Assembly: GCA_963827275.1 (NCBI GenBank)
Contig: CAWHAA010000004.1
Coordinates: 416,001 to 480,000 of the forward strand
Direction: 5' to 3'
Origin: an uncultured Spirochaetota bacterium
GTDB lineage: Bacteria > Spirochaetota > UBA4802 > UBA5550
Length of the DNA: 64,000 nucleotides
The notes under the pieces were generated by a model. It had not been told where the DNA came from. It made no database searches and was given only the letters and a program-made list of their open reading frames with translations. How positions within the stretch are numbered: position 1 is the first letter of the stretch; each line of letters starts with the position of its first letter. Below, piece after piece: positions 1 through 64,000 of this stretch. A program made the translations under genes and the position numbers.

Positions 1-2
1 CC

Positions 3-2225
3 GACCGGCGCGACGAGGTCATTGACTACGTGCGCGCCAGGTACGGCGATGACCACGTGAGCCAGATCATCACCTTCAACAAGATGAAGGCGAAGGCGGT
101 CATCAAGGACGTCGCCAGGGCCATGGACATCCCGTTCCAGAGGGCCAATGAGATCAGCAAGCTCATCGAGGAAAAGGAGCTCCAGGAAACGCTGGCCAAG
201 TCCAAGGAGTTCCAGGCCCTGTACAAGGACCGGGAGATGGGGAAGGAGCTTATCGACACGTCCCTCAAGCTGGAAGGGCTGAACCGCTCCGCCGGCCGCC
301 ACGCCGCGGGTATCGTCATCTCGCGGGGCCCCCTGACCGACTACGTGCCCCTCTACATGGACAAGGACGGGGTGGTGTCGTCCCAGTTCGAGAAAAACGC
401 GCTTGAAAAGGCGGGCCTGGTGAAGATGGACTTCCTGGGCCTTAAGAACCTGACCATCATAGATAAATGCCTGAAGCTGATACAGAAGACGGCCGGGGTC
501 GACCTCGATATCGAGACGATCCCCCTCGACGATAAAGAGACGTACCGCCTCCTCCAGAAGGCGGACACCAAGGGCGTGTTCCAGCTTGAGAGCGGCGGCA
601 TGCAGACCCTGCTCCGCCGGCTGGGCCCCACCTGCTTCGAGGACATCATCGCCATCGTCGCGCTCTTCCGGCCGGGCCCCCTGAATTCAGGCATGGCCGA
701 CGATTTCATCAAGCGGAAGAGGGACCCGAAGCAGGTCCAGTACCCGCACCCCTCGCTGGAGCCGGTCCTCGGGGACACGCTGGGCGTCGTCGTGTACCAG
801 GAGCAGGTCATGCGGATTTCGCAGATCATCGCCGGCTTCACCATGCCCGAGGCCGACAAGCTCCGCAAGGCCATGGGCAAGAAGGACATGGCGATCATTG
901 ACGCCCTGGAGGACAAGTTCCTGAAGGGGGCCCAGAAGAACAGCATCAGCGCGGACCTGGCGGAAAGCCTCTATGACATGATAAAGAAGTTCGGCGAGTA
1001 CGGCTTCAACAAGTCGCACTCGGCGGCGTACGCCCTGGTCGCGTACCAGACCGCGTACCTCAAGGCGCACTACCCGCTTCAGTACATGACCTCGCTCCTC
1101 TCGGCCCAGCCGGACCGGCAGGACGACGTGATCCAGTACATCAACGACTGCCGCAACGCGGGGATCGAAGTCCTCCCGCCCTCGGTGACCCGGAGCAGCT
1201 ATGACTTCACCATCGAGGGCAGGTCGATCCGCTTCGGCCTCTCCGCCATCAAGGGGCTCGGCGAAAAGGCGATCGAGTCCATCGTGGAGGCGCGGGACCG
1301 GGTGGGGACGTTCAGGAGCATGAAGGAGTTCCTCGAGAACGTGGACTCGATGACCGTCAACAGGGGCGTGCTCGAATCCCTCATCAAGGCCGGCGCGATG
1401 GACTCGCTGCACGAAAACAGGGCGCAGCTTTTTGCCTCGATAGATGTTATTCTGGAAACCGCGCGGCGGCTCCAGGAGGACCGGGCGTCGGGCCAGGGCA
1501 ACCTCTTCGGGGGCGAGCCGGCCGCCGGCGCGGCCCCGGTCAACCACCTGGATTACCAGAATGTCCCCGAGTGGCATGACAACGAGAAGCTCTTCCACGA
1601 GAAGGAGGTGCTGGGCCTGTACATATCCGGCCACCCGCTCGCCAGGTACGAGAAGGAGATACGGATGTTTTCGTCGGTCTCGATCGCCAACCTGACCACC
1701 GAGCATAACGGCAGGAGCGTGTCGATCGTCGGGATACTCACGAACCTGCAGGTGAAGCGCGCGCAGAAGACAGGAAAGCGCTACGCGCTGGCGGATCTTG
1801 AGGACATGGAAAGCTCGGTCGGGGCGATCTTTTTCGACAAGGTCCTGACGAAGCACGAGGCGGTCATCATGAGCGGCGCGCCCGTGATGCTGACCGGCGT
1901 GGTCGAGGCGGAGAGCGACTCGGTCAAGAAGATCATCGTGAACGGGATCAAGTCATTGAAGGAGGTGCGGCAGGAATCGATATCCGCGCTGCACATCAGG
2001 CTCGACGCCCTCGGCGTGGATGATGATATATTGAAATCGATGGAGAGCATTTTCAGCCGTCACAAGGGCGACTGTCCCATATATTTCCATGTGAAGGCGA
2101 AGGACGGGGATAAGGTCATCAGGGCGCATCCGACATTTAATATCAGGCCGTCGGACGGGCTGGTGAAGGACCTTTCACAGGTCGTGGGGCAGGAATCGCT
2201 CGGGTTTTCGATACACCATCACTAA
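3..2225 (+). CDS. dnaE: DNA polymerase III alpha subunit (5'-truncated by window edge)
   Basis: Open frame from base 3 (DRRDEVIDYVRARYG); motifs GRHAAGIVI, GLVKMDFLGL, GVFQLES, ALFRPGP, YGFNKSHSAAY, IRFGLSAIKGLG, EKEVLGLYISGHPL; C-terminal OB fold. Confidence 0.98.
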   Translation, partial: DRRDEVIDYVRARYGDDHVSQIITFNKMKAKAVIKDVARAMDIPFQRANEISKLIEEKELQETLAKSKEFQALYKDREMGKELIDTSLKLEGLNRSAGRHAAGIVISRGPLTDYVPLYMDKDGVVSSQFEKNALEKAGLVKMDFLGLKNLTIIDKCLKLIQKTAGVDLDIETIPLDDKETYRLLQKADTKGVFQLESGGMQTLLRRLGPTCFEDIIAIVALFRPGPLNSGMADDFIKRKRDPKQVQYPHPSLEPVLGDTLGVVVYQEQVMRISQIIAGFTMPEADKLRKAMGKKDMAIIDALEDKFLKGAQKNSISADLAESLYDMIKKFGEYGFNKSHSAAYALVAYQTAYLKAHYPLQYMTSLLSAQPDRQDDVIQYINDCRNAGIEVLPPSVTRSSYDFTIEGRSIRFGLSAIKGLGEKAIESIVEARDRVGTFRSMKEFLENVDSMTVNRGVLESLIKAGAMDSLHENRAQLFASIDVILETARRLQEDRASGQGNLFGGEPAAGAAPVNHLDYQNVPEWHDNEKLFHEKEVLGLYISGHPLARYEKEIRMFSSVSIANLTTEHNGRSVSIVGILTNLQVKRAQKTGKRYALADLEDMESSVGAIFFDKVLTKHEAVIMSGAPVMLTGVVEAESDSVKKIIVNGIKSLKEVRQESISALHIRLDALGVDDDILKSMESIFSRHKGDCPIYFHVKAKDGDKVIRAHPTFNIRPSDGLVKDLSQVVGQESLGFSIHHH

Positions 2226-2272
2226 AGGCGACAGTCCGGATCGCCGCCTTTCTTATAATGAGGAGGCACGCC

Positions 2273-3115
2273 ATGGAAGAGCCACGATGCGTCATCTGCG
2301 GCAGCGACAAGCGCAGGCCGATGTTCCGGAAGCCGTCGCGGGACGGTACGCCTTTTACCCTGGTGAAATGCGTCCATTGCGGACTCGAGTATGTCTCCCC
2401 GCGCCCCGGGCCGGATGAAATCGGCGCCTATTACGGCGGCGACTACTTCACCCGGCGGTCGGACCGGGGGTATGATAATTATTTTTCCGAGGCCGCACGC
2501 AAGGAGATCGAACGCGTTTCGTTGCTCAACCTCAATGATCTCGGCTTTTTCGATTTTGAGGGTTCGCTCACCGGGGAAAAGCGGGTCCTGGACATCGGGT
2601 GCGCCGCCGGCTACTTTCTCAACTTTATGCGCGACAGGGGCTGGGAAACCACCGGCGTGGACATCTCCCCGGCGTGCGTGGAATTCGCCCGCGGGGAGGG
2701 GCTCGCGGTGTACGAGGACGACTACCTGGAGATCGCCTTTGCGCATCCGTTCGACCTCATCACCCTCTGGGCCTCGATCGAGCACCTGCATTACCCGGAC
2801 CGTTTCCTCAGAAAGGCGCACGACGAGCTGAAAAAGGGCGGGCGGCTCTACCTCTCCTCGTGCCGCACCGGCGGGTGCAACTTCAAGCGTCTGAAGGGGA
2901 GCGGGTGGCGTTACTACAATTTCCCGGAGCACTTATACTTTTTTTCCCGGACGCTGATGGAAAAAATACTTGAGCAAAACGGCTTTAGAATTACAGAGTA
3001 CTCCACCTATGGCAGCGGTTTCGGATCGTCCGGCTCGATCGCGCGGAAAGCGGCGGACCGGCTTGCCCGCCTGCGCCTGGGCGATATGATGCTCATCGCT
3101 GCGGAGAAGGCGTGA
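2273..3115 (+). CDS. Class I SAM-dependent methyltransferase with N-terminal Zn-ribbon
   Basis: CVIC...CVHC pair, VLDIGCAAG SAM motif, FDLITLWASIEHL, PEHLYFF; AGGAGG RBS before ATG 2273. Confidence 0.85.
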   Translation: MEEPRCVICGSDKRRPMFRKPSRDGTPFTLVKCVHCGLEYVSPRPGPDEIGAYYGGDYFTRRSDRGYDNYFSEAARKEIERVSLLNLNDLGFFDFEGSLTGEKRVLDIGCAAGYFLNFMRDRGWETTGVDISPACVEFARGEGLAVYEDDYLEIAFAHPFDLITLWASIEHLHYPDRFLRKAHDELKKGGRLYLSSCRTGGCNFKRLKGSGWRYYNFPEHLYFFSRTLMEKILEQNGFRITEYSTYGSGFGSSGSIARKAADRLARLRLGDMMLIAAEKA

Positions 3116-3120
3116 GATAT

Positions 3121-3156
3121 TCCCCATCCCTTGATGGGAGGGGGTTGGGGAGGGAG
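3121..3156. repeat. REP-like CCCCTCTCCC/GGGAGGGG-type intergenic repeat
   Basis: TCCCCATCCC-TTGAT-GGGAGGGGG-TTGGGGAGGGA; related to 56918-56981. Confidence 0.55.
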
Positions 3157-3176
3157 ATGCGAAAGGTGATACAATC

Positions 3177-4046
3177 ATGGAAATAGTACAAACCATCAGC
3201 GAGGTCCGCTCTCACGTGGCGGAAGCGCGCAGGGCCGGGAAGCGCATCGGCTTCGTCCCCACCATGGGTTTTTTACATGCGGGGCACCTCTCCCTCGTGG
3301 AGGAATCGAAGAAGCATACCGGGTACCAGGTGATGAGCATTTTCGTGAACCGGATCCAGTTCAACGACCCGAAGGATTTTTCGAGCTACCCGGTGGACCT
3401 CGAGCGGGACTTTGAGCTCGCGCGCGGGGCCGGCGTTGACCTGGTCTTTGTGCCCGGCGAGGGTGAGATGTATAAAAACAACCTCACCCGCGTCGATGTC
3501 GACGTGCTCACGAAGAACCTCTGCGGCGCCAGCCGCCCGGGCCACTTCAAGGGCGTTTTCACCGTGGTGAGCAAGCTCTTCAATATCGTGCAGCCGGACG
3601 TGGCCGTGTTCGGCCAGAAGGACATCCAGCAGGCGGTGAGCGTCGAAAAGATGGCGGCCGACCTTAACTTCCCGGTGCGGGTGGTGATCGCCCCCACGGT
3701 GCGGGAGGACGACGGACTTGCGATGAGCTCGCGCAACAGCCGCCTGGGCCCTGACGAGCGGAAGCGCGCGGTCGCGATCAGCCGGGCGCTCCGGCGCGCC
3801 GAAGAGATGCTCGCGTCCGGCGAGCGCTCGGTCGGCACAATCGTTGCCGCGATGACAGCCATCATCAGCGCATCGGGCCCGGGAAAGATCGATTATATCA
3901 CTGTGGCCCGCTACTCGGACCTGGCCCCCGTGGACGCCATTACGGAGCGGTCGGTCCTCGCGGTCGCGGTCTTCTACGGCGCCACACGGCTCATCGACAA
4001 CATGATCATCGAAATTGAAGGGGGGCGGGCGCGATGCGTCTACTGA
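3177..4046 (+). CDS. panC: Pantoate--beta-alanine ligase
   Basis: GFVPTMGFLHAGHLSL, RPGHFKGV, FGQKD, DGLAMSSRN, RLIDN. Confidence 0.97.
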   Translation: MEIVQTISEVRSHVAEARRAGKRIGFVPTMGFLHAGHLSLVEESKKHTGYQVMSIFVNRIQFNDPKDFSSYPVDLERDFELARGAGVDLVFVPGEGEMYKNNLTRVDVDVLTKNLCGASRPGHFKGVFTVVSKLFNIVQPDVAVFGQKDIQQAVSVEKMAADLNFPVRVVIAPTVREDDGLAMSSRNSRLGPDERKRAVAISRALRRAEEMLASGERSVGTIVAAMTAIISASGPGKIDYITVARYSDLAPVDAITERSVLAVAVFYGATRLIDNMIIEIEGGRARCVY

Positions 4047-4498
4047 TGCCGGCATGGCTCCTTTTCGCGCTCCTGATCGCTTCCGCGGGGTGCGCGCCGC
4101 AGGCCGCGCTCACGCCGCAGGCGGCCTTTCACGATCTGAAGAACGCCTTCCGGAAATCGGACGCCGCGTCGCTTGAGCGGCAGCTATCGGCCGGCAGCAT
4201 ACGGAAGGCCAGGGCGGCGATCTCGATGTTCTCGAAGATGGAAGACCGCCAGCTCCGGGCCCTCTCCGAAAAATTCGGCGTCGAGCCGGAACGGCTCCGC
4301 CGGCTTTCCGTGAGGGACTACTGCGCCCTCATCCTTGCGCTGGACCGGGGGAAGAGCGTCATCGGCGCGGCCACCTCCCGCGCGGTCACCGGCATTGACC
4401 GGAAGGGGGACCGGGCCGCGGTCCGGGTTGAGAACGGTATGGAGCTGGTCTTCGTCAAGGAAGGGCCGTACTGGAAGTTTGACATGGCGGGACTCTGA
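4046..4498 (+). CDS. Putative lipoprotein (NTF2/DUF4878-like), function unknown
   Basis: ATG overlaps panC stop (TGATG); lipobox-like IASAGC; C-terminal LVFVKEGPYWKFD. Confidence 0.6.
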   Translation: MPAWLLFALLIASAGCAPQAALTPQAAFHDLKNAFRKSDAASLERQLSAGSIRKARAAISMFSKMEDRQLRALSEKFGVEPERLRRLSVRDYCALILALDRGKSVIGAATSRAVTGIDRKGDRAAVRVENGMELVFVKEGPYWKFDMAGL

Positions 4499-4525
4499 AT
4501 CCCCGTAATAATCAAGAACAACACC

Positions 4526-5155
4526 ATGATTGATTTTGAAACATTGACGATGTTCGTCACCGCGTCGTTTGTGCTGGGCCTGGCCCCGGGCCCGGATAAT
4601 ATTTTCGTGCTCACGCAGTCGATTGTGAACGGCAGGAAGGCCGGGTTTATTATCATACTCGGACTCTGCACCGGGCTCATCGTCCACACGACCATCGTCG
4701 CCCTGGGCGTCGCCGTCATATTCCAGACCTCGGCGCTTGCCTTTGGCATATTGAAGTATTGCGGCGCCGCGTACCTGCTTTACCTGGCATGGAAGGCCTT
4801 CAGGGCGTCGGCCGCGCCGATAGAATTGAATGAACGGGTACGGCTGACGTTCCCGCAGCTCTACCGCCGCGGCATCATAATGAATATCACTAATCCGAAG
4901 GTCTCAATATTTTTCATGGCCTTCCTGCCGCAGTTTGCGGACCCCTCCAGAGGGCCGATCATGGTCCAGCTGGCGCTCCTGGGGGCGATTTTTATCCTGG
5001 TAACGCTCGTCGTCTTCAACCTGATCGCCCAGCTCGCGGGAATCATCGGGAAATGGATATCAAAATCGGAAAAGGGAGAAAAGATACTGAACCGGGTCGC
5101 CGCGCTCGTCTTCGTGTCGCTTGCCATCAAGCTGATACTGACCGGGCAGAGATAA
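4526..5155 (+). CDS. LysE/RhtB family amino-acid exporter
   Basis: LAPGPDNIFV, KYCGAAYLLYLAW, NITNPKVSIFFMAFLPQF. Confidence 0.93.
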   Translation: MIDFETLTMFVTASFVLGLAPGPDNIFVLTQSIVNGRKAGFIIILGLCTGLIVHTTIVALGVAVIFQTSALAFGILKYCGAAYLLYLAWKAFRASAAPIELNERVRLTFPQLYRRGIIMNITNPKVSIFFMAFLPQFADPSRGPIMVQLALLGAIFILVTLVVFNLIAQLAGIIGKWISKSEKGEKILNRVAALVFVSLAIKLILTGQR

Positions 5156-5178
5156 ATAATCAGGGAAGGAGCAACGCC

Positions 5179-5556
5179 ATGACGCATGCGGGGAAATCAA
5201 TATTCTATTTCGGCTTCTGGGTGGTCATCTGCGGTATTTCGCTCCTCGTGTTCCCGGAATTCAGCCTGGGCGTTGCCGGCATCACGCTGAACGACTACCT
5301 CCCGGTCAGGATCTTCGGCATGGTCCTTCTGTATCTGGCCGTCTATTATTTCGTCGCCGGCCGCAGTCCCGGCTTCCGGCCGCTCTACGTGGCCACGGTG
5401 TTCACGCGCTCATCGGCCCTGCTTTTTGTCATCATCGCCGTGCTCCTCGGCATGACGGAGCCGAGAGTTATCGGCTTTGTCACTGTCGATGGCCTGGGGG
5501 CCCTCTGGACGGCCCTGGCGCTCAGGGCGGACGGGAAGACCCTTCCGGCCCGCTGA
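5179..5556 (+). CDS. Small four-TM membrane protein
   Basis: AAGGAG RBS then MTHAGKSIFYFG; four hydrophobic segments. Confidence 0.65.
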   Translation: MTHAGKSIFYFGFWVVICGISLLVFPEFSLGVAGITLNDYLPVRIFGMVLLYLAVYYFVAGRSPGFRPLYVATVFTRSSALLFVIIAVLLGMTEPRVIGFVTVDGLGALWTALALRADGKTLPAR

Positions 5557-5623
5557 GAGGGAGTGTCTGGTCACTGCCGATGGGGATTCAATATGCAGTC
5601 AGGGAACTGCCGGAGGTTTTTGC

Positions 5624-7585
5624 ATGAAACAGGACACATCACTCTTCAGTCCCATCACCATCGGGACGATGGAGATAGCGAACAGGATCGCCATGGCGCC
5701 CATGGCGACCGATTTCGCCGAGGGCGACGGCACCGTGTCGCGCCGCATGATCGATTATTACGAAGCGCGCGCCAGGGGCGGCGCCGGTCTGATCATTCTC
5801 GAGGTGTGCACGATCGACGGGATGTCGCCCTATATCCCCCGCACGCTGGGGATTTGGGACGATTCGTTCGTCCCGGGACTGAGGCAGCTTGTCGACGCCC
5901 TCCACGCGCACGGCGCGCGCGTCATCCCGCAGATCGCCCATCCCGGACCCGAGTCGCTGGGCCCGCTCTTTACCGGGACGGAGGCGGTGGGGCCCTCGGC
6001 CGGCATCGTGAACAACCTTACCAGGATGAAGTGCCGCGGCCTGTCGGCGGAAGAGCTCCCCGGCATCATCGGGCAGTTCGGCCAGGCGGCCCGCCGCGCG
6101 CGCGAAGCGGGCTTCGACGGCATTGAGCTCCACGCGGCGCACAGCTACATGCTCGCCGGCTCGTTCCTCTCCGCGCTGCGCAACCGACGCGTTGACGGGT
6201 ACGGCGGGGACATGGAGGGACGCCTCAGGTTCGTGAGGGAAGTCATCGGCGCCATGAAAGAAGAGGCCGGGGACGATTTCCCCGTCACCATGCGCATTTC
6301 CGCGGAGGAGCAGGTCCCCGGCGGCCGGGAGATCCGGGAGACGGAGTACATGGCGTCGGTCCTCGCCGCCGACGGCGTCAGCGCCTTTCACGTGTCAAGC
6401 GGCGTGTACCCGGACCTGTCCTGGCGGGTGATCCCCCCGACCGGCACGCCGTTCGGCCTGAATGTCGAGGGCGCGGCCCGGATCAGGAAGGCGGCGGGCG
6501 TCCCGGTCATGGTGGTGGGCAGGATCGTGGACCCGGGCATGGCCGGGGACATCGTCCGCCGCGGCGACGCCGACATGGTGGTGCTCGGCCGATCGCTCAT
6601 CGCCGACCCCGCGTGGCCGCGCAAGGCCGCGGCGGGCGCGCGGGAGGACATCGCGCCCTGCATCGGCTGCGGCCTGGGGTGCGTGCGCAACCGGGAGCGC
6701 GGCGGCGACATGACCTGCATCGTGAACCCGGCGGTGGGCCGGGAAGCGGAGATGGCGATCAGGCCCGCGGCGCGGAAGAAGAAGGTGGTCGTCGCAGGCG
6801 CGGGCCCCGCGGGGCTCGAGGCCGCGCGCGTGGCGGCCCTGGCCGGCCATGATGTGTCGCTGTATGAAAAAGGCCCGGTCGCGGGCGGGCAGTTCAACCT
6901 GGCGGCGGTGCCGCCGGGCAAGCAGGAGCTGTGCAAGGTCATTCGCTACCTCTCGCTCCAGGCCGAAAAGGCCGGGGCCCGGATATCGTATAACGCACCG
7001 GTGACGGCAGCGCTGCTGGCGCGGGAGAAGCCGGACGCGCTGGTCATCGCCACCGGCGCGGGCCCCCGCCGCCTGCCGGTCCCGGGCGCGGACCGCGGCA
7101 ACGTGTTCACCGCCCACGAGGTGCTGGCGGGGACCGCGGACATCGGCCCGGGCAGGGCGCTTGTCATCGGCGGGGGGATGGTGGGGTGCGAGCTTGCCTC
7201 CTTTATCGCCAACACGGGCGACAACATCACCATCGGCAGGACCGAGGCGACCGTCGTGGAGATGACGGACGCCGTGGCCTCGGACATGTTCAGCGAGGGA
7301 CGGGAGCTCCTCATGGAAAAGCTCCGGCGCAGGGAGGTCAGGATCATCACCTCCGCCGCGGTGAAGGAGATCACCGCCGACGGCGCCGTGGTGGCGCTCC
7401 CCGCCGGGGAGGAGACGATCACCGGCATGGATTACATCATCCTCGCGACCGGCGCGGAGCCGGTGAACGGGCTTGCCGGCGAGGCCGCGGGCGTACCGGA
7501 GGTGCACGTGATCGGCGATGCGCGCGAGCCGCGCCAGGTGCTGGACGCGATTCGCGAAGGGTCCGAGACGGGGCTGGCGCTGTAG
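5624..7585 (+). CDS. NADH:flavin oxidoreductase (Old Yellow Enzyme / FadH-BaiCD-like, FMN + 4Fe-4S + FAD)
   Basis: NRIAMAPM, ARGGAGLII, AGFDGIELHAAHSY, CIGCGLGC...C cluster motif, GAGPAGLEAA, IGGGMVG; GGAGG RBS. Confidence 0.93.
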   Translation: MKQDTSLFSPITIGTMEIANRIAMAPMATDFAEGDGTVSRRMIDYYEARARGGAGLIILEVCTIDGMSPYIPRTLGIWDDSFVPGLRQLVDALHAHGARVIPQIAHPGPESLGPLFTGTEAVGPSAGIVNNLTRMKCRGLSAEELPGIIGQFGQAARRAREAGFDGIELHAAHSYMLAGSFLSALRNRRVDGYGGDMEGRLRFVREVIGAMKEEAGDDFPVTMRISAEEQVPGGREIRETEYMASVLAADGVSAFHVSSGVYPDLSWRVIPPTGTPFGLNVEGAARIRKAAGVPVMVVGRIVDPGMAGDIVRRGDADMVVLGRSLIADPAWPRKAAAGAREDIAPCIGCGLGCVRNRERGGDMTCIVNPAVGREAEMAIRPAARKKKVVVAGAGPAGLEAARVAALAGHDVSLYEKGPVAGGQFNLAAVPPGKQELCKVIRYLSLQAEKAGARISYNAPVTAALLAREKPDALVIATGAGPRRLPVPGADRGNVFTAHEVLAGTADIGPGRALVIGGGMVGCELASFIANTGDNITIGRTEATVVEMTDAVASDMFSEGRELLMEKLRRREVRIITSAAVKEITADGAVVALPAGEETITGMDYIILATGAEPVNGLAGEAAGVPEVHVIGDAREPRQVLDAIREGSETGLAL

Positions 7586-7643
7586 CATGCAAATAGAAGC
7601 ATATACTGATACTAAAGAAAATGTTCCGTACAAGGAGAATCCC

Positions 7644-8027
7644 ATGTCGAAATTTCTATCAGACGAATGGTTTGCGAAGGTCGATGAGCTCACCGCGGCT
7701 GCCGCAGGGCTTGATATACCAAAGGCGATGAAGGACGTGGTGGTCAACCTGAACGTTGAAAGCGGCGGCTCGGAAATCCCCATGTGCATGGACGGCGGCA
7801 TCATCAAAAAGGGGCACGCGCTGAAGGCGGACGTGGACATGTCCATGCCGGCGGAATACGCCCTCTCGATAATCGTCAGGGGCGATTGGTCCGCGGGGAT
7901 GAAGGGATGGGTGGCGCGCAAGATCAAGGTCGCGGGCAACATGCGCAAGCTCATACCGCTGCAGGTATACAGGGCGACCGCGTCGCAGGAAGCGCTCAGG
8001 AAAAAAATTGAAGGGATGACCGAATAA
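7644..8027 (+). CDS. SCP2 sterol/lipid-binding domain protein
   Basis: AAGGAG RBS; MSKFLSDEW start, ADVDMSM...KIKVAGNMRKL typical of SCP2. Confidence 0.8.
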   Translation: MSKFLSDEWFAKVDELTAAAAGLDIPKAMKDVVVNLNVESGGSEIPMCMDGGIIKKGHALKADVDMSMPAEYALSIIVRGDWSAGMKGWVARKIKVAGNMRKLIPLQVYRATASQEALRKKIEGMTE

Positions 8028-8040
8028 CTGTTTTGCAAGA

Positions 8041-8079
8041 CGCGCGCAGGGGCGAATAATCATTCTCCCCTGCGCTGCG
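8041..8079. terminator. Hairpin between convergent genes
   Basis: GCGCAGGGG...CCCCTGCGC stem. Confidence 0.5.
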
Positions 8080-8081
8080 GG

Positions 8082-8339
8082 CTATCGACGCTTTTTTATG
8101 AAGTTTACGACCGCAAGGATGATGAGCGCGCCCACCAGGGCCGCGATGATCGACCCGATCCATCTTCCGCCGATATGGATCCCGAGGACACTGAAAAGCC
8201 ATCCTCCCAGGAATGAGCCGCAGACGCCGAAGATGAGGTTCCAGAGAAGCCCGAAGCCGCTCCCCTTCCAGATGAGGCCCGCCAGCCATCCTGCGATGAG
8301 GCCGACAATCAGCAGAACGATGATGCTTTCAGGTGTCAT
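8082..8339 (-). CDS. GlsB/YeaQ/YmgE (transglycosylase-associated) membrane protein
   Basis: LIVGLIAGWLA, NLIFGVCGSFLGGWLF, IIAALVGALIIL. Confidence 0.92.
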   Translation of the reverse strand: MTPESIIVLLIVGLIAGWLAGLIWKGSGFGLLWNLIFGVCGSFLGGWLFSVLGIHIGGRWIGSIIAALVGALIILAVVNFIKKRR

Positions 8340-8471
8340 ATCAGTACGCTCCTTGTTTGATGTTGGTGCTGCACATTATGCCGTAACGGCAATGATGGCA
8401 TATTAACTGATAAATTTCAATTAAAAAATATTATTAGCACGGGTCAAAACTGAACGGCGGGGGGATTGCAT

Positions 8472-8501
8472 GCGCGTCCCGGCCCGGGGGCCGGGACGCG
8501 C
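8472..8501. terminator. GC-rich perfect hairpin downstream of the TPR gene
   Basis: GCGCGTCCCGGCCC-GG-GGGCCGGGACGCGC. Confidence 0.55.
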
Positions 8502-8505
8502 GCTG

Positions 8506-9357
8506 TTATGCGAGTTTCTTTTTGTGTGACTGGATCAGCTTTTCCGCTTTTTTATACTCGCCCTTGAAAATGTAGAGCATGCTGAGCTTGGTGAGGTCGA
8601 GCACCTTCGCGTCCCTGTTCGCGAGGTCTGCTTCGAGGTCAATGATCTCTTTCTCGAGATCGCCGATCTCACGCATCTTGTGCTCGTAGGTCAGCTTGTC
8701 GAGGTATTTCTTGAAGCGCGCATATTCCGGCCTGCATTCGAGGGCCTCGGTCAGGTACTTGACCGCATCGTCATAGTTGCCCATGTAGAAATTGCAGAAC
8801 CCGTAGTAACGGTTGATGAATGACCTGTCCTCCGCGAGGTCCTTTATGCGGTCCAGGCACTGTATCGTCTTCCCATACTGTTTCCATTCATAGTAGATAT
8901 GCGACAGGAGAAGGTTGGCTTTGACATGGCGCTGGTCGAGGCCGATGACCGTGAGCAGGTATTTTTCCGCCTTCTTGAATTCCTCCTGGTCGTAGAGGAC
9001 CAGGCCGGCATAGTAGTTCCCCTCGAGGAACTGCGGCTCCCGGGCTATCGATTCGGTAAAATATTTGAGCGCCTGGGCGTAATTTTTTCTATTGAAATGC
9101 TCGACGCCGAGGTTCAGGAGCACGCGGTAGTGCGTGTCGATTTTCAGCGCCTCGAGGTAGGACATGATGGCCTTTTCGGAATCGCCCCGCCGCGCGTGGA
9201 TCTCGCCGATATTGTTATACGCGGCGACAAAATCCGGGTACGCGTCTATCGCCCTGCGGTATTCGCTCAGGGCCGCGTCAAGATCTCCCCTGTTGGATAG
9301 CTCTAACGCGTGGTTGTAGATGACCACGACGTCTCTGGGCACTGAACTGGTTATCAT
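8506..9357 (-). CDS. Tetratricopeptide-repeat protein
   Basis: Repeated TPR units (AYNNIG, LLNLG, YYAG, YFTESI); GAGAGG RBS favours start 9357 over 9384. Confidence 0.88.
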   Translation of the reverse strand: MITSSVPRDVVVIYNHALELSNRGDLDAALSEYRRAIDAYPDFVAAYNNIGEIHARRGDSEKAIMSYLEALKIDTHYRVLLNLGVEHFNRKNYAQALKYFTESIAREPQFLEGNYYAGLVLYDQEEFKKAEKYLLTVIGLDQRHVKANLLLSHIYYEWKQYGKTIQCLDRIKDLAEDRSFINRYYGFCNFYMGNYDDAVKYLTEALECRPEYARFKKYLDKLTYEHKMREIGDLEKEIIDLEADLANRDAKVLDLTKLSMLYIFKGEYKKAEKLIQSHKKKLA

Positions 9358-9478
9358 AATGGTCCCTCTCGCATGGAATGTCATGACGCGTCCGGAATGG
9401 CACGTCTATATAAATATCGGACATAACGATGAGTTTTTCAAGTAAAGTTTTCAGAATTTCTGACCTGCGGATGTTTAG

Positions 9479-9629
9479 TACCGATAACTATCGGCCCGGA
9501 ATCGGGCCGTACAAGGGTCAGGGGGGCCTTGTCCGGCCCCTGGTATCAAAAATTTCCCATCCTCGCGACGCCGGGCCTCCTGCATGGCGGCTGGTTGTAA
9601 GCCCCGCGGAGTTACCGATAACTATCGGC
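9479..9629. repeat. Two identical 17-bp palindrome-containing direct repeats TACCGATAACTATCGGC
   Basis: Copies at 9479-9495 and 9613-9629; core CCGATA-AC-TATCGG. Confidence 0.85.
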
Positions 9630-9800
9630 TGGAAGTTACTCTGACCCCCGGCGTTGTGTCCTTTTAAATGGCGGGAATAAATGCATACTCTGATCGTGAA
9701 ATAATGCAACTATACGCAATGAAATCTGTCTATTCACATGGGACTATCTGCATGTACAATAAGTATTGCAGGCATACCATGTTCAGCGGAGAGTGAATTC

Positions 9801-10412
9801 ATGCATTATACAATCTTCAATATGCCGATTATAAAAAATATATTTTGGGGAATTTCAATTTTATTAATGAATCTGCTGGGATGGAAGAAAAGCGGCTCTC
9901 TGCCTGATATACCGCAATATGTCCTTATCGTCGCACCTCACACATCAAACTGGGACCTGTTCTACGGCATCATCATTGCGTTCTCCATGAAACTGGATGT
10001 ATGCTTTATGGCTAAAAAGGAGCTGTTCCGGCGGCCCTTCGGCCCAGTCATGAAATGGCTGGGCGGCATACCCATCGAACGATCGGTCTCGGATCACACT
10101 GTTGATCTGGTGACACGCACATTCCGTGAGAGCGGAAGGCTTGTTCTCGCCATAGCTCCAGAAGGCACGCGTTCGAGAGTAACGTCCTGGAAAACGGGCT
10201 TCTATCATATCGCGACAGGCGCCGGTGTCCCCATCCAGCTCGGTTTTCTCGATTATTCGAGCAAGACGGGCGGCACGGGCCCTCTCATTGTGCCAACGGG
10301 GGATTTCGAAAAGGATATGAAGATCATACGTGAGTTCTACCATAACGTGAAGGGAAGATCCGCTGACAAGGCCGGCCCCGTTTCAGTTACGAACCACGGC
10401 ATCGTCTCCTGA
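9801..10412 (+). CDS. Lysophospholipid (1-acyl-sn-glycerol-3-phosphate) acyltransferase family
   Basis: APHTSNWD (HxxxxD), FMAKKELF, GGIPIER, IAPEGTRS, WKTGFY. Confidence 0.92.
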   Translation: MHYTIFNMPIIKNIFWGISILLMNLLGWKKSGSLPDIPQYVLIVAPHTSNWDLFYGIIIAFSMKLDVCFMAKKELFRRPFGPVMKWLGGIPIERSVSDHTVDLVTRTFRESGRLVLAIAPEGTRSRVTSWKTGFYHIATGAGVPIQLGFLDYSSKTGGTGPLIVPTGDFEKDMKIIREFYHNVKGRSADKAGPVSVTNHGIVS

Positions 10413-10531
10413 ATGTAAGCCCCCCGTCCCGCGCTTTTTGTGTTAAAGATGCGTTGCGTTGCCCGATGCCGGGGTCCATTGTGTCCATCGACCGATACTG
10501 AACAGATCGCACTTAACTATATATTAACCTC

Positions 10532-10559
10532 TTGACAAACTACCAGCCCGCACTATTTT
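10532..10559 (+). promoter_or_regulatory. Sigma70-like promoter of xth
   Basis: TTGACA-N16-TATTTT. Confidence 0.5.
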
Positions 10560-10587
10560 CTTTGCCGTATATGAATGTGAAGAGACG

Positions 10588-11367
10588 ATGAAGATGAAAA
10601 TCGCAACATTTAACGCCAATTCAATCCGTGCCCGCCTGCCTGTGCTGGAGCGCTGGCTTTCCACTGTGCGCCCCGATGTGCTCTGTCTCCAGGAGACCAA
10701 GGTCGTGGACGACGACTTCCCGGTTTCGGAAATCGAGGCCCTCGGCTACCGCGCGGTGTTCCGCGGGGAGAAGTCGTACAACGGGGTCGCGGTACTCAGC
10801 CTGCATGAGTTCGAACAGGTGTCGCGCGGCTTCGACGGTGAGGGCGCGGACGAGGGGACGCGGCTGATAGCGGTCCGCGTGAAGGGCGTCGATATCGTCA
10901 ACACCTATGTCCCGCAGGGGACCGCTCCCGATTCGGACAGGTTCCGGTACAAGCTCGAGTGGTTCGGCCGCCTGAAAGAATATTTCAGCCGGCGGTACGG
11001 GACCCGTGACCGGCTTATCTGGGCGGGCGATTTAAACGTCGCGCCCGAGCCGATGGATGTGCACGACCCGAAGCGCCTCCTGGGCCATGTGGGGTTCCAT
11101 CCGGACGAGCACCGCGCCCTGGCCGCGGTGAAGGAGTGGGGGTTTGTCGATATTTTCCGGAAGCACCGGCCCGGCCCGGGCGAGTTTTCGTTCTGGGACT
11201 ACCGTGTCAGGGACAGCGTGGCGCGCGGACTCGGGTGGCGCGTTGACCATATATGGGGCACGGAGACCATGGCGGCCCTTTCCACCGGCGCCCTGATAGA
11301 CCGGGAGCCGCGGCAGTGGGAACGGCCGTCCGACCATACACCGGTAGTGGCGGAATTTTCATTATGA
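10588..11367 (+). CDS. xth: Exodeoxyribonuclease III
   Basis: IATFNANSIRAR, LCLQETK, YNGVA, GDLNVA, FSFWDYR, GWRVDH, SDHTPV. Confidence 0.96.
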   Translation: MKMKIATFNANSIRARLPVLERWLSTVRPDVLCLQETKVVDDDFPVSEIEALGYRAVFRGEKSYNGVAVLSLHEFEQVSRGFDGEGADEGTRLIAVRVKGVDIVNTYVPQGTAPDSDRFRYKLEWFGRLKEYFSRRYGTRDRLIWAGDLNVAPEPMDVHDPKRLLGHVGFHPDEHRALAAVKEWGFVDIFRKHRPGPGEFSFWDYRVRDSVARGLGWRVDHIWGTETMAALSTGALIDREPRQWERPSDHTPVVAEFSL

Positions 11368-12017
11368 AAAGGGCCCGCCGGCACATGGCAGGGAGAGGAA
11401 CGATAGTGCCGTGCCTCCTCCTTGCGGCCGCGTTGCTCCAGGCCGTCCCGGTCGCGGCAGAACCGGACGGTACCCGGATTCAGGCGCCGCGGGAGCCGTC
11501 TGACCCGGCGGTGGATGCGGGAGGGAAAAGAAGTTCCGCCGCGGAGGCCGATGTTACGGCAACCGTGATCACCGCGAAGGGAGAGCCGATGACCGGTTCG
11601 CTCCTGCTTCCGTTCGACACAATAGAGGCGGAGACGGCGGAAAAGGGGCCGGAAGGGAAAAAGTCGTTTCCCCTCGCGTCGATCAAAACGCTGGAATTCA
11701 CGCGATGGCGCGGCACGCTCCGGCGTAAGAATGAATACGCGTTCTATCCCATACTGGTGAAGATCACCCTCAGGGACGGGAAGGCATATCAATGCTCGCG
11801 CGTCACCCCGGCCCTGAACAGGCTCCTTTTTAAGGATTACCGGGGGAGACGCGTTCTGTATGCGTATTTTTTCGATTACCGCGACGGGAAGAAATGGAAA
11901 AACTCGGGTGAGGCCGACATGGCGTACCCGGACACGAGCCCTGCCGCCGGCACGGTGGTGCGGATTGAATTTGCGGCTGCCGGGATGAAGGGACCTCTGG
12001 ATTGGCTGTTTAAATAA
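11364..12017 (+). CDS. Secreted hypothetical protein
   Basis: ATGA overlap with xth stop; signal peptide CLLLAAALLQAVPVAA. Confidence 0.6.
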   Translation: MKRARRHMAGRGTIVPCLLLAAALLQAVPVAAEPDGTRIQAPREPSDPAVDAGGKRSSAAEADVTATVITAKGEPMTGSLLLPFDTIEAETAEKGPEGKKSFPLASIKTLEFTRWRGTLRRKNEYAFYPILVKITLRDGKAYQCSRVTPALNRLLFKDYRGRRVLYAYFFDYRDGKKWKNSGEADMAYPDTSPAAGTVVRIEFAAAGMKGPLDWLFK

Positions 12018-12070
12018 AAGAAATATTATTGTTAATGCAGGGAATTGTCCCGCTCGCCCGCCTCGTACGC

Positions 12071-12164
12071 CTCGACAAGCTCGGCAGCCGTCAGGCTTTA
12101 ATCATCCAAAAAGGCTTAACGGTTGGTGAGCCCTTCGGCTTCGCTCAGGACAAGCCTGACGAGC
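12071..12164. repeat. REP-like CTTCGACAAGCTCAG-family nested repeat
   Basis: CCTCGACAAGCTCGGC, CCCTTCGGCTTCGCTCAGGACAAGC; inverted pair CGTCAGGCTT (12090) / AAGCCTGACG (12152); related copy at 36680. Confidence 0.6.
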
Positions 12165-12374
12165 CACGGCGTAATTGGCGATAGATGGCAGGATGCCTAC
12201 ATGCATGCCGCGACAGGATGTCGCAAAAAGGCATGCCCTCCTGTCGCCTTCTCGCCGGGACAACTCCCTGCCGGACTTGATCATAGCTGCTTTAATAGTA
12301 GCCAAATACATGCAAAAACATCTTGACAAAAACCGTCTCTATAAATTTATGTAATAAAGTTTCCAGGACGCCGT

Positions 12375-12611
12375 ATGACCTTTGAAAGAAACAATCTCGG
12401 ATACCTGCTCACCTTCATGCTGGTGGGCGCGGTACTCGGCTCGGCGCTGGGGACCCTGATTGCGGGGTATGTTCCCGCCCTGTCGGTCATCCAGAAGAGC
12501 CTGACCGGCCCCATAGGGTTTAACCTCGAGATCATCAGTTTGCATATCAGGATAAACCTTTCGTCGATCGTCGGCCTGGTCATCGGGGCGGTGATCTTCA
12601 GAAGGATTTAG
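12375..12611 (+). CDS. Small membrane protein (DUF4321-like)
   Basis: LVGAVLGSALG...GPIGFNLEIISLHIRINLSSIVGLVIG. Confidence 0.7.
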   Translation: MTFERNNLGYLLTFMLVGAVLGSALGTLIAGYVPALSVIQKSLTGPIGFNLEIISLHIRINLSSIVGLVIGAVIFRRI

Positions 12612-12876
12612 GCCGCACCCGCGGCTATCAAGCAGCGTCACGGACCGGGGTCCGCGGCGCGAAGTATAAATCGGCGAATGCCGGTTGCCTCCTTCCATCG
12701 TGAAAAGGCAATTGCATATCGGAGCGTATTTTGCGGGAGCGCCGCGTGGCGCGACTGCTTATCATATTTCAACTTCTGCGCGCATGTCCGCGCGCGGCGT
12801 TGAAGGATAGATACAGATCCTCTCCTGCCCTGCGGGGGAGGTGAAACCATTTAACACAAGAGAGGGGGTACTATCA
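12612..12876 (+). promoter_or_regulatory. Structured rpsB 5' leader (candidate S2 autoregulatory leader)
   Basis: Five stems: 12635-12660, 12685-12711, 12739-12752, 12768-12804, 12819-12841. Confidence 0.45.
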
Positions 12877-13698
12877 GTGTCAGTAGTATCGATGAAAGCA
12901 TTACTGGAATCGGGTGTTCATTTCGGCCATCAAACGAGGCGCTGGAATCCCAAGATGTCGCAGTTTATATTTACTGCGAGGAACGGAATCCACATTATTG
13001 ATCTGCAGAAAACCATGCAGCGCATCAAGATCGCCTACGCGGCCATGAAAGACGTGGCGGAGAAGGGCGGCAAGGTGCTGTTCGTGGGCACGAAGAAACA
13101 GGCGCAGGCCGCGATCGGGGAATATGCCCAAAAATGCAACATGTTCTATGTGTCCGAACGGTGGCTGGGCGGGCTCCTTACCAACTTCAAGACGGTGAGC
13201 CATTCGATCAAGCGGCTCAAGGACCTGGAAAAGATGCGGGACACCGACCACTGGGAAGCGGAGACGAAGAAGGAACGGCTCGACCTGAACCGCGAACTCG
13301 AGAAGAAGAACAAGGTGCTCTCGGGCATCAAGGATATGACGAAGATGCCGGACGCCCTTTTCATCATCGATCCCAAGCGCGAATCGATCGCGGTGCAGGA
13401 AGCGCGGAAGATGGGGATCCCCATCTTTGCGGTCGTCGATACCAACTGCAATCCCGATGAGATAGATTTCCCGATCCCCGGCAACGATGACGCCATCCGG
13501 GCAATCGCGCTCTTCCTGGACGTTATGGCGCGGGCGGTCCTTGAGGGCCAGTCAGGCGGCATGGTCGAGGACGTGGCGGAAGCCGCCCCGGAGGGCGCCG
13601 CCGAGGAAGGAGCGGAGCCCGGAGCGGCCGCAGAAACACCGGCGGAAGGGTCGTCCACGGAAGTATACGAAGAAGACGACGAACTGTATGAGCCGTAG
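12877..13698 (+). CDS. rpsB: 30S ribosomal protein S2
   Basis: GTG start; [47 protein letters not shown]; acidic tail. Confidence 0.99.
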
Positions 13699-13812
13699 GA
13701 CCGCGGCTGCGGCATGTTAACTACTGCATAATCACGGCCCGGCGCCGCGCGGCACATTCAGCGTGCCCCCGGCGGACCGGTCTGTTATGAATCATTCTAA
13801 AGGAGCTATGAC

Positions 13813-14409
13813 GTGGCAGAAATAACGAGCGATATGATAAAAGAGTTACGGGAGAAGACACAGGCCGGGATGCTGGACTGCAAGAAGGCCCTCGTCGAAA
13901 TGAACGGCGACATGGACAAGGCAGTCGAGTTTCTCAGGAAAAAAGGGCTCGCGTCCGCAGACAAGAAGATGGGGCGGCAGGTGACGCAGGGGATCGTGGC
14001 GTCCTACGTGCACTCCAACAAGAAGATCGGCGTCCTGGTCGAGCTTTTGACCGTAACCGACTTCGTGGCGCGCAACGAGGCCTTCGAAGAACTGGGCAAG
14101 GAGCTGTGCATGCAGGTAGCGGCGGCAAGCCCGCTCTATATCAAGATCGAGGACGTGCCCAAAGATGTAATCGACAAGGAACGGGAAATATACCGGGAGC
14201 AGATGAAGGACTCCGGCAAGCCGGCCAACGTGATCGAGAAGATCGTTGACGGCAAGCTCAACAAGTTTTATACCGACGTGTGCCTCCTGGAGCAGGAATT
14301 CATCAAGGATTCAAGCGTCCGGATCAAGGACCTGATCAAGCAGAAGATCGCCACGTTCGGCGAGAATATCGAAGTGGGAAGGTTTGTCCGTTACCAGATA
14401 GGCGGGTAG
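13813..14409 (+). CDS. tsf: Elongation factor Ts (short form)
   Basis: IKELREKTQAGMLDCKKAL, TDFVA, KPANVIEKIVDGK, LLEQEFIKD. Confidence 0.98.
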   Translation: MAEITSDMIKELREKTQAGMLDCKKALVEMNGDMDKAVEFLRKKGLASADKKMGRQVTQGIVASYVHSNKKIGVLVELLTVTDFVARNEAFEELGKELCMQVAAASPLYIKIEDVPKDVIDKEREIYREQMKDSGKPANVIEKIVDGKLNKFYTDVCLLEQEFIKDSSVRIKDLIKQKIATFGENIEVGRFVRYQIGG

Positions 14410-14410
14410 C

Positions 14411-15142
14411 ATGAAGCCCAAGGAACCGACATCAGGGCCCGGGTACCGCCGCGTTTTGCTGAAGCTCTCCGGCGAGGCGCTCGCCGGAGACGCCAAGACC
14501 GGCATCAATGCCGCGATACTCTCCGGGATCGCCGATGAGATACGCGAAGTCCGGGAGATGGGCGTTGAGGTCGCGGTGGTCATCGGGGCGGGGAACATCT
14601 TCCGCGGCAACATCGCCGAGAGCCTCGGCATCAGGCGCGTCACCGGCGACCACATGGGCATGCTCGCCACGGTGATGAATTCCCTGGCCCTCCAGAACGC
14701 GCTTGAAGCGATCGGGGTGCAGGCCAGGGTCATGTGCTCCTTCTCCATGAAGGAGATCGCGGAGCCGTACATCATCAGGAAGGCGCTGGACCACCTGGAC
14801 CACGGGCGCGTGGTGATCGCCGCGGGCGGCACGGGCCATCCCTTCTTCACCACCGACACCGCGGCGGGCCTTCGCGCGGTCGAACTTGACGCACAGGTGC
14901 TTCTCAAGGCCACCAGGGTCGACGGCGTGTATACCGGCGACCCGGAAAAGGACCCCGCCGCGAAAAAAATTGACGCCATATCGTATATCGACGTGCTGAA
15001 GGGACGGCTCCGCATAATGGACTTCACGGCAGTTTCCCTCTGCATGGACAACAATCTGCCTATCATCGTTTTTAACCTGTTCAAGAGGGGCTCGCTGAAG
15101 GAGATTGTCACGGGCGGCCCGGTCGGCACAATTATTTCCTGA
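14411..15142 (+). CDS. pyrH: UMP kinase
   Basis: RVLLKLSGEAL, GAGNIFRG, DHMGMLATVMN, PFFTTDTAA. Confidence 0.99.
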   Translation: MKPKEPTSGPGYRRVLLKLSGEALAGDAKTGINAAILSGIADEIREVREMGVEVAVVIGAGNIFRGNIAESLGIRRVTGDHMGMLATVMNSLALQNALEAIGVQARVMCSFSMKEIAEPYIIRKALDHLDHGRVVIAAGGTGHPFFTTDTAAGLRAVELDAQVLLKATRVDGVYTGDPEKDPAAKKIDAISYIDVLKGRLRIMDFTAVSLCMDNNLPIIVFNLFKRGSLKEIVTGGPVGTIIS

Positions 15143-15154
15143 GGGATAGAAATC

Positions 15155-15712
15155 ATGACAGAAGATATCATCAGCGATGTAGAAGACCGCATGAAGAAGA
15201 GCATCACCGCGCTGCAGAAAGACTTTGCGGCGATACGCACCGGGAGAGCGAACCCCGCCATGTTCGACGGCGTCAGGGTGAGCGTGTACGGCACCGAGAT
15301 GCCCCTGAACCAGGTGGCCACGGTCTCCTGCCCGGAGCCGCGCCTGGTGGTGATCCAGCCGTGGGACAAGGGCAACCTGGGCGAGGTGGAGAAGGCCATC
15401 CTCAAGTCGGACCTCTCGGTCAATCCCTCCAACGACGGGAACCTGATCCGCATACAGATCCCGGACCTCACCGAGGAGCGCCGGAAGGAGTACGTGAAGC
15501 ACGCCCGCCACAAGGCAGAGGAGTGCAGGGTCGCCGTCCGGAATGTCCGCCGGGACGGCAATGACATGATCAAGGAGCTGGAAAAGGAGAAGGACATTTC
15601 TGAAGACGAATCCAAGAACGCGCTTGCCAGGATACAGAAAATCACCGACAAATATATCGATGATATCCAGAAGATGACGGACAACAAGGAAAAAGAGATT
15701 CTCAATATATAG
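15155..15712 (+). CDS. frr: Ribosome recycling factor
   Basis: IRTGRANP, IQPWD, LTEERRKE, RVAVRNVRRD. Confidence 0.99.
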   Translation: MTEDIISDVEDRMKKSITALQKDFAAIRTGRANPAMFDGVRVSVYGTEMPLNQVATVSCPEPRLVVIQPWDKGNLGEVEKAILKSDLSVNPSNDGNLIRIQIPDLTEERRKEYVKHARHKAEECRVAVRNVRRDGNDMIKELEKEKDISEDESKNALARIQKITDKYIDDIQKMTDNKEKEILNI

Positions 15713-15732
15713 CGCAGCCGCATTCACCCATA

Positions 15733-16449
15733 ATGAAAGACTACAGCCGCCTTATCGAGAGGAAAAATATACCGTCGCATATCGCGATAATCATGGACGG
15801 CAACGGAAGGTGGGCGAAAAAAAAGTCCCTGCCCCGCTCGGAAGGCCACCGGCGCGGGTCGGAGATAATCGAGCCGCTCATGGACGCGGCCATCGACATG
15901 GGCATCAAGGCCGTTTCCCTCTACGCGTTTTCCACCGAGAACTGGATCCGTCCCAAGACCGAGATCCTGGGCCTGTGGAAGCTCCTCGATTATTTTTTCA
16001 ATGTGAAAATCGAATCGATAAAGGCGAAGGGGATCAGGGTCATGCACTCCGGCTTCATCGACCGGCTCCCCGGCGCATCGAAGCGGAATATCCAGAACGC
16101 CATCGACGCCACCAGTGACAACAAAAAGCTTGTGCTCAATTTCTGCCTGAACTACGGCGGCCGCCAGGACATCGTCAATGCGGTGAACGACTGGGCCCGG
16201 GGGCGCGGCCCGCGGGAGCGGGCCAGCGCAAAGGACATTGAGAAGCGCCTCCTGACCGCCGGGCTGCCGGAGGTCGACCTCCTGATACGCACCGGCGGCG
16301 AGTGCCGCATCAGCAATTTTCTGATATGGCAGATCGCGTACGCCGAACTCGTCTTCATGGACGTCCTGTGGCCCGATTTCAGGCCGCGTCATCTATATAA
16401 AGCGGTGTATGAATACCAGCAGAGGGAGAGGAGGTTCGGCGGACTATGA
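15733..16449 (+). CDS. uppS: Undecaprenyl diphosphate synthase
   Basis: HIAIIMDGNGRWA, YAFSTENW, NYGGR, DLLIRTGGECRISNFLIWQ. Confidence 0.98.
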   Translation: MKDYSRLIERKNIPSHIAIIMDGNGRWAKKKSLPRSEGHRRGSEIIEPLMDAAIDMGIKAVSLYAFSTENWIRPKTEILGLWKLLDYFFNVKIESIKAKGIRVMHSGFIDRLPGASKRNIQNAIDATSDNKKLVLNFCLNYGGRQDIVNAVNDWARGRGPRERASAKDIEKRLLTAGLPEVDLLIRTGGECRISNFLIWQIAYAELVFMDVLWPDFRPRHLYKAVYEYQQRERRFGGL

Positions 16450-17333
16450 GTGATGTTAAGAAAAATATCCTTACCAGGGTGCTGATGGCGGTCGTGGCGC
16501 TCCCGGTCTATGTCTTCACGATCGTCACCGACATGGCGCAGTCGACGCCGATCCTGGCCTGCTCGCTCATCGTCACCCTGGCGTGCCTGTATGAATATTA
16601 CCAGATCACCGACCGGGGAGGGGATGAACGCGCCTACTTTAAAACCGGCATGGCTTTTGCCGTCGCGATCAACGTCATGATGTATTGCTTCGCCTTCGGC
16701 AAATTATACGGGTATGACAAATATCTTGCCGTTTTCGACGCGCGGGCCGTCCTTGCGCTGGTGGCCCTCCTGCTCTCCGTCATCCTGGCGCTCCAGCTTT
16801 TCACGCGGGGCATAAAGGGCGCGTCCTATTCGCTGGGCGTCACGCTCTTCGGGCTGGCATATATCGTGTTTTCATTTTCCCACATCATTTTAATGAAGGC
16901 GCTGACGGACGGCGTCTATTACATCATCATCCTGAACGTCGTGGTCATGCTGAATGACTCCATGGCGCTGTTCGGCGGCGTCCTGTTCGGGAAGCACAAG
17001 ACCGGCTTCCCGGTGTCGCCGAACAAGTCGTGGGAGGGGTATTTCTCGGGGCTCCTCTTCAGTATCCTGGCGATGGTCATCACGAACCAGGTGTATATCT
17101 CTTTTTTTGATACGCGCCTGTTCGGCATGCTTGAATCGGTGTTCCTGGGGATCGCCCTGTCGGTGCTCGGCAACCTGGGCGACCTCGCTGAATCCGCGAT
17201 CAAGCGCGACGGCGCCATAAAGGACTCCGGCTCTATCATTCCGGGACACGGCGGCATGTGGGACGTGTTCGACGCGCTGATCTATACATACCCGCTATTT
17301 TATTATTACCTGGTCCTGAAAGGAGTTGCCTGA
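16446..17333 (+). CDS. cdsA: Phosphatidate cytidylyltransferase
   Basis: SPNKSWEG, GDLAESAIKR, KDSGSIIPGHGG. Confidence 0.97.
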   Translation: MSDVKKNILTRVLMAVVALPVYVFTIVTDMAQSTPILACSLIVTLACLYEYYQITDRGGDERAYFKTGMAFAVAINVMMYCFAFGKLYGYDKYLAVFDARAVLALVALLLSVILALQLFTRGIKGASYSLGVTLFGLAYIVFSFSHIILMKALTDGVYYIIILNVVVMLNDSMALFGGVLFGKHKTGFPVSPNKSWEGYFSGLLFSILAMVITNQVYISFFDTRLFGMLESVFLGIALSVLGNLGDLAESAIKRDGAIKDSGSIIPGHGGMWDVFDALIYTYPLFYYYLVLKGVA

Positions 17334-17348
17334 TACGATTTCGGGCGT

Positions 17349-18524
17349 ATGAGCAGGACACTGTCAATACTCGGGTCCACCGGATCCATCGGCGTGACCA
17401 CCCTGCGGGTGGCGCGCTTTCTGAACAGGGAGTTCCGCGTCTATGGCCTCGCCTGCGGCGGGAACATACGGCTCCTGGAGGAGCAGATCCGGGAGTTCCG
17501 GCCCGAGGTGGTCGCGGTGGCGTCCCGCGGGGCGGCAGCGACCGGCGAATACCGCGACCTGGTGAAGAAGTTCCCCGGCACGGCGTTCCTCGAGGGAGAG
17601 GACGGGGTGGCGGAGATGGCCGGGCACAGCGTCGATGTCCTGGTCTCCGCCATCGTGGGAGCGGCGGGGCTCAGGCCCACGCTCGCCTCGATCGGCGCGG
17701 CGCGGCGGCTGGCGCTGGCCAACAAGGAGACCCTGGTCATGGCCGGCGACATCGTAAAACGGAGGGTGAGGGAGTCGGGCACGGAGCTCATCCCCGTTGA
17801 CAGCGAGCACAGCGCGGTGTTTTCGCTCACGCGGGGGCTTGCGCCCGGCGAGATCGAGCGCATCATCCTCACCGCCTCCGGGGGCAGCCTGCGCGACGTC
17901 GCGGTCGGCGAGCTGCCGGCAGTGACCCCCGAGCGGGCCCTTGCGCACCCGACGTGGGACATGGGCAGCAAGATCACCATCGATTCGGCCACGCTCATGA
18001 ACAAGGGACTGGAGGTGATCGAGGCGCACCATCTTTTTGACGCGGGGTATGACCGCATCGGCGTCCTGATACACCCCGAGAGCATCGTGCACTCGATGGT
18101 CGAAACGGTCGACGGCGCGATGTACGCGCACATGGGAGTGACCGACATGGTCTTCCCGGTGCTGAACGCGCTCGCCTACCCTGAGAAGCGGCAGAACCCC
18201 TTCGGGAGGCTCAGGCTCGAAGAGGTCGGCAGGCTCACCTTCAGGGAGTGCGACCGGGGCCGTTATCCCGCCCTTGGCCTCTGTGTCGCGGCGGGCCGGC
18301 GCGGCGGCACCTGCCCCGCGGCGCTGAACGCCGCGAACGAGGTCGCCGTGGCGGCCTTCCTTGACGGGACAATATCCTTTACGGACATCGTCAGGGTGGT
18401 GGAGATGACGGTTGAGAAGCATAATGTTGTGGACAGTCCGGACCTTGGCGATATTGTTAACGCGGACAGCGAAGCGCGCGGCAGGGCGGAAATTATAATA
18501 AAAAGTGTAACGAATCGCGGGTAA
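17349..18524 (+). CDS. dxr: 1-deoxy-D-xylulose-5-phosphate reductoisomerase
   Basis: LGSTGSIG, LANKETLV, PVDSEH, HPTWDMGSKITIDSATLMNKGLEVIEA. Confidence 0.99.
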   Translation: MSRTLSILGSTGSIGVTTLRVARFLNREFRVYGLACGGNIRLLEEQIREFRPEVVAVASRGAAATGEYRDLVKKFPGTAFLEGEDGVAEMAGHSVDVLVSAIVGAAGLRPTLASIGAARRLALANKETLVMAGDIVKRRVRESGTELIPVDSEHSAVFSLTRGLAPGEIERIILTASGGSLRDVAVGELPAVTPERALAHPTWDMGSKITIDSATLMNKGLEVIEAHHLFDAGYDRIGVLIHPESIVHSMVETVDGAMYAHMGVTDMVFPVLNALAYPEKRQNPFGRLRLEEVGRLTFRECDRGRYPALGLCVAAGRRGGTCPAALNAANEVAVAAFLDGTISFTDIVRVVEMTVEKHNVVDSPDLGDIVNADSEARGRAEIIIKSVTNRG

Positions 18525-18562
18525 AAAAGTCTCTCTTATTATAGAATCGATGGAGTAATGTA

Positions 18563-20122
18563 ATGCAATATGTGATCTACGTAGCAGCCGGCATCATCCT
18601 TCTCGGCCTCTGCATCTTTGTGCACGAGCTGGGGCATCTCCTTGGCGGCAGGATGGTCGGCATAAAGGCGAAGACCTTTTCGCTCGGCATGGGGAAGGGC
18701 ATCATCAAGAAAAAGATCGGGGACACCACCTACCAGATAGCCCCGTTCCCGTTCGGCGGATACTGCCAGTTCTACGGCGAAGACCCGTCAGAGGAGCGGA
18801 CGGGCCAGGGTTTCGAGTTTCTGTCGGCCCACCCGCTGAAGAGGATCGTGACAGTGGCCATGGGTCCGCTCTTCAACCTCTTCTTCGGGATCATTATCTT
18901 CTTCGTCATGAACCTGGTGGGGTATTCGAAGGACACCAACCAGGTCAACATACCGGAGCAGCTTCAGACCGGCAGGCAGGCTTCCCCGGCCTATGAGGCG
19001 GGCGTCCGCAGCGGCGACCGCATCGTGAAGATCGGCGACGATACGGTCATGAGCTTTTCAGACATACAGGTAGCGGTCATGTTCAGCGAGGGCCGGGCCC
19101 TTGATGTCACGCTTGACCGCGGCGGAAAACAGCTTCAGCTGCCGGTGACCCCGCGGCAGGGGGCGGGCGGCCGCTATGAAATCGGCGTGATGCCCTACGG
19201 ATCGCGCATACTGGTCGTGGAGCTGGTGGAGGGCGGCGCGGCAAAGGCCGCGGGCCTCAGGGAGATGGATGAAATCGTATCTATGGACGGGAACGCCGTC
19301 AGGAGCGAGGCGGAATTCTCCCGCTATATCAATGGCCGCGCCGACAGGCCGGTGAAGTTCAGCATCATGCGGAAGGGCGCCCTCATTGAGAAGGTGATCA
19401 CGCCCGCGCTCAATGACGTCGTCAGGTTCCAGGCTGTAGACAAGAAAGGGAACCGCGGCGAGGCCCTCTCCATCATGAAGTCGAAAAGCCTCCAGAAATA
19501 CCTCGACAAGGGGTCGATCAAAATTAACGGCCGCACGATAACCGGCTACGAGGGGCTCGTGGCCGCGGTCGGTGAAAACGCCGGCAGGCAGATATCGTTC
19601 CAGATCGACAATGAACAGTACACGGGGACCGCGCAGATCGAAAAGGTGGGCCTCATCGGCATCTTCCAGGCCGTGGCGCCGGACCAGGTGCTTATCCGGT
19701 ACGGCGTCGGGGACGCGTTCGTCCAGTCGTTCATCGAACCGTACGAGTTTATTGTCATGAACCTGAAGGGGATCGGCATGCTTTTTACCGGGAAGATGAA
19801 CGTGCGGGAAAACCTTTCGGGCCCCATACGGATCGTGCAGATCGCGGGGCAGGTGGCGTACTACAAGGGCATCCCTGATTTCATCCTGCTCATGGCAAAG
19901 ATATCCATCATCCTGATGGTGATGAACCTGCTGCCCATCCCGGTGGTTGACGGGAGCCATCTGATCTTCTTCACGATAGAATGGATCAGGAAAAAACCGC
20001 TGAGCCAGAAGATCATGGAGCGCATCCAGACCGTGGGGATCGTCCTCCTCGTGATGCTCATGGCCTTTGTCATTATCAATGACATATCCATGCTTCCCTT
20101 CATGCAGAATTTTTTCAAATAG
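18563..20122 (+). CDS. rseP: RIP metalloprotease RseP (site-2 protease with PDZ domains)
   Basis: HELGH, PFGGYC, NLSGPI, MNLLPIPVVDG. Confidence 0.96.
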   Translation: MQYVIYVAAGIILLGLCIFVHELGHLLGGRMVGIKAKTFSLGMGKGIIKKKIGDTTYQIAPFPFGGYCQFYGEDPSEERTGQGFEFLSAHPLKRIVTVAMGPLFNLFFGIIIFFVMNLVGYSKDTNQVNIPEQLQTGRQASPAYEAGVRSGDRIVKIGDDTVMSFSDIQVAVMFSEGRALDVTLDRGGKQLQLPVTPRQGAGGRYEIGVMPYGSRILVVELVEGGAAKAAGLREMDEIVSMDGNAVRSEAEFSRYINGRADRPVKFSIMRKGALIEKVITPALNDVVRFQAVDKKGNRGEALSIMKSKSLQKYLDKGSIKINGRTITGYEGLVAAVGENAGRQISFQIDNEQYTGTAQIEKVGLIGIFQAVAPDQVLIRYGVGDAFVQSFIEPYEFIVMNLKGIGMLFTGKMNVRENLSGPIRIVQIAGQVAYYKGIPDFILLMAKISIILMVMNLLPIPVVDGSHLIFFTIEWIRKKPLSQKIMERIQTVGIVLLVMLMAFVIINDISMLPFMQNFFK

Positions 20123-20238
20123 AGCGGGGCTGGTATATCCGGCGTGTGCAATTTTGAGAGCTCCTCCCCCTCCCGCGACGGGAGGGAGCGGAGCGGCCCG
20201 CGCCGGCGTTGTGCCGGGCGCGGTTGAACGGCAGGGAG

Positions 20239-20634
20239 CTACTTGCTTTTTACCGTCGCCTTCAGTGCGAGCTCCTTGTAGCTTTTGCTGAAGGTGAACT
20301 TCGGGACCTTCGTCGCTTTTTTCGCCGCTATCGTGATCTCTTCTCCGGTGAGAGGGTTCCTGCCGAGGCGTTCTTTCGTGGCGGGCTTCACCTTGATGAA
20401 CAGCTTTCCGAATTTACCGACCGGCACGCGCTCTCCCTTGATGACGCCTGCATTGATGACATCAAACGTGTCGTCGATGATCTCCTGCGCCTTGGAACGC
20501 GGGATATCGTGCTTCTCGGAGATGTATTTGACAATGGTCTGGGCTGTGTACCTTTCGGGATAGCCGATCTTCGCCTTGACGCTGCTCTTTGCAGCGGTTT
20601 TTTTACTGTTTTTAGTTTTTTCTTTAGCCATCAT
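20239..20634 (-). CDS. HU-family DNA-binding protein with Lys/Ala-rich N-terminal extension
   Basis: GKFGKL, RLGRNPLTGEEITIAAK, VPKF; AGAAGGAG RBS. Confidence 0.9.
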   Translation of the reverse strand: MMAKEKTKNSKKTAAKSSVKAKIGYPERYTAQTIVKYISEKHDIPRSKAQEIIDDTFDVINAGVIKGERVPVGKFGKLFIKVKPATKERLGRNPLTGEEITIAAKKATKVPKFTFSKSYKELALKATVKSK

Positions 20635-20896
20635 AGCTCCTTCTAAGTATGTTATTTTTTTTCAGCCAGGGAATTTTCGATCTCCTCCGCAACGAAAGAC
20701 CCCCGGTAAAGCATACGGCGTAATATGGCCGTCTCGCCAACAAGGGATTTCTGTAACACCCCCCCTTGTTCCTTTGCCGGGCCTGTGCGCTGTCGGAGAA
20801 GTTCCGCATGATTGAAGTGATAGATACTATCACCCAATACTAATTGAGTAACGTAGTTCCCGCTAAAACGTCAAGCATTTTATATATGCCGGCGCC

Positions 20897-21649
20897 CTAT
20901 TTGCGGAACCCGCCCAGGCGTTCCGCCGTGTCGTTGATTTCGAAATCGCTCGTGAATTCGAGCGAGAGGCTCTCGTCGAGCGTCATCGACTCGTTCTCGT
21001 TATAGAGGCGCTTGTATGCGGCGACCGATTCAGCGCTGTTGCCCATGATCTTGCCGGCCAGGTCCCGCAGCGCGTCCTCGAGCGCATCGGCGGGGACCGC
21101 CATGTTCACCAGCCCGATACGCGCGGCTTCCCGCCCGGTTATCGCCTCCGCCGTGAAGGAGAGCTCCTTCGCCTTGAGGAAGCCGACCCTGCGCGGCAGG
21201 CGCGCGCTCATTCCCCACGTCGGCCGGAGCCCCCACTTCGCGTGCGTGTCGCCGATCTTCGCCTGTTCCGACGCGATCACGAGGTCGCACGCAAGCGCGA
21301 TCTCGAGGGCGCCGGTGAAGCAGAAGCCGTTCAGCGCCGCGATCACGACCCTGGGGGCCTCCCGGATGGCGCGGATAAGGCCGCGCGCGGGCAGGTCCAG
21401 GATGTCGCCCACCTTGCCCCGCTCGAGCGCGCGGTCTCCCAGGGACTTCAGATCGACCCCTGCGCAGAAGGCCCTGCCCGCCCCGGTAAGCACGATGACG
21501 CCGACATCGGGGTCGTTCCCGGCCCCGGCCACCGCGCCCGTCAACTCGGCGAGCATCGTCGGGGTGATCGCGTTCATCGCCTCCGGGCGGTTCATGGTGA
21601 TCCTCGCGATCCCCGCGTTGTTTTCAGAGGTGATTGTTTCGTATGGCAT
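20897..21649 (-). CDS. Enoyl-CoA hydratase/isomerase family
   Basis: TMNRPEAMNA, AFCAGVDL, ALNGFCFTGALEIALACD, DTHAKWGL. Confidence 0.93.
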   Translation of the reverse strand: MPYETITSENNAGIARITMNRPEAMNAITPTMLAELTGAVAGAGNDPDVGVIVLTGAGRAFCAGVDLKSLGDRALERGKVGDILDLPARGLIRAIREAPRVVIAALNGFCFTGALEIALACDLVIASEQAKIGDTHAKWGLRPTWGMSARLPRRVGFLKAKELSFTAEAITGREAARIGLVNMAVPADALEDALRDLAGKIMGNSAESVAAYKRLYNENESMTLDESLSLEFTSDFEINDTAERLGGFRK

Positions 21650-21706
21650 GTTCGTCTCCTCGGGCGAAGGGCCGGCGCCGCCGGGCGGCGCGGGGCCATG
21701 GCGTTC

Positions 21707-22942
21707 TCAGAATTCAAGCAGGAGCAGGGTGATGTCGTCCTCGATCGGGTTCTTTGACGAAAAGGACTTCACGTCGTCATAAATGCGGTCCACGATGCCG
21801 CCATCGTTTTTTTCGATGAGTCCCCTGAAGGTGCTCTTCAGGCGCGCCTCCGAATACATTTCTCCCCGCGGGTTTTTCTGCTCGATGATCCCGTCGGTGA
21901 AAAAGAGTATGCGGTCGCCTTTTTCAAGGCGGTATTCGACCTGCCCGAAGCGCGGCTTCTTGATGAGGCCCAGCCCTGTCCCGGCGCAGTTGATTTCGAC
22001 GAAGTCCCCCGTACGTTTTTTCCAGAAGAGAGGGTGGGGGTGCCCTGCCTTTGCCAGCTTGATGCGTTTCTTCTGCATGTCCACCAGCGCATAGTAGCAG
22101 GTGGCGTAGAGCTGCGGTATGGCGCCCAGGAAATGGGTGTTGAGGAACTTCATGAGCCGGGTCGGCTTTTCGCCGAGCTCCTCCATGGAAAGCGAGTAGG
22201 CGCTTTTCAGCACCCCGGTGCCCAGCGCGGAGGTGATGCCGTGACCCATGATGTCGGCGATGATGATGGCGGCCCGGCCGCGCCTGAGCGCGGACACGTT
22301 GAGGAAGTCGCCGCCGATCTCGATGCAGGGCCGGTACAGGTAGGAATGCCTGACACCGGGGAGAATGGGGTCCTGCAAATCAAGGAGGTCGCGGTTGATG
22401 AAATAGCTCTGTATCTTTCTGGCCAGGGAGAGGTCGCGGCTCAGCTCTTCCAGCCGGGTGGATTTCTGGCGCAGGGTGTGCTGCGAGAACGCGAAGTTCG
22501 AGATGATGCTCCTGAAGCGGGAGAAGGTGACCTCGAGGCAGTTCTTGTAAAAGGCGCCGGATATGGCGCTGTTTCTCGCCAGCAGGGCGTCAAAGTCCTT
22601 CTTCGACAGGCGGAACAGCTCTGTCTCTTCCGCGGTGACGACGTTGGCCGACCGCGGCATGTTGTCGACCAGCGAAAATTCGCCGAAATAGGAGCCGGAG
22701 TAGAGGGTCTCGAGCAATATCTCCTCGTTTGCCTCGTCGGTCTTGGTCACCTTCACGGAGCCCCGAATGATGACACACATGGAATCGCCGTGCGATCCTT
22801 CCTTGATGATATACACGCCGGGCGGGAATGACTCCTGGCGGAGCAGGGGTATGATGTCAGCGTAATCGGCCGCTTCCAGTCCCTGGAAGATCGGGATATT
22901 GCCGAGGATGTTGATGATGTCCCTGTTCTTGTGTGCGGTCAT
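21707..22942 (-). CDS. Cyclic-nucleotide-binding + SpoIIE/PP2C phosphatase
   Basis: GSYFGEFSLVDNMPRSANV; IGGDF, ADIMGHG, FTDGI, DDITLL. Confidence 0.92.
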   Translation of the reverse strand: MTAHKNRDIINILGNIPIFQGLEAADYADIIPLLRQESFPPGVYIIKEGSHGDSMCVIIRGSVKVTKTDEANEEILLETLYSGSYFGEFSLVDNMPRSANVVTAEETELFRLSKKDFDALLARNSAISGAFYKNCLEVTFSRFRSIISNFAFSQHTLRQKSTRLEELSRDLSLARKIQSYFINRDLLDLQDPILPGVRHSYLYRPCIEIGGDFLNVSALRRGRAAIIIADIMGHGITSALGTGVLKSAYSLSMEELGEKPTRLMKFLNTHFLGAIPQLYATCYYALVDMQKKRIKLAKAGHPHPLFWKKRTGDFVEINCAGTGLGLIKKPRFGQVEYRLEKGDRILFFTDGIIEQKNPRGEMYSEARLKSTFRGLIEKNDGGIVDRIYDDVKSFSSKNPIEDDITLLLLEF

Positions 22943-22955
22943 GGCGGGGCCGGGC

Positions 22956-23801
22956 TTACCTGTTCAGGCTCGACAGCTCCTTTTTCATCGAATTGAAGCG
23001 GTCGAGGTACATATTATATATCTCCGGCGTGGTCAGGAATTTCTGCTTCCCGTTTACGTTGATGAGCCGGCGCTGCGACTTCTTTTTTTTCAATATGAGG
23101 TATGCCGCTTCGAGTATCCCGAGGGCCTGGCATACCAGGGTCGTGATCTCGACGTAGGTGTAATTCAGCTGGCCGAACTTCGCCAGCCCGCCGGTCTCAA
23201 GGGCCACCGCCTCGTCGGAATCGAGGCCGGTGCTCATTTTTTTTTCATAGTAATAATCGAGCAGGAAAAAATAACTCGGCTTCATCGCGTTCAGGATGTC
23301 CCATGCCGACTGGTAGAACCGCTCCAGTTTCCGCAGGGGGCTCTCCTCGGCTTCCGCGTCGACGATGAAGTCGTCCTTTATCAGGTTAACGTTGTCTATC
23401 TGGCTGATGAAGGTGCCGGCCCCGGGATAATACGCGTGCAGTGTGATGCGGTATTCATCGACCTGCGGGAATATGTCCTGATAGATTTTATTTCTCTTGA
23501 GAAAGTTCTTCCATACGCTGCCGAGCCATTTCATTACATCGTCGGAGAGCACCAGCTGGCCGCGCTGCTTGAGGTTGTACAGAATATTGGAAAGAAAGAA
23601 GAGGACATAATTGCTGCCGGAGGATTTCAGGTGGTCCTCGCACTTTTTGCGGTTCGCGGGATGATCCATGATCTCCTCGATGGCGTTCATCATCGTGTCG
23701 ATCATGTCGAGCGGGTACCGCTTGTAGGCGAGCGAGGCCATGACGGCATCGCCGATTTCCTCAAGGGTCTTGGGGATGTTGAGTTCAGCGGTATCGCGCA
23801 T
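22956..23801 (-). CDS. Hypothetical cytoplasmic helical protein
   Basis: 281-aa ORF with genome-typical codon use, 13 bp upstream of the phosphatase gene. Confidence 0.75.
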   Translation of the reverse strand: MRDTAELNIPKTLEEIGDAVMASLAYKRYPLDMIDTMMNAIEEIMDHPANRKKCEDHLKSSGSNYVLFFLSNILYNLKQRGQLVLSDDVMKWLGSVWKNFLKRNKIYQDIFPQVDEYRITLHAYYPGAGTFISQIDNVNLIKDDFIVDAEAEESPLRKLERFYQSAWDILNAMKPSYFFLLDYYYEKKMSTGLDSDEAVALETGGLAKFGQLNYTYVEITTLVCQALGILEAAYLILKKKKSQRRLINVNGKQKFLTTPEIYNMYLDRFNSMKKELSSLNR

Positions 23802-24034
23802 CCGCTCTGTTCCTGCGTTACGTTTTTTATGAATACATTACTATGTTGTGAGCCGGATTTGAAGGTCTACCAGAAAATTTTATCTGTCAAGTATAATTCC
23901 GCGGCAATGGCCGCGCGCAGGAATACGCGGCCCGCTCAGGCTGATTTTTTTTCCGCGTACCGCGCCTGAAAATAATCATTGACGACATGGGAGAGGACTA
24001 TAGTGTTGAGGCATATCGGCGAATAGGTCGGCAC

Positions 24035-26110
24035 ATGGATTGTCTTCTCGTAAGAAACAAGAGTATCGTCCTTATATCGGAACTGGCGCGGGAATATGTC
24101 TCTGTCCCGGCGCACAATGAATGCACTGTCATCCAGGCCCGCGATATACGATCGGAAGTGCGCGCCCTGCTCGGAGCGCGGGGCGAAGACCATATCCTGG
24201 CGGTGCTGTTTGTCCGCGTCGGCGAATACCATGATTGCGATGCGATACTCGGCGCATGCTCCTTCGGCGAAATATCGTACCAGTTTGTCGTTTTCGGCAG
24301 CGAGCAGGAGGCCCTCCGGCTCGATTTTAATACGCTACGGGAAATATCGGAGTTCCGCCTGGCCCCCCTCTCCGGGCCCGAATTCACCATCGCGGTGCGG
24401 AAGTCCCTGCTGGCCATAAACGAGCTCTACATAAGCCGCTCTCTGCAGGAGTCCTACCTGGCGAAGCTGATAGATATGAAGAAGGACCAGGAAGACCTGG
24501 TCAACATCGGGCGGGCCCTCTCCATAGAAAAGAACCAGGAAAAGCTGCTCCGGCTGATCCTGTTCCTGAGCAAGCGCATCACGGGCGCGGACGCCGGGAG
24601 TATTTTCCTCGTCGAGGAGGGCCCCGAAGGAAAAAAGCACCTGCGGTTCAAATACTCGCATACCTATTCGCGCGACATCCCCCTCGAGGAGCGGGTCATT
24701 CCCATGGACAAGAAGTCGATCTCCGGGTATGTCGCCGTTACCGGCCAGGTGCTGAACATTCCCGACGCGAGCAGGCTCCCGGCGGGTGCGCCCTATTCCT
24801 TCAACACCTCGTTCGATGAAAAATACAGCTACCGGTCAAAGTCGATGCTGGTGGTCCCGATGAAAAACCACGTGGATGAAATCATCGGCGTGATCCAGCT
24901 TTTGAACTGCAAGGAGAGCCTGGACGTGGTCACCAACGGCGGGTACGAGGCCTTCAGCATCAAGCTCGAATCACCGGAGGACTTCGACCGCTACGTGGTG
25001 ACCTTTGATAAGAAATACGACAGCCTCATGGAGGCCGTGGCGGGCCAGGCCGCCATCGCCATAGAGAACAACCGTATGATTATGCAGATCCAGAACCAGT
25101 TCGAGGAGTTTGTCAAGGCGTCGGTGTCCGCCATCGAATCGCGCGACCCCGCCACCTCCGGCCACTCCTTCCGCGTGGCGGAGATATGCGTCGCGATGGC
25201 CCGGGCGGTGAACGATACGGATGAGGGCTACCTTAAGAATTTCAATTTCACGGAGACCCAGATCAAGGAGCTGGAGCTGGCCGCGCTCCTGCACGATTAC
25301 GGCAAGGTCTACATCGACCTGTCGGTATTCAAGAAATCCAAGAAGCTCTACCCGAAGGACTTCGACAGCCTGTGCCTCCGGCTGAATTACCTCTACCGGT
25401 TTCTGGAGATCCAGTACTCCGGCCGCGAAGCGGAGCTGCTGAAATCGGCGGGGAATAACGGGAACGCCGACACGGCGTACGACTCCCTGGTCAGGGAGAA
25501 GAGGGACCACCTCCGGAGGATCGTCGCCATCAAGGAAAAGCTGTGCGAGATGAACGAGCCGGCGCTGATGTATGAAAATCTTGAGGAGACCCTGGGGCGG
25601 ATAATATCCGAGATAGAGGAGGTCGAGTGCATCACCATGGACGGAGACCGCCTGCCGATCATTTCTCAGGCCGATAAAATAAATCTTTCGATCAGAAGGG
25701 GCAGCCTCAACCCGATGGAGAGGAAAGAGATCGAGAGCCACGTGACGCACACCTACTGCTTTGTGAGCAAGATCCCCTGGCCGCCCGAGTACCGGAACAT
25801 CCCGGAGATCGCGCTGCGGCACCATGAGAAGATGGACGGCACCGGGTACCCTGACGGCCTCAGGGGGCGGGAGAGCACCCTGCTGCAGTCGCGCATCATG
25901 GCAATCGCGGACATCTTTGACGCCCTGACGGCCGGCGACCGTCCCTACAAACAGGCGGTGCCTCTCGAGCGGGTGCTCGGCATCCTGGAGGATGAGGCCG
26001 CGCAGGGGGTGCTTGACCGCGACCTGGTGCGGCTTTTCATTGGCAGGAAAATATACGAGATGGCCGGTACGCACATGTATGGAAACGGGTTGAAAGAAAA
26101 TGCCGGTTAA
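24035..26110 (+). CDS. GAF + HD-GYP c-di-GMP phosphodiesterase
   Basis: ADAGSIFL, SMLVVPM, TSGHSFRVA, LHDYGK, HHEKMDGTGYP, IADIFDALT; start may be 23987. Confidence 0.92.
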   Translation: MDCLLVRNKSIVLISELAREYVSVPAHNECTVIQARDIRSEVRALLGARGEDHILAVLFVRVGEYHDCDAILGACSFGEISYQFVVFGSEQEALRLDFNTLREISEFRLAPLSGPEFTIAVRKSLLAINELYISRSLQESYLAKLIDMKKDQEDLVNIGRALSIEKNQEKLLRLILFLSKRITGADAGSIFLVEEGPEGKKHLRFKYSHTYSRDIPLEERVIPMDKKSISGYVAVTGQVLNIPDASRLPAGAPYSFNTSFDEKYSYRSKSMLVVPMKNHVDEIIGVIQLLNCKESLDVVTNGGYEAFSIKLESPEDFDRYVVTFDKKYDSLMEAVAGQAAIAIENNRMIMQIQNQFEEFVKASVSAIESRDPATSGHSFRVAEICVAMARAVNDTDEGYLKNFNFTETQIKELELAALLHDYGKVYIDLSVFKKSKKLYPKDFDSLCLRLNYLYRFLEIQYSGREAELLKSAGNNGNADTAYDSLVREKRDHLRRIVAIKEKLCEMNEPALMYENLEETLGRIISEIEEVECITMDGDRLPIISQADKINLSIRRGSLNPMERKEIESHVTHTYCFVSKIPWPPEYRNIPEIALRHHEKMDGTGYPDGLRGRESTLLQSRIMAIADIFDALTAGDRPYKQAVPLERVLGILEDEAAQGVLDRDLVRLFIGRKIYEMAGTHMYGNGLKENAG

Positions 26111-26588
26111 CGGGAAACGCATCACCGCCCGGTTGCTGAAGGAGATGACCGTGCTCTTTGTCTCGGCGTGCGCCTTCGGCGCGGCCGTCAACCTCCTGCA
26201 CCCGCGCGGGTTTGTGCTGGTGAGCAGGCCGGAGATCGACGAGCGGTCGATAGTGGCGATATCGGTTGACGAGGCGCGGGTAAAGCGCGACGCAGGCGCG
26301 CTTTTCGTTGACGCGCGGGAGCGGGCCGAATACGAGTATGCCCGCATACCCGGGGCGGTCTCCGTCCCGCTGCTCGATCTGCTTGAGCCGAAGGGCGCGG
26401 GTCCCGACCTCTCCTTTCTTGACCGGCGGGACGAGGTGGTCATTTACTGTGAAAGCGCCGCCTGCGGCGCGTCCCGCACCCTGGCAAAGCTGTTCAGGGA
26501 GCGGGGATACGGCAGGGTGCTCTATATCATGGAAAAGGGCTTCACGGAGTGGCGATCGCAGGGATGCCCCGTGGAGCGGGGTGAATAG
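26100..26588 (+). CDS. Membrane-anchored rhodanese-like protein
   Basis: FVDARERAEYEYARIPGA, VVIYCESAAC, GFTEW. Confidence 0.88.
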   Translation: MPVNGKRITARLLKEMTVLFVSACAFGAAVNLLHPRGFVLVSRPEIDERSIVAISVDEARVKRDAGALFVDARERAEYEYARIPGAVSVPLLDLLEPKGAGPDLSFLDRRDEVVIYCESAACGASRTLAKLFRERGYGRVLYIMEKGFTEWRSQGCPVERGE

Positions 26589-27122
26589 ATGAATGGTGAA
26601 AGCGGGATACGGCGGGCGATCGGCGGGGTGCTGTACGGGAATTGGCTCACGACCGCGGTGCGGTTGCCGCTCGGCGGGCTGATGCTTTTTTCCGGGGCGG
26701 TAAAGATGGCTGACCCGTCGCTCTTCGCGGCGGCGGTCGTTCAGTATGACATCCTCCCCGCGCTCCTCGCTCCCTATGCCGCGTTGGTGATCCCGGCCCT
26801 TGAATGCATCATCGGCCTCTCGCTCCTCGCAGGGTTCAGGGTGAGGGCATCCTCCGCCATCGCCGTCCTGCTCATGGCCGTTTTCATGATCGCCGTATCG
26901 GTCAACCTGGCGCGCGGGCGCCTGATCGATTGCGGCTGTTTCCAGCCGGCCTTAACCGGCCTGGGTTCTGCCGGGACCCTGGGGCCCTGGCTCCTTGTCC
27001 GCAATGCGGCGTTACTCGCCGGGTTTGCGCTGCTGTTCCGCGCCGACCGGCACCTCCTGTCGCTCGAACATTCGATCGAGAAGTCAAAACTAAAAAACCT
27101 GGAAAAATCGAAGTACGAGTAG
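26589..27122 (+). CDS. DoxX/MauE family membrane protein
   Basis: FSGAVK, LECIIG, IDCGCF, LVRN. Confidence 0.88.
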   Translation: MNGESGIRRAIGGVLYGNWLTTAVRLPLGGLMLFSGAVKMADPSLFAAAVVQYDILPALLAPYAALVIPALECIIGLSLLAGFRVRASSAIAVLLMAVFMIAVSVNLARGRLIDCGCFQPALTGLGSAGTLGPWLLVRNAALLAGFALLFRADRHLLSLEHSIEKSKLKNLEKSKYE

Positions 27123-27269
27123 CGCCGGGACGGCTCCGGACCCCCTTGTATCCGCATATTCATCTTTCAATCTGGATCGGACAAAATTGAGGTTTGACAA
27201 ATTTTAACCGATTTTTAATAGTTGCCCCTGTTTAATGAAAGTATAGATAATGTAAAAAAAGGATCAATC

Positions 27270-28484
27270 ATGAGCGGACAGATAATACAGTATGAACATG
27301 GCAAAATCACCGTGCCGGACAACCCGGTGATACTCTTCATGGAGGGCGATGGTACCGGCCCGGACATCTGGCGCGCGACAAAGATAGCGCTCGATGCCGC
27401 GGTTGAGAAAAGCTACGCCGGCAGGAGGAAGATCGACTGGAGGGAGGTCATGGCCGGCGAAAAATCGTTCAAGGAGACCGGCAGCTGGCTCCCGGACGCG
27501 ACCCTTGACGCGATCCGCACATTCAAGGTGGCGATCAAGGGGCCTCTTACCACGCCGGTGGGCGGCGGGATCCGGAGCATCAACGTGACCCTGCGGCAGA
27601 AGCTGAAGCTGTATGCCTGCGTCAGGCCCGTCCGCTACCTGCAGGGCGTGCCGAGCCCGGTCAAGCAGCCGGAGAAGGTGAACATGGTGATCTACCGGGA
27701 GAACATGGAGGACGTGTACGCCGGCATCGAGTGGAAGCAGGGGAGCCCGGAAGCGGGCAGGGTGATCGGCTTCCTGACGAAGGAGATGGGCGCCGACATC
27801 CCCGCAGACGCCGGCATCGGCATCAAGCCGATCAGCATGCAGAACTCGAAAAACCTGGTGCGGCGGGCGATCGAGTACGCCATCGACAATCACCGCGCCT
27901 CGGTGACCCTGGTGCACAAGGGCAATATCATGAAGTTCACTGAAGGGGCGTTCCGCGACTGGGGATACGAGGTCGCGCGGGAAGAATTCGGCGGGCGCAC
28001 GATCACCGAGGACGAGCTGTGGAAGTCCCATGACGGGAAGGCGCCAGCGGGAACGATCGTGGTCAAGGACCGGATCGCGGACGCCATGTTCCAGCAGATC
28101 ATCCTGCGCCCCGACGAGTATGATGTTATCGCCACGCCCAACCTGAACGGCGACTACCTCTCCGACGCGCTTGCGGCGCAGGTGGGAGGTCTCGGCATGG
28201 CGCCGGGGGCGAACATCGGCGACAGCGAGGCGGTATTCGAGGCGACCCACGGCACCGCGCCGAAATACGCGGGCCAGGACAAGGTAAACCCCGGCTCGCT
28301 GATCCTTTCCGGCGAGATGATGCTCCGTTTCCTGGGATGGAAGGAGGCCGCCGACCTGCTGATACGGGGCCTGGAGAAGACGATACAGCAGAAGAAGGTC
28401 ACCTACGACCTGGAGCGCCAGATGCAGGGCGCGACCCTGCTGAAATGCTCTGAATTCGGCAGGGCAGTTTCTGAAAATATGTAA
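27270..28484 (+). CDS. icd: NADP-dependent isocitrate dehydrogenase
   Basis: [59 protein letters not shown]. Confidence 0.99.
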
Positions 28485-28561
28485 AAAAAATGAGAACCGG
28501 GCGGCCACTGCCGCGGTCTCTCTATGATGTATTTTATTATGGAAGGAGCTTGTCAATTGTC

Positions 28562-29239
28562 ATGAAAACCGGTGGAAAAACCGTTATCTTTATCCTGTCA
28601 TTATTTCTCGCCCAGGCGTTCTCGTTCCGCGCCGCTGCTGACAACAGCTGGAAGCTGCAGAAGAACAAGGACGGTATTCGCGCCTATCTCAGGGACGTTC
28701 CGGATCAGAATCTGAAGGAATTCCTCGGCGTGATGCTTGTCAGGGGGATCCGCCTGTCAAGCATGGTCGCCACCTTCGATGATACCGCTTCGTACACGAG
28801 GTGGATGCATAATTGCACGGAGTCGAAGCTGCTCAGGTATATCAACATACAGGAGCGGATCACCTACACGGTCACCGATGCACCCTGGCCGGCGACCGAC
28901 AGGGACGTCGTCGTCTATTCCCTCATGAGCCAGGACCCGGAGGACAAGTCGGTCACCATCGCCATCACGGGCAAGCCCGATTACCTGCCCGCCCAGCCGC
29001 GCAGGCTCAGGATCCCCATGATGAAAGCGACCTGGACCTTCAGGCCGTTGAAGTCGGGGGACGTCATGATTGCCTACCAGACGGTCACCGATCCGGGCGG
29101 CCCCCTGCCGCGGGAACTCCTGAACCTCTCCGTGGTCGATCTTCCGTATTTCACGATGCACAAGTTCAGGAATGTAATTAAGGAAGATCGATACGCGGCG
29201 GCCGCCTACCCGGTCATCAACGAGCCGGCGATACACTGA
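28562..29239 (+). CDS. Secreted START-domain (lipid-binding) protein
   Basis: Signal peptide; WKLQKNKDGI, APWPATDRD, DPGGPLP. Confidence 0.85.
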   Translation: MKTGGKTVIFILSLFLAQAFSFRAAADNSWKLQKNKDGIRAYLRDVPDQNLKEFLGVMLVRGIRLSSMVATFDDTASYTRWMHNCTESKLLRYINIQERITYTVTDAPWPATDRDVVVYSLMSQDPEDKSVTIAITGKPDYLPAQPRRLRIPMMKATWTFRPLKSGDVMIAYQTVTDPGGPLPRELLNLSVVDLPYFTMHKFRNVIKEDRYAAAAYPVINEPAIH

Positions 29240-29321
29240 CCCCATGACGGCATAATCATTTATCAACCTGGGCCGCCGCCCTGCGGGCCGTGCGCGCGGG
29301 AGCGCGTGCGCAATCAACGGT

Positions 29322-29732
29322 TCAATGGAACCCGCTTCGTGCGCTATCGCCCGTGAGGAGCAGGAGCAGGGGCACTTCGCAGGCAAGGATGGCCGTCCTT
29401 GTCAGAAGCAGCGGCAGGGAGGCCGGATCGATCGGCGCGGCCTGCGCCAGCGCATAGAACAGGAACCCGGCGGCGAACGCCGCGTGCAGGTCGATGACGG
29501 CAAGCTGGAGTTTCCGGTGCAGATCGCTTCCCAGGTAGAGCCGGATGATATGATAGGTCAGGAGCAGGGTCAGCGCAGATCCGGCCATGATGGATACCGC
29601 CTTGCCATACAGGAAAAGGAGACCGAACATGAGGGCTATGATCTCCAGGTAGTAGAGCGTGGCCATGTAGGCGGAAACTTTTCCGGCCCTGTTTTTAAAG
29701 AATAATACCGCTTCATGCGTAAATGCTTTCAT
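29322..29732 (-). CDS. Hypothetical membrane protein
   Basis: Four hydrophobic segments; GGAG RBS. Confidence 0.6.
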   Translation of the reverse strand: MKAFTHEAVLFFKNRAGKVSAYMATLYYLEIIALMFGLLFLYGKAVSIMAGSALTLLLTYHIIRLYLGSDLHRKLQLAVIDLHAAFAAGFLFYALAQAAPIDPASLPLLLTRTAILACEVPLLLLLTGDSARSGFH

Positions 29733-29940
29733 CCCGCTCCCGCTCCGGTGATCACAGATCATCCCGCTTTTCTGTTGTTGCTGTCAACCAGATTATCCTG
29801 CCTGCTGTCGCCCGTCTGCCCTGCCAGGGCATAAAACGCCGCCTACCCGTTAAATTGTTGTGGACAGGGGCAATCAGGTGTGCTATATATATCAATGATC
29901 AGGTTTTTTGCGATACTACATCTACCAGAAGATACCTTTT

Positions 29941-30877
29941 ATGAAATATTTATTGATGACATGTTTCATTTTCTGCGCCGGTTTTGCGGCGGCCGCCGCT
30001 GAAGCGGATTGCACGCGGTATGTGGACCAGACCTATCGCTACAGCGTCTGCGTGCCGGAGAAATGGAGTAGATCCTACAGGGAGGGGGACGTCGCCAATG
30101 TCCTCCGGCTGTCTCGGCGTGACGGCGCGAAAATCACCGTCTCCGCTTCCCGCTATGAGGGCGACAACAGGACCAGGTGGGAAAATCCCAGGCGGTGGCA
30201 TGCGCGTACAATCGGGACCGGCTACCTGAAGGTCATTGATTCAAAGGAGATAGCGGTCGGCGGCAACGTCTCCATCCGGATACATGTGGTTGACTATCGC
30301 ACGCGCGCGGGGAAGATCCTCCAGCGCACCATGCTCATGAAGTACGGGGACGCCCTGCTGTCCGTCGAGTGCCGTGCGCCGCTGAAGGTCTTTGCCAGGC
30401 ATACGGAAAGGTTTAACGCATTTATGTCGGGCGTGGACGTGTCCGGGGATCTCCAGGGTGAACCGATGGAGCTCCTGAAATCACCGGACAGGAAGCCTGC
30501 CCCGGCGGCGCGGAAACAGAGGGGAAGCCGGAACGAAGCCGGAACCGAAGCCGGAACCGGAAGTGATCATACAACCGGAGCCGGAAGTGATCAAACAACC
30601 GGAACTGAAACCGGAGCCCGTACCGGCGCCGGTAGAGGAAATGAAGCCCCTGGTTGAAGAGGACCCGAACGGAGAAAACAGGCCTGACGCACAGATCAAC
30701 AGGATTGATGATAACAAAACAGACACCAAAATGAAACCGGAATCCGGGGCTGAAACCATGAAGGCTCCGGAGCCCGAAGCCGTGACTGATCCGGCGACCA
30801 AATTGTACATGGACGATGAGCGCAACAAGATACAGAAACTTGAACAGGATGGTATTATCGAGAAGATAAACGAATAG
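29941..30877 (+). CDS. Secreted protein (PsbP-like N-terminus, Pro/Glu-rich tail), frameshifted near 30510-30535
   Basis: Signal peptide, YVDQTYRYSVCVPEKW; frame switches to KPEPKPEPEVIIQPEPEV repeats ending at TAG 30877. Confidence 0.65.
30524..30604 (+). repeat. Coding tandem repeats (12-bp GAAGCCGGAACC x3, then 24-bp x2)
   Basis: First 12-bp unit is one base short; 24-bp units at 30557-30580 and 30581-30604. Confidence 0.8.
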
Positions 30878-30902
30878 CTGGCGTCGCCGCCATGCCGGGC
30901 CC

Positions 30903-31862
30903 CTACCAGGCGTTGAACCCGAACCCGGCTTCTCCGGCGATCGAGTGGAAATATGAACCGCTGGCATGGATATACATGTACCGCGCCTGGATGAAGATCG
31001 AGAACACGCCCCACGATTTTTGGTATCCGAAAAGGGCCTGCCCCGCGAAGTTGATGCCGGATGCTTTGCTGCCTCCGAATCCCGGAAATGAACCGGGCAC
31101 GTTCACTTCAAGGTACGTCGCGGCGGGTATGAGCGCAATGATGAAGCAGCCCCAGCTGTTTTTCATGGAGGGGAGGGCCCACATGAGCCCGCCTCCGGCG
31201 ATGTAGCCCGTCACTGAATATGAACCTCTCTTGAAAGAGAGATAGCCCCCTTCAAACCTGAGGCCGGGAATGCCGGGCTTCCGGCCGCCGGACGTGAAAT
31301 CAAGTCCCTGGTCGAGCGCGAAATATCCCGCGTACCCGTATAGCGTTGAGCCGCTGCTGGACCCGAGGTTGTAGTGAAAGGCTCCTGACAGGGAGATCCT
31401 TCCGCTGTTCCAGTGGTCGCCCGCCGGGGCCACGGCCCTGCGCTTCTCCGCTTCTTTCTCTTCGGGCACGGCAGGCTTTTCCGCTTCCTTTTCTTCCGGC
31501 TTCTGCTCTTCCTGCGTTTCCGGCTCCCTGATCGGCCGGGACCAGGTTCCATCCTTTTTCGCCTGCCCGGCGAGATAGTTTCTCCTGATGCTCTCCTCGT
31601 TGTACGGGAGGCCCAGTTTCTGGTAGAGCGCGATATCTTCGGTGTATGAACCGGTCGCGTAAATGTCGTCGATCTTGATCTTTTTGATACGGTAGGTGCC
31701 GTAGTAATTCGCGAGTACGATTGCGGCCTTGTCTTCACTGATGATTTTACCCGTCATGACCGACCCCTGGTACAGCATGATGGTGTCGGCCAGCAGGTCG
31801 GTGCCCGTGGTCAGCATGAGGCAGATTACGGCCGAGATGAGTAAGAAAACCTTGATTTTCAT
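30903..31862 (-). CDS. Secreted/outer-membrane protein: LA_0442/LA_0875-like N-terminal domain plus putative beta-barrel
   Basis: Signal peptide; ADTIMLYQGSVMTGKII; alternating aromatic strands ending GFGFNAW. Confidence 0.65.
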   Translation of the reverse strand: MKIKVFLLISAVICLMLTTGTDLLADTIMLYQGSVMTGKIISEDKAAIVLANYYGTYRIKKIKIDDIYATGSYTEDIALYQKLGLPYNEESIRRNYLAGQAKKDGTWSRPIREPETQEEQKPEEKEAEKPAVPEEKEAEKRRAVAPAGDHWNSGRISLSGAFHYNLGSSSGSTLYGYAGYFALDQGLDFTSGGRKPGIPGLRFEGGYLSFKRGSYSVTGYIAGGGLMWALPSMKNSWGCFIIALIPAATYLEVNVPGSFPGFGGSKASGINFAGQALFGYQKSWGVFSIFIQARYMYIHASGSYFHSIAGEAGFGFNAW

Positions 31863-32088
31863 TGCAGTCCACCGGTACATGATCTATGATTGCGACGCAT
31901 GTCTATACGTGCGTGGAATCGGGCGCCACGACGGGCTCTCCTTCCCCCGTGGTCTTACATCTAATACTATCGAATTGCCCGAACTTTGTCAAAACAAAAA
32001 TAACAGTGCGGGCATTCGGTGGAATGGGGCCCGGGAATGATAAAAAGGTTGCTATTTTATCCCGCAGAATTATCGTTACACGCATAAC

Positions 32089-33027
32089 ATGGCACACGAA
32101 ATAATCGAAATAATCGTACCGGAAGAAAACAACCTGGAGCGGGCGGACCGGTTCCTCACCTCGTCACTCGAACTTGACCTGTCCCGGAGCTATATCCAGA
32201 AGCTGATAAAGGGAGGCGCTATCAGGGTCAACGAGGCTGCGATCAAGCAGAATTACAAGGTCAAGACGGATGACCGGATCATGATCGATATCCCCGAGCC
32301 GGCGCCGCTGGAGCTGGAACCGCAGGACATCCCCCTGGAAATTGTGTACCAGGACAGCTCGATCGTGGTGGTCAACAAACAGCCCGGCCTCGTGGTGCAC
32401 CCGGGGCCCGGCAACTGGGACCGCACCCTCGTGAACGGCCTCCTGTACCATGTGCGGGACCTTTCCTCCATCGGCGGCGTGGCCCGGCCGGGGATCGTGC
32501 ACCGCCTGGACAAGGACACCTCCGGGCTCATGGTGATCGCCAAGGACGATGCGTCCCACCGCTTCCTCGCCGGGGAGTTCGGCGACCGGCGGGTGCGCAA
32601 GAAGTACACGGCGGTGGTGGTCGGCAAGCCGGGTACCGACCACGCGCTGATCGAACAGCCCATCGCACGGCACCGGAAGTACCGTCACAAGATGACCGTT
32701 GACGAGAAGGGGAAAGAGGCAGTCACCGAGTACCGGGTGCGGCGTGTCTGGAACAGCCGGCCTGGTGTGTTCACGCTCCTCGACATCGACCTCCATACCG
32801 GCAGGACCCACCAGATCCGCGTCCACCTTTCCGCGGCCGGCATCCCCATCGTGGGCGATCCGATCTATTCCAAGAAGTGGGAGAAATACCGTGTGCCGTA
32901 TCTCCTGCTGTCGTCCGTGGAGCTTTCGTTCACGCACCCGGCGAGCGGCGAGACGATGACGTTTCGGGCGGAGATGCCGCGGCATATGAAAGATTTTATC
33001 GAGAAGATCGAGCGGCTTGGCGTATAA
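32089..33027 (+). CDS. rluD: RluA-family pseudouridine synthase with S4 domain (RluD-like)
   Basis: SRSYIQKLI, VNKQPGLVVHP, GIVHRLDKDTSG, TGRTHQIRVH, VGDPIY. Confidence 0.92.
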   Translation: MAHEIIEIIVPEENNLERADRFLTSSLELDLSRSYIQKLIKGGAIRVNEAAIKQNYKVKTDDRIMIDIPEPAPLELEPQDIPLEIVYQDSSIVVVNKQPGLVVHPGPGNWDRTLVNGLLYHVRDLSSIGGVARPGIVHRLDKDTSGLMVIAKDDASHRFLAGEFGDRRVRKKYTAVVVGKPGTDHALIEQPIARHRKYRHKMTVDEKGKEAVTEYRVRRVWNSRPGVFTLLDIDLHTGRTHQIRVHLSAAGIPIVGDPIYSKKWEKYRVPYLLLSSVELSFTHPASGETMTFRAEMPRHMKDFIEKIERLGV

Positions 33028-33165
33028 CACACACCCCCTGTCCCCCGTCGGGGGCACGTATGAACTCACGGAAAGTTTTTATCATTCGCATACTCAAATC
33101 GTTCTCCTCTCATGTACCTGCGAACAAGCGATATCGCGCCGTCCTACCGGCCGGGCATGGATATT

Positions 33166-33202
33166 GCGAGGAGAAGAGGGCTTCTCGCCCTCTTCTCCTC
33201 GC
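33166..33202. repeat. Perfect 16-bp-stem inverted repeat
   Basis: GCGAGGAGAAGAGGGC-TTCTC-GCCCTCTTCTCCTCGC. Confidence 0.85.
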
Positions 33203-33742
33203 GCTCCTCATCACCCACGGTCGCTCAACGCCGCGACGGGCTATTGCTATTGTCGGTTATTATTTCCAGTCTTGTGTGTATTTTGAATCCGGTTGTTTTT
33301 TGAAGGCTTGCCAGGAGTGAAAGGAGCTGTTTCTGGCTTTCGCTCCGGAAGCCGCCTCCTGCGGCATCCTCGCATCGCCGGGCCTCCTGCCCGGCGATTT
33401 ATCAACAAACCCACGATGTTCTTGATAACTGGATTTTAAAAACCTGGCCACGTCACCTTTACCCTGCCCGGGCCGGTGGTCCGGGCGCTCTTCGAGAAAC
33501 GCTTCCCGTGCGAGGACCTCATCACCGCTCCTGAATTATCGCAGAATGCGCTTTTCATGGATGGCCCCTGAATAATCATATCGCAATGTACCGCACAGCG
33601 CAAATGGAAAATACCATCCCCCTGCCAGTGGTATTTATTCCACTAAATTTCTTGACACATTATTTGTTTTGTGCAAGATATTCTTTCTTAATTCAGTGAG
33701 CGATAAAACTGACAGGCACGCAATAGTACCGGAATCACCGAC

Positions 33743-34831
33743 ATGGATATATCATACATCACGTATCCGACCATATTCCTGAGCTTTTTAATGGCCATCG
33801 GGCTGCTCCTGCGGCCATGGCGCTTCAGGAACGTAGTCCTGGCCATCTTTATCGCCGAGCTCGGCTATCTAACGCTGTTCATTTACCTGCTTCACACGAA
33901 GCTTATTTTATCATATCCTGATTACTTCCTGCTTCTCATCCCGATCGAAATCAGCATGGGGCCGCTGCTCTACCTGTATGTCCTGAGCTTTATCAAGAAC
34001 AAGCAGAAATTTTACTATTATGATATCGTTAATTTTATTCCCCTTATGGTTGTGGTAATCATCATCATACCTTTCGCCTTCGCTTCGGACGACACAAAGC
34101 GAGAGATGGTGAACATGCTTCTTCTGCAAGAAGACGTCAAATTTATCCAGATACTCATTTCAGCCGCTGCGGCGATCGTGCTGCCGATTTTTTACATTTC
34201 GCTCTCCATCTGGCAGATATGGTTCCGCAAGCCCAGCGAGAACATGGCGTACCAGCCGCTGATATTGCTGATTACCCTGCTCATCATATGGCTTTTCCTC
34301 GGCGTCGTCGGCATCGCCGGGTCGGTAACGCTTTCAGAGAAGCTCCTCATGCTTGACAATGTCATTATCAGCCTTATAATAGTAAGCTTTTATCTGATCT
34401 CCTCAAGGTATCCCTACCTGATGCAGTTCGGGTCGATACCGCCGAAAAAAAAGAAATACGCAAAATCATACCTCGACAATATAAACCAGAAGAGCATTAA
34501 CAGGCAGTTGAAAATTATAATGGAGGAGGAGAAGCTGTTCTGCGATGAGGACCTGTCTCTGGGACGCCTCAGCGAAGCGCTCGAGCTGACGAAAAACCAG
34601 CTTTCCCAGTTCCTGAACACGTACCATGAAAAAAACTTCAACAATTTCGTCAACGGTTACCGCATCGATGAAGCGAAGAAGATGCTGCTGGAACAGCCCC
34701 GGAGACAGATCATCTCCATCACTTTCGCCGTCGGGTTTAACTCATACTCCGCATTTCATTCGACATTTAAAAAGATGACCGGCATTACGCCCGCTGAATA
34801 TCGACGTAAACACGAGCAGGAACTGCTTTGA
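33743..34831 (+). CDS. Membrane-anchored (multi-TM) AraC-family regulator
   Basis: GPLLYLY TM region; DEDLSLGRLS, FNNFVNGYRI, VGFNSYSAF...FKKMTGITP. Confidence 0.92.
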   Translation: MDISYITYPTIFLSFLMAIGLLLRPWRFRNVVLAIFIAELGYLTLFIYLLHTKLILSYPDYFLLLIPIEISMGPLLYLYVLSFIKNKQKFYYYDIVNFIPLMVVVIIIIPFAFASDDTKREMVNMLLLQEDVKFIQILISAAAAIVLPIFYISLSIWQIWFRKPSENMAYQPLILLITLLIIWLFLGVVGIAGSVTLSEKLLMLDNVIISLIIVSFYLISSRYPYLMQFGSIPPKKKKYAKSYLDNINQKSINRQLKIIMEEEKLFCDEDLSLGRLSEALELTKNQLSQFLNTYHEKNFNNFVNGYRIDEAKKMLLEQPRRQIISITFAVGFNSYSAFHSTFKKMTGITPAEYRRKHEQELL

Positions 34832-34851
34832 TGAGGGCGCCGGCCGCCTTT

Positions 34852-36192
34852 TTAAAGCGGCGCGTCGATGTTCATCCCCGAGTCCCGAACGGCCTTGTAG
34901 TTATAGTAGTTCCAGAAGAGATTGATCGATGCATTGACCACGCTCCCCGTGTTCATGAGGGTCTTCAGGCTCCGCCTCAGTGACCGCACCGGCGATGATG
35001 TCTCGCTGTACACATTCCGCCACCCCGCCACCAGCTCGTCGATCGTCATGTTGCGCGGCTGTATTACCGCTTCATAGGCGTTGTACTTCACCCAGTCTTC
35101 CGGATAGTTGGTGAACAGCAGACGGCCTTCCTTTTCAACCTGGTTGTAGAGACGGGTACCCGGGAAAGGCGTCATTATGGTAAACTGGCTGCCGTCTATT
35201 CCGGTCTCATGGATAAACTCGATCGTCTTATCGAAAATCTCCTTCGTATCGCCGTCCGTACCAAGGATGAAGCCGCCGATCACGCCGATTCCGTGATCAT
35301 GAAATTTCCTGATCGTGTTTTTATAATTCTTTATCATGGGACGCAGGTTCACGTTCTTGTTTACGGATTTGAGTGATTCGGCCTCGATCGATTCAAACCC
35401 GATATAAAAGGTGTTCGCCCCCGCCTCGGCGGCCGCCTTCAATAAATCATCATGCTCGGCGATGGTTATGCATACCTGCGATCCCCATGATTTTCCAAGG
35501 CCTTTCAGGCTTTTAAATAGCCGCTTGGCGTGGTCGATCCCCTCGGGGCCGAGGCCGACGATGCTGTCATCCGCGATGAAAAAACGCCGGTCTTCAATCT
35601 CTTCAATCTCCTCAATGACATCGGGTATCGAGCGGAACCGGTAGCGCGCGCCGTTAAACCTCGTAACGGAGCAGAAACTGCAGTTGCAGGGGCACCCGCG
35701 CGAAGTCTGCACCGAATGGATCATGTATTTCTTCGAAAAAAGCTTTCTGTTTATTTTAGGGATTTTCTCCAGCGAGGGAAAGGCCTCGGCCCGGTAGACC
35801 TTCTTCATTTTTCCTTCTTCAAAATCCTTTACTATGACCGGCCATAATTCATCCGCCTCTCCCACCGCGACCGAGTCCGCGAACCTGACCGCCTCTTCGG
35901 TCATAACCGAAGCGTGTATTCCGCCCATGATGGTGGGGACTCCCTTCTTTTTGAATTCCTGGATGATCTGATACGCCCGTGGCGCCTGTCCGGTCGTTGC
36001 GGTTACCGCCACAAGGTCGGCAGGCGTGTTGAAATCAATGGCCTCGAGGTTTTCATCAATAATGCTAACCTTATAATGCTCGGGCGTCCTGCTCGCGAGA
36101 ACGCCGAGTCCCATCGGCGGCAGGGCCAGCATTTTCATTTTCCCGAATACGGTATTGTTTATAGTCGGATTGATAAAGAGAATTTTTTTCAT
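34852..36192 (-). CDS. B12-binding radical SAM protein
   Basis: LPPMGLGVLA, MGGIHAS, QTSRGCPCNCSFC, FIADDS, IGFES, TPFPGT. Confidence 0.94.
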   Translation of the reverse strand: MKKILFINPTINNTVFGKMKMLALPPMGLGVLASRTPEHYKVSIIDENLEAIDFNTPADLVAVTATTGQAPRAYQIIQEFKKKGVPTIMGGIHASVMTEEAVRFADSVAVGEADELWPVIVKDFEEGKMKKVYRAEAFPSLEKIPKINRKLFSKKYMIHSVQTSRGCPCNCSFCSVTRFNGARYRFRSIPDVIEEIEEIEDRRFFIADDSIVGLGPEGIDHAKRLFKSLKGLGKSWGSQVCITIAEHDDLLKAAAEAGANTFYIGFESIEAESLKSVNKNVNLRPMIKNYKNTIRKFHDHGIGVIGGFILGTDGDTKEIFDKTIEFIHETGIDGSQFTIMTPFPGTRLYNQVEKEGRLLFTNYPEDWVKYNAYEAVIQPRNMTIDELVAGWRNVYSETSSPVRSLRRSLKTLMNTGSVVNASINLFWNYYNYKAVRDSGMNIDAPL

Positions 36193-36679
36193 GGCGCTAA
36201 ACCTCGGTATGAATAATTGATATGTTGCAAAACCCAATAATCAATAATATGCGCCCCCGCAATCAAAGGGGAGGGGGTAAATAGAAATAATTATGAAGTA
36301 TTTGGCAGCAATTAGAATAGTTAATAATAGCATATTTTGCGGAAAAATCTTTCCGGAATATGATTCTGGAGAACGACCGACCTTGTGAATTACATCCGGA
36401 AAAACTGCTGAATAATATTCTGCAACCGCCTGCCCGGTTATGGACCATCAATATTCCGTTTATGCCCGTGGTCCCGCACCCCGGTTTCATGCAGTCTCCG
36501 GGCCGGAAATCAGTCCTGAAATGGCGAAAGAATCGATCAAGGAGTCGGGAGCGGACAAGGGGCTTCAGGGCATCGGGTTTTCCCTTGTGGTAGACGTTTC
36601 AGGCGAAAAATTTTAAGCCCCCTGTCCGGTGCTTTTTCTGTTAGAGGGGGCCTCATTTGAGAGAGAACAATTGCAGATG

Positions 36680-36700
36680 CTTCGACAAGCTCAGCACAAG
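36680..36700. repeat. REP-like CTTCGACAAGCTCAG half-unit
   Basis: CTTCGACAAGCTCAGCACAAG; cf. 12071-12164. Confidence 0.55.
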
Positions 36701-36872
36701 AAAAACGCATTGTGTCACCTGGCCCTTTACCTGAAGGGGCGCAATTTCTTAGATAATAAATATAACTGATAACAGAGCAATTACTATAGCAAAAATTATT
36801 TATTTCATTATTGTCTTTTTATGTCACAAAGCACGTTACAAGACATGTTAAATTTTAGCCTCCAGTATTATA

Positions 36873-36900
36873 TTGACATTTTATTATCATTTTATAATAT
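36873..36900 (+). promoter_or_regulatory. Sigma70-like promoter upstream of AraC gene
   Basis: TTGACA-N16-TAATAT in an AT-rich tract. Confidence 0.5.
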
Positions 36901-37010
36901 TATCATTAATAATAAAAAGAAATCCTGCTTCTTCAATTAAAAAAAAGTCAAACTTGATATTCGTATTGAGGATCAGGTTATCTGGATATGGAATTGCACA
37001 AAAAAATACG

Positions 37011-38630
37011 ATGAAATACATATTATCAACAATACTTCTCATTTTGATATTTTCGACCGCTGGTGAGTCGCAATCGGATTATTTAGTCCCCGGCCTTAAG
37101 GTCAATACAGCAAAAAAAGCCATAATGGTAAATTCATGGGCTGTTTCATTCGAAAATGCCTCATCAAAAGAATCCCTGTCGGCCGAAACGTTATGGAAGG
37201 ATGCCGAGATCCCCGGGACCTTCAAGTTAAGCAATGCGGCGCCGACCACTATAAAATATATATGGATCAAAGGCCGATTTAGCATAGACAATAATCCGGA
37301 GGACTATTACGGCATATCCCTGGGCAGGATATATCATTCGGACATAGTATTTATCAATAATTACCAGGTGGGGAATAAATCATCAAAGGATTTTTTTGAA
37401 CTGCATTATCCAAGAAACTATGCAGTCAATCCGGGGATATTTAAAAAAGGAATTAACGAGGTATTGATACGCATCGGAATTTTCAGCGATCAATTTGGAG
37501 GGCTGACCAACAGGGTCCTGGTTTTGGACCGGCAGGCCTTTGAAGAGAAACTGGCGCAGGATAATTTCTGGTTTTTCCTTTTTCCCTTCGGGCTACTTAC
37601 TCTCTATATTGGCTTTGCAGTACTCCTCTATCTTCTTTTTTATTACAACCGCGTTGAACGGAAATTGATATATTGCTCCATCGGTCTGTTCTTTTATATC
37701 CTTTTGATACTGATCCTCTTTTTCCCCTATCAATCGCCCTTATTCAATGTGCCACTGGAAATCCAGCTTTCCATTCAAATTATCATCTTAAAAGCTATGA
37801 TTCCAATCTTTATCATTGTCCTGATTTTCGTGATCCAATCACAATACTGGATCAGGCTCGAGCGATATAACAAGATCGCCGTTGCCTTTATTTCGGTTAT
37901 TCTGGCGTTGATTATTATAAATATAAGTTTCTTTTCCAATCCGCTGAAAACTGTTTTTACCATACTCCTTTTGGTGCTCGTTATCATAACCGGTGTCCCC
38001 TATCTGGGATTCATGACCTATAAACTAAACTCATTGCAGCCCGATAAATTCAAGGTCAGGATGATCGCGGCCATGCTCTTCCTTGCTGGTCTGACTATCA
38101 TATGGGAAGGGACCTCGTACGGGATCGGATGGTGCTCATATGGCATTTTCGCCGTATTTATTTCACCTGCGATAATAACGAATTTTTTAATGCTCTTTGC
38201 AAATGATTACATGAAAAAACAGATAGAAATGGCCCTATTGTACGATAAATTAAAAAAACCAGCGGCGCCGGAAACCGGCTCCGGCGGTGAGAGGCCCGTG
38301 ATAACTGAATCCTCAGAGGAAAAACTGAAAAGGGTGATTTCCTTTATCCAGGAAAATTTCACCTATGATATATCAAGGGAGGGGCTGGCTGCCGCCGTTG
38401 ATATGAACCCGAACTATATGAGCAGGATTTTTATGTCCTATACCGGGAAAAAAATAAATGACTATATCAACGAACTCCGGGTAAAAAGAATTATTGAAAA
38501 AATCGAAAAAGGGGATATGCTGATCCTTGATATTGCCCTTGAAGCCGGTTTTGAAAGCATGTCTACCTTTAACAGGGCCTTTAAAAAAATTACCGGCACC
38601 ACACCCTCGGAATACAAAAAAACCAAATAA
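37011..38630 (+). CDS. AraC regulator with extracellular beta-sandwich + multi-TM sensor (7TM-DISM-like)
   Basis: Signal peptide, DIVFINNYQVG...GINEVLIRI; TM block; ISREGLAA, AGFESMSTFNRAFKK. Confidence 0.9.
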   Translation: MKYILSTILLILIFSTAGESQSDYLVPGLKVNTAKKAIMVNSWAVSFENASSKESLSAETLWKDAEIPGTFKLSNAAPTTIKYIWIKGRFSIDNNPEDYYGISLGRIYHSDIVFINNYQVGNKSSKDFFELHYPRNYAVNPGIFKKGINEVLIRIGIFSDQFGGLTNRVLVLDRQAFEEKLAQDNFWFFLFPFGLLTLYIGFAVLLYLLFYYNRVERKLIYCSIGLFFYILLILILFFPYQSPLFNVPLEIQLSIQIIILKAMIPIFIIVLIFVIQSQYWIRLERYNKIAVAFISVILALIIINISFFSNPLKTVFTILLLVLVIITGVPYLGFMTYKLNSLQPDKFKVRMIAAMLFLAGLTIIWEGTSYGIGWCSYGIFAVFISPAIITNFLMLFANDYMKKQIEMALLYDKLKKPAAPETGSGGERPVITESSEEKLKRVISFIQENFTYDISREGLAAAVDMNPNYMSRIFMSYTGKKINDYINELRVKRIIEKIEKGDMLILDIALEAGFESMSTFNRAFKKITGTTPSEYKKTK

Positions 38631-38783
38631 TATTGAATTAATCCCCTACCATTTCGTTTAAGCGTCATTTCAGCACATGCAAAAATGACATTATCAAAAG
38701 GATAGAACCTATCCGATTGAAAAGCCGGATAGCTGGAAAAGGCTTATATTAATCCCGAGTTCAAAAAGATAAAGGAGATTAAT

Positions 38784-40283
38784 ATGAATGCCATAGTCGG
38801 AGCAATTAAAGCAGGAGGGGTCGTATCATTCCCCAGACATTACATTAAAACCAGGCTCGGACTGAATACAATAACCACCGGGTGGGAATTTTTACGGTTA
38901 AAATACGCCAAGCACTTCGGTTTTGGTATTGAAGTAAGGGGAACCGCTCCGGATTTCAAAAGCCCGGATGCCATCCGCAGCTCAGCCATGGAAGCAATGC
39001 GTCTGGCATTAACTCATTACGGCGACATGCTCATTGAGGCGGACGTTCAGGTGAAGGAGGGACGCCTGTTTTCAGATGACGATATAGTTAGCGGTTACCA
39101 TATTGATTTTAATCTTTCCTGGGACTTTTCAAAGCCGGTATTGATTGAAATTGACTATGATAGAAAAAACCGGTCGTACAAGATTATGGGTGTAGTATAT
39201 AATCATCTCATTGACGGCGTGCCGCTGGCGCTGTACATCCATCTTGTCCACAACCACCTCGTCATGGGAGATGCTTCTTTTTTAAACCAGAGCACGAGAA
39301 CATTCACCAATCCCTACAGGTTCCATCTTGCTCCCGCCGCAACAAGGCCGAATAAAAAAGGGTGGCTGAAGTTAAATCATTTCGATGACTCCCATCTTCT
39401 CCCTGTAGGGAGCCAGATAGACGTAACCAACAGCAACATTCTCAGGCTCAGAAATAAAATAGTCCGGGACACCGGCCTGAATGTCTCGATTTCATCCATT
39501 GAGACAGCCCTTCTCGGTATGGAAATGGGGATAACCCGGGCCACGGAGTATATCGCCCAGGGGCACATGAATCCGGAGGGGCGTGTCGACATTCAGAAAG
39601 GATACAATGGTCTTGGCATCGTGCGGACGCAGTATAATGATATCATAAAAAAAAGCGACCCCCTGACTCAATATAGATGGATCTGCAATGTCCTGAAGGA
39701 TTCATTTGGTGAGATGAAACTCGAAAGGATCGGGATGGGACGTTCCAGCAGGTTTTACGAAAAATATAGAAGAATCTCAACGTTTTTCGTCGATTTCTTT
39801 GACAGGAGAATAAGCTATGATAATGTAATGTCGGTTGCAGGCACGCAGTTGTTAGCGTCGAATCTAAACGGCATAGATTACGGCGTACCCATCTTTGTCG
39901 GAGGGATCGGTCCGGACGATACAAAGTTTATTTTTATACCTTCCCACGGTGAGCACAATAAAAAGACGCAAATCGAGCGGGCGAAACGCTCGCTTGAGAC
40001 CCATGTCACTGAAGTCTCTTTTTCCTGCGCCCCTAAAATAAGGGAAAGCAACGGCCGCTCAGTGGTCTATAAGTCGCTTAAAATTTCAGCACGAAAGGCC
40101 CATGACATTCTTCTGGACTGGGGATACGATCCCGGGAAAATAATGTCTCTATCGCCCGGGGAAAGGATCAGACAAGTTTTCATGGATGCGTACAGGCCTG
40201 ATGCTCCCAACATGGGTCGGATTGAAAAACGGGCCGCGCTGTATTTGAATTTTAAGCACCCTGTCCAGCGCCTTTTGTATTGA
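38784..40283 (+). CDS. Hypothetical protein, possibly condensation/CoA-dependent acyltransferase fold
   Basis: 499 aa; AAGGAG RBS; YNHLIDG and LASNLNG motifs; ORF certain, function speculative. Confidence 0.6.
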   Translation: MNAIVGAIKAGGVVSFPRHYIKTRLGLNTITTGWEFLRLKYAKHFGFGIEVRGTAPDFKSPDAIRSSAMEAMRLALTHYGDMLIEADVQVKEGRLFSDDDIVSGYHIDFNLSWDFSKPVLIEIDYDRKNRSYKIMGVVYNHLIDGVPLALYIHLVHNHLVMGDASFLNQSTRTFTNPYRFHLAPAATRPNKKGWLKLNHFDDSHLLPVGSQIDVTNSNILRLRNKIVRDTGLNVSISSIETALLGMEMGITRATEYIAQGHMNPEGRVDIQKGYNGLGIVRTQYNDIIKKSDPLTQYRWICNVLKDSFGEMKLERIGMGRSSRFYEKYRRISTFFVDFFDRRISYDNVMSVAGTQLLASNLNGIDYGVPIFVGGIGPDDTKFIFIPSHGEHNKKTQIERAKRSLETHVTEVSFSCAPKIRESNGRSVVYKSLKISARKAHDILLDWGYDPGKIMSLSPGERIRQVFMDAYRPDAPNMGRIEKRAALYLNFKHPVQRLLY

Positions 40284-40292
40284 AAGATGCAT

Positions 40293-40319
40293 TCAAATAC
40301 GATATGCTGGTACCGATAA
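40293..40319 (+). promoter_or_regulatory. Sigma28 (FliA)-like promoter
   Basis: TCAA-N15-ACCGATAA versus consensus TAAA-N15-GCCGATAA. Confidence 0.5.
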
Positions 40320-40330
40320 GGTTCATTCAG

Positions 40331-42278
<1,948 letters not shown>

Positions 42279-42387
42279 TCCCATAGGCCGCAACCTATGA
42301 GAGAGCACATTCCTATAGAGTAGGGTAAAATTGTTGTTGCAATTTTAACAGATGGGTTGTCTGATTTATTGTGTACCAATGTATGCC

Positions 42388-44508
42388 ATGATCAAACAAT
42401 TACCCGCACCACATACGCGATCGCATAAGGCCTGTATTTCCATCGGCTTCCAGCTGGCGATATTGTTGATTATTTATATCCCTTCCAGCGCCGGGGCCCG
42501 GACAATTCCCATAGACAAATCAGTCAACAAAATACCGATCGGCACCAGTATCGAGTATTATGAGGACCGCGGGGGACGGCTCGGCATCAAAGATATTGCC
42601 GGCGCCGCTATGGCGGGTAAATGGGAAAAATCGGACACGGCAACCCCCAATTTCGGATTCACCACATCGGTATACTGGGTCAGGTTTACTCTTAAGAACA
42701 GATCCGGGGAGGATGTTGACCTGTACCTGGAGCAGGCTTATCCGCTCATCTCCCACCTCCGGCTCTTTGTCCCCGACGGGAAAGCCTATGCGTCAACCGA
42801 AATCGGCCACGCAAAGCCGTTCAGCATCCGCCCGGTGGACCATCGCTCCCTTGTTTTTCCGCTGACGCTGAAAGCGCGCGCGTCCCTGACCTGTTATCTC
42901 GAATACCGGACAGAGAGCGCGGTGAATATTGAGCTCGTCATCTGGTCGCGGGAAGCATTCAACAGCCAGGTGATCAAGGAGGCCCCGATCCTCTGGATGT
43001 TTTACGGCATTCTTCTCGTCATGTTCGCGTACAACTTTATTATATTTCTTTCCATAAGAGACCAGAGCTATTTATACTGCGCGCTCTATATCATATCGTT
43101 CTGCCTGTTCATGATGTCCCTGACCGGACTGGCGTACCAGTATCTCTGGCCGAACTGGCCCTGGTGGTCAAACCTGGCCGTGCCCTTTTTTATGGGAATA
43201 ATCATCATCTCGATCATCCAGTTTGCGCGCTACATGGGCGAGGTGCCGAAATATGACCGTGTCATCGACACCATTCTCAAGGTGATTATCGCCGCGGGCA
43301 TTGTGGTCTCCTGCCTCACACTGGTCATAAACAACTACCGGATAAGCATCATATCGGCAACCGCGCTGACGGGAATTGCCGCTGGATTCGGTTCAATCGC
43401 CCTTATTATTTTCGTGTTCAAGTACAAGCAGCGCGCAGCGCGCAATTACCTTATCGCGTACATGCTCTTTCTGGCCGGCGTCCTCCTCTACGTGTTCAAG
43501 ACCTTCGCGCTGCTTCCGGACGTGTTCATCACCAACTACGGCATCCAGATCGGTGCCGTGTTCAACGTCGTCGCCCTTTCGCTGGGGCTCACCGACCGGA
43601 TCAACGTGATGAAGAACAACCTCCTCGAGCTGAATATCCACCTCGAGGACAAGGTCAGGGACCGGACCGAGGAGCTCGAGGAGGCGATGAAAGAGCTCGA
43701 GGTGGTGAATGAAACCATATTGAACTTCAATCAGACGCTCGAGGATGCCCAGCGCCGGGCCGCCATAGACATGGAAATGGCCGCAAACGTGCAGGCGGGC
43801 ATGCTGCCGAAGCAGGCGCCGCAGACCGGGGACATGGACATCGCGTTTGCCTACAAGCCCATGTCCAGCGTATCAGGCGATTTTTATGATTTCTACGAAA
43901 TTGGCGGGAAGCTGGCCGGCGTCGGCATCTTTGACGTGTCAGGCCACGGCGTGGCCTCCGGTCTCATAACCATGATCGCGCGCTCCATTTTCTTCAGAAA
44001 CATACGGACTGGCGCGGGAAAGCCGCTTAACCAGGTGCTCGACAAGTCGAACAGGGAGCTTATCAACGAGATCGGCGCCATCGAAAACTATCTGACCGGG
44101 ATACTGCTCCGCTTCAACGGCCCCACGGTCGAATATGTCAACGCCGCTCATTCCGATCTCATCTGCAAAAAGGGAGAAACCGGAGAAGTCGGCATTGTCA
44201 ACAGGAAGGATAACGACATCAGGGGATTCTTCATGGGAGTGCGGGACGTTGAAGCACCGTATGAAACCCTCTCCTTTCAGCTGAAGCCGAACGATGTTCT
44301 CCTTCTCTACACGGACTGCCTGTACGAGGGGAAAAACCGGGAGGGCGAGGAATACGGGCTGGCCCGTCTGAAACAATCCTTGAAAAACGCCCCTGACGCC
44401 GGCGCCCGGGAGATACTCGACTGCCTGTTGAATGATTTTGACAAGTTCATAGGCCTTGCAGAGCCCGCCGATGATCTTACGGTCATTGTAATAAAGAAAC
44501 GGGCATAG
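42388..44508 (+). CDS. 7TM-DISM sensor fused to SpoIIE/PP2C phosphatase
   Basis: PNFGFTTSVYWVRF, FYGILLVMFAYN, GLAYQYLWP, SLGLTDRIN; VSGDFYD, DVSGHG, YTDCL, DDLT; start uncertain (42352-42388). Confidence 0.93.
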   Translation: MIKQLPAPHTRSHKACISIGFQLAILLIIYIPSSAGARTIPIDKSVNKIPIGTSIEYYEDRGGRLGIKDIAGAAMAGKWEKSDTATPNFGFTTSVYWVRFTLKNRSGEDVDLYLEQAYPLISHLRLFVPDGKAYASTEIGHAKPFSIRPVDHRSLVFPLTLKARASLTCYLEYRTESAVNIELVIWSREAFNSQVIKEAPILWMFYGILLVMFAYNFIIFLSIRDQSYLYCALYIISFCLFMMSLTGLAYQYLWPNWPWWSNLAVPFFMGIIIISIIQFARYMGEVPKYDRVIDTILKVIIAAGIVVSCLTLVINNYRISIISATALTGIAAGFGSIALIIFVFKYKQRAARNYLIAYMLFLAGVLLYVFKTFALLPDVFITNYGIQIGAVFNVVALSLGLTDRINVMKNNLLELNIHLEDKVRDRTEELEEAMKELEVVNETILNFNQTLEDAQRRAAIDMEMAANVQAGMLPKQAPQTGDMDIAFAYKPMSSVSGDFYDFYEIGGKLAGVGIFDVSGHGVASGLITMIARSIFFRNIRTGAGKPLNQVLDKSNRELINEIGAIENYLTGILLRFNGPTVEYVNAAHSDLICKKGETGEVGIVNRKDNDIRGFFMGVRDVEAPYETLSFQLKPNDVLLLYTDCLYEGKNREGEEYGLARLKQSLKNAPDAGAREILDCLLNDFDKFIGLAEPADDLTVIVIKKRA

Positions 44509-44539
44509 AGCGGACGGTCCCCGGCAGCCCCGAATGGAA

Positions 44540-44583
44540 CTTGCAACAAACAGCCCGTCGGAAGATGGGCTGTTTGTTGTAAG
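44540..44583. terminator. 20-bp-stem GGAA-tetraloop hairpin between convergent genes
   Basis: CTTGCAACAAACAGCCCGTC-GGAA-GATGGGCTGTTTGTTGTAAG (two G-U pairs). Confidence 0.65.
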
Positions 44584-44899
44584 CGAACCGCTTTTGAGTA
44601 ATTATCAGTACGCGTATGCCTTGATCAGCGAATCTGAAAACTCACCGCTTGCGTCAGAAACAGAAGCAGTGGTATTTTTCATGCTGGAGGTGCGGTCCGC
44701 GGAAACGACGGCGATGCGTCCCGACATGAAGCTCCCCGGTAATTTTTCCATCACCTCGATCGCGGCCGAGAATGGTGTAATGCGTGGCGCCGGTCCTCCG
44801 GTCCACGCGCGGCATCATAAATTTAAAGCCCCCCTCCGGGGGGTTGGGGGGCGCGCAGCCGATGGGGGTTTCTGATATGATGAGTTTTAATTCGGGAAG

Positions 44900-45877
44900 C
44901 TATTTCTTAGTATAGGCGAGCCCCGTGACCTCTTTTACCCGGTCCATGGTCCTGACCGCGACCGCGCGCGTCTTCTCCGCGCCTTTCGCGAGTATGCGGA
45001 TCACCTCGCCCTTGTCTTTGGCGAGTTCGTCACGCTTTTTCCTGTAGGGCGCGAAATAATCCAGCATGAGGCCGAGCAGCTCTTTCTTGACCTCGCCGTA
45101 GCCGACTCCGCCCTTGAGGTAACGGTCCCGCATGGTTTCGACCGCGTCGGGCGCGGCGAAGAGGCGGTACAGGGCGAAGAGGTTGCACTTCTCCGGGTCT
45201 TTCGGCTCCTCGACCGGCGTGGAGTCGGTCACTATCCTCATCACTTTTTTCTTCAGCGATTTTTCATCCTCGAAAATTTCGATGGTGTTGTCGTAGCTCT
45301 TGGACATTTTCTGGCCGTCGATGCCGGGGATCACGGCGACGTCGTCGGAGATCCGCGGCTCCGGGATCGTGAAGATGTCGCCGTAGATGTTGTTGAAGCG
45401 GATGGCGATGTCACGGGTTATCTCCACGTGCTGCTTCTGGTCCTTGCCCACGGGGACGATCTGGGCCTGGTAGAGGAGTATGTCCGCTGCCATGAGGACC
45501 GGGTAGGTGAACAGGCCGGTGTTCGGTACGATCCCGTGGGCCACCTTGTCCTTGTAGCTGTGGCTCCGCTCCAGCAGGCCGAGCGAGGTATGGCATGAAA
45601 GTATCCATGTCAGCTCTGTCACTTCCGGGACGTCCGACTGCACCCAGAAATGCGCCCGGTCCGGGTCGAGCCCCAGGGCGAGGAAGTCCATCGCCGCCTC
45701 AAGGGTGAAGTTCCGCAGGCGGTCCCCCTCCTGGTTCGAGGTCATCGCGTGGTAGTTGACGATAAAGCAGAAGAGCTCGTTATCGCGCTGGAACTCGATC
45801 ATCGGCTTCATCATCGCGAAATAATTCGCGATATGCAGGGTGCCTGACGGTTGTATGCCTGACAGTATTCGTGCCAT
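44900..45877 (-). CDS. trpS: Tryptophan--tRNA ligase
   Basis: SGIQPSGTLHIANY, YPVLMAADIL, VPVGKDQKQH, KMSKS. Confidence 0.98.
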   Translation of the reverse strand: MARILSGIQPSGTLHIANYFAMMKPMIEFQRDNELFCFIVNYHAMTSNQEGDRLRNFTLEAAMDFLALGLDPDRAHFWVQSDVPEVTELTWILSCHTSLGLLERSHSYKDKVAHGIVPNTGLFTYPVLMAADILLYQAQIVPVGKDQKQHVEITRDIAIRFNNIYGDIFTIPEPRISDDVAVIPGIDGQKMSKSYDNTIEIFEDEKSLKKKVMRIVTDSTPVEEPKDPEKCNLFALYRLFAAPDAVETMRDRYLKGGVGYGEVKKELLGLMLDYFAPYRKKRDELAKDKGEVIRILAKGAEKTRAVAVRTMDRVKEVTGLAYTKK

Positions 45878-46076
45878 TGGTCCCTCTATAATAATAAATT
45901 CATGCTAACAAATGATAGAGCAAAAAAAATAGTCAATAATAAAATTTTTGTTGCAGATTATAGGGGTTTTTCAATAGTTAAAACATCATTCGTTGATGAA
46001 ATTGGTTTCTGTCTGGCAGAAACCGGCCATGCCCCCTCTGCTGGTCGGGGCCACAATTACAAGAAAGGGGATCACT

Positions 46077-46328
46077 ATGGAAATGAAAAGGAACGTCGGC
46101 GCCTCTGATCGGTATATCAGGACCCTTGTAGGCCTTGCTTTTATTTTGAACGTATTTTCACTCGATCCTTCCAGGCTCGGCATGTTCGTGCTCCTGGCGA
46201 TAGGGTTTCTCATCCTGAACACCGCTTATACCGGCTACTGCTTCATGTATGATATTTTGAATATCGACACGTACACGAAGAAGACCCCGCCCCCGGCGGA
46301 ACCGACCGAGCAGGCGCATTCGCATTAA
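46077..46328 (+). CDS. DUF2892 (YgaP-like) membrane protein
   Basis: NVGASDRYIR, GYCFMYDILNIDT. Confidence 0.85.
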   Translation: MEMKRNVGASDRYIRTLVGLAFILNVFSLDPSRLGMFVLLAIGFLILNTAYTGYCFMYDILNIDTYTKKTPPPAEPTEQAHSH

Positions 46329-46347
46329 TCCTGTTCCATTCCGGAAT

Positions 46348-46379
46348 AAAAAAAGCGGCCCATCGGAGCCGCTTTTTTT
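46348..46379. terminator. Bidirectional rho-independent terminator
   Basis: A7-GCGGC...GCCGC-T7 between convergent genes. Confidence 0.85.
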
Positions 46380-46384
46380 ATTAA

Positions 46385-46419
46385 ACATGCAGGCGGGTCA
46401 CGTGACCCCGCCTGCATGT
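46385..46419. repeat. Near-perfect palindrome downstream of flgE
   Basis: ACATGCAGGCGGGTCA-CG-TGACCCCGCCTGCATGT. Confidence 0.75.
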
Positions 46420-46441
46420 CTTTTATCGTTTGTTCAGGTAA

Positions 46442-47815
46442 TTATCTCTTCAGGCTGAGCAGCTCCTGCAGCATCTGGTCCGAGGTCGTGATCGACCGCG
46501 AGTTTGCCTGGAAGCCGCGCTGGGTCACGATCATGTCGGTGAACTGGTCGGAGAGGTCCACGTTCGACATTTCGAGGGTCCCCGCCACGACCTTGCCCCT
46601 TCCCTGGGTATTGGCCGCGCCTTCATTTGCCATCCCCGAGTTGTTCGATACCTCGAAGAGGTTTTCACCGGCCGCGTGGAGGCCCTGCGGGTTGGTGAAA
46701 ACCGCCATGGCGACCTGGCCGACGCTCCGCTTCGTGCCGTTGGAATAGACGCCGGTGATCACCCCGGAGTTGTCTATGTTGAAGGATTCCATGTAGCCCA
46801 TGTTGAAGCCGTCCTGCTCGACCGCCCTGGTGGTGGCCGGCGAGGCGAACTGGGTGACGCCTTCCATAAGCCCCGCTTTGCCCAGGTCAAGGAGTATCGT
46901 GCTCATGTTCGGGTCCCCGGCGACGCGCCAGTTCGCGTTCACGATGAGCGATCCCTGGTTTGACTCGTCGGGCGACCCTTCGTCCGCAACCGACACGAGC
47001 CTGCCGTCGGGGCTGAAGCGCATGTTGATCCTGCTCGACGGGTTCGCGTTGTTCTGCTGGCCGGCCCCCGCCTGCACGTCAAGGGCGAGCGGCACCGACG
47101 AATCGGTTATCGCGCCCGACGCGGTCCACTGGTTGGCGCCGGTCTTCCAGAACACCATGGTGAGCCGGTGCGTGTTCCCCTGGTTGTCATAGGCGTCGAT
47201 GTTCGTTGTGACGCCGGCCGAGGCCCGCATCCGTCCCGTGGCGTTGGGAGGAACGATGGCGTAGCGGGAATCGAGGTTACACTTGTATTTTATGTTCGCC
47301 GTCTCCTGCGCTTCTACTTTCCCGTAAATGGGTATGATCAGGTCTTCCGTGGAGCCGCTCGGGTTGGTGACCATCTCGCCCGTCTGGTTCCGGGTGGCCA
47401 TCCAGCCCTGGACCTTGAGCCCGTTCGCCGGGTTTACCAGGGTGCCGTTCTTGTCGAGCCCGAAGTTGCCGGCCCTGGTATAGTACTTCCTGTCACCGTC
47501 GGATATGACGAAAAACCCGTCGCCCGATATCGCCAGGTCGGTCTGGTTGCCCGTTGTCTGCAGGCTGCCCTGCGTGAAAATACGGTCGATCGACGCGACG
47601 GTCATCCCGAGCCCCACCTGCCGAGGGTTCACGCCGCCCCGGTTTTCCTCGGGTTTCGCGGCCCCGGAAAGGGTCTGCGATATCATGTCCTGGAACGTGA
47701 CGCGGCTCGTCTTGAAGCCGTAGGTGTTAACGTTAGAGATGTTATTGCTGACAACATCCATCCTGGTCTGGTGATTCTTCAGACCGGCAACGCCTGAATA
47801 GAGTGCACGCATCAT
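46442..47815 (-). CDS. flgE: Flagellar hook protein
   Basis: MMRALYSGVAGL, NNISNVNTYGFK, DLAISGDGFF, YTRAGNF, LEMSNVDLS...QRGFQANSR. Confidence 0.99.
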   Translation of the reverse strand: MMRALYSGVAGLKNHQTRMDVVSNNISNVNTYGFKTSRVTFQDMISQTLSGAAKPEENRGGVNPRQVGLGMTVASIDRIFTQGSLQTTGNQTDLAISGDGFFVISDGDRKYYTRAGNFGLDKNGTLVNPANGLKVQGWMATRNQTGEMVTNPSGSTEDLIIPIYGKVEAQETANIKYKCNLDSRYAIVPPNATGRMRASAGVTTNIDAYDNQGNTHRLTMVFWKTGANQWTASGAITDSSVPLALDVQAGAGQQNNANPSSRINMRFSPDGRLVSVADEGSPDESNQGSLIVNANWRVAGDPNMSTILLDLGKAGLMEGVTQFASPATTRAVEQDGFNMGYMESFNIDNSGVITGVYSNGTKRSVGQVAMAVFTNPQGLHAAGENLFEVSNNSGMANEGAANTQGRGKVVAGTLEMSNVDLSDQFTDMIVTQRGFQANSRSITTSDQMLQELLSLKR

Positions 47816-48410
47816 AGTGGCTCATCTCCTCTAAAGAAATTATTTTACCTGGACGGCTTCCTGTTCCGTTCATCTGGTTTATCAGAGCGTTTTGCAACGC
47901 GTTGTTGATCGTGTTCATTTTTATTGTGCCGGCGGTCGCGTTCGGCGCGCCGGGGACTGCCGGCTCGGTGTTGCGCACCGAGCTTATATCGCCGATCCTG
48001 ACCTGCTCGTTGCCCACCATCAGGACCTGCTCATCGCCTTCATAGCGGACCGACGTCACGACGCCGGATACGCGGCGGTTCGTCGCAGGGTTCAGGGCGT
48101 CGATCTCCTTTCCCAGGAGCGAGAAGGCCTCGGAGGAGCGGGAGCTCTTCAGCAGCTTGACGACTTCCTTGTTGAGGTTGGTCATCTGTTCCAGCGTCGA
48201 GAATTGCGCCATCTGCGCGACGAATTCGCGGTCCTCCATCGGGCGGGTCGGGTCCTGGTACTTGAGCTGTGTGACGAGGAGCTTCATGAACATGTCCTTG
48301 TCCGCAGTGCCTTTCCTGGCCTCTTTGCCGTTGTTGATCTTCTTGTTTATGAGCTCGGCTTCCATCTTCGCCGTGAAGAGTTCTTCGGATGTCATTTTCC
48401 CGATCTGCAT
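47742..48410 (-). CDS. flgD: Flagellar hook capping protein (true stop probably 47840)
   Basis: FMKLLVTQLKYQDPTRPMEDREFVAQMAQFSTLEQ; the read-through overlap into flgE suggests an extra base near 47867. Confidence 0.93.
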   Translation of the reverse strand: MQIGKMTSEELFTAKMEAELINKKINNGKEARKGTADKDMFMKLLVTQLKYQDPTRPMEDREFVAQMAQFSTLEQMTNLNKEVVKLLKSSRSSEAFSLLGKEIDALNPATNRRVSGVVTSVRYEGDEQVLMVGNEQVRIGDISSVRNTEPAVPGAPNATAGTIKMNTINNALQNALINQMNGTGSRPGKIISLEEMSHYDACTLFRRCRSEESPDQDGCCQQ

Positions 48411-48419
48411 TGCTTCCTC

Positions 48420-49821
48420 CTATATGACCACGTTGATATGGCCGTCATGGTATGGGGCGGCGTTGGACGCGTATTCCTGCTCTATAACGTCGGCCTGCTC
48501 CGCCGGGACACCGGCGTAGCGTTGTTCCGCCTCGCGGTCGCGAAGAAACTCGCCCCGCCGGTCGTTCACGTTGACCTGGAACTCGCCCACCTGGACGCCG
48601 GATTCGCTCAGCTGCCGCCTGATGTAATCGAGGCTGCTCGTGAGCAGCTCTTTCGCCTCCTGGGTGTCAACCAGGAACTTGCCGATAACAACGCCGTCGT
48701 GCAGGTCGAGGTTGATGTTTATGCTCCCCAGCTCGCGGGGGTGCAGGCGCATGGAAAAGGAGGCGTTCTGCCCGTCCTTTACCGCCACCCTGGCATTCTG
48801 TATCATGCTCTCCAGGTTCTCCCTGAAGAGGATGTTTGTCCTCTGTGCCGCAGGCGCATCGGCATGCCGTGCGTTCGTTTCGGTCTTGAATTGATGTAAA
48901 GCTGAAAATGGCGCCGCTGCCCTGGCCGTCCCTGCCGGCATGCTGTCCTGCGCCGTCCCTGCCGGCCGCCTCGATCGCGGCTTCAATCCTGGCAAGGAGC
49001 TCTTTCACCGCGTTGAGCGGCAGGTCCTGCGCGGGTGCGGCCTTACGGTGCTGCGCGTCGTCCCGGGCTTCCTTTATTCTGCTGCGCTGCGATTTCATCC
49101 CGGCGAGGGCGCCGGCAACCTGTTCGGCGGGCGATCCCTTCATGCCGCCGGTTTCAAGGGCGCGGATCGCGTCTGAGAGTTTTTCAAGGGCCTTCTTCAG
49201 CGGCGTCCTGTCGCCGGGGGCCTTCGTATCGCGAAGCCGGTCATGCAGCTCCTGCGCGGCGAGTTTTACGTTGCGGAGTTCCGGCTGGTCTTTTCCTTTT
49301 AAGAATTCAATCATCCGGTTGAGCCCGTCGATCATATCGCGCATATCAGGCTCGCCCTGTTTTTTTTCTTTCCGCTCCGTTTTTATCCGGTCGTTTGCCG
49401 TTTCTTTGGCGCCGGCTTTTTTCATCTGGTTTTCAACATCAGGCCTGCTCTCAGCCGCTTTATTTTGCGCGTCTGCATTCGCGGTTTCCCTGGCCTGGTT
49501 CCCGAGCGCTGCTTTCTGTCCATGTTCGTCCGCCCTGCCAACAGCCGATGTCGTTTCGTCAGCGCGGCGGTCCTGTGTTGAGAATTCACGGGACGTTCTT
49601 TCTGTGTCATTCATGGAAACGGGAGTGTCAAATTTTGGAGATTCCTGCCGTATCGCAAACGGATCAGCATACTGACGGTCTGCCTGGAGCTGGTTTGTCA
49701 GCAGGCTGAAGAACCCGCCTGGTGATAAAAGATCCCGGGCGCCATTCGATGCGTGGGGAAGCGGTGCAGGGATGTCAGGCCCGTTATTCCGCATAAATTT
49801 TATGTTTTCGATATGAAGCAT
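48420..49821 (-). CDS. fliK: Flagellar hook-length control protein (frameshift near 48897)
   Basis: C-terminal MRLHPRELGSI...LRRQL-type T3S4 domain; low-complexity N-terminus in adjacent frame; position upstream of flgD-flgE. Confidence 0.88.
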
Positions 49822-49979
49822 GTGCCTCTCACCCGTTTCGTTGTTTGGCTTATTAATATATCGAGAGGTGAATCAATAAACTGAATGGAAATTTAGGGCA
49901 GGGGGTATTAATTCAGCGTCTGGCCGGCCCGTTTTTGCTGTTATGGGACATAACGAATGATACGGATGAATCCTGGCAA

Positions 49980-50198
49980 GTGTCAGAGTAAACTGATGCC
50001 TGTCAGCTGTGGATAGAGTGCCCAATCGGGTGTCAAAGTAAGCGGAGAAGAGGTGTCAGAGTAAAAAGTGTATTATTGGAGATTGCTTGTTATCAGAAAA
50101 TTATAAAATACACAAAATAATATTATTGCATATATTAATATATAGTCAGTCTGTTGTTTTTAACTTGTTATATAAATAATTGTTTTTACTCTGACCCC
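49980..50198. repeat. GTGTCA(G/A)AGTAA repeats: three direct, one inverted, flanking an AT-rich tract
   Basis: Copies at 49980, 50030 and 50053; inverted TTTACTCTGACCCC at 50185-50198. Confidence 0.8.
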
Positions 50199-50349
50199 GA
50201 CGCTGTTCAATTACTGATCTGTCAGTATTTGATATGATACTCGCGTAATAAAGTAACATATTATTATTGAATCCGTCCCGCCGGTCTGTAATGATGATTG
50301 AATGTTTGCTTAAAAAGTTTTTGTGCAAATCTATTCCAGGAGCTGGATC

Positions 50350-52527
50350 ATGAGTAATTATCTACCTAAGTATTCATCGTTGTTAGGAATCATACTCTGC
50401 GTTGTGCTGATCGTTCTCCCCGGCTGTGAAAATAATTCTGACGATTCGCTGCTTTCCCTCCTCGGCCTCGGCACCGGTCCGTCTAATCCCTATAATGGGA
50501 CCGGCCAGGGGGCGCTCCCCGGAGTCCCGGCTTCAGACGGCGGGAACGTATACCTCGTCGGCACCGGCATTTATGATATTACCGGTCCTGCCGCAGAGAT
50601 AGGGATGATGGGGTACGCCGATATGAACCAGAAGACCTCCGGTATCCACACGCGGCTCCGCGCACGCGCGTTCGTCATCGGCGACGGGAGAAGCAGGATG
50701 GTTTTCGTGAGCGCTGATCTCGGGATGATATTTCAGGTCATCAAGTCAAAGGTGTGCGAAAAAATAAGCCGGAACCCGGAGCTTGCGCGCTTCTACAATG
50801 AGAAGAACGTGATCCTCTCGGCAACGCATACCCACAGCGCCCCGGGTGGCTACTCCGGCTACCTGCTGTACGATGTCACGATAGCCGGGTTCATCAGGGA
50901 GCACGCGCAGACCATCATAGACGGCATATACAAATCCATACTGAATGCGCATAACAACGTAAAGCCGGGGAAGGTCCTGCTTGCGAAAGGGACGCTGGAC
51001 AATTGCGGCGGAAACCGTTCCCCGCTCGCGTATGACAACAACCCGGCGGCGGAGAAAGAGGCATATGGCAGCACGACCGACAAGTCCTTCACCCTGCTCA
51101 AGCTTGTCACCCTCGACGGCGAAGAGATTGGGATGGTCAACTGGTTCGCCGTCCACCCCACCTGCATCGGCCCGGTGAATACGCTCATCAGCAGCGACAG
51201 CAAGGGGTATGCCTCGTACCTGTTCGAGAAGGACAGGGGCACCGATTACCTCGCGACCCGCACCTTCGTGGCGGCGTTCGCGCAGGCGAACGCGGGGGAC
51301 GTTTCCCCTAACGTTGATTACGGGCAGGCGCCGGCCTACGTGGATTTTGCCCATAACCCGAGCCTGAAAAACGCCGTCCTCGGGCAGTATGCCAAAGCGA
51401 AAGAGCTGTATGACGGCGCCAGCAATGAACTGGCCGGCCCGGTGGAATTCCGTCACGAGTACCTTGACATGGGCAGCGTGTTGGTGGAAGAGGCGGGCTG
51501 CACCACCTGCGCCGCCGCCATGGGCGCGTCGTTCTCCGCCGGCAGCGTTGTCGATAATCCGAGCCCCGCGCCGCTCTTTCCTGCAGGCACCACCGTCGAC
51601 AGCCTGAACTGGAGTGATAACGCCGCATCCACCTTTCTTCAAACGTTCCTGAGCGGGATATTCGCCCCCTTCTGGCCTGCAACGCAGAACGCGGCATACA
51701 AGGCCTGCCACGCGCAGAAGCCTATCCTCATCCCCACGGGGCTCGTGTCCGTGAACCTGAAAAAGATCCCCATGACGCCCGAGGTGATGCCGCTCCAGGT
51801 CGTGAAAATCGGGAGCCTCGCGCTTGTTGCGGTTCCCAACGAGGTCACGACCATGTCGGGAAGGCGGCTTAAAAAAATGGCGCTTGATGAGCTTAAGACC
51901 GCCGGCGTTGATTCCGTGGTCATCGCTGCCATGGCAAACGCCTATACCTCGTATCTCGCGACCCCGGAAGAATATGCGACGCAGTCGTACGAAGGGGCCT
52001 GCACCCAGTTCGGTCCGAATGAGCTTGCCGCGTACCTCCAGGAATACAGGAAGCTGTGCCGCGCGATCGTGGACGGGACCGATATCGCCCCCGGCCCGGC
52101 GCCGCGGGACATCTGGAATGAAACAGTTGATTTTTCGGCGAAAGTCGTGCTGGACGATAAACCGATCGGGAAAAAATTCGGGGATGTCGCTACCCAGCCG
52201 AACGCGGCCTACACGCGCGGCGATATCGTGACCGTGCAGTTCTGGGGCGGACATCCCAATAACGATTACCGGACACAGGGGACCTTCCTTGTCGTTGAGA
52301 AGATCGTTAACGGGAGCGCCGTTGCGGTGGCACGGGACTGGGACCCCGAAACCACCTACCAGTGGATGAGGAACGGGGTGTCCGCCTCAAAGATAACTAT
52401 TACGTGGGACACCGGAAATGCGGCGCCGGGGACCTACCGGATCCGTCACCTGGGTAACTGGAAATCGGGATGGACCGGGATCATAAGCCCCTACGAGGGC
52501 GTGTCGAATACCTTTGCGGTGAAGTGA
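50350..52527 (+). CDS. Neutral/alkaline ceramidase, predicted lipoprotein
   Basis: DITGPAAEIGMMGY, LRARAF, SATHTHSAPGG, NWFAVHPT, AGDVSPN, EVTTMSGRRL, YEGACT; lipobox-like VLPGC. Confidence 0.95.
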   Translation: MSNYLPKYSSLLGIILCVVLIVLPGCENNSDDSLLSLLGLGTGPSNPYNGTGQGALPGVPASDGGNVYLVGTGIYDITGPAAEIGMMGYADMNQKTSGIHTRLRARAFVIGDGRSRMVFVSADLGMIFQVIKSKVCEKISRNPELARFYNEKNVILSATHTHSAPGGYSGYLLYDVTIAGFIREHAQTIIDGIYKSILNAHNNVKPGKVLLAKGTLDNCGGNRSPLAYDNNPAAEKEAYGSTTDKSFTLLKLVTLDGEEIGMVNWFAVHPTCIGPVNTLISSDSKGYASYLFEKDRGTDYLATRTFVAAFAQANAGDVSPNVDYGQAPAYVDFAHNPSLKNAVLGQYAKAKELYDGASNELAGPVEFRHEYLDMGSVLVEEAGCTTCAAAMGASFSAGSVVDNPSPAPLFPAGTTVDSLNWSDNAASTFLQTFLSGIFAPFWPATQNAAYKACHAQKPILIPTGLVSVNLKKIPMTPEVMPLQVVKIGSLALVAVPNEVTTMSGRRLKKMALDELKTAGVDSVVIAAMANAYTSYLATPEEYATQSYEGACTQFGPNELAAYLQEYRKLCRAIVDGTDIAPGPAPRDIWNETVDFSAKVVLDDKPIGKKFGDVATQPNAAYTRGDIVTVQFWGGHPNNDYRTQGTFLVVEKIVNGSAVAVARDWDPETTYQWMRNGVSASKITITWDTGNAAPGTYRIRHLGNWKSGWTGIISPYEGVSNTFAVK

Positions 52528-52592
52528 CGCAGGGCCGCCTCCTGAATCGCGGGCGGGGGACCGCCCGATTATATTAATGTATTCAGCCACTC

Positions 52593-52619
52593 AAAACCCC
52601 CGTGACAGGGGGTTTTTTT
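52593..52619 (+). terminator. Rho-independent terminator after ceramidase
   Basis: AAAACCCCC-GTGACA-GGGGG-T7. Confidence 0.85.
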
Positions 52620-52763
52620 ATTAATTAAAAAATTAATCTTTCATTTTTTAAAATACTCCTGTAAACAGGGAATGTACCCGGCCCCCATCCGCTCCCGGCC
52701 ACCGGGGCCGGCACGCGCGGCTGATCAGCGGGAACGGGACGCGGCAGTTACAAGAGGTGTGCG

Positions 52764-54398
52764 ATGAACTGGCTCTCACTTCCGCCGGCGCTCATGGCGG
52801 CGGTTTCAACCTATGTTGGCGTGTATTATCTCTGGCTGCATGTCAGGCGGCGGTCAGAACCGGAAAACCTGGCATTCGCCGCCGCCAGCCTTTCCATCGC
52901 CCTCTACGACGTGTTCTGCGCCGGGCTGTATAACGCAGCGAGCCCGGGCCAGGGTATCTTCTGGCAGCGGGGACAGTTCGCGATCCTCGCACTGTTCGTG
53001 ATCTCCGTCTCCTGGTTTATCTATCACTTCATTTCATACAGGTCCAGGGCCCCGTTCATCGCAATAACCGCCGTGATGTCTGCCTTCCTGCTGACGGGCC
53101 TGCTCGTCGATGGCGAGCTGACGCTGTCGCCGGCGCACCCCTTCGTGAAGGTGATCAGCCTCGGAATACTGACGGCGACCTATAACGAGGTGGATCCCGG
53201 CATCATCTATACATTGCAGTATGGCGCCATGCTTTGCACGGGAGGGTTCCTGTTTTATCAGCTGGTGAAAAGTTACCGGCAGGATGAACAGGTGTACGCG
53301 AGGCCCATACTGGTCTCGATGGTCCTGATTTTCGGCGCCGGCGTGAATGACGTCCTGGTCGGCGCCGGCGTGTATCCCTTTGTGTATCTTCTGGAATACG
53401 CCTATCTCTTCATCATTCTCTCCATGGCATACGTCCTCCAGGAGCGCTTTATCATGCTGAACCGCGAGGTGGAGGAACTGACGCTCCAGCTCGAGGAGAA
53501 GGTGGACGACCGCACCATGGAGCTTTTTTTGAGCGAGATCGCCCGCGACCTCTACGCGGGGATCTCCGGGGACGCGGGGGACCAGGCAGGGAAGGATGGA
53601 GCCGCCGGGACGTCTGTCCGCACCCTCAGCCAGGACGTCAGCATCATCATGAATTTCGACAGGCTGCTGAAGCGCTCGCTGGAAAAGGCGGTTGAAATAT
53701 CCGGTTCGGACGCGGGGTGGCTGTACATGGCGGGCGGCAGCGGGCTGGATCTCGCGGCGCAGACGGGAGCCGAAGCGCCGTCCCCGTATATTTCGTCGAC
53801 AGCTGCCGATGTCATGAATGCCAACCGGTATCGCATTGACGCCGGAAACACCGTCACGGGCGTGATGTGCCTCTTCGTGCCGGTCAACGTTCGTGAACGG
53901 GCCTTCGGGGTCTGCTGCTTCCAGCGGAGCGCCGCCCGGGGGGTTTACAGCGAGCGGGAACTGCGGGTCGTCACGGCCTTCATCGGCCAGGCGTCATCCG
54001 CAATGGAAAACGCGTACCTGTACCAGCGCATGGTCGACCGGAACGAGACCGCGCGCCGGCATGCCGTGACCCCCGGCATAGAGGAGAAGATGAAAAAGGC
54101 CATGGCCTATATAAATGAAAATTACAAAGCGAATATATCGCGCGAAGGGCTGGCGGCGTCGATCAACATGCACCCTGATTCTTTCGGCCGCTTCTTTAAG
54201 ATATACACCGGCAGGAAAATCAGCGAATATATCAACGAGCTCAGGGTCATTGATACGGCTGCGAAGCTCCGGGAAACCGACCGGAGTATCATCGATATCG
54301 CGTTTGACGCGGGGTTCGAGAGCCTCCCCACCTTCAACAGGGCATTCTTGAAAATCATGAAGGCGACGCCGACCCAGTACCGCGAGAAGGGAAAATAA
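52764..54398 (+). CDS. Membrane (multi-TM) + GAF + AraC regulator
   Basis: TM block, coiled coil LEEKVDDRT, GAF-like (LFVPV...QASSAMENA), ISREGLAA, AGFESLPTFNRAF. Confidence 0.9.
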   Translation: MNWLSLPPALMAAVSTYVGVYYLWLHVRRRSEPENLAFAAASLSIALYDVFCAGLYNAASPGQGIFWQRGQFAILALFVISVSWFIYHFISYRSRAPFIAITAVMSAFLLTGLLVDGELTLSPAHPFVKVISLGILTATYNEVDPGIIYTLQYGAMLCTGGFLFYQLVKSYRQDEQVYARPILVSMVLIFGAGVNDVLVGAGVYPFVYLLEYAYLFIILSMAYVLQERFIMLNREVEELTLQLEEKVDDRTMELFLSEIARDLYAGISGDAGDQAGKDGAAGTSVRTLSQDVSIIMNFDRLLKRSLEKAVEISGSDAGWLYMAGGSGLDLAAQTGAEAPSPYISSTAADVMNANRYRIDAGNTVTGVMCLFVPVNVRERAFGVCCFQRSAARGVYSERELRVVTAFIGQASSAMENAYLYQRMVDRNETARRHAVTPGIEEKMKKAMAYINENYKANISREGLAASINMHPDSFGRFFKIYTGRKISEYINELRVIDTAAKLRETDRSIIDIAFDAGFESLPTFNRAFLKIMKATPTQYREKGK

Positions 54399-54612
54399 TC
54401 CGGCGGTCATTGCGGCGAATCCCGTTTCAACCGGGATGATGAAGTACACCGGCCGATTCCGGTAACGGTTAAATTGATAGTTCGGGATCAGTGTCCGGTT
54501 TTTCCTGTGCTGCCGTAATTGATGGTGACGGCATGTTTCAATTTCTGATCCATCTGTTTTTGATAGGAAGCGGCCTTAAAAACCGCGTATAGTTGCTCTC
54601 GAGGATATACCA

Positions 54613-56214
54613 ATGACCGAAACGTATGTTGTCACCCACGATGTAGGGACCACGGGAAACAAATCGTGCGTTTTCCGTATCGGCGAAACACTCGAGCTTG
54701 TCGACTCATGCCTGGTGGAATACCCGCTCTATATCACGCCCGGCGGCGGGGTGGAGCAGAAGGCGGACGAGTGGTGGGCCGCGATATGCTCCGCAACGAA
54801 GACGATCATGGCGCGCTCGGGTATCAGGCCGGCGCAGGTCAGCGCGATGACCTTCTGCGCGCAGCTCCAGGGATCGGTGTTTGTCGATGAATCGGGCCGG
54901 CCGGTCAGGGACCCGATGAACTACATGGACGGGCGCTCGACAGAACAGATCGCACGCTATCTTTATAACGGCCTGGTCAGGATAGACGGCAAATGGAACG
55001 CGCTGACCGCGCTCAACTGGCTCCGTATCACGGGCGGGCTTGCCGCCACCGCGAAGGACCCTCTCTGGAAATACCACTGGGTGAAGGAGAATGAGCCCGG
55101 GCTCTTCGGGCGCGCGGTGAAATGGCTCGACGTGAAGGACTACCTGGTGCTTCGGTGCACCGGAACGTACGGCATGACGCACGATTCGGCGCACCTCACG
55201 TTCCTGTACGATACCCGTCCCGGAAGGCAGGGCTGGCACCGTGGGCTGTGCCGGAAGTTCGACGTGGACATGGCTCTCCTGCCGCCGGTGGTGGATTCCA
55301 CCGATATCGTGGGCGGCCTGCTCCCGGGCCCGGCGGCGGAGATGGGCCTCGCCGAGGGCATCCCCGTGTTCGGCGGCGGCGGCGATACCACGCTGACCGC
55401 CATCGGCGCCGGCTGCCTGGAGCGGTACGACACCCATATCTACGTGGGCACGTCCGGCTGGGTCTGTTCGAACGTCGACCGGCGCATGGTGGACATAGGC
55501 AATTTTCTCGCGTCGATCCTCGGGGCCATCCCCGGTTTGTATAACTATACCGGCGAGCAGGAGACCTCCGGGGCCTGCCTGAAGTGGGTGCGGGACCATC
55601 TGGCGCTCGACGAGATCGGTATGTACCTGGAGGCGCAGCATGTCGTGGAGAAGACGAAGGAATACGACAGCCTCTTTGAGTTCCTGAACAGCGTCATCAG
55701 CCGTACCCCCGAAGGCGCCGGCAACGTGCTTTTCACGCCGTGGCTCCACGGGAACCGGTCGCCGCGTGAGGACCCCAACGCACGCGGCATGTTCTTCAAC
55801 CTCGGGCTGGACACCGGCAAGCGGCAGATGATCCGCGCGGTCCTGGAGGGGATGGCCTTTCACAAGCGCTGGATCCTGGAGGCCATGGAGCGGAAGATCC
55901 CCCGGCGCGAATCCCTCCGTTTCGTGGGCGGCGGCGCACGGTCTGAAGTAGGCTGCCAGATCATGGCCGATATCACCGGCCGCGCCATCGAGACGGTGGC
56001 GGACCCCCAGAACGCGGGCACGGTCGGCGCGACGGTGGTGTGCGCCGTGGGACTCGGGCTCTTTAAGACCTTCGGCGAGGCGAAGCGCCTTATCCCCGCG
56101 GTGAAGACCTACTGGCCCCGGAAGGAATTCCGCGGCCTGTATGACAAGAATTTTGAAGTATTTAAGAAATTATACGATGCAAACAAAAAGCTGTTCGCGA
56201 CCCTGAACGGCTGA
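54613..56214 (+). CDS. FGGY-family carbohydrate kinase (xylulokinase-like)
   Basis: HDVGTTGNK, YMDGRS, DVKDYL, GGGD, VGTSGW, PWLHGNRSP, RAVLEG, VGGGARS. Confidence 0.94.
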   Translation: MTETYVVTHDVGTTGNKSCVFRIGETLELVDSCLVEYPLYITPGGGVEQKADEWWAAICSATKTIMARSGIRPAQVSAMTFCAQLQGSVFVDESGRPVRDPMNYMDGRSTEQIARYLYNGLVRIDGKWNALTALNWLRITGGLAATAKDPLWKYHWVKENEPGLFGRAVKWLDVKDYLVLRCTGTYGMTHDSAHLTFLYDTRPGRQGWHRGLCRKFDVDMALLPPVVDSTDIVGGLLPGPAAEMGLAEGIPVFGGGGDTTLTAIGAGCLERYDTHIYVGTSGWVCSNVDRRMVDIGNFLASILGAIPGLYNYTGEQETSGACLKWVRDHLALDEIGMYLEAQHVVEKTKEYDSLFEFLNSVISRTPEGAGNVLFTPWLHGNRSPREDPNARGMFFNLGLDTGKRQMIRAVLEGMAFHKRWILEAMERKIPRRESLRFVGGGARSEVGCQIMADITGRAIETVADPQNAGTVGATVVCAVGLGLFKTFGEAKRLIPAVKTYWPRKEFRGLYDKNFEVFKKLYDANKKLFATLNG

Positions 56215-56225
56215 GGAGGAACTTC

Positions 56226-56915
56226 GTGGGAAAATATGATGAATACAAAAAGATGGTCTATGACTGCACCATGGATCTGGTGCGCGAGGGCTATATACAG
56301 GGCCTCGGCGGAAACGTGTCGATGCTGGTCGAGGGAGAGGACGTGGCGGTGGTCACGCCGTCACAGCGCGAGTACCATACGATCACCATTGACGATATCT
56401 GCGTTGTTGACTTTGACCTGAAACCGGTTGACGACAACGGGCTCAAGCCGTCGGTTGAAACGGGCATGCACATCGCCGTCTACAGGAACCGGAAGGACGT
56501 AAGCGCGGTGGTGCACACGCACCAGGCGTACGCGAGCGTCTTTGCCATTATTAACACCCCGATCCCCGCCCTGTTCGACGAGGTGGCGAGCACGATCGGC
56601 CCGCTGGTCGAGGTGGTGCCGTACGGGCTGTCGGGCAGTCCCCAGCTCCTTGAAAACGTCGTGTCGAAGCTCGGCAACCGGGGGAACTGCTACATTATCC
56701 AGAACCACGGCATCCTGGCGCTCGGGGCCGACCTCCCGAAGGCGAAGCGCGCCGCCGAGCTCCTGGAAAAATGCGCGAAGGTCTATTGCCGCGCCCTTGC
56801 CACCGGCAAAGAGGTCACCCTCCTGCCGGACAACATGCGGGAGCTCATGGGGAAGATCGTCATGAACAAGCAGGATGCGGAGATCAAGCGGAAGGAAGAG
56901 ATGAAGAAGGGGTGA
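56226..56915 (+). CDS. Class II aldolase (fuculose-1-phosphate aldolase-like)
   Basis: GGNVS, TPS, KPSVETGMH, VVHTH, QNHG. Confidence 0.93.
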   Translation: MGKYDEYKKMVYDCTMDLVREGYIQGLGGNVSMLVEGEDVAVVTPSQREYHTITIDDICVVDFDLKPVDDNGLKPSVETGMHIAVYRNRKDVSAVVHTHQAYASVFAIINTPIPALFDEVASTIGPLVEVVPYGLSGSPQLLENVVSKLGNRGNCYIIQNHGILALGADLPKAKRAAELLEKCAKVYCRALATGKEVTLLPDNMRELMGKIVMNKQDAEIKRKEEMKKG

Positions 56916-56917
56916 TG

Positions 56918-56981
56918 TCCCTCTCCCCCGGCCCCTCTCCCATTAATGAAAGAAGAGGGTGCGCGGCAGCGCGGGTGAGGG
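56918..56981. repeat. REP-like CCCTCTCCC...GGGTGAGGG repeat inside the operon
   Basis: TCCCTCTCCCCCGGCCCCTCTCCC...AGAGGG...GCGGGTGAGGG. Confidence 0.55.
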
Positions 56982-57030
56982 CGATCAGCTTCATGACATT
57001 AAAAAAATACTTTATCAGCAGGAGTTTATC

Positions 57031-58499
57031 ATGAACACCAAACAGCAATACTCGATATCATACTGGCCCGATACTGAAGAACTTCAAAAGCGGCTGTACC
57101 ACCTTGCGAACGAGCTGCCCATTCATCAGATAAAGCGCGACAAGATGGATGAATACCTGAAGCACTTTGACACGAAGTGCGCGGGATCGAAAAAAATGAC
57201 CGACCGCGCCAAGGAGCTGATCCCCGGCGGCGTGCAGCACAACCTTGCGTTCAACTATCCCTTCCCGCTCGCGATCACGAAGGCGGACGGCGCCTACCTC
57301 TGGGACGTGGACGGCAACCGCTACCTCGATTTCCTGCAGGCGGGCGGCCCCACGCTGCTGGGAAGCAATTACCGGCCGGTGCAGGAAAAGGTGATCGAGG
57401 TGATACGCGAGAGCGGCCCCGTGACCGGGCTTTTCCACGAGTACGAGCTGAAGCTCGCCGAGCTGATCCACCAGCACGTGCCCTCGGTCGAAATGTTCCG
57501 CATGCTGATGAGCGGCACCGAGGCGGACATGGCCGCGGTGCGCGCGGCGCGCTGCTTCACCGGGAAGAAATACATCATCAAGAACGGCGGCGCCTATCAC
57601 GGCTGGAGCGACCAGTTCGTATTCGGCATGCGGGTGCCGGGGGTCGGCCCCCTGGACGCGCACGGCATACCGGCAGGGTGCTACCAGTTCACCAAGGAAG
57701 TGTTCCCGAACGACATCGACGCGCTCCAGAAGCGCATGGAGGAGAACGAAAAGGACGGCGGCACCGCCGCGGTATTCGTGGAGCCGCTGGGCCCGGAGAG
57801 CGGCACAAGGCCGGTCCTCCGCGACTATAACAAGAACCTGAGGGAGCTGTGCGACCGCTTCGGCGCGCTCCTGGTGTTCGACGAGGTGGTGACCGGGTTC
57901 CGCGTGGGCCTGGGCGGCGCCCAGGGCTACTTCAACGTGAAGCCGGACCTCACGGTCTTCGGCAAGTGCGTGGCGGGCGGCTACCCGGGCGCCGGCGGCG
58001 TGGGCGGCCGCAAGGACGTCATGTCGTGCTACGCGGCCGGCCTTGCCGGCGGGCCGGGCGGGAAGCGCGCCTTCGTGGGCGGCACCCTGTCGGCCAACCC
58101 GCTTTCGCTGCGCCGCCGGGTATTATCGCCATCAAGGCGATCGAGGAGACCGGCGCTCACCTCAAGGCGGGCGCGGCCGGCGACCGGCTCACGAAGGGGC
58201 TCTCTGATATATTCGAGCGGAACAAGCTCCCCTTCGTGGCCTTCAACCACGGCTCGATCTGCCACATGGAGACCGGCGCGGCCATGCTCATGGACATCAA
58301 GAACCCCAATATCTTCAAGGAAGTGGGGGCCCGGAAGAAGGTCATGGAGGAGATGGGCGCGGCGCTCACGGCGGAGGGGATCATCACCCTCGCCGGCAGC
58401 CGGCTCTACTGCAGCATGGCGGACACGGACGATGTGATCGACGACGCGCTCGAGCGCCTCGACCGCATCTTCAAGAACATCGAGGTGAAGCAGGGCTGA
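57031..58499 (+). CDS. Class III PLP aminotransferase (GSA-aminomutase-like), frameshifted near 58108-58127
   Basis: IPGGV, WDVDGNRYLD, SGTEA, AYHGWSD, FDEVVTGFR, DLTVFGK, GGTLSANP; removing two single bases restores LSCAAGYYAIKAIEE. Confidence 0.9.
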
Positions 58500-58624
58500 A
58501 CGAATATATGCCCGGATGCGGGGCTGCCGCGCGGCGCCGGCGCGGACAGGGGTGATTTTGTTATGGACAGGCGGGGCCTTGCGGGGTAAAGATTGAATAC
58601 TGCCAGGGGGGAGGTGCAGATACG

Positions 58625-59875
58625 ATGAAGGAAGAAGCTCAATACAAAGTTTACGGTTACCGGTGGGTCGTCCTGCTGGTGTTCGTAGTAATCACGGTAA
58701 TAATCCAGATGCAGTGGCTCACCTTCGCGCCGATCGCCAGGCAGGCCAGGGCCTTCTACGGCGCCACCGCTTCGCAGATCGACCTGCTTTCCGAGATCTT
58801 CATGTATGTGTTTCTGGTGGCGTGCATTCCCGCGGCCTATATCATCAACAGGTTCGGGATCCGCGTCGGGATCGGGATTGGCGCGGTTTTTACCGGCGTG
58901 TTTGGCCTTACCAAGGGGGTCTTCGCTGACAGCTACTCCATGGTGGTCGCATCGCAGATCGGGCTGGGGATCGCCCAGCCTTTCATTATCAGCGCTGTGA
59001 CCAAGGTGGCGGTGCACTGGTTTCCCATCAATGAGCGGGCGACCGCCGTGGGCCTTGCCACCCTCGCGCAGTTCCTGGGTATGATTATCGTGAACATCGT
59101 CACCCCGTTTATCGTGACCGTGGTAACGACGGCCGGCGTTGAGCGCTACGACCTGCAGGGCATGCTCCTCGCGTATGGCATCGTGTCGGTTGCGGGCGCG
59201 CTGCTCTTTCTGGTTTTCATGAGGGAAAATCCGCCGACGCCTGCGGGCCCGGAGGGAGACGAGGAGCGCTTCCTTACGGTCGCGGGGATCAGGCATATTT
59301 TCAGGCACCGGGACATGCTCCTGGTCATGGTCCTCTTCTTTCTCGGTCTGGGGATGTTCAACGCCATCGCGACCTGCATCGACCAGATCAGCGAAGCCAA
59401 GGGTTTTACCAGCGACCAGAGCGGGATGACCATGGGGCTGATGCTCATCGCCGGCATTGTCGGCGCCGTTGTGGTGCCCCCCCTCTCCGACAAGCTGCGG
59501 AAGCGGAAGCCCTTCCTGGTCGTTTCCCTCGCGCTCCTCATTCCGGGGATCATCGGCATGACCTTTGTGACGGAGTACCCCCTGATGCTGGCGTCCGCCG
59601 GGGTAATGGGGTTTTTCCTTCTCGGGGCGGCAGCCCCCATCGGCTTCCAGTACGGCGCCGAGGTCAGTTTCCCCGCACCGGAGTCGCTGTCGCAGGGCAT
59701 CATCCTCTTTGCCGGGCAGATATCGGGGATCATCTTCGTTACCGGCATGAACAGCCTCGGTATGATCGTGTCCCTGAAAATATTCATCGTCCTGGCGGCG
59801 GTGAACCTGTTATGCTCCCTGCTGCTGAGAGAATCGCCCAGGATGCTGGCCGGCGATACGCAGCGGAACCCGTGA
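58625..59875 (+). CDS. MFS transporter (FLVCR/SLC49-like)
   Basis: YKVYGYRWVVL, QWLTFAPI, AQPF, WFPINERATA, PPTP, AEVSFP. Confidence 0.9.
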   Translation: MKEEAQYKVYGYRWVVLLVFVVITVIIQMQWLTFAPIARQARAFYGATASQIDLLSEIFMYVFLVACIPAAYIINRFGIRVGIGIGAVFTGVFGLTKGVFADSYSMVVASQIGLGIAQPFIISAVTKVAVHWFPINERATAVGLATLAQFLGMIIVNIVTPFIVTVVTTAGVERYDLQGMLLAYGIVSVAGALLFLVFMRENPPTPAGPEGDEERFLTVAGIRHIFRHRDMLLVMVLFFLGLGMFNAIATCIDQISEAKGFTSDQSGMTMGLMLIAGIVGAVVVPPLSDKLRKRKPFLVVSLALLIPGIIGMTFVTEYPLMLASAGVMGFFLLGAAAPIGFQYGAEVSFPAPESLSQGIILFAGQISGIIFVTGMNSLGMIVSLKIFIVLAAVNLLCSLLLRESPRMLAGDTQRNP

Positions 59876-60083
59876 TCTGCGGGATTGTCCGTTATTGGAA
59901 GAAACAGCTTCAGTATTGATTGCAGGGACGCAGCGCGATTAATGTATTGATCTTTTGCTTCATTACACTTATATTGTATATAACCATATTCACCCCGGTA
60001 ACGGGGTGAATATGGTTATAATGCCCTTTCGGGCCCTTTCAAGGCACCGGCGGGCTTTACAATCTATATCTTCAGAGGGCGCA

Positions 60084-61641
60084 ATGATATCACGCATTAC
60101 CGGTTATTTTTTCAAGGCCTATGAAGACAGAGATTACGTCCTGCAGCAGAAATCCAGGATCATTTTTGTCATCAGCATAATAATACTCTGCCTTGTGCCG
60201 ATCATTATCGCGATGAACATTGTCACCGGGCAGGTGGCCTTTGAGCTGATTTTCCCTCTTGTCATGGCCATGGCGATTATCCTCATTGCCCTGTATTTTC
60301 TCAGGAAAGGATCGTACAGCATCGCCGCGCACATGATAATGGTAATCACCCTCCTGGCCGCGTGGTCGACGCTTTTTTTTGATGCCAGCAAAGACCCGGT
60401 CATGGTCCTGGATTCCATCGTGTATGTGCCGGGGATCCTTGTGCTCTCGTCCCTGGTCATTGTGGAAAAAAAATCAGCGATCCTCGTGTACACCGCGGCA
60501 AACACTCTCCTGCTGGGGGTTTTTATCTCCACCGCCGCAGGCAAATTCGCATTGAGCCAGGACGCGATCCTGGATTATCTGGTGGACAACGGCGTTGCTA
60601 TCATATTTGTCGGCCTCATCTCGTACCAGATATTCAAGATCAACAGGGCCGCGCTTGCCCGCTCGGAAGAAGCGGCCAGGAAGAACCAGGACCAGTACCG
60701 GGTGATAAAGGGCCTGTACGATTCGATCGGGGGCGTGACCGGGAAATTGACCAGCCACTCGGACGCATTGTCCCAGGAATCGAATTCCTACTCCACCGAA
60801 TCCCAGAGCCAGGCGTCGGCGATTGAGCAGATAACCGCGACGACGGAAGAGGTCTCGAGCGGGATGGACCTGGTGGTGGAGCATGTGGCGCGGCAGAACG
60901 CCGGGGTGCGCTCCCTCCTGGCCAATATAGAGACCCTGTCCGGTTCCATGCGAGGAGGTGGCGAAGCGGATACAGCGCTCCCGCTCCATAGCCGACGAGG
61001 TGTCGGACGTCGCAAACCGCGGCAGCGAGCTCCTCGGCGACATGAGCCGGAGCTTCTCCAAGGTAAACGAGAGCTCCGGGAAGATGACCGGCATCGTGGG
61101 CATGATCGGGGACATCTCCGACAAGACGAACCTGCTTTCGCTGAACGCGGCCATCGAGGCCGCCCGCGCCGGCGAGGCGGGCCGGGGCTTTGCGGTGGTC
61201 GCCGACGAGATCTCGAAGCTGGCCGACCAGACCGCGGCGAGCATCAAGGAGATCGACGGGCTCATCAAGTCGAACGTGGAGGAGATCGGCCGGGGCATGA
61301 CGAACGTCGAGGCGACGGTGAACACCATCATGCAGATCATCCAGGGAGTAACCAATATCAACGAGGAGATTGACGATGTGTCGCGCCAGATGGAGTCCCA
61401 GACGGACATCAACCGCAAGGTAACCGGCGAGGCGAAAGAAGTCGCCGGCATGTCGGACGAAATAAAGGGATCGATGCACGACCAGAAGACCGCCATCGCG
61501 GAAATAGTGAAATCAATTACCAACATTAACGAGATTACCCAGGTCTATTCTAATGGGGCCCGCACGCTGTCTGAAAAATCCAGGGACCTGGACCGGATGG
61601 TGCACGAGCTTCATGATATCACAAAAATCGCAGATGAATGA
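60084..61641 (+). CDS. Methyl-accepting chemotaxis protein (frameshift near 60951)
   Basis: TM N-terminus; [37 protein letters not shown] in downstream frame; deleting one C restores SMEEVAKR. Confidence 0.92.
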
Positions 61642-61725
61642 GTTTTTCCTCCTCGCGCGGTAAATTTCTTGAATTATAACGCGCTGTTCGTCATATAGGC
61701 ATGTCTCCGGACGTTATTTCAGCAC

Positions 61726-62436
61726 ATGGCCACGAGTATGGACAAGACCGATTTTACTGTAACACTGCCAGACGCCGCTATCGCCTTTTTTGACCTGGAT
61801 GAAACCATCACGGATGAGGACACGGACAGCCTCTGGGCCGTCTGGCGGTCGCACCGTGACCTCCGGGGGTGGGCCGAACGGGCATGGCTCATAAAGCTGT
61901 ATGGCGATTTCCGCGGCGGGCGCCTGAGCATCAATGCCTATATGAAGTACCAGCGCTTCCGCATCGGGTCGCTGACGCCGGACCAGTTCCGCGCGATGGG
62001 AAAGGAATTTTTCGAGGACACGGGCCGGGCGCATGTCTACCGGGCCGCCAGGGAGCTGGTCGGCGCGTACCGCGAATCGGGAAAAACGACCGTGCTCCTC
62101 ACCGCGCAGAATGAGTGCATCGCCGGGCCTTTTGCCGAGCACCTGGGCATGGACGGCATCATCGCGAACCGGTTCGCGGCCGACGGGGAAAGATTCACCG
62201 AGGCGCTGGAGCCGTACAGTTTCGGCGAGGGGAAGGTCCTGCTCGGCAGGAACTACGCGGAAGCGCGCGGTGTCCCGCTCGCGCGGTGCGCCTTCTACGG
62301 CGACAGTATTTATGACGCGCCGCTGCTTGAGCTCGTCGGCTTCCCCTGCGCCGTCAATCCCGATCCCATGCTGGAGGCCAGGGCCCGGCGCATGAACTGG
62401 CCGATCGCCCGCTTCAGCGGCGTTTCATCGCGATAA
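61726..62436 (+). CDS. HAD-IB family hydrolase (SerB-like)
   Basis: FFDLDETI, LLTA, GEGK, YGDSIYD, VNPD. Confidence 0.92.
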   Translation: MATSMDKTDFTVTLPDAAIAFFDLDETITDEDTDSLWAVWRSHRDLRGWAERAWLIKLYGDFRGGRLSINAYMKYQRFRIGSLTPDQFRAMGKEFFEDTGRAHVYRAARELVGAYRESGKTTVLLTAQNECIAGPFAEHLGMDGIIANRFAADGERFTEALEPYSFGEGKVLLGRNYAEARGVPLARCAFYGDSIYDAPLLELVGFPCAVNPDPMLEARARRMNWPIARFSGVSSR

Positions 62437-62463
62437 ATAACTTCCGGTACGCAGGGGCCTGTC

Positions 62464-63018
62464 ATGCCGCGTGAACCAATCAGGAAATTGACCGACCAGG
62501 AGCTGAAATCGGCGCGCCCCGCGCCTGAAGAGGTGCCGGGCCTGCCGCGCATCCCGGTCTCGGTGCTGTGTGAAGACATACGGAGCCTCTATAATGTCGG
62601 CTCGATCTTCCGCACCTCGGACGGCGCCGGGATCGAGAAGCTCTACCTGTGCGGGTATACCGGGTTTCCGCCCCGGGCGGAAATCGACAAGACCGCCCTG
62701 GGGAGCGTTGCCGCCGTTCCATGGGAGCGCCGGCCGAACCAGTTCGAGGTCCTCCGCGGGCTCAGGAAGCGGGGGTACCGGGCCGTGGCGCTGGAGCACA
62801 CCAGCGCCAGCGTCCCCTTTGACGAGGCGCGCTACGAGTTTCCCCTCTGCCTGGTCATAGGAAACGAGGTAAAGGGCGTTACGGAGGAGCTCCTTTCCCT
62901 GTGCGATATGGCAGTGGATATCCCCATGCACGGGAAAAAACAGTCGCTCAATGTCTCGGTTGCCTACGGGATCGCGATCTATCACCTTGCCGGGGTTTTT
63001 CGGGCGGGTAATGGATAA
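62464..63018 (+). CDS. TrmH/SpoU-family RNA methyltransferase
   Basis: DIRSLYNVGSIFRT, IGNEVKG, SLNVSVA. Confidence 0.93.
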   Translation: MPREPIRKLTDQELKSARPAPEEVPGLPRIPVSVLCEDIRSLYNVGSIFRTSDGAGIEKLYLCGYTGFPPRAEIDKTALGSVAAVPWERRPNQFEVLRGLRKRGYRAVALEHTSASVPFDEARYEFPLCLVIGNEVKGVTEELLSLCDMAVDIPMHGKKQSLNVSVAYGIAIYHLAGVFRAGNG

Positions 63019-63165
63019 AAAAATAATTTTTACCATTGACGCCGGGTTCGTAACAATAGTATTTGTATAGATATATCCCAATTACATTCATTGTCCGCAC
63101 CGGTGCCAGCGGCCTCCGCCAGGGAGGCCGGCCATGACCCGGCTGCCGATTATTACAGAGGTACC

Positions 63166-64000
63166 ATGAAAGGAATCATTCTTGCCGGGGGGTCAGGCAC
63201 GCGGCTCTATCCGATAACACATGTTCTGTGCAAACAGCTTCTCCCGGTATATGACAAGCCGATGATCTACTACCCGCTTTCCACGCTCATGCTGGCCGAC
63301 ATCCGGGACATCCTCATAATTTCGACACCGGAGGACGTCCCCCGCTTCAGGGAGCTGCTGGGCGACGGCAGCCGGTTCGGCATATCCCTCTCCTACAAGG
63401 TGCAGGATTATCCCCGCGGGCTCGCCGACGCGTTCATCGTGGGCGAGGAGTTCATCGGCAGGGACCCGGTGTGCCTCATCCTGGGGGACAACATCTTCTA
63501 CGGGCATGGGCTCCCCGAGATGCTGCAGGACGCCGCTTCCTCGAAAACCGGCGCGACCGTGTTCGGCTATTATGTGAATGACCCCGAGCGGTACGGTGTG
63601 GTCGAATTTGACGGTACCGGTAAAGCCATCTCCATAGAGGAGAAGCCGAAACAGCCGAAATCGAATTACGCCGTGGTGGGGCTCTATTTTTACGACAACG
63701 AGGTGGTGTCGATAGCGAAGTCGATCAAGCCGTCGGCGCGGGGCGAGCTGGAGATTACCGAGGTCAACAACCAGTACCTGAAACGCGGCAGGCTCAACGT
63801 CAAGCTGATGGGGCGGGGCTTCGCATGGCTTGACACCGGCACCCATGAATCGATGATCGATGCCGCGCAGTTCGTCAAGGCGATCGAAGACCGCCAGGGA
63901 CTCAAGATAGCATGCATCGAGGAGATCGCCTACCTGAAAAAATTTATCACCGCGGACCAGCTCCGCTCAATCGCGGAGCCGCTGAGAAAATCCGGTTATG
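63166..64000 (+). CDS. rfbA: Glucose-1-phosphate thymidylyltransferase (3'-truncated; absent from ORF track)
   Basis: [60 protein letters not shown]. Confidence 0.98.

Follow-up and report, generated by a model that had tools for sequence, protein, structure and literature searches.

Described breakdown of sphingoid bases relies on a kinase followed by sphingosine-1-phosphate (S1P) lyase, with SPHK/Lcb4 and SGPL1/Dpl1 in eukaryotes and bacterial lyases from Symbiobacterium (PDB 3MAD) and Burkholderia (PDB 5K1R). The lyase is the irreversible exit from sphingolipid metabolism, according to reviews (PMC11765627). Phytosphingosine takes a branch via a 2-hydroxy C16 acid and Mpo1 or HACL (PMC10398889). 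In Pseudomonas aeruginosa, the SphR regulon comprises CerN, SphA and SphBCD (PMC5150637, PMC11398299); SphBC pairs a cytochrome c with an oxidase-like protein, and what it produces has yet to be identified (PMC11398299). Comparison routes for the remaining chemistry are FucI-FucK-FucA and the DHAP shunt for 5-deoxyribose salvage, DrdK-DrdI-DrdA (PMC6079011), together with FumI (PMC3136697), an aminotransferase able to remove the C2 amine from a sphingoid-like chain. Among the papers listed in searches of mostly non-subscription literature, we found no description of a transaminase-kinase-aldolase route.

Here we analyze a 64-kb stretch of DNA (the window) from an uncultured spirochaete with a 4.13-Mb genome. 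It has been found in sediments, digesters, and wastewater. The cluster below probably degrades the backbone of sphingolipids by a hitherto undescribed route, one that would need no S1P lyase.

50350..52527, + strand: neutral/alkaline ceramidase, 725 aa (PF04734, 9e-154; PF17048)
52593..52624, + strand: intrinsic-terminator-like hairpin plus T-run, 3' of the ceramidase
52764..54398, + strand: membrane-bound regulator with 7TM, GAF, and AraC helix-turn-helix domains, 544 aa (PF16927, PF13185, PF12833)
54613..56214, + strand: FGGY-family kinase, 533 aa (PF00370/PF02782), from an uncharacterised clade in which S1P-lyase-partnered kinases also fall
56226..56915, + strand: class II aldolase, FucA/DrdA-like, 229 aa (PF00596)
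57031..58499, + strand: class III PLP aminotransferase, about 488 aa (PF00202), frameshifted in the present assembly only
58625..59875, + strand: FLVCR-like MFS transporter, 416 aa (PF07690)

Analysis of the window verified all six co-oriented genes, with the families and coordinates first claimed in a sequence-only reading, and also the separate terminator that it had placed behind the ceramidase. The full gene order is retained in 10 of 16 same-genus genomes and is thus not a product of chance, though these genomes share ancestry.

Enzymes and transporter

Both ceramidase domains are full length (PF04734, 1-509 of 509; PF17048, 1-169 of 169), and the protein matches the Pseudomonas neutral ceramidase 2zws at 7e-129. 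Residues H160, H162, R223, and H269 align with 2zws H97, H99, R160, and H204, and E498, Y535, and Y547 with E411, Y448, and Y460, which we take to be zinc ligands and catalytic residues. All seven compared active-site positions (zinc ligands; Arg, His, Tyr) are identical. The score for the NCBIfam equivalog NF041649 is below its cut-off (443.6 of 1200 bits). An N-terminal hydrophobic stretch followed by Cys makes the enzyme a probable lipoprotein, and it looks exported.

The kinase had been read as FucK-type, an assignment that our tree does not bear out. It groups with S1P-lyase-partnered kinases (support 100/97), separately from the FucK/RhaB clade and with all seven E. coli FGGY kinases outside. 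At the five specificity positions defined in PMC3245297, it carries L-Q-K-D-W vs G-V-F-D-I/L in FucK/RhaB, a signature difference that, with its placement, rejects a FucK identity. XylB was likewise rejected (TIGR01312, 248.7 of 380 bits; outside the XylB branch). The predicted structure (pLDDT 90) has an FGGY fold and returned generic FGGY matches only. An insert of ~11 residues is common to the clade; an amphipathic membrane anchor was sought in it, and none was clear in the window kinase (moment 0.14-0.24). Other partners of the clade are saccharopine-dehydrogenase-like genes and GlpD-like genes; kinases paired with the latter carry the window type's M-Q-K-D-W signature. The aminotransferase is present in 47 of 50 kinase-carrying genomes.

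The aminotransferase belongs to a GSAM-like branch, with a helical extension of 50 residues at the N terminus, and its PLP lysine K312 and pyridine-binding D284 are invariant across 19 aligned members. Two extra bases near 58107 and 58126, passed over in the sequence-only reading, cause the frameshift; both are missing from contigs of four out of four independent runs from four studies, so the frameshift is an assembly error and a pseudogene is ruled out. The intact orthologue in L070 (93% identical) was modeled as fold type I, with TM 0.76 to GSAM and generic GSAM matches only. A HemL identity was rejected, the frameshifted ORF scoring 248.5 of 527 bits; a separate homologue on C6 (38% identity) may be HemL. 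As with Sphingopyxis FumI (PDB 6HBS; PMC3136697), PLP-dependent transamination would turn a sphingoid-like C2 amine into a 2-ketone. Unlike FumI, the window enzyme lies on a different family branch (GSAM 2e-62 vs FumI 3e-28). The FumI substrate has a methyl at C1, so no kinase or aldolase step follows there in the same way.

The best solved relatives of the aldolase are FucA (3e-28) and 6btd (8e-28). It keeps the metal ligands H97, H99, and H161, the catalytic E78 (FucA E73), and the phosphate-pocket residues G29, N30, S46, and S76. FucA Y113, F131, F206, and Y209, which we take to be aldehyde-pocket residues, are replaced by D118, S136, V212, and K215; the Asp at the Y113 equivalent is not invariant, with G, A, P, K, or E in other members. 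No curated cut-off is reached (FucA-type profile, 131 of 264 bits). An AraD epimerase was rejected, as E78 stands in place of Asp at the FucA E73 position and a Ser at the position of AraD D120, presumably the residue with the acid role. An MtnB dehydratase was also rejected (TIGR03328, 82.6 of 137 bits), the Y113-equivalent position being variable in a comparison made without an aligned MtnB sequence.

The MFS protein is closest to FLVCR2 (1.6e-34) and FLVCR1 (4e-31) among solved relatives, the next family scoring 2e-7, and FLVCR1/2 account for five of its seven structure matches, all 1e-30 or better. FLVCR proteins are carriers of small amino alcohols.

Regulator and shared upstream site

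A homologue of the regulator adjoins the kinase in 47 fetched loci, a count in which some genomes were fetched twice. Two putative operators precede the ceramidase and the four-gene operon.

50207..50237, + strand: putative operator site 1, 31 nt with a palindromic core, upstream of the ceramidase (matrix score 39.2)
54538..54568, + strand: putative operator site 2, in front of the kinase-aldolase-aminotransferase-MFS operon (matrix score 39.9)

With a matrix built from 19 sites of relatives, site 2 ranked first and site 1 second in the whole genome; the maximum of the shuffled control was 14.4. A matrix trained on kinase promoters only ranked the ceramidase site second (31.7; next 30.5), and one trained on ceramidase promoters only ranked the kinase-operon site second (28.8; next 25.2). 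In relatives, the site recurs 5' of unlinked ceramidase and aminotransferase genes: the matrix exceeded a score of 18 at 4 of 11 loci with a strong ceramidase, at 6 of 11 with a spirochaete aminotransferase, and at 0 of 75 other loci (1.26 Mb). Across 10 genomes, 19 of 31 pattern matches precede pathway-type genes (ceramidase, 4; aminotransferase, 6; kinase operon, 6; regulator, 1; FadL-like, 2) and 12 precede unrelated genes, the pattern having been derived from sites in some of these same genomes. The reversed-pattern control gave 2 matches vs 36. One FadL-like protein was named by the Atlas, with no family from the Pfam profile search, and the second (L394) is so called by resemblance only.

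The matrix scan did not find the site at S1P lyase operons, gut loci, or Desulfobacterota-phylum loci, and in more distant spirochaetes it was missing from 19 of 20 loci. Eleven loci with a divergent ceramidase-family branch (E ~1e-25 to 1e-40) have no shared site and no module gene nearby, and we therefore counted this branch apart from the strong ceramidases. The terminator had raised doubt about linking the ceramidase to the operon; the link is supported by the shared site, by the kinship of the kinase, and by co-occurrence.

We infer that the AraC protein binds the shared site. Like the SphR regulon, the locus combines an AraC-family regulator, a neutral ceramidase, a transporter, and a candidate sphingoid operon under a shared promoter site. 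Unlike SphR, the regulator has 7TM and GAF input domains, and no SphBCD genes occur in the cluster; neither oxidase nor cytochrome is among the recurrent neighbours of kinase loci.

Genomic partners

The window holds no S1P lyase, as the sequence-only reading had stated, but the genome does: of its three PF00282 genes, two encode S1P lyases, each immediately preceded by a paralogue of the window kinase and neither with the shared site. These two genes rule out a lyase-free genome, and the route would thus run in parallel to the lyases rather than replace them in this organism. The label lyase-independent suits carriers such as G583, G788, and G824, not the window organism. In 41 relatives, all 27 of the strongest S1P-lyase matches directly follow such a kinase, and in 6 of 7 loci with a lyase and an aminotransferase paralogue, the two share one co-oriented run.

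Paralogous modules have, after the aminotransferase, a RuBisCO-like protein that most resembles DK-MTP-1-P enolase (1.9e-71). An aldolase also adjoins this module in L267-L271, and in L267, from another phylum, a ceramidase lies within it. A 357-aa gene 3' of the RuBisCO-like gene has no Pfam family.

Of the 67 spirochaete genomes in which a strong ceramidase was found, which are kin and not independent, 62 also have the aminotransferase. A ceramidase match occurs in 74 of 91 aminotransferase-carrying spirochaete genomes vs 14 of 290 others, counts drawn from few families. In G003, ceramidase, aminotransferase, and aldolase were all not found. A ceramidase match better than 1e-10 was found in 0 of 25 gut Clostridia carriers, a strong ceramidase in 1 of 11 tested Desulfobacterota-phylum carriers, and 5 of 21 kinase-carrying relatives lack one. 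On whether orthologous operons ever co-occur with sphingolipid genes, the outcome favours the original idea.

Other genes recur near the module, including two directly downstream in the window, beyond the interval of the sequence-only reading.

60084..61641, + strand: chemoreceptor (MCP), possible accessory (PF00015), with homologues in 28 fetched kinase loci
61726..62436, + strand: HAD phosphatase, possible accessory (PF12710)

The MCP gene, which has a one-base assembly error at 60951, may be a hitchhiker since such receptors are numerous. HAD phosphatase homologues occur in 21 fetched kinase loci (some genomes twice) and adjoin the module in L262 and L263, from another phylum. In 14 fetched loci the operon has a glutamate-dehydrogenase-like gene nearby, the Burkholderia operon contains an aldehyde dehydrogenase, Mpo1-like genes adjoin two module copies, and beta-oxidation genes adjoin L233-L236. 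Gut copies adjoin glycoside hydrolases, PfkB kinases, and an iron alcohol dehydrogenase. Neither a sugar isomerase nor MtnA is among the recurrent neighbours of kinase loci.

Proposed route and alternatives

We consider a sphingoid substrate likely, whatever the chemistry, because of the shared site, the kinship of the kinase, the paralogous modules with a lyase or ceramidase, and the co-occurrence of ceramidase and aminotransferase; the ceramidase-poor gut and Desulfobacterota carriers and the other kinase partners count against it. The specific proposal, to which we would give roughly even weight for and against, is that phytosphingosine-type bases would be deaminated, phosphorylated, and cleaved to DHAP and a C15 aldehyde.

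The whole would form a ceramide-use regulon. The exported ceramidase would split ceramides of plant, fungal, or animal debris into fatty acid and sphingoid base, while the membrane AraC protein would sense a pathway lipid and activate the ceramidase and the four-gene operon via one site. The MFS protein would import the base. The aminotransferase would strip the C2 amine and the FGGY kinase would phosphorylate C1, in either order, and phosphorylation may come before transamination. The aldolase would cut C3-C4 of the 2-keto-3,4-diol 1-phosphate, formed from 4-hydroxy bases, to DHAP and pentadecanal, which would be oxidised and pass to beta-oxidation. This route would work alongside the genome's two kinase-plus-S1P-lyase operons. 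Every substrate, the direction, the step order, and the site-binding protein are what we infer from the genes and their context.

We derive a 3R,4R configuration for 2-keto-phytosphingosine, the one given for FucA/DrdA substrates in PMC6079011, and both this stereochemistry and the conserved catalytic residues agree with the proposed chemistry. Sphinganine and sphingosine would be excluded, as both lack the C4 hydroxyl. Like the FucA/DrdA routes, the proposal has a class II aldolase with Glu and three His kept convert a 3R,4R ketose 1-phosphate to DHAP plus an aldehyde; unlike them, it has an aminotransferase in place of an isomerase, a kinase outside FucK/RhaB, changed aldehyde-pocket residues, and a lipid context. 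Like the S1P-lyase pathway, it would start with a ceramidase and use C1 phosphorylation and a PLP enzyme at C2 to give a fatty aldehyde, and both would yield a C15 chain from phytosphingosine. Unlike that pathway, its PLP enzyme is a class III transaminase and its kinase FGGY-fold, and a metal aldolase would cleave C3-C4 (DHAP), whereas S1P lyase cleaves C2-C3 (phosphoethanolamine). The 2-hydroxy acid step of the lyase pathway's phytosphingosine branch would not be needed.

That the operon degrades a soluble amino-polyol or small amino alcohol, with a secondary or spirochaete-specific ceramidase link, seems unlikely to us. Most tested non-spirochaete carriers lack a strong ceramidase, gut copies sit beside the hydrolase, PfkB, and iron alcohol dehydrogenase genes named above, the transporter is nearest to choline/ethanolamine carriers, and a Met at the first specificity position is common to the kinase and XylB. 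Against such a substrate stand the shared site on unlinked ceramidase genes, a kinase clade with lyase partners that is separate from all tested sugar kinases, the FadL-like, acyl-CoA, and Mpo1-like neighbours, and recurrent neighbours without a sugar isomerase.

A sphingoid substrate could instead undergo, as its third step, an MtnB-like dehydration/isomerisation of the 2-keto 1-phosphate, with the RuBisCO-like enolase and HAD phosphatase then acting in some lineages. As in methionine salvage (MtnK/MtnA/MtnB/MtnW/MtnX), aldolase-fold, RuBisCO-like, HAD, and aminotransferase families come together in the paralogous modules, with an aldolase adjacent in L267-L271 and the phosphatase recurring. 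The window aldolase has Asp at the FucA Y113 position, where MtnB presumably carries an acid. Unlike methionine salvage, however, there is an FGGY kinase for MtnK and no recurrent MtnA, and the aldolase is under the MtnB cut-off (83 of 137 bits). FucA-type profiles and structures outscore MtnB (131 vs 83 bits), the Asp is not invariant, and the window genome has no RuBisCO-like match to the paralogous-module protein; we judge this chemistry improbable as well.

Quite improbable is another lipid-linked amino-polyol or glycerol-type head group (ether lipids, amino-hopanepolyols, fumonisin-like chains), from which the ceramidase homologue would remove an N-acyl group. The GlpD-partnered kinases share the signature and FumI acts on a non-ceramide, but the ceramidase retains all seven compared Pseudomonas positions, the aminotransferase is far nearer GSAM than FumI, and a C2 amine beside a free C1 hydroxyl accounts for aminotransferase, kinase, and lyase kinship together. 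The reverse pathway would dispense with serine palmitoyltransferase: condensation of DHAP with a fatty aldehyde, amination, and dephosphorylation would give a phytosphingosine-like base, which the ceramidase would acylate. We regard it as very improbable: aldol and transamination steps are reversible and the HAD phosphatase recurs, but the phosphatase, unlike the kinase, does not belong to the core, the ceramidase appears to be exported, and the glutamate-dehydrogenase-like gene and Burkholderia aldehyde dehydrogenase fit catabolism.

If true, the catabolic aldolase route would offer sphingolipid metabolism a second way out, one that bypasses the 2-hydroxy fatty acid step, for which yeast requires a dioxygenase. 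A large conserved family whose members now go by the names 'xylulokinase' and 'glutamate-1-semialdehyde aminomutase' would gain a function, and the route would explain how the ceramidase genomes G583, G788, and G824, in which a lyase was not found, could use the antimicrobial bases released. More tentatively, and rather doubtfully, this exit could be widespread and oxygen-independent in bacteria, one FGGY clade providing the sphingoid-base kinases for three interchangeable sets of later steps: an S1P lyase, a transaminase with an aldolase, or a transaminase with a RuBisCO-like protein. The RuBisCO-like set could act on the 2-keto-3-hydroxy 1-phosphate of bases lacking the C4 hydroxyl, by cleavage or rearrangement; at its boldest, RuBisCO-type C2-C3 cleavage could give a fatty acid. 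In gut Clostridia that lack a ceramidase, the aldolase branch would then serve for free bases taken from the diet or released by the host. Carriers were seen among spirochaetes, Desulfobacterota, and gut Clostridia and on a Burkholderia plasmid, and Butyrivibrio fibrisolvens D1 is a cultured carrier.

The six-gene unit and its putative shared operator element

The six genes from ceramidase to FLVCR-like MFS transporter lie on the + strand, and their coordinates and family assignments were all borne out. The unit is real and conserved, with the order of all six genes preserved in 10 of 16 same-genus genomes, and is probably co-regulated. The ceramidase gives a full-length match to both Pfam ceramidase domains. 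Aligned to 2zws from Pseudomonas (7e-129), it is identical at seven active-site positions, which we take to be catalytic. FLVCR2 and FLVCR1 are the nearest solved relatives of the MFS transporter. Metagenomes carrying the window's DNA come from freshwater, sediment, bioreactor, manure, wastewater, and soil.

Two surplus bases, near 58107 and 58126, disrupt the aminotransferase reading frame. Both are missing from the contigs of all four runs compared (four studies), as are single extra bases in a flagellar gene (48896) and a chemoreceptor (60951); because of this absence, all of these are assembly errors, and further apparent frameshifts in the window's genome should be distrusted.

48420-49821, flagellar gene, split by a one-base assembly error
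60084-61641, chemoreceptor gene, split by a one-base assembly error

A 63-base stretch at 56912-56976, between the aldolase and aminotransferase genes, was missing in three of the four runs and is a small strain-variable insert.

A 31-nt putative operator element occurs upstream of both the ceramidase and the kinase operon.

50207, 31-nt site 1
54538, 31-nt site 2

A matrix built from 19 sites of relatives, excluding those of the window, ranks site 2 first (39.9) and site 1 second (39.2) genome-wide (next 30.1; shuffled maximum 14.4), and a matrix from one promoter type alone ranks the other second. Scores above 18 occur at loci unlinked to the kinase, in 4 of 11 with a strong ceramidase and in 6 of 11 with a spirochaete aminotransferase. 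Among 20 loci from more distant spirochaetes one exceeded this score, and among 75 other loci none did. Scanning 10 genomes with a degenerate pattern produced 31 sites, whereas the reversed pattern matched twice. Of the 31, 19 lie upstream of ceramidase, FadL-like, regulator, or module genes, and the remaining 12 do not; this count shows rarity, not discovery, because the pattern was derived from known sites in several of the scanned genomes. The ceramidase's own terminator, previously raised as a doubt over its link to the operon, does indicate two transcription units, but given the shared site these probably form one regulon, like that of SphR in Pseudomonas (PMC5150637).

Further copies scoring 19-30 lie at G000:C9:133750, C4:197735, C4:303287, and C5:719285 of the same genome, followed by genes that appear, by eye, acyl-CoA-dehydrogenase-like, sensor-like, hydrolase-like, and radical-SAM-like. 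A faint copy (15.9) lies on C2, upstream at a GlpD-like region.

Kinase relatives and S1P lyases

The sequence-only reading found no S1P lyase in the window, and this does not extend to the genome: two of its three PF00282 genes encode S1P lyases, with matches to those of Symbiobacterium (1e-195) and Burkholderia (4e-149). These are of two different types, each directly behind a paralogue of the window kinase (37% and 31% identity).

G000:C5:693355-696470, FGGY kinase and S1P lyase operon (L181)
G000:C6:137998-141102, FGGY kinase and S1P lyase operon (L182)

The 41 related genomes examined contain 42 lyase-like places. Comparison of coordinates shows that every one of the 27 stronger matches (E <=1e-145) directly follows a paralogue of the window kinase, and that the 15 weaker matches have no kinase beside them among the matches listed.

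We built trees of 85 FGGY proteins (FastTree) and of 56 of those plus added rows (IQ-TREE), with rows hand-picked, near-duplicates omitted, and outgroups drawn from 10 genomes and E. coli. One clade (100/97, 36 rows) unites the window-type, lyase-partnered, and RuBisCO-like-partnered kinases apart from all seven E. coli FGGY kinases, with the window type as a separate sub-branch (100/100). In alignments, the clade shares an insert of ~11 residues, and Lys and Trp mostly occupy two of the five positions for specificity given in PMC3245297. Two points count against a narrow reading: the insert tested as not clearly amphipathic in the window protein, and the clade also contains members adjoining GlpD-like and saccharopine-dehydrogenase-like genes.

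The latter arrangement (TetR, saccharopine-dehydrogenase-like gene, same-clade kinase; L348-L356, L360, L361) is kept in nine relatives and is possibly an alternative means of amine removal. GlpD-like FAD enzymes are paired with FGGY kinases at L346, L347, L354, and L363. In the window's genome, GlpD-like genes adjoin genes resembling alkyl-DHAP synthase by eye (G000:C4:536504-543038 and C2:29085-32559), likely an ether-lipid route. One close kinase homologue (P0106, 63%) is named from Desulfoluna spongiiphila.

Distribution of the module

Among 381 spirochaete genomes, 74 have the aminotransferase and a ceramidase match, 17 the aminotransferase alone, 14 a ceramidase alone, and 276 neither; 62 of 67 strong-ceramidase genomes carry the aminotransferase. 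These genomes are kin, one family supplying 45 of 91 aminotransferase carriers, and counted by family there are six with both, two with the aminotransferase alone, and one with ceramidase alone. In the three genomes of family f15, presumably Leptospira (our guess), kinase, aminotransferase, aldolases, and ceramidases are all present, and a search for S1P lyase found none. One relative (G003, 90% complete) retains kinase, MFS, and two lyases; ceramidase, aminotransferase, and aldolase were all not found there. The aminotransferase is present in 47 of 50 other kinase-carrying genomes (50 of 80 kinase loci sampled), also where unlinked. Its family is large, with at least 7848 members at 1e-100 among 8000 candidates scored; one close homologue (P0220, 67%) is named from a Promethearchaeota archaeon.

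A paralogous module comprises kinase, aminotransferase, and a RuBisCO-like protein (L170-L177, L241, L242, L267-L271), the last possibly catalyzing a new reaction. In same-genus relatives it is joined to S1P lyase: lyase and aminotransferase share a single co-oriented run at six of seven such loci (L170-L175, not L176), with a RuBisCO-like gene called in four of the six. Another locus, L267, belongs to the phylum that includes a Desulfobacterales bin, and here the module encloses a ceramidase between MFS and kinase. At L025, L093, and L097, a kinase-MFS-HAD arrangement faces a ceramidase. Counting against a sphingoid substrate, 0 of 25 gut Clostridia carriers have a ceramidase match better than 1e-10, the neighbours of gut copies are of sugar type, and in that Desulfobacterota phylum, where 13 of 401 genomes have the aminotransferase, 1 of 11 carriers tested has a strong ceramidase. 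Overall, we consider a sphingoid base the probable substrate of the unit.

The RuBisCO-like module often includes TetR, an aldolase, and a 357-aa gene without known family.

Proposed chemistry

We infer the whole chemistry of the route. The aldolase retains the metal triad, catalytic Glu, and phosphate pocket in alignment; replacement of FucA F131 by Ser and Y113 by Asp may, judging from sequence, widen the aldehyde pocket. D-ribo-phytosphingosine is 2S,3S,4R, and by our derivation its deamination at C2 yields a 3R,4R ketodiol. This configuration equals that of DrdA and FucA substrates as given in PMC6079011. The aminotransferase would remove the C2 amine of phytosphingosine to give this ketodiol, a transamination with precedent in FumI (PMC3136697), and the route would end in DHAP and pentadecanal. 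Kinase-first is as likely as transamination-first, because the lyase-partnered kinases must use the intact amino-diol. Bases lacking the C4 hydroxyl would pass to the S1P lyases; relatives might instead send them into the RuBisCO-like branch. For the aldol route as stated, we judge the chances to be even. No paper among those listed by literature searches describes it; its novelty would be kinase-aldolase catabolism applied to a lipid.

Two aldehyde dehydrogenase homologues are encoded outside the cluster in the window's genome. A Burkholderia ambifaria plasmid carries kinase, aldolase, aminotransferase, degenerate aldolase, SDR, and aldehyde dehydrogenase genes adjoining an Mpo1-like gene, and L399 combines the same kinds of gene with an Mpo1-like gene. 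When yeast degrades phytosphingosine, Mpo1 acts on 2-hydroxy fatty acids (PMC10398889); the adjacency lends weak support because the bacterial copies are short. Unlinked aminotransferase-aldolase genes lie beside acyl-CoA synthetase at L233-L236, and also beside beta-oxidation genes at L235-L236.

A 980-aa glutamate-dehydrogenase-like gene, which tblastn did not find in the window's genome, is close to the operon in 14 fetched loci (L006, L015, L072, L078, L101, and others), often immediately after MFS, and could regenerate the amino acceptor. At L235-L238, L399, L401, L402, L407, and L416, a second, degenerate aldolase without the catalytic Glu and metal histidines adjoins the intact one, with which it possibly forms a heteromer.
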